NCBI GenBank assembly: GCA_046761065.1
Contig: JBHIFL010000080.1
Location: 1 to 18,142 of the forward strand
Length of the DNA: 18,142 bases
Reading direction: 5' to 3'
Origin: Candidatus Heimdallarchaeota archaeon
GTDB taxonomy: Archaea; Asgardarchaeota; Wukongarchaeia; Wukongarchaeales; JBHIFL01
Each line of letters opens with the position of its first letter. Position 1 is the first letter of the stretch. The position numbers and the translations under genes are program-made. The notes below the pieces were generated by a model. It searched no databases. It worked only from the letters and a program-made list of their open reading frames with translations, and was not told the DNA's origin. Below are positions 1-18,142 of this stretch, in pieces.

Positions 1-186
1 CTCTTTTTTGTGGGAAAGGAAGCCAAATTTAAGCAGATGCTCATTTTTACTCATCATATAATCTATAATAAATGAGCCCTAATCCTTATTTCACAGAGTA
101 CAGTGTCTCAGCTATTCCAATAAAAAATAACTCTTAGAAGTTCAGTAAACGATGGAAGAAGGCACTCCTTTTTAACAGGTGGTAGA

Positions 187-1725
187 TCACTTCTTGAGTT
201 CAGCAATGAACATCGGGGGATAACAAAAATATGCAATGGAACAGTTTTCTCCGAAATATTTCTTACTTGCATCTATAGCATCGTCCAAGTCTTTAGCATA
301 TTCGAATCCTAGGCGTTCCAAGGCTCTTCTACTCTTAGCCCCCGCAACGATCACCTTTCCCACGTTTTGGAGACCTAAAACCGAAAAATAGTAAGTCATC
401 AGCACGTGGGTCCTATGATAAGCGAATTTGTTGCGATATTGTTCCGAATACGTCTCGTTATTCAGATAGGTTTTCTCTACATGTGTAAGGTTGAATATAT
501 CCGGTTTTTTTGGCAATACCTCCTCATAGAAATCGATGTAGGAAGGGTGCTGTTTTGGATCGAACTTTTCATGAACAGGGTGCAAAATTATGATTATGCC
601 TCCTCTTTTTAATGGAGGCATCACACCAGTGAATAAGTTGTAATAATATCCCAAAACAATGTCATGAAGAAGGAGAGGATTGATAATAGAATCTATACTA
701 TAAGGCGAATAATTTGTGACCCCGAAGATAATAACATCGTATTGCTTATCCACAGGCACAGCCAACTGCTTTTTTAATAATTTGAGAGTTTCACTATGAG
801 CGTTCTCAATATCTCCCGCAAAAACTCCAATCAACTTATAATCAGCCTTGTACCTACGTCTCACATAAGCTTTTAGAAAGCCCGGCATACGCCTTATCGT
901 GGAAAGGGCGATCTTTCGCCATAAGGGCAACCTCTGATGGTCCTCTCCTAAAGGTCGATACAACTTTTCATAGAGACTATTGTAAATTTTGTTGTTCAAA
1001 ACCATTTCAATGGTGAAAACCTTAATTCTTTCCTTTATTTCTCTCCCCATCGCCCAGATGATTCGGTGCATCCCAGAAACCTGTGGATCCATAAAGGAAC
1101 CCTCCCTCAACACTACGGGAGAATGGCTTGGAATGATTGTCTTGTAGCTCCCGAGTCCAACGATAATGGACTTCCAGCCGCCACTTAGAGGACCAAAGGT
1201 TATATTCAAATAAACTATGAGATCCGCTTCTGCAACGACCCGGTTAATCTCTATCTCATACCCTTCCTTCGTTTTTCCCAAAACAACAAGATTTGTTTTA
1301 TCATCTGCATCATGATTAGTAATTTGATCTTTATACTCGCTGAAAATCCTCTTTCCCAGAAGGTGAGCGAGCTCTTTTGGCTTACATTTTCTATGTAAAC
1401 CGGAAGCACACATAAAAAGAAGATTCTCCCGTTTCAAGCCTAGGACCTTAAGTTTTTCCAAAACCACCTCGGCTGCTATAGCCCTTACATCGGCTTTCAT
1501 CGGAGGTAGAGGGATACTCATATTATCAAAACAGATTACAACTCGAGAATTCTTATCAATTAAATCTTCTAGTTTTTGGGATCCGATCGGATTCTCCACT
1601 GCTTTCCTAATTGCGACCTTCTCATTTTCCAACGCAGGGAGAGGTTTTGGAGCATAAAAGATTTTAGTTTGCTCAGGGAAATCGTAAACCAAAGCATTGT
1701 CCCCATAAAATATAATTTCTTTCAA
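187..1725 (-). CDS. LarA/DUF2088 (nickel-pincer lactate racemase superfamily) protein, divergent
   Basis: 512 aa, TTG start. LarA-like motifs: 'AVENPIGS..LEDL', 'ASGLHR' (H108-like), 'NHDADD', 'SGGWKS' (K184-like) with a His exactly 16 residues later (H200-like), 'VFAGD..AH', 'GGIII'. Confidence 0.8.
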   Translation of the reverse strand: MKEIIFYGDNALVYDFPEQTKIFYAPKPLPALENEKVAIRKAVENPIGSQKLEDLIDKNSRVVICFDNMSIPLPPMKADVRAIAAEVVLEKLKVLGLKRENLLFMCASGLHRKCKPKELAHLLGKRIFSEYKDQITNHDADDKTNLVVLGKTKEGYEIEINRVVAEADLIVYLNITFGPLSGGWKSIIVGLGSYKTIIPSHSPVVLREGSFMDPQVSGMHRIIWAMGREIKERIKVFTIEMVLNNKIYNSLYEKLYRPLGEDHQRLPLWRKIALSTIRRMPGFLKAYVRRRYKADYKLIGVFAGDIENAHSETLKLLKKQLAVPVDKQYDVIIFGVTNYSPYSIDSIINPLLLHDIVLGYYYNLFTGVMPPLKRGGIIIILHPVHEKFDPKQHPSYIDFYEEVLPKKPDIFNLTHVEKTYLNNETYSEQYRNKFAYHRTHVLMTYYFSVLGLQNVGKVIVAGAKSRRALERLGFEYAKDLDDAIDASKKYFGENCSIAYFCYPPMFIAELKK

Positions 1726-1944
1726 TCAGACCCACTCTTCAAATGCCTCTTCAATTTCAACATCTCAACAAGCTAAAACTTGCTTAATTTTTCATAAGGT
1801 TGTGTGAAGAAAATTGGATACCTTTATCTCAATAAATGAATAATAAAATAATTTCATAAAAAAGATGGATCATGTTTACCCTTAAGGAATCTAGGAGATA
1901 AATATGGAGTGTGGAAAGCGTTGAAGAACAAGAAAGATCCCAAT

Positions 1945-3258
1945 ATGAAAAACCCCTATAAGTTTGCTACTAAAGTGATTCATGCTGGTCAATCCCCCGA
2001 TGAAACCACTGGGGCACTTCTTCCCCCGATTTATGCCACTGCAACATATGTGTGGGATGAAGTTGGAAAACCAAAGAGCCATAAATATTCTCGGGCATCA
2101 AACCCGACTCGCGATGTTTTAGAGCAACTTGTGGCGGCGTTAGAGGGCTCTCAATATGGAGTGGCATTTGCCTCGGGTATGGCAGCTATTGATGGAGTTA
2201 TTCGTGCATGTCTTCAGGCGGGGGACCATGTGGTAGTTAGTGACGATGTTTATGGAGGCGTCTATCGGCTTTTTGAGAAGATATTACGAAAATATGAACT
2301 GATGTTCACTTATGTAGATACAACAAATCCTGAAAACGTGGAAAACGCTATTCGAGACGAAACACGGATGATATGGTTAGAAACGCCTACAAATCCGCTC
2401 CTGAAGGTTTCAGATCTTGAAGCGATTTCAAACATAGTACAACAAGCCAATCTCCAACGATTACCTCAAGGGGAGCAAGTTGAGGAACAGATTCCAGAGA
2501 CACGGATACTTACGACGGTGGACAACACATTTATGTCACCCTATTTCTTCCAACCATTCAAATGGGGAGCAGACATAAGTGTGCATAGTACAACGAAATA
2601 TCTCAGTGGTCATGACCAGCTCATTGGGGGGATTGTGGTCGTTCGAGATGATCCAACACGGTGGTACTATAAACAACGTCCTGTCGAAGGTTCTGTCTTC
2701 GTCGAAGCGGGTATAGAACCTCCAAAGGGAGAAAGACAAACTGAACTAGTTAATACAATCTATCAGGAGGTAAAATTTGTAAACCAAACAGCCGGTTCAA
2801 TACCTGGCCCCTTTGATTGCTGGTTAACCATCCTTGGGATCAAAACGCTTGCACTTCGAATGAAACGCCACGAAGAGAATGCCCGCGAGATTGTCAGCTT
2901 TCTTACGCAACATCCCAAAGTAGAACGTGTCTATTATCCGGGGCTAGAAGAACATAAAAATCATGCCATTGCCAAACGACAGATGACCGGATTTGGGGGG
3001 ATGGTCTCCTTCGAACTTAAAGGAGGGCTGGATGCCGGTATCAAGTTAATGAATCAGGTAAAGTTATGGAGCCTTGCCGGATCGTTGGGAGCTGTTGAAT
3101 CCCTGATCACACATCCAGCGACCATGACTCATGCTTCTATTCCGCGAGATGTTCGGTTAGCCCATGGGATTGCTGATGGGCTTATTCGCCTGTCTGTGGG
3201 AATTGAAGATCCAGGCGATCTTATTGCTGATTTACAACAAGCTTTGGAAGATTTCTGA
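1945..3258 (+). CDS. Cys/Met metabolism PLP-dependent enzyme (cystathionine gamma-synthase/gamma-lyase family)
   Basis: Motifs 'ATKVIHAG', 'YSRASNPT', 'FASGMAAI', 'YGG', 'ETPTNP', 'VDNTF', PLP lysine 'HSTTKYLSGH', 'GGMVSFEL', 'RLSVGIE'. ATG 1945 preferred over GTG 1909 because family similarity starts just after it. Confidence 0.92.
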   Translation: MKNPYKFATKVIHAGQSPDETTGALLPPIYATATYVWDEVGKPKSHKYSRASNPTRDVLEQLVAALEGSQYGVAFASGMAAIDGVIRACLQAGDHVVVSDDVYGGVYRLFEKILRKYELMFTYVDTTNPENVENAIRDETRMIWLETPTNPLLKVSDLEAISNIVQQANLQRLPQGEQVEEQIPETRILTTVDNTFMSPYFFQPFKWGADISVHSTTKYLSGHDQLIGGIVVVRDDPTRWYYKQRPVEGSVFVEAGIEPPKGERQTELVNTIYQEVKFVNQTAGSIPGPFDCWLTILGIKTLALRMKRHEENAREIVSFLTQHPKVERVYYPGLEEHKNHAIAKRQMTGFGGMVSFELKGGLDAGIKLMNQVKLWSLAGSLGAVESLITHPATMTHASIPRDVRLAHGIADGLIRLSVGIEDPGDLIADLQQALEDF

Positions 3259-3342
3259 TTTTCTAACTACACTACTTGTTAAGTGTTATAAAAAAAGAAG
3301 GGAGATGTTGTAATGTCTCCACGATGAAAGTAGCATAGTAAT

Positions 3343-3441
3343 CTACGATCGGTGTTTTCTGAAAATAATTATGATTACAGCAAGCCCAATAAGGGCTGGG
3401 AGGGACGAGAATCCCGGAAAGAACTCATTTGAGCCTTTATT
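3343..3441 (-). pseudogene. Orphan PGF-CTERM-like sorting signal (remnant 3' end of a cell-surface protein gene)
   Basis: Manual translation of the minus strand gives NKGSNEFFPGFSSLPALIGLAVIIIIFRKHRS*: PGF, a hydrophobic helix, a basic tail and a stop. An in-frame TAA at 3442-3444 lies just upstream, and there is no passenger domain. Confidence 0.65.
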
Positions 3442-3546
3442 TTAAAAACACAGCAATCGTTGTAGATTATGATTCATTCCAAACTATTGAATGACATAAT
3501 CCTTAATCATTCATACTTCTTTTTTATAGCTCCTCATTCTCGATGC

Positions 3547-4796
3547 TCAAGTTCCAAGATCAGGTACCTCAATTCTCGTGGGGTCACTTACGACGCGGTA
3601 GTATATAATGGCACCTACGAGAATCATTGCTCCCAAAGATAGCCCTACAAACTCATAATCCCACAATAGTAACATCCAGCCTCCTATACCTGCTCCAAGC
3701 GCTGAGCCTATATTAGCGGCCACAGAATTCAATGACATCATGGTACCCCTGAAGTTTGGCACTTGTTCCAGTGTTAAACTATATGCCGTAGTAATCATCA
3801 TGCCGAAAAACAAACAACTTAGGTACTCAAGAGCTATGGACAGCCAAAGATTGGGCACGTTCGTAAAAGAACACATGAAAATGCCAGTGATGAAGCCCGT
3901 TAAGATCGTTACTAGCTTCCTCCCAAACTGGGTTACAAATTGACCGATAACTAAGGTTCCGATTGTAAAGGATAAGGCGGCACCTACGAATATAATGGAC
4001 GCGAACTCTGTAGATACTGGAAAGTGTTCCCTGTAAAATGATGTACTGTAGACCAGAATAACCTGAAATCCGGCCATTGCAAGTGCATTACCTACAAAAC
4101 AAGCAATCGCTGACCAGTTGGCGAAGACGCCTTTAAATGCCTCCAAATACTTCCCTTTGCTCTCCGGGGGTTGATTGCCCCGGTGTTGAGAGGAAGAGGG
4201 CACCCCTTGAACCGCCATCAAGAAACCTAGGAGCGACACGGGGAGACGATTCCAAGGAATGCCCAGTGCCATCCTTCCTCCCCTCCTACTCCGGCGATAA
4301 AACCAATTATTGGTGCTCCAATCACGTATGCTAGGGATGCGCTGGCATTAACCGATCCAATTGTACTTGCTCGCTTCTCAAGAGGGAAATGAGCTCCAAT
4401 TAGTGCAAAAATCATTGGTGTGACCATAGCCATCCCTAATCCAGTTATAGAAAAAGTTATGAGCATCATATTGAAATTCAAAGCAAATGAGCAACCTAAA
4501 GCAGAGATGCAGAAGAATAAAAGCCCCGACAAGAGTAACGATTTATGTTGGTACCGAACACTCAATACCCCCATGAATAAAGCAGCGATAGCTGCGATAA
4601 ATGCAGCTGCAGTTTGAAGCTGGCCTGTTACGCCGACTGGATGGTCAAAAGTGTTACCGATGTCGATGAGAAGTAGTCCTGTTAGAATGAATGGGGGCTG
4701 TATTGCAACGTTAGATATGGCCAGTGAGGGAAGGAGAAGCCGTCTGGGTGAATGATTTTCTTCAGTAAGCCGTAAATTATCGTTCAATTTTACCAC
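3547..4796 (-). pseudogene. MFS transporter split by a 1-nt frameshift (or sequencing error)
   Basis: ORF 4227..4796 has the N-half TM helices ('G...WHWAFLG'). ORF 3547..4272 has the C-half ('QFGRK', 'VPNFRGTMMSLNS'). Restoring one base near 4245 gives ...FLGIVLPVSLLGFLMA... and a single protein of about 416 aa. Confidence 0.85.
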
Positions 4797-4957
4797 ATCT
4801 CCATTTCTACTCTCAGAGTGGATTCAATTAGAGATCAACAATTATATGGGTCAGTAGAACCATAAAATCAAGTATATACTGTTTAATTTTTAATATGTTA
4901 TGTTGAAAATTTAAATAATACCAAAATTATGGACAGATTGAAATAACGTGATAAGTG

Positions 4958-6295
4958 ATGACCGATAATTACTTCAAGCAATATAATCACTTGCCAGAGG
5001 CGTTACAAGAGGGTATCAATCCTGATGAGCACATCATTGGGATCTATATGGTACAACTACCCTCCCGGATGGATCCTTGGCTTATTGGCCATGCAATCGC
5101 GCAGGAACAAAGTACGGGGACGTGGGTACCTGTTCCCGAGAATACACCCGAACTGATGGCTACATATGGGGCGAAGGTCATTGGGGTTTATGAAGTCCCA
5201 AGCTATGAATATGAAGTTCCAAAAGAGGTTCATGAACGCAATTATATCTTTCAAGTAGCCTTTCCGATATGTAATCAAACAGATCAAATCCCTCTCATGC
5301 TTACAGCCATAATAGGGAACATTTCAATGGGGGGGAAACTCAAACTCTTAGATATTCGCTTCCCCAGAAAATGGTTGAAAACCTTCAAAGGTCCTAAGTT
5401 TGGGATCGAGGGCATTCGAAAGCTGCTCAAAGTTCCAGATCGCCCCTTGCTTAACAACATGATTAAACCTTGTTCCGGTTGGACTCCCGAACAAGGCGCG
5501 CAACTATTCTATCGCGCAGCGGTAGGGGGGTGCGATGTGGTTAAAGATGATGAACTAATCGCGAACATGGATTATTGTCAGATTGTTGATCGTGTTACAT
5601 TGTTTATGGAGGAAGTTGATCGTGCGCGAGATGAAAAGGGGGAGGAAACCCTCTATACTGTTAATATAACGGATCGAATACCTAAGTTAAAGGAAAACGC
5701 ATATGCTGTTCAAGAAGCGGGGGGCAATGCGCTCATGGTGAATTACCTGGTTATTGGACTTTCAGCTCTTCGCTGGTTAGCTGAAGACCCAGAACTCAAA
5801 CTGCCTATCCTTGCACACATGGATTTCGCGGGGGTTTGGTATATGTCTCCTTATCACGGGGTCTCGTCTTTCTTAACTTTAGGAAAATTGGCACGGATTG
5901 CTGGATCGGACATCGTAGTTTATCCAGCCCCGTATGGGAAAGCACCTAATCTTGAAATGAACTTCAAAGCAGTTGCGAAAGCCATGCGGTATCGGATGTA
6001 TCATTTGAAGCCGACATTACCTATGCCGAGTGGAGGCATAACACCGGGAATGGTGCCTCGGGTTATACGTGATCTAGGCAATGATATCATGATTGGATCC
6101 GGCGGAGGAATCCATGCTCACCCTGATGGCCCCATTGCTGGAGCTAAAGCGTTTCGACAAGCAATAGATATTTGTATGAAAGACTTAGCTGCTGCGTTGG
6201 ATGATTTTGATGATTATGTTGAGGAACATGAAGACGAATATCCTGAGTTAGCAAAAGCCATGGAGGAGTGGGGTCTCAAAGAAACCAAGTTTTAA
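4958..6295 (+). CDS. RuBisCO-like protein (form IV RLP)
   Basis: Retains 'EQSTGTW', 'GN', 'GPKFGIEG', 'KDDE', loop-6 'YGK', 'PSGG' and 'GGGIHAHPDG'. KPK becomes KPC, HR becomes HM and the H327 position is not His, so it is not a form I-III carboxylase. ATG 4958 directly follows GTG 4955. Confidence 0.92.
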   Translation: MTDNYFKQYNHLPEALQEGINPDEHIIGIYMVQLPSRMDPWLIGHAIAQEQSTGTWVPVPENTPELMATYGAKVIGVYEVPSYEYEVPKEVHERNYIFQVAFPICNQTDQIPLMLTAIIGNISMGGKLKLLDIRFPRKWLKTFKGPKFGIEGIRKLLKVPDRPLLNNMIKPCSGWTPEQGAQLFYRAAVGGCDVVKDDELIANMDYCQIVDRVTLFMEEVDRARDEKGEETLYTVNITDRIPKLKENAYAVQEAGGNALMVNYLVIGLSALRWLAEDPELKLPILAHMDFAGVWYMSPYHGVSSFLTLGKLARIAGSDIVVYPAPYGKAPNLEMNFKAVAKAMRYRMYHLKPTLPMPSGGITPGMVPRVIRDLGNDIMIGSGGGIHAHPDGPIAGAKAFRQAIDICMKDLAAALDDFDDYVEEHEDEYPELAKAMEEWGLKETKF

Positions 6296-6485
6296 TTCCA
6301 TTTGGCTTCATTTTTCAGTAAGATGAACGAGGAGGAAAAGTACTAAAACGAAAGAAAAGATAAGAAATAGTGATCGTTCTTAAAGGAATGCATTCTTAAA
6401 CGCTTCAATAAAACCTCATATTTATTTAGTCATCTACATCAATCATCCGATCTATGAGAAGTATTGTTGGTAAATAAGTGGAAGG

Positions 6486-6505
6486 TGAATTTGAACATAA
6501 ATTCA
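6486..6505. promoter_or_regulatory. Inverted repeat TGAATTT-N6-AAATTCA, possible transcription-factor site upstream of the 6527 gene
   Basis: Perfect 7-bp arms, about 20 nt upstream of the ATG and just before a GAGGT RBS. Confidence 0.3.
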
Positions 6506-6526
6506 GTCTGTTTATGAGGTAAACAC

Positions 6527-7138
6527 ATGAGTGCTGGAAGAATAATTGGAATAGCAACGTTATTTTCCCTTATTTGCATTATTATACTATCTGCCTACGG
6601 ATATTTTGCTTATGCTCCTGTTCCAATACTTGTTGGAACATTTTTTGTCGGGTTCGTTACAAAAGAAGTTAAAGGTGGTGCTATTATAGGCATTATTACA
6701 GCCATTAGTGTGCTGATAGTCTTAGGTATTATTTTCTCCGTGCTTTTCTTTTTAGCTATAATTGTTGGTGTCCTCGCATTTTTGATTTGGCCATTGTTTT
6801 CAGCAGTAACTACGATCATGGAATTGGTGGAGATTATTTTTATCACACTAGCTTATTCTATCATTTTTAGTCCAGTTATGGGTTCAATTGGGGGATTCGT
6901 TGGAAGATTGTTCTTTAGTATAGATGAGCAACAGGCTTCTTTAACCCGAATCCCGACGACTCAAGCCCCGCCAACTCGAGCTCCACCAACTAAGGCACCT
7001 ACAAAATCCCAATTCCCTCCAGGCTTTGAAAACCTTTCTCACATCAAGCCTCCTAATACTATTAGTTGTCCTTCGTGTGGAACTCTAAATTACCCAAACT
7101 CTAACTTTTGTAAGAACTGTGGAACTCGTTTACAATAA
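6527..7138 (+). CDS. Multi-pass membrane protein with Pro/Thr-rich linker and C-terminal zinc ribbon
   Basis: About 4-5 hydrophobic segments in the first ~130 aa, then a PPT-rich linker, then 'CPSCG...NFCKNCG' (2x CxxC). GAGGT RBS upstream. Confidence 0.85.
   Translation: MSAGRIIGIATLFSLICIIILSAYGYFAYAPVPILVGTFFVGFVTKEVKGGAIIGIITAISVLIVLGIIFSVLFFLAIIVGVLAFLIWPLFSAVTTIMELVEIIFITLAYSIIFSPVMGSIGGFVGRLFFSIDEQQASLTRIPTTQAPPTRAPPTKAPTKSQFPPGFENLSHIKPPNTISCPSCGTLNYPNSNFCKNCGTRLQ
6953..7006 (+). repeat. Imperfect 15-bp coding tandem repeat (xAPPT units)
   Basis: Encodes PTTQAPPTRAPPTKAPTK; DNA units caagccccgccaact / cgagctccaccaact / aaggcacctaca. Confidence 0.6.
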
Positions 7139-7181
7139 GTTAGATATGAACTAAGCTATAATTTTAAGAGTAAATCGATAG

Positions 7182-7511
7182 TTATCTTCGCATCAACAGA
7201 TCATCAGCTCTTTCGAATTTCTTCTGAGCCTCATCATGCTGACCTAACTCGGCCAATATAGCACCCCAAACATAAAGTGGGCGGGGATCATTTGGTTGGA
7301 GCTGATGAGCTCGCTTAAGTTTTTCGATAGCCTCTTCAAATCGATTCAATAAACCTAACACAACACCCCAGTAATAAAGCACAATAGCGTTATCGGAATG
7401 GAGTTGGTATGCTTGTTGGAATAGTTTTAGGGCTTTGTTTGGCTCACGAAGAAAAATATTTAGCAATTGCTCAATTTGAAAATCAGATTTTTTTGTAGAG
7501 CCAGTTCCCAT
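7182..7511 (-). CDS. Small tetratricopeptide-repeat (TPR) protein
   Basis: About 2.5 TPRs with 34-aa spacing: 'VLYYWGVVLGLLNRFEEAIEKLKRAHQLQPND' and 'PLYVWGAILAELGQHDEAQKKFERA'. Confidence 0.85.
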   Translation of the reverse strand: MGTGSTKKSDFQIEQLLNIFLREPNKALKLFQQAYQLHSDNAIVLYYWGVVLGLLNRFEEAIEKLKRAHQLQPNDPRPLYVWGAILAELGQHDEAQKKFERADDLLMRR

Positions 7512-7718
7512 ATCAATCTCTCATTGAATTTGGTTTTAGAAGCTGTTAATTTTTTTAAAAAACCAGATGGGTGGTAAGATTTTAAGCTTTAAAGTCTACA
7601 AACCATTTTTTTCTCTTAGTTTTGGTTCCTTATCTTATAATTATAAACCTTGAAGATTCCCCAATTCGTACATTAGTATTCTATGCTGTTTAACGAGGCA
7701 AATTATATCTTTTACTTA

Positions 7719-8315
7719 TTATATCAGTTTCAATAATTTTGGGACCATGAAACCGGTCTTCTTCTTATACGCAAGGTATTCCTTCCCATATACAAGAATC
7801 AGTTTTCGCTCTTCAAGGTAAGCACCAATCAGTACATAACAACAGAAGGAGGCAGCGAACGTAATCACCTTGGAGAAGGGATAGATCAGTGCTAGGCCAC
7901 TAAATAGCATGATCGATGCTAGGTAAAGTGGGTGACGAATATGAGTGTAGATTCCACTCATCATAAGGTCATTTTTTCTATTTGAGCGCATATCAGCCAC
8001 GGTACTCACATCAAGGACTTTTTCTGCAGCTACGACTAAAACGACTCCTAATCCGACTAGACAAACTCCAGGAAGAAATAATGTTAAATTAATACGATTT
8101 GGTGAAGTAAAAATATAAAACCAATCAGAAAAGTTCAGTATTCTGATAGTCATAAGCAGTGCAAGCACCGAGGTTGCTGTGAAGAGTCGAGTGTACCCTT
8201 TTATTCCCAATCGTTTTACAATGCGGGATTTAACTTTTAACGTAGACAAGCCACTGTGCTGGAAGCCAAATACTCCTACACTCAAGACAATTAAAATGAA
8301 TTCAACCAATTTCAT
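7719..8315 (-). CDS. ICMT/PEMT-superfamily membrane methyltransferase (MddA/nurim-like)
   Basis: 'GIYTHIRHPLY' and 'EERKL...YG.EY..YKKKT' are ICMT-family motifs. N-terminal 'FGFQHS' resembles the MddA/nurim subgroup. Multiple TM segments. Confidence 0.85.
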   Translation of the reverse strand: MKLVEFILIVLSVGVFGFQHSGLSTLKVKSRIVKRLGIKGYTRLFTATSVLALLMTIRILNFSDWFYIFTSPNRINLTLFLPGVCLVGLGVVLVVAAEKVLDVSTVADMRSNRKNDLMMSGIYTHIRHPLYLASIMLFSGLALIYPFSKVITFAASFCCYVLIGAYLEERKLILVYGKEYLAYKKKTGFMVPKLLKLI

Positions 8316-8595
8316 GACCTAAGCTTATTAGAAGAAAGATGTCCCGATAACTTGTAAGAAAGTTCTCTATACATTTACTATTTACTTTGCCATTATATTG
8401 CGCATTTACTTATCTTTCTGGTACTAGTATGGGTGACATAGTTGGATTCCTTCTTGGAACCTGAACCTCCTGCTCCTGTATATCCTTATTAGATTCAAAT
8501 ATTTATTTCTCTCCCTACGCCTAGAATTTCTTAGTAAAGAACGCATAAATAAATGAATCAGAAGAGGGCTAATTCAAGAAGTAGATAGCCGATCC

Positions 8596-9735
8596 TTATT
8601 TAAGACCAGCGAGATATTCAGCCATGGCTGTTGCAGCTTTTGCGGTCTTATCAATGGTCGCTTCTTCAACTTTTTCGCAGGTATCACTGAATTGATGATA
8701 ATCTTCATAGGACCAAAACATTAGAAGTACAGATGGAATTCCTTCTTCAAAAAATGGCCAGTGATCACTAGCTGGAAGTGGTTCATCCCATTGAATATCG
8801 AACTCTCCTCTAAGGTGTTGATCCAAAACCGAAGCAATTTGTTGTTTGAACCATTCAGGAGCCGCCCAGACCCAAAGGAAATCACCCTTTCCAACCATAT
8901 CAAGGTTGATTACGTTTTTTACTCTGGCGAGTTGTCCTTGTTCTTTTAGAGTCTTAACATAATAGTAAGACCCAAAAAAAGTATATTCTTCTGCCCCAAA
9001 CGCGATAAATTTTACCGTTTTCTTTGTTGCACCTTTTTCACTTAATGCTTTTGCAACCCTTATCATTGCATCTACACCACTTGCGTTATCATCTGCTCCA
9101 AGGGATCCAAACGTCGAATCATAATGAGCAGAGACAATAATTTCTTCCTCCGGGAAAGCAGAGCCTCGTAGGGTGCCAATAATATTTTGTGTTTCAAGGT
9201 TTGGAACCAATTTTCCTGCAATATCCATCCATACGCGGATTTCTTCACCAGCAGCTAATTTTTCTTGAAAATGATTATGAGTTTCTTGTCTAACAATAAT
9301 ATAAGGAGCACATCCATATATTTTGCCTAAATCTAGCAAAGGGAAATTAATAGCTGCCCCATCTATATGAGCTATGAGATACCCAAGAAGCATCCCATAG
9401 TCATCGACTATCGCATATTTTGGCCATTCAAAGAGTTTTGGGATAATATACATAGTCCCAACATACTCAACTTTTCCTCTAACTCCTCCTTTAGGAGTAC
9501 TATCACTAAACATAACAATACCTGCTGGGATCTCCTTCTGCTCTGGTTTTAATAACTTTAATATAGGTTTTCGCGTCATTTCCCAGCCGAGAAACTTGAA
9601 TTTTTGCCATTCTACTTCTAATCCAAGCTCTTACATTTTTTCTGTAATGTATTCCGCAGCTTCTCGATCTGCTTCGGTACCAGCTCGCCGCTCCCCAATT
9701 GTTTCTGAAAGATATTTTATCACTTCACTTACCAT
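8596..9735 (-). pseudogene. M28 family zinc aminopeptidase with probable PA-like insert, interrupted by an in-frame TAA at 9631-9633
   Basis: Zn-ligand motifs intact: SAHYDS, GADDNASG, FGAEE, NLDMVG, SDH, YH..SDT. An in-frame ATG at 9735 gives MVSEVIKYLSETIGERRAGTEADREAAEYITEKM*ELGLEVEWQKF..., the typical M28 N-terminus, which the ORF track missed. Confidence 0.85.
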
Positions 9736-9960
9736 TCTGAATCAACCTTAGCAAGTTTCTGTATAGCTAATTATTAAAAGGACTCTATATATAGATTATG
9801 ATGGCACTCCTGGCGTGGGACTTAGCTCTTAAAGATAGAACCAACTGTAAAACTCAATTGATATAAAGATAAGTTAGTACCAACAATCTTTACTAATTTT
9901 GCTAAGATTTCTTCTCGCCTAAACAGTTTACCATCAAGTCGAAGACGATAAGATGAACTG

Positions 9961-11133
9961 TTATTCAACATTTGTATGTTCTGCACGCATAGTTGCCTCA
10001 TCGATCTCAAAATCAAAAGCCAATTGAGCGACGATACTGTCTAAGACAATAGCTGTGATGAACTCAAAAGTTGGGATGAATTGTTCGACATTCTGAACTT
10101 CTTCTTCAAATTGACTGACGCGGGTGTTACGCCCTTCGATGATTAAGGAATGGTCACTTACCTGAGCAAGTTGCGAGTCAGAAAACCCTGTGATACCGAT
10201 GAGATTCATATGAGCTTTCTTCGCCATGTTCGCATATTCCAGAACTACATGGGTTTCACCAGAGCCTGAGAGGATCGTAACCACATCACCAGCATTTCTG
10301 AATCGCCAGTCATATGTTTGGCGAACTTTTATCCCTAAATGTTGAAATCTCATAGCTGCCATATGAGCCACAATTCCGGAAAGCCCAGCTCCAACGAAAT
10401 ATGTAGCAGGGCGCTTTGTCACCTGATTGGATATTAAATTCCGATAGATATCAAGAATCTTTTCAATAGGATGATAATCCTTATTCAATTTTTGTTGAAC
10501 TTTTCTTCCTTGCTCAACAATTTGCTTCGTGATTTGTATGAAGTCCTTTTCGATTTCATCAGAGGAGATAGATAATGCGATTCCAATACCCACAAGCATT
10601 GCTGATAATTCATTCACCGTTCCCATAGGAGCTAAGGGGCTACTTGCTCCATTAAGTTGTTTAAGAATATAACTCCATTCCTTAGAGACTTCCTTGACTC
10701 CAGGAATCTTGATGACAATATCGCTAAGCCTACCAAGTTTCGATCGTTCATGACCAACTAGGCTTACGATCTTAGCTCCACGGAGGATGCTAGCCTCAAC
10801 ATTATGAAGAGTAGTCTGGGTCCAACCACTTCCACTAACAGCAATAACAACATCATTCTTCCGAATCGGCCGCGCAAGTGTCTTTCCGGGATAAGATACC
10901 TCAAATCCCTTATCTTTTAAGAGTTCTCCAATAGTCATACCAGCCCTAAAGGAACGACCCATACCCACAACATGAATAAGGTTTTTTGCAGTCTTCGCTT
11001 TACACAATTGTGTAGTAACTTGATTAAGAAGATCAGGTGTGGCAGCGACTGTTTCACATGTCGAATGGGTTACAGAAAGAAGGAAATCCATAGCATTTTT
11101 GAAGGCAGAAAGGTTCCCTTTGGAAACCAGCAT
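9961..11133 (-). CDS. Tandem SIS-domain protein, duplicated 6-phospho-3-hexuloisomerase (PHI/HxlB)-like
   Basis: Two SIS units: 'VGMGRS...DVVIAVSGSGWT...APMGTVNE' and 'VGAGLSG..A..AAMRFQHLG...DVVTILSGSGET...FE'. The C-terminus 'MRAEHTNVE' resembles the PHI 'M..RHANLE' end. Confidence 0.85.
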   Translation of the reverse strand: MLVSKGNLSAFKNAMDFLLSVTHSTCETVAATPDLLNQVTTQLCKAKTAKNLIHVVGMGRSFRAGMTIGELLKDKGFEVSYPGKTLARPIRKNDVVIAVSGSGWTQTTLHNVEASILRGAKIVSLVGHERSKLGRLSDIVIKIPGVKEVSKEWSYILKQLNGASSPLAPMGTVNELSAMLVGIGIALSISSDEIEKDFIQITKQIVEQGRKVQQKLNKDYHPIEKILDIYRNLISNQVTKRPATYFVGAGLSGIVAHMAAMRFQHLGIKVRQTYDWRFRNAGDVVTILSGSGETHVVLEYANMAKKAHMNLIGITGFSDSQLAQVSDHSLIIEGRNTRVSQFEEEVQNVEQFIPTFEFITAIVLDSIVAQLAFDFEIDEATMRAEHTNVE

Positions 11134-11286
11134 AAAATCCGACCAATTGTTCTAATCGAGATAAAATCCTATTTGAGTTTTATAAAGATTTTACTATTAT
11201 TTGTGTCTCATATATTGCAAACCGACATAAAAAAGATTATTGCGAGATACTGATCAGGTCTTTTGTAGGGAAGAAAAGTTATAGTT

Positions 11287-11502
11287 TTATGATTCAATTA
11301 ACTTCACAAGATCTTTAGAATCAAGGATAAGGTAGCCGTATCCAAAATACCCACAATTGCTACAAACATATCGTTGAGGTGCTAACCAGCCACTTGTCGA
11401 TTCATGAAAGCGTTTTAACTTTGGTTTAAGACACCGAGGACATACCATAATTTCATTCTTAGGTTTTCTTTTTATTTTGCGCAAAAATGTGAGTAGGCCC
11501 AT
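11287..11502 (-). CDS. Small zinc-ribbon protein with basic amphipathic N-terminal helix
   Basis: 'CPRC...SGWLAPQRYVCSNCGY.G' has two CxxC. N-terminus is MGLLTFLRKIKRKP. Confidence 0.8.
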   Translation of the reverse strand: MGLLTFLRKIKRKPKNEIMVCPRCLKPKLKRFHESTSGWLAPQRYVCSNCGYFGYGYLILDSKDLVKLIES

Positions 11503-11564
11503 TTATAATTCCATCACTTCATAAACCAATGAAATTCTTAGGTTTTTCGGTTACAGTTAATCAT

Positions 11565-11792
11565 TTAATGTTCTGTGTGTTCTAGGAGATACAGAGCCAA
11601 AAAAAAGATCACAGTAATAGTAACTATGAAAAACGCAAACGCCATGGTGTACTCACGTTTCAAAGCCAACAGGGCCACAACAATACCTAGAGCTCCACCA
11701 ATTGTGATAATCCCTAACCAGGCGGTTAATTCACTAATTTCTCTCTTTGCGTGTCTGCGTGACACGACATCACCTTCAGGTAAACCAATCAA
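11565..11792 (-). CDS. Small two-TM membrane protein, unknown function
   Basis: Two hydrophobic helices separated by KRE; co-oriented with its neighbours; TTG start. Confidence 0.6.
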   Translation of the reverse strand: MIGLPEGDVVSRRHAKREISELTAWLGIITIGGALGIVVALLALKREYTMAFAFFIVTITVIFFLALYLLEHTEH

Positions 11793-11936
11793 AATTAAGT
11801 TAACACATCTTTCTTCATTTTATAGAAATTAAAGCCCGCAAAGGAGCAGATGCTAGACTTTAATTTGAAATTTCCTTAAAAATTTTGTGGCTAAGTTCAA
11901 ATAAAAGAATGGTCCAGCTTATAAACAGAAAAGATC

Positions 11937-12398
11937 CTACTCTCCATGCCTTTTTTGAAGTTCAATAAGCTCTTGAGAAACATAAATAGGCGCATCCGCT
12001 GTTAGAGCCAGCAATACCGCCTGACTGGGAACCATCTGGTATTGTAATTCATTTGAAAAGCCTTCCACTTTCAAACGTGTTGTGGCGGCGAAAGCGCTGC
12101 TTTTAGGGACAATACAGTCGATTGTTGTTGAGATAACTTGGCTGATCTCACAAAGAACATCATGACAAGAGTGTCGAGAATCAGGGTTTGATTTATTGTG
12201 GAGTCTTCTAAGGATCGCTGTAGCTGTATCAAGGGGGATTCCTGCCATGATAAATTCACTACCGTCCTCTAAATGCATACGAAGCATAGGTAAGCTATTT
12301 ATCATCCCCTTCCCCGGATTAAGGGTGGGATTCGGAACCAGCACTTCAATATCTAAAACTTGTAGATCACTCACCAACACAGTTATCTCCATTAGCAA
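11937..12398 (-). CDS. Bifunctional nuclease (DUF151/BFN) domain protein
   Basis: 'SRHSCHDVL' resembles RPLTHDL. 'VPSQAVLLAL..DAPIYVSQEL' resembles RPSDAIALAL...PIYV. Confidence 0.7.
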   Translation of the reverse strand: MLMEITVLVSDLQVLDIEVLVPNPTLNPGKGMINSLPMLRMHLEDGSEFIMAGIPLDTATAILRRLHNKSNPDSRHSCHDVLCEISQVISTTIDCIVPKSSAFAATTRLKVEGFSNELQYQMVPSQAVLLALTADAPIYVSQELIELQKRHGE

Positions 12399-12700
12399 GG
12401 GTTCAATGCCCTGATTCCTCTAAAAGACTTTAGTTTTCTGATACTTCAAAAAGTTTTTGAATTACAGAGGCGCAAGGATGTCCTATAATGAGAATAACAG
12501 TGAAATCATAAATATATCTGAAAAGAACAACGAGTGATTAGGTAAATTCTCTCACAAAAAATTGTATTAAAATTAAAACATGAACTACTTCATGCACAAA
12601 CTCAGGAATCTTTGGAGTTGTACTGTCATATTGGGTTTTCACTATGAGTTTGGTTACGTTTTTTAACAAGTTTCTATCTTCCACTGAATGGGTGCCATTA

Positions 12701-13288
12701 ATGGCCAAAATATTTCATGTTGTAAAAGGTGATCTACAAGAGGAAAATACCTCAGAATTTTATAATGGAGATGTCTACATCGTCGATGCAGGAATGAAAA
12801 TTTGGGTCTGGACAGGCTCAAAAAGCAGCGTAGATGAAAAATTCGCAGGAGCGTTCATCAGTAAGCAGATGGATCTAGAGCGAAGAGATTATCCCAAGCT
12901 ACTGCATATCGAAGAAGGTACTGAATCGCCAGAATTTCTTGCCCTCTTACCTGGAGCGTTGCAGATACGAGAAGGAGGGGAAACCGGCATTTTAGTACCA
13001 CCACCAGAGCAACCCAAACCCAAACCCAAACTATACAGAATAGACAGCGAGTCGGGGCGAACCTATGAAGTTCCTCTTAGCAGGGGATCATTAGATGGAG
13101 AAGACAGTTTCGTGTTAGATGCGGGGATGAAAATCTGGGTCTGGCGAGGTTCTCAGTCTACCATGATGGAAAAATTCGATGCCGCGAAACTGGGCCGCGA
13201 TTTAGATGCCGCAAGAGCATATGAACCCGATACAGAAGTCATTGAAGAAGGAAATGAACCTCCCCAATTTTGGAAACATTTTGAATAG
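12701..13288 (+). CDS. Two-domain gelsolin-like protein (Asgard 2DGel type)
   Basis: Two gelsolin repeats: 'FYNGDVYIVD...IWVWTGSKSSVDEKFAGA...IEEGTESPEF' and 'LDGEDSFVLD...IWVWRGSQSTMMEKFDAA...IEEGNEPPQFW'. ATG 12701 has a GGTG RBS (the ORF track starts at 12644). Confidence 0.92.
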   Translation: MAKIFHVVKGDLQEENTSEFYNGDVYIVDAGMKIWVWTGSKSSVDEKFAGAFISKQMDLERRDYPKLLHIEEGTESPEFLALLPGALQIREGGETGILVPPPEQPKPKPKLYRIDSESGRTYEVPLSRGSLDGEDSFVLDAGMKIWVWRGSQSTMMEKFDAAKLGRDLDAARAYEPDTEVIEEGNEPPQFWKHFE

Positions 13289-13500
13289 TCCAGTTTAACA
13301 GTTGAGTCCTTTTCTTGACGATGTTTTCTATCGTCCTCCCTTCTTTTTTGATTCAAGCAAATATTGAACTTAGAATATACAATGAGTTCTCCGAATAAAT
13401 GTTATTTATTTTTCATAAATAAAAAGATAAATACATAAAATTAGTGGAAAAAAAGTGGAGTGAAGGTGATTTGAGTAATCATCCTCAAAAGGCGATAAAA

Positions 13501-14055
13501 ATGTCTTTTGGCTCAGCGACGACGTATGATTATCTATTTAAGGTTATTGTTGTTGGAGATGGCGCCGTTGGTAAAACAGCATTATCATTTAGATTTGATA
13601 CAGGGAAGTTCGAGCAAAGCTACAAGATGACTATCGGCGCTGATTTCTTCGTGAAGATAATCGAAGTCGAGGCCCGAGGGATGAAACACCGAGTCAAACT
13701 GCAGATCTGGGATACCGCAGGGCAAGAACGATTTGGTTCAATCAGACCTTTATATTATCGCGGAGCGAACGGCGGATTTGTTGTTTTTGATGTGACGAAC
13801 CGAAAATCCTTTATCAATTTAGAAAAGAAATGGTTCAACGAAGTATACCAATATTGTGGACATATCCCTCTTATTTTGTTAGGAAACAAAATAGACTTAG
13901 AAGAATTACGGGCTGTATCTATGAATGAAGGTCAAGAAATAGCTACGGAACAGGAACTACAATTTTTTGAAACAAGCGCCAAGACTGGTCAAAATGTAGA
14001 TAAAGCCTTTTTAAACCTTGGAGAACGCCTTTTAGAAAAGGCAAAAAAGGTTTGA
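13501..14055 (+). CDS. Rab-like small GTPase (Ras superfamily)
   Basis: G1 GDGAVGKT, G2 T, G3 DTAGQE, G4 NKID, G5 ETSAK. RabF-like motifs IGADF, KLQIW, RFGSI, YYRGA, VVFDVT, plus N-terminal YDYLFK. Start uncertain (13444 GTG, 13471 TTG or 13501 ATG). Confidence 0.95.
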   Translation: MSFGSATTYDYLFKVIVVGDGAVGKTALSFRFDTGKFEQSYKMTIGADFFVKIIEVEARGMKHRVKLQIWDTAGQERFGSIRPLYYRGANGGFVVFDVTNRKSFINLEKKWFNEVYQYCGHIPLILLGNKIDLEELRAVSMNEGQEIATEQELQFFETSAKTGQNVDKAFLNLGERLLEKAKKV

Positions 14056-14359
14056 ACAGCTAATTTTAGCTAATAGCATCGAATATGATCATGTTTAGAA
14101 GTAAGTTGTTATATTTCACAGTATGGATATTTGGGGTTTATGTGTAGTAAAGTCGTCTAATTGCTCCTATCACAATGTGGACCACAGTAGATAGGTCCCC
14201 AATCAATTTTACTTAACATTTTATTTCGATGACGTGTCCCAATGGTTCCTTTGGGGATCCAACATCTTTGAAATCCTAGATAGTCTTTATTACGAGAAAA
14301 TATTACAAAAAGTTTATCTAGTTCATTCCACTGAATCAGTAACTAGTGAAGTAAATGGG

Positions 14360-14734
14360 ATGAATTTTTTGGTAAAAAAAGCCTTCGAAGAACGAGTTAA
14401 AGAAACGACAAAAAAAGCGTCTAAAGTTATTAAACGCCTTCCGGACGAAATGAAACCTCGAGCAAAAGAAACTCTGACTGAATTCACTCAGGAGCTTGAG
14501 CAGCTATATAAATTCCTTGTGATCACTGATAAAGACGTTGAAGGGCTTGTCGTAGAGACTCGCAAAGTAACTTTGGAAGAAAAAAACATGGAAACACTCA
14601 AACGTATCTGTGATATTCTCTATAATACCTATGTCAAGATGGGGAAAAAAGAAGCAGCAAACGAATGGAAAAAAAAGGCCGAAGCAATAGATCAGTCGGG
14701 ATCAAGAGTCAATCAAGTGAATACGCATTTGTAG
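14360..14734 (+). CDS. Hypothetical all-helical charged protein with a TPR-like C-terminal hairpin
   Basis: K/E-rich helical sequence starting MNFLVKKAFEERV; 'LYNTYVKMGKKEAANEWKKKA' resembles a TPR helix pair. The GTG 14234 extension looks non-coding. Confidence 0.7.
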   Translation: MNFLVKKAFEERVKETTKKASKVIKRLPDEMKPRAKETLTEFTQELEQLYKFLVITDKDVEGLVVETRKVTLEEKNMETLKRICDILYNTYVKMGKKEAANEWKKKAEAIDQSGSRVNQVNTHL

Positions 14735-14866
14735 GATAATCCTCTCTAAATAGGATGGGAGTTGTTACTGATAAAAAGTTAGTATTAATTCCATCAGGGC
14801 CAAAAAAAGAGTTTCCATTGAGCACCGTTTGAACAATCGATTCTTATTGTCTTTTGAATTGTAATA

Positions 14867-14894
14867 TTTATATAAGATTCCTGACTAAAGTCAG
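14867..14894 (+). promoter_or_regulatory. Putative TATA box (TTTATATA) followed by a 14-bp palindrome CTGACT-AA-AGTCAG
   Basis: TATA at 14867-14874, palindrome at 14881-14894, GGAGG RBS at 14934-14938, ATG at 14945. Confidence 0.5.
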
Positions 14895-14944
14895 TTAATC
14901 CTGTCGCTGTCATTTAAGGTGATTTTTCTTCTTGGAGGCGTCCT

Positions 14945-16438
14945 ATGCTGATTACAGTTTCTACAGGATGTGATTCACTAGATCTATTATTAGGAGGAGG
15001 GTTCCAAGAAGGTAGCGCCACTTTGATTCGCGGAGGAGCAGGAACTGGCAAGACGACTCTTGCTGTACAATTTCTTGTTGAAGGGGCTAATGTCAATAAT
15101 GAGGTAGGACTTTATATTATATGTGAAGAAGATCCTCTCCGAATGCTGGGCCAGTTTGATAAACTTAAACTTGGTGATTTAGTAAAAAAAGGTCAAATAA
15201 TCATCTTAGATCTGGCACAAGCGCGAATTGGTGTGACTCGAAACTATCTCTCTCCAAATATTGTTCATTGTCCTGAAGCGGACTTAAATCCAGCATTACT
15301 CTACATATTTGAACTTATTGAGGAGAAAAAAATTAAAAGAGTGGTATTGGATAGTATTGAGGCTTTTATGACATTTGCAATTAGAGAAGTTATTCCAACC
15401 CGCGATGTTTTATTCCGAATTATCGAATATTGCCGAAGAGAAGGAGTTACATCTCTACTTATTTCTGAAAAACAGGAAAAAACCAATCAATTACGCGCTG
15501 AACCTTTTGAAGAACATATGGTTGATGGTGTCATTATTTTAGGAAGAGAATTCATAGGAAAAGAAGCTACTCGTACTCTACAAATCCAAAAGATGCGAGG
15601 TAGCGAGCATGATTCCAGAATTCACCCTATTAGAATTACAGATTCTGGTATTGAGCTGATCTTACCAAGGATTAGGAAACCGAGAAGAAAAACTACTAGT
15701 AAAACCGTATTCGGGATGCAAGACTTAGATGCCTTTTTACCTATGTCTCAAGAAGGTATTATCCTTCTTGAGACAGATTCCCAGAGTTTCCACTGGCGCT
15801 CTCTTGTTATTAAGTTCATGCACGAAGGATTTAGAAATAATGAACCAATCATCTACCTCATCTCGGGAAAAGAATCGCGACAGATAGCTGAAGAATTTCT
15901 TGAGAATATGAAATCTTCGAGAGAACGAGAAAAAGTACATGAAACTCGCTATTTAACTATTATCGATGCACTTAGAAATAGTAGGTATCAAGAGTTAATT
16001 AAATCCACTGGGAGTCCTGATTATGTGCGATACCTTAACACAAAAATCCCACATGATCTTCAAAGCAATTATAAACTCATTCTCAGCATTGAAAAAGATC
16101 TTCGAGATCAATACCGATTTTCGAAAGAGTCAAACTTGCTTAGGGAAGTGGAAATCCTTTCAGAACGTGCACTTGAATTAGGTGAGACTAATTTACTCCG
16201 GTATTTAAATAGTTATTATTTTCAGCTGCTTTCTCGCCGCTTACTTTGTCTTGGGATACTTAATACCGAGATCCATAGCTCAAAATTCACTAAGACGATC
16301 GAATTCTTAGCAGATGTCATTATCCAGACGAGGAATAAAGAAGGTCAGGATCTTATTCAGGTAATCAAATCGCCTTGGGGACAGTCCCGACTCTTTGTCA
16401 TGGGTTCTACTGCAGAGGCCTTATTGAAACCTATTTAA
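14945..16438 (+). CDS. KaiC/RAD55-like RecA-fold ATPase with an intact N-terminal and a degenerate C-terminal domain
   Basis: N domain: 'STG...LDLLLGGG', Walker A GGAGTGKT, catalytic EE, Walker B RVVLDS, 'DGVIIL', Arg finger KMRG. C domain: 'FGMQDLDAFL' and 'FLADVIIQ', but no Walker A and KSP in place of KxR. Confidence 0.88.
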   Translation: MLITVSTGCDSLDLLLGGGFQEGSATLIRGGAGTGKTTLAVQFLVEGANVNNEVGLYIICEEDPLRMLGQFDKLKLGDLVKKGQIIILDLAQARIGVTRNYLSPNIVHCPEADLNPALLYIFELIEEKKIKRVVLDSIEAFMTFAIREVIPTRDVLFRIIEYCRREGVTSLLISEKQEKTNQLRAEPFEEHMVDGVIILGREFIGKEATRTLQIQKMRGSEHDSRIHPIRITDSGIELILPRIRKPRRKTTSKTVFGMQDLDAFLPMSQEGIILLETDSQSFHWRSLVIKFMHEGFRNNEPIIYLISGKESRQIAEEFLENMKSSREREKVHETRYLTIIDALRNSRYQELIKSTGSPDYVRYLNTKIPHDLQSNYKLILSIEKDLRDQYRFSKESNLLREVEILSERALELGETNLLRYLNSYYFQLLSRRLLCLGILNTEIHSSKFTKTIEFLADVIIQTRNKEGQDLIQVIKSPWGQSRLFVMGSTAEALLKPI

Positions 16439-16695
16439 TTTTCAATTAGAAGAAGCACTGTTATTACTAATCATGAAGCTTTGAATCATGTAAAAAATGG
16501 AGTAAGATATCAGTATATATGATTTTTTTCATTTATCATTGAATTCCCTTTATATACACCAACCATTTTACTGCGACTTTGCATTGTCCCAAGAGTATTA
16601 AATACAATTGCCTTCTCTTAAATTGGAGAAAAGTTTACCTGAGCGACCTCTTATAGGAAAAGAAACATTATTGACATAAAAGGTGGATACATCCA

Positions 16696-17208
16696 TTGCT
16701 GGATATGAATCGTCTAGAAAGGACGACTTCTGAGCTAATCCATGCGATATCAAGATTAACGGCTCGAATCGGAAAAATTCAGAAAATTGACATGAATTTC
16801 GAGGGCCTAGCCATCGTTTCTTTTACAAAGGAAGAAGGTGTTGCCTCTCCCATACAAATTTGTGAGACTTTAGAACGTTCAAAGGGCGCTATTGGGGCGC
16901 TAGAATGTTTAGACAGTGTTACAGTACAGATGATCATGGAAATAGACGAAATTCCCGCTCATGTAGGTGTTGAAATCCCCTTTCCTCCTGTGGATAGTCC
17001 AACATTACTCTATGTAGATGCTCCGCAATTAGGGTTTTCAATAGCTAGTCATCGGGTGCTATTTATGCTCTATGAGGCTTTACACATGCCTCGGGCCTTG
17101 ATTCCTCCCCCAACTGAGAAGCCAGGCTCCGATGCAGTACATCTTTTAGAATGTCTTCTTCAAAAGGCAAGAACTTTTAAAGGATCAGAGATGGGTATTA
17201 AAAATTGA
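16696..17208 (+). CDS. Hypothetical protein, possibly longin/uDENN-like fold
   Basis: AGGTGG RBS upstream. 'GLAIVSFTKEEG' resembles the hhhhxFxxxxG start of uDENN/longin domains, followed by an apparent beta-beta-alpha-beta-beta-beta-alpha pattern. The CDS is likely real; the fold call is tentative. Confidence 0.55.
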   Translation: MLDMNRLERTTSELIHAISRLTARIGKIQKIDMNFEGLAIVSFTKEEGVASPIQICETLERSKGAIGALECLDSVTVQMIMEIDEIPAHVGVEIPFPPVDSPTLLYVDAPQLGFSIASHRVLFMLYEALHMPRALIPPPTEKPGSDAVHLLECLLQKARTFKGSEMGIKN

Positions 17209-17245
17209 TGTCTTCAATATCAGTAAACGACGATTAAACTGTTCG

Positions 17246-17860
17246 CTATCTAAGCCAGTGTGGAGCTAAATAGAATAAAATCGCAAAGAAATAAGGATTG
17301 AGAAAATTATCGGATATGAAAAAAGTATTGGGTTCCTCAATAAAATCTGTTGCTACCATAATTAAAGCAACAGTGAGGGCAAGCCAGAACTTGGCATAAA
17401 GCAAACATACGAGTAAAGTGACACTAAATCCTGCAGCAGCTCCCTCCAGACTCTTTTTTTTGGTAAAAGGTAGCAAATGCGAACCGTAACGAATACCGAT
17501 TAGCGCGGCTGCAGCATCTCCTAAAGCAGAAACAAAGATAGAAATGGCTGCTATCTTTAAACCATAACTCAAAAAGATAAAGTAACCAGCGAAATATGTG
17601 GCAATATAAGCAGCTATTTTCTCTCGTTCAACTTCACGTGCAAACCGATTAGCAAAAAAGGATGGCTTTTGGAGTCTCAGGGCTTCTATCACAAGAAGGA
17701 AGCCTGTTAAGAAAGCTCCTCCTATAATAAGAGCTGTTCGTGTTCGGGGCTCCTCGTGAAGGATGTTTACACTTAATGGTAAAATAAGAACTAAAAGATG
17801 AAATGATTTTCGTCTTAATTCGCTCTTGAATTGATCTTGGACTACTTCTTCCGTATTCAT
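17246..17860 (-). CDS. CTP-dependent polyprenol kinase family (dolichol/phytol/farnesol kinase-like) membrane protein
   Basis: Motifs 'RRKSFH', 'GDAAAALIG..YG', 'KKSLEG', 'SDN'; multi-TM. ATG 17860 follows a GAGG RBS (the ORF track starts at TTG 17875). Confidence 0.87.
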   Translation of the reverse strand: MNTEEVVQDQFKSELRRKSFHLLVLILPLSVNILHEEPRTRTALIIGGAFLTGFLLVIEALRLQKPSFFANRFAREVEREKIAAYIATYFAGYFIFLSYGLKIAAISIFVSALGDAAAALIGIRYGSHLLPFTKKKSLEGAAAGFSVTLLVCLLYAKFWLALTVALIMVATDFIEEPNTFFISDNFLNPYFFAILFYLAPHWLR

Positions 17861-18142
17861 TTTGTTATTCCTCAAGAATCACTTAGAAACAAGAAAGCTA
17901 TTATAAATCAGGTAATAAAAAGCACTTTCCATAAAACCAAACTCTAAGTCCTATAGATTGTTCAATTTTGTTATGAAAACGCCTTTATTTATTATTAAAA
18001 CCTTTATTATTAAAAATGGATAATTAAGCCGCTTTGAATCTATATGAATCCATTAGAAAACAGATATCTTGAGTTTTTGAAAGATATAGTTATTAATATA
18101 ATAAGTTGATTCTTCCCTTTGAAAAAAAAGAGGTGGAGTTCT

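Follow-up and report, generated by a model that had tools for sequence, protein, structure and literature searches.

A Rab-like GTPase and a KaiC-like ATPase in an Asgard archaeal gene cluster: a candidate variant of a recurrent neighbourhood, with a gelsolin gene alongside

Gene content and layout of the cluster

The window, an 18,142 nt stretch of contig from a Candidatus Heimdallarchaeota archaeon, carries five successive plus strand genes at 12701–17208, with no credible minus strand gene between them. In order, these encode a two-domain gelsolin, a Rab-like GTPase, a small orphan protein (hel), a KaiC-like ATPase and a second orphan (ORF5). An earlier note, made from the sequence alone, had described this succession, with the gelsolin directly upstream of the GTPase, and the open reading frames and family matches bear it out (Table 1). 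The labels given there to the GTPase, for which Rabs are the closest solved relatives, and to the KaiC-like ATPase are likewise upheld. Purifying selection (dN/dS) acts on the cluster genes wherever it is measurable. An Rfam scan of the whole window returned no match.

Table 1. Genes, domains and promoter-like boxes of the cluster, in positions of the window
Feature	Position	Strand	Evidence or remark
Two-domain gelsolin (2DGel type)	12701..13288	+	PF00626 in two stretches, E 1.3e-25
BRE/TATA-like box TCATAAATAAAAAGATAAATAC	13411..13434	+	Upstream of GTPase gene; kept in window, L041, L058 and L044
Rab-like small GTPase, 184 aa	13501..14055	+	PF00071, E 8.6e-58
BRE/TATA-like box ATTACAAAAAGTTTATC	14302..14318	+	About 45 nt upstream of hel; at most one mismatch across four lineages
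hel, 124 aa, lysine/glutamate-rich orphan, presumed helical	14360..14734	+	Start set by upstream stops in L058 and L044
TATA box TTTATATAAGATT	14867..14879	+	Upstream of KaiC-like gene; aligned and conserved in window, L041 and L058; similar in L044
KaiC-like ATPase, whole gene	14945–16438	+	PF06745 on residues 5–239
KaiC-like ATPase, predicted active N-terminal domain	14945..15691	+	PF06745, E 1.2e-51; Walker A GGAGTGKT, EE pair, Walker B VVLDS
KaiC-like ATPase, C-terminal half, putative degenerate KaiC-like (iKaiC/MEDS-like) domain without P-loop	15692..16438	+	
BRE/TATA-like box AGAAAAGTTTACC	16627..16639	+	Upstream of ORF5; conserved in four lineages
ORF5, 170 aa, alpha/beta orphan	16696..17208	+	TTG start; no family match

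The spacers between the five genes measure 212, 304, 210 and 257 nt, in agreement with the approximately 200–300 nt noted earlier. The box 5' of the GTPase gene is kept in relative L044 although the upstream gelsolin gene is on the other strand there. The sequence AAGGTGG, at 16680, lies between the last box and the start codon of ORF5, and T-rich stretches are present downstream of the gelsolin stop codon. The short spacers and lack of internal promoters typical of a single operon are not seen here, as boxes precede the GTPase, hel, KaiC-like and ORF5 genes. Separate promoter-like boxes and spacers of 210–305 nt argue against co-transcription. On the evidence of these boxes the stretch is predicted to be five separately promoted genes rather than a single operon, and the earlier caution that it need not be one operon was right. 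A AAAAGTTT-type box found upstream of the gelsolin, hel and ORF5 genes was considered as a common operator and rejected. L041 does not preserve the copy 5' of the gelsolin gene, and the word has no genome-wide enrichment, therefore these are seen as ordinary promoter boxes.

The best solved relatives of the GTPase are Rab10 (E 1.5e-47) and a Thorarchaeota Rab (E 3.4e-46), along with Rab43, Rab8 and Rab1. Its G1 to G5 motifs are present and conserved (GDGAVGKT, the switch I T, WDTAGQE, GNKIDL and ETSAK). By eye, RabF1 to RabF5 can be read as IGADF, KLQIW, RFGSIR, YYRGA and VVFDVT, with F1, F2 and F4 near-exact and F3 and F5 approximate. The protein ends in LLEKAKKV and lacks the C-terminal cysteine for geranylgeranylation, as do all of the orthologues. 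It is therefore Rab-like, rather than a bona fide Rab.

The ATPase scores 175.8 bits against PF06745, where the cut-off is 26.6. NCBIfam KaiC models match it far under their equivalog cut-offs, with 152.8 bits against 408 for the KaiC equivalog. A KaiC clock protein has two RecA-like domains, with intact Walker A motifs in both, and an equivalog-level score, whereas here the N-terminal domain is intact and the C-terminal half has no P-loop, with ETDSQSFHWRS at the Walker A site. In this half, weak MEDS matches appear for 3 of the 4 orthologues, the best at E 5e-4. It also has a collinear weak hhalign match to the N-terminal half (E 0.12) and, at E 3.8e-4, a match to the C-terminal half of a protein of another genome (G037) that is double KaiC-like and carries DUF7090. 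The AF2 model of the C-terminal half has a pLDDT of 40 and is unusable. By its family matches the protein is an archaeal KaiC-like ATPase, and the weak matches of its C-terminal half suggest a degenerate iKaiC/MEDS-like domain.

A 42-codon extension of hel from 14234 is shut by stop codons in relatives, placing the true start at 14360. hel has no Pfam match above cut-off and was not found in 40 related genomes. For ORF5, only 5 protein clusters exist among 5.8 billion proteins; a profile scan of genome contigs found none, and one of metagenome contigs found 3 short contigs, all of the same lineage. Against close relatives the dN/dS of hel is 0.12–0.21 and that of ORF5 is 0.08–0.09, the strongest constraint among the cluster genes. 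These values (0.08–0.21) indicate that both are real genes. As judged from these searches, hel and ORF5 are orphans confined to one narrow lineage.

Recurrence of the Rab–KaiC pairing

The order and strand of the Rab, hel, KaiC and ORF5 genes are kept in all relatives found (L041–43, L058 and L044), even with saturated synonymous sites, and one further relative retains KaiC followed by ORF5. At least 12 genes around the cluster are collinear within this narrow clade. The togetherness of the four genes there is therefore not specific evidence of joint function.

The GTPase and KaiC-like genes of the cluster are 890 nt apart. A pairing was counted when a Rab-like or Ras-family gene was within approximately 1.5 kb of a KaiC-family gene. 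In this genome, 4 of 12 PF06745 loci have a PF00071 gene within 1.5 kb, against 0.36 expected (P 0.0002), and 3 of 11 do when the cluster's own locus (C80) is left out (P 0.003). One of these KaiC-family matches, beside a Ras gene at C1:29970, is RadA rather than KaiC and was removed from the count. With RadA and other weak matches removed, 3 of 7 KaiC-like loci (C80, C51 and C96) are GTPase-adjacent, against approximately 0.2 expected. The corresponding P is approximately 0.001, or 0.01 without the cluster locus, as a binomial estimate from the per-locus chance rate. At C51, one KaiC gene has Rag-like, Ras-like and V4R protein genes as its flanking neighbours.

Rab–KaiC pairs are also present in four other families of the phylum, and genes for Roadblock, KaiB-like, receiver or TackOD1 proteins commonly accompany them. 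In four genomes of f6, a Rab gene is divergent from Roadblock, KaiB-like, KaiC and KaiC2 genes. In f10, Roadblock is divergent from Rab, KaiC and a degenerate KaiC. Family f16 has KaiC, Rab, an uncharacterised gene and KaiC, as well as Rab, KaiC and a KaiC-receiver fusion, and f18 has KaiC2, KaiC and Rab with TackOD1 proteins nearby. The gene orders of these pairs differ, and their co-oriented spacing is tight at 89–374 nt. The KaiC-adjacent Rabs are spread over several Rab subclades, therefore the linkage is either ancient or has arisen repeatedly. Across five fully scored genomes, 4 of 37 KaiC genes are Rab-adjacent, with none in f13, f7 or f15; when the genomes known beforehand are set aside, the enrichment is not significant (P approximately 0.17, an estimate). 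Profiles of hel and ORF5 have no similarity to the accessory proteins of the other Rab–KaiC loci.

It is possible, if doubtful, that the five genes have no joint function and have simply stayed unshuffled in close relatives, the proximity of KaiC and GTPase genes elsewhere arising because both belong to large paralogous families located in regions rich in signalling genes. The collinearity around the cluster and the promoter-like box of each gene would fit this, as would the finding that most Asgard eukaryote-like genes are outside conserved neighbourhoods and operons (bioRxiv 10.1101/2020.10.19.343400). In strain MK-D1, GTPase genes likewise fall outside conserved neighbourhoods, and operons that combine them with regulators are generally lacking (PMC10933270). 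In addition, the closest Rab relatives in two genomes of the same order, and in G020, G013, G005 and G012, have no KaiC gene within the DNA examined. Against this are the enrichment in this genome, which remains significant without the cluster locus, the four families with different gene orders and close co-oriented spacing, and the presence in the same loci of Roadblock proteins, which are known GTPase regulators.

An association between the GTPase and the KaiC-like ATPase is plausible, given that the pair reappears in this genome and across four further families. Taken as a whole, the gene neighbourhoods point to a loosely arranged version, specific to this lineage, of the Rab–KaiC neighbourhood that recurs among Asgard archaea, with the Rab-like GTPase and the two-domain KaiC-like ATPase as the functional core and the gelsolin as an incidental neighbour. 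The probability of this reading is put at roughly 0.55. The functional part would be the GTPase together with an ATPase that has a live N-terminal domain and a dead KaiC-like C-terminal one. The GTPase, having no tail, would be a soluble switch that is controlled or read by the KaiC-type ATPase, itself a hub dependent on nucleotide or phosphorylation. The lineage-specific small proteins hel and ORF5, retained between and after the two, may be adaptors or regulators that replace the Roadblock, KaiB-like, receiver or TackOD1 proteins of other lineages.

ORF5 and the gelsolin

ORF5 had been labelled a possible longin/uDENN protein and a candidate GEF. Neither label is sustained, as searches of Pfam and NCBIfam (no match even at E 10), profile comparisons and fold searches all lack a longin, DENN or Roadblock signal. 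The AF2 model of ORF5 (pLDDT 63) begins with a helix and has the topology a-b-b-a-b-b-b-a-a, whereas the longin/uDENN fold is b-b-a-b-b-b-a(-a). Foldseek searches of the PDB with this model gave no match at E 0.001 or below. Other fold searches gave a best Z of 6.2, to the mite allergen Der f 7, and ESM Atlas TM values of 0.45 or less, all in the noise range, with no longin or DENN chain prominent among the matches. A feature search in the Atlas reached scores of at most 0.82, which is chance level. Outside its own family, the ORF5 profile matched two repetitive proteins among 1.84 billion representative proteins, via a proline-rich stretch, and these were judged spurious. No DENN match was found in this genome, nor in the control genomes.

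The order a-b-b-a-b-b-b-a within the model does fit Roadblock/LC7, Roadblock genes hold comparable places in other lineages such as f6 and f10, and the strong constraint on ORF5 is in keeping with such a role. ORF5 might then be a strongly diverged Roadblock/longin-type regulator of the adjacent GTPase, as a GAP or GEF platform. This is improbable given the low confidence of the model, the noise-range structural scores and the lack of family matches. PF03259 (Roadblock/LC7) occurs at 13 places in the genome, none of them on the contig of the cluster, and hhalign comparison of ORF5 with ten of the genome's Roadblock proteins gave a probability of 0.3%.

The gelsolin has two gelsolin-homology domains in approximately 200 residues, as in Asgard 2DGel proteins. 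Among solved structures, gelsolin and Asgard 2DGel3 are its closest relatives, with a full-length match to 2DGel3 7c2g (E 2.7e-35). An alternative start at 12644 would add 19 residues; homologues align from about residue 20. The earlier note had proposed a unit in which this gelsolin, the Rab-like GTPase, an effector, a KaiC hub and a longin-type GEF couple a GTPase switch to actin remodelling. Of this module, the GTPase with the KaiC-like ATPase is supported by recurrence, and the link to gelsolin and actin and the GEF are not. Synteny, which the note had suggested comparing across Asgard genomes, is likewise divided: the gelsolin adjoins the GTPase in every close relative and the KaiC–GTPase pairing recurs, but no gelsolin–GTPase adjacency was seen in 20 other genomes.

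The coupled actin unit is very unlikely, and had already been weakened by these synteny tests. In its favour, a Ras-family gene falls within 500 nt of the single gelsolin gene in only approximately 1.6% of random placements, a figure qualified by the post hoc choice of this pair among many possible pairings of eukaryote-like genes. Coupling of GTPases to actin in Asgard archaea is also plausible in general, since an Arf GTPase of Lokiarchaeum ossiferum co-purifies with Lokiactin and gelsolins (PMC13716822). Against it, in L044 (approximately 60–75% protein identity) the gelsolin gene is inverted, 23 nt upstream of a nuclease-domain (BFN-domain) gene, while the GTPase gene retains its own conserved box. 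In 20 further genomes of the phylum the gene for the two-domain gelsolin adjoins no GTPase/Rab, KaiC, hel or ORF5 gene, and the three Ras-like matches within 10 kb there represent background density. In 11 genomes, the neighbourhoods of the closest relatives of the Rab-like GTPase contained no gelsolin. The T-rich stretches after the gelsolin gene and the failure to place ORF5 with longin or DENN proteins also count against the unit. A KaiC gene approximately 2 kb from a two-domain gelsolin in two f13 genomes was treated as chance, since it represents one lineage and identity at the level of paralogues.

In light of the inversion and the two neighbourhood surveys, the gelsolin looks like an incidental neighbour, outside the Rab/KaiC module, and the 'actin module' of gelsolin and Rab very probably reflects nothing more than chance placement of the genes. 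By predicted function the gelsolin would be an ordinary Asgard actin regulator, its location here fortuitous. It is hardly credible that hel and ORF5 are new, lineage-specific regulators or effectors that couple a soluble switch of Rab type with a KaiC/iKaiC hub, in a circuit that also acts on gelsolin. If true, this would be a prokaryotic GTPase-to-actin path whose components have no relationship to the GEFs and GAPs of eukaryotes.

Significance and comparison with known systems

Asgard archaea have dozens of Ras-superfamily GTPases, nearly all without known partners. Gene layout rarely helps to pair these with regulators (PMC10933270). The repeated KaiC-ATPase neighbour is a concrete, bench-testable candidate partner for a Rab-like GTPase, and through this pairing the KaiC signalling network of archaea would be connected with a eukaryote-like switch. 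A literature search found no paper naming KaiC, Asgard, GTPase and Roadblock together. The main value of the window is negative, in that the attractive gelsolin–Rab actin module is unsupported, and longin or GEF labels should not be applied to ORF5 and hel.

The gelsolin and GTPase are clear sequence relatives of Asgard 2DGel proteins (PDB 7c2g, 7whg and 7whf) and of a Thorarchaeota Rab (PDB 7ezb; PMC10933270). Published work on these treats the genes as unlinked, which agrees with the gelsolin result here. A conserved operon of Asgard archaea, in which genes for a LAMTOR1-like Roadblock protein and a DENN-domain protein accompany that of a Rab-like GTPase (bioRxiv 10.1101/2020.10.19.343400), likewise places such a GTPase beside candidate regulators. 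Unlike that operon, the contig here has no Roadblock gene, its genes are loosely packed and it has a KaiC-like ATPase instead. As far as they are described in the summary in PMC5847659, the archaeal KaiC-like hubs with iKaiC partners (Makarova, Galperin and Koonin 2017) share with this cluster a live KaiC/RecA-type domain, a degenerate KaiC-like domain and surrounding small lineage-specific proteins. Unlike the hubs of that summary, the cluster here and its counterparts in four other families of the phylum have a eukaryote-like GTPase of Rab type as the steady neighbour.

The five genes and their spacers

The contig, 18,142 bp long and wholly covered by the window, belongs to a genome of 4.4 Mb in 234 contigs, and its content is made up of Asgard-type genes. 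As the earlier note had it, five plus-strand genes lie at 12.6–17.2 kb, with a two-domain gelsolin directly 5' of a Rab-like GTPase. Along its whole length the gelsolin matches the solved Asgard two-domain gelsolin 2DGel3 (E 2.7e-35). The GTPase has complete G motifs, RabF-like motifs and a C-terminus (LLEKAKKV) without cysteine; its nearest solved structures are Rab10, a Thorarchaeota Rab, Rab43, Rab8 and Rab1. Neither the third gene (hel) nor the fifth (ORF5) matches any protein family model, NCBIfam included. The length of hel is taken as 124 aa, not 166, because stop codons precede the 14360 methionine in relatives. Against close relatives, dN/dS is 0.08–0.23 for the measurable genes, including hel and ORF5, and these are therefore real coding genes; the gelsolin could be compared only with a more distant relative, L044, where dS is saturated.

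Features of the window; the boxes are BRE/TATA-like and come from the spacer alignment of relatives
Feature	Position	Strand	Detail
MFS_1 ORF pair	3547–4796	-	overlapping ORFs, 241 and 189 aa
Near-palindrome	12447–12463		TTCAAAAAGTTTTTGAA
Gene 1, two-domain gelsolin	start 12701, perhaps 12644	+	PF00626 in two stretches, E 1.3e-25
Box before Rab gene	near 13411		TCATAAATAAAAAGATAAATAC
Gene 2, Ras-family GTPase	start 13501	+	PF00071, E 8.6e-58
Box before hel	near 14302		ATTACAAAAAGTTTATC
Gene 3, hel	methionine 14360	+	124 aa; no family match
Box before KaiC gene	near 14867		TTTATATAAGATT
Gene 4, KaiC-like ATPase		+	PF06745 on residues 5–239, E 1.2e-51
Box before ORF5	near 16627		AGAAAAGTTTACC
Gene 5, ORF5		+	no family match

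Successive genes are separated by 212, 304, 210 and 257 nt. A conserved box precedes each of the Rab, hel, KaiC and ORF5 genes, that of the Rab gene being retained also in L044 despite the opposite orientation of the gene upstream, and a T-rich tract lies 3' of the gelsolin stop codon. These separate signals bear out the earlier caveat that the genes are perhaps not one operon; judged from them, the stretch is not an operon. The near-palindrome falls in the spacer that separates the gelsolin from a divergently oriented gene with a bifunctional nuclease (BFN) domain, and the close-relative locus L041 keeps part of it only.

The gelsolin genes of L041 (6142–6170), L042 and L043 carry a 29-nt insert containing a stop codon, at a site corresponding to window 12880/12881; the window and L044 are without it. 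Folded by hand, the insert forms a canonical bulge-helix-bulge, with outer helix AUGG:CCGU, 4-bp helix AUCU:GGAU, a 9-bp hairpin inside and two 3-nt bulges, AGA on one strand and AAA on the other. Since the bulge-to-bulge distance is 29 nt, splicing would restore the gelsolin frame. The insert is probably a tRNA-type mRNA intron, and the gene not a pseudogene. Elsewhere in the window, the two overlapping ORFs that each match MFS_1 look as if one transporter gene had been split by a frameshift or short insert.

Synteny of the gelsolin and identity of ORF5

The gelsolin, GTPase, helical protein, KaiC-like ATPase and a possible longin/uDENN protein had been put forward as a possible module linking a GTPase switch to actin remodelling. 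Gene order is kept in the close-relative loci L041–L043 and L058 (ORF5 about 90% identical). This retention within the clade carries little weight, because about 12 genes around the cluster are likewise collinear. In L044 (proteins 54–75% identical, synonymous sites saturated) the order and strand of Rab, hel, KaiC and ORF5 are kept, and the gelsolin is inverted: it faces away from the GTPase and precedes the BFN-domain gene. The inverted gelsolin and BFN gene are co-stranded and 23 nt apart (L044:5406–6583), an arrangement that suggests a gelsolin-BFN transcription unit in that locus.

In 20 further genomes from this phylum, no gene for a GTPase, KaiC, hel or ORF5 adjoins the two-domain gelsolin in the 10-kb flanks covered on each side; the three Ras-like matches in about 330 kb correspond to background density. 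Nor is there a gelsolin in the surroundings of the top-ranking Rab relatives, which come from 11 genomes. Conserved gelsolin-Rab adjacency is thus absent from the genomes compared, synteny speaks against the actin-module reading, and that reading is very probably wrong.

The ORF5 family comprises 5 clusters only among 5.8 billion proteins. ORF5 was not found in 40 related genomes or the species-genome collection, and is present on 3 short metagenome contigs; the extra matches from an exhaustive profile search were repetitive proteins only and were judged spurious. Likewise, hel was not found outside its own lineage. The AF2 model of ORF5 (a-b-b-a-b-b-b-a-a, pLDDT 63) has an element order that fits Roadblock rather than longin. 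Fold searches with Foldseek, VIA-wide and Atlas gave matches at noise level only, and the ORF5 profile was negative against the Roadblock proteins of its own genome. ORF5 is not demonstrably a longin, uDENN or Roadblock protein, and its suggested role as a candidate GEF finds no signal in family, profile or fold searches. No DENN match was found in this genome, nor in the control genomes.

GTPase genes beside KaiC-like genes

When PF06745 and PF00071 matches were compared across the genome (34 Ras-family genes), 4 of 12 KaiC-family matches lay within 1.5 kb of a Ras-family gene, where random placement gives 0.36 (P 0.0002); with the window's contig left out, 3 of 11 remain (P 0.003). One of the four is RadA, not KaiC. 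Among clear KaiC-like genes only, 3/7 are GTPase-adjacent (contigs C80, the window's own, C51 and C96), with a binomial estimate of P ~0.001, or ~0.01 without C80. On C51, the genes flanking KaiC comprise one Rag-like, two Ras-like and one V4R gene. This is a second signalling cluster of the genome (4484–18160, L079), with proteins of 465 aa (Rag-like GTPase), 191 aa (Ras), 255 aa (KaiC), 445 aa, 475 aa (V4R domain) and 320 aa (Ras-like); more Ras-family matches lie in it as well.

Cross-matched match lists and fetched loci place the pairing in four other families of the phylum, f6, f10, f16 and f18. In f6 (4 genomes; L076:297–2515, with equivalents L086, L089 and L090) Rab diverges from a run that begins with Roadblock, continues with a KaiB/thioredoxin-like gene and ends in two KaiC genes. 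The KaiB/thioredoxin-like gene encodes 93 aa (KaiB E 1.8e-5, below cut-off), and the locus looks like a KaiB-KaiC-like set adjoining a GTPase and its likely regulator. The f10 order is Roadblock divergent from Rab, KaiC and a degenerate KaiC. Two arrangements occur in f16: KaiC, Rab, a 401-aa protein and KaiC; or Rab, KaiC and a KaiC-receiver fusion, the latter directly 3' of the Rab-KaiC pair in one genome. This fusion (L081:7144–8454 and L084:1158–2468) is 436 aa, with a KaiC-like P-loop domain and, by eye, a putative C-terminal CheY-like receiver. In f18 a double KaiC, KaiC and Rab are accompanied by nearby TackOD1 proteins and a Rag-like GTPase.

The Rabs next to KaiC fall into several Rab subclades. 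Adjacency was not seen in f13, f7 or f15, no KaiC was found in the DNA retrieved around the closest Rab relatives of the same-order genomes, and Rab-adjacent KaiC genes number only 4/37 in five fully scored genomes. Support for a recurrent GTPase-KaiC pairing is real but moderate.

The KaiC-like protein and known systems

The KaiC-like protein scores far under the clock-KaiC equivalog cut-offs of NCBIfam. In its C-terminal half, ETDSQSFHWRS occupies the expected Walker A position, MEDS matches are found below threshold in 3/4 orthologues, and the sequence aligns weakly and collinearly with the protein's own N-terminal half. It also matches the C-terminal half of double KaiC-like, DUF7090-bearing proteins in another genome (E 3.8e-4). 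These weak but consistent signals point to a fusion of two KaiC-type domains, one live and one inactivated; the fold of this half is inferred, as its AF2 model failed (pLDDT 40). A paralogue of the same two-domain length (509 aa) lies on contig C3 (175–1704), at the contig's very start, which leaves no upstream neighbour to be read.

Of the proposed five-gene module, the GTPase-KaiC pairing recurs, in this genome and in f6, f10, f16 and f18; the gelsolin/actin link very probably does not hold, and the longin/GEF label finds no support. In the window, the GTPase and KaiC genes represent a variant of this recurrent Asgard pairing that is specific to the lineage and loosely arranged. Mechanistically, a soluble GTPase switch would cooperate with the KaiC/inactivated-KaiC hub, and hel and ORF5 may serve as adaptors in the circuit.

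A literature search found no paper linking KaiC, Asgard, GTPase and Roadblock. A conserved Asgard operon of Roadblock, Rab-like and DENN genes has been described, most eukaryote-like Asgard genes lying outside conserved neighbourhoods (bioRxiv 10.1101/2020.10.19.343400); unlike that operon, the window's contig has no Roadblock gene. Fusion of a live KaiC domain with an inactivated one is a known arrangement of archaeal KaiC hubs (PMC5847659), the same as that read for the window's protein. KaiC-REC fusions are reported from six Methanosarcinaceae genera only (PMC5847659), whereas the putative one described here is in an Asgard family, f16.
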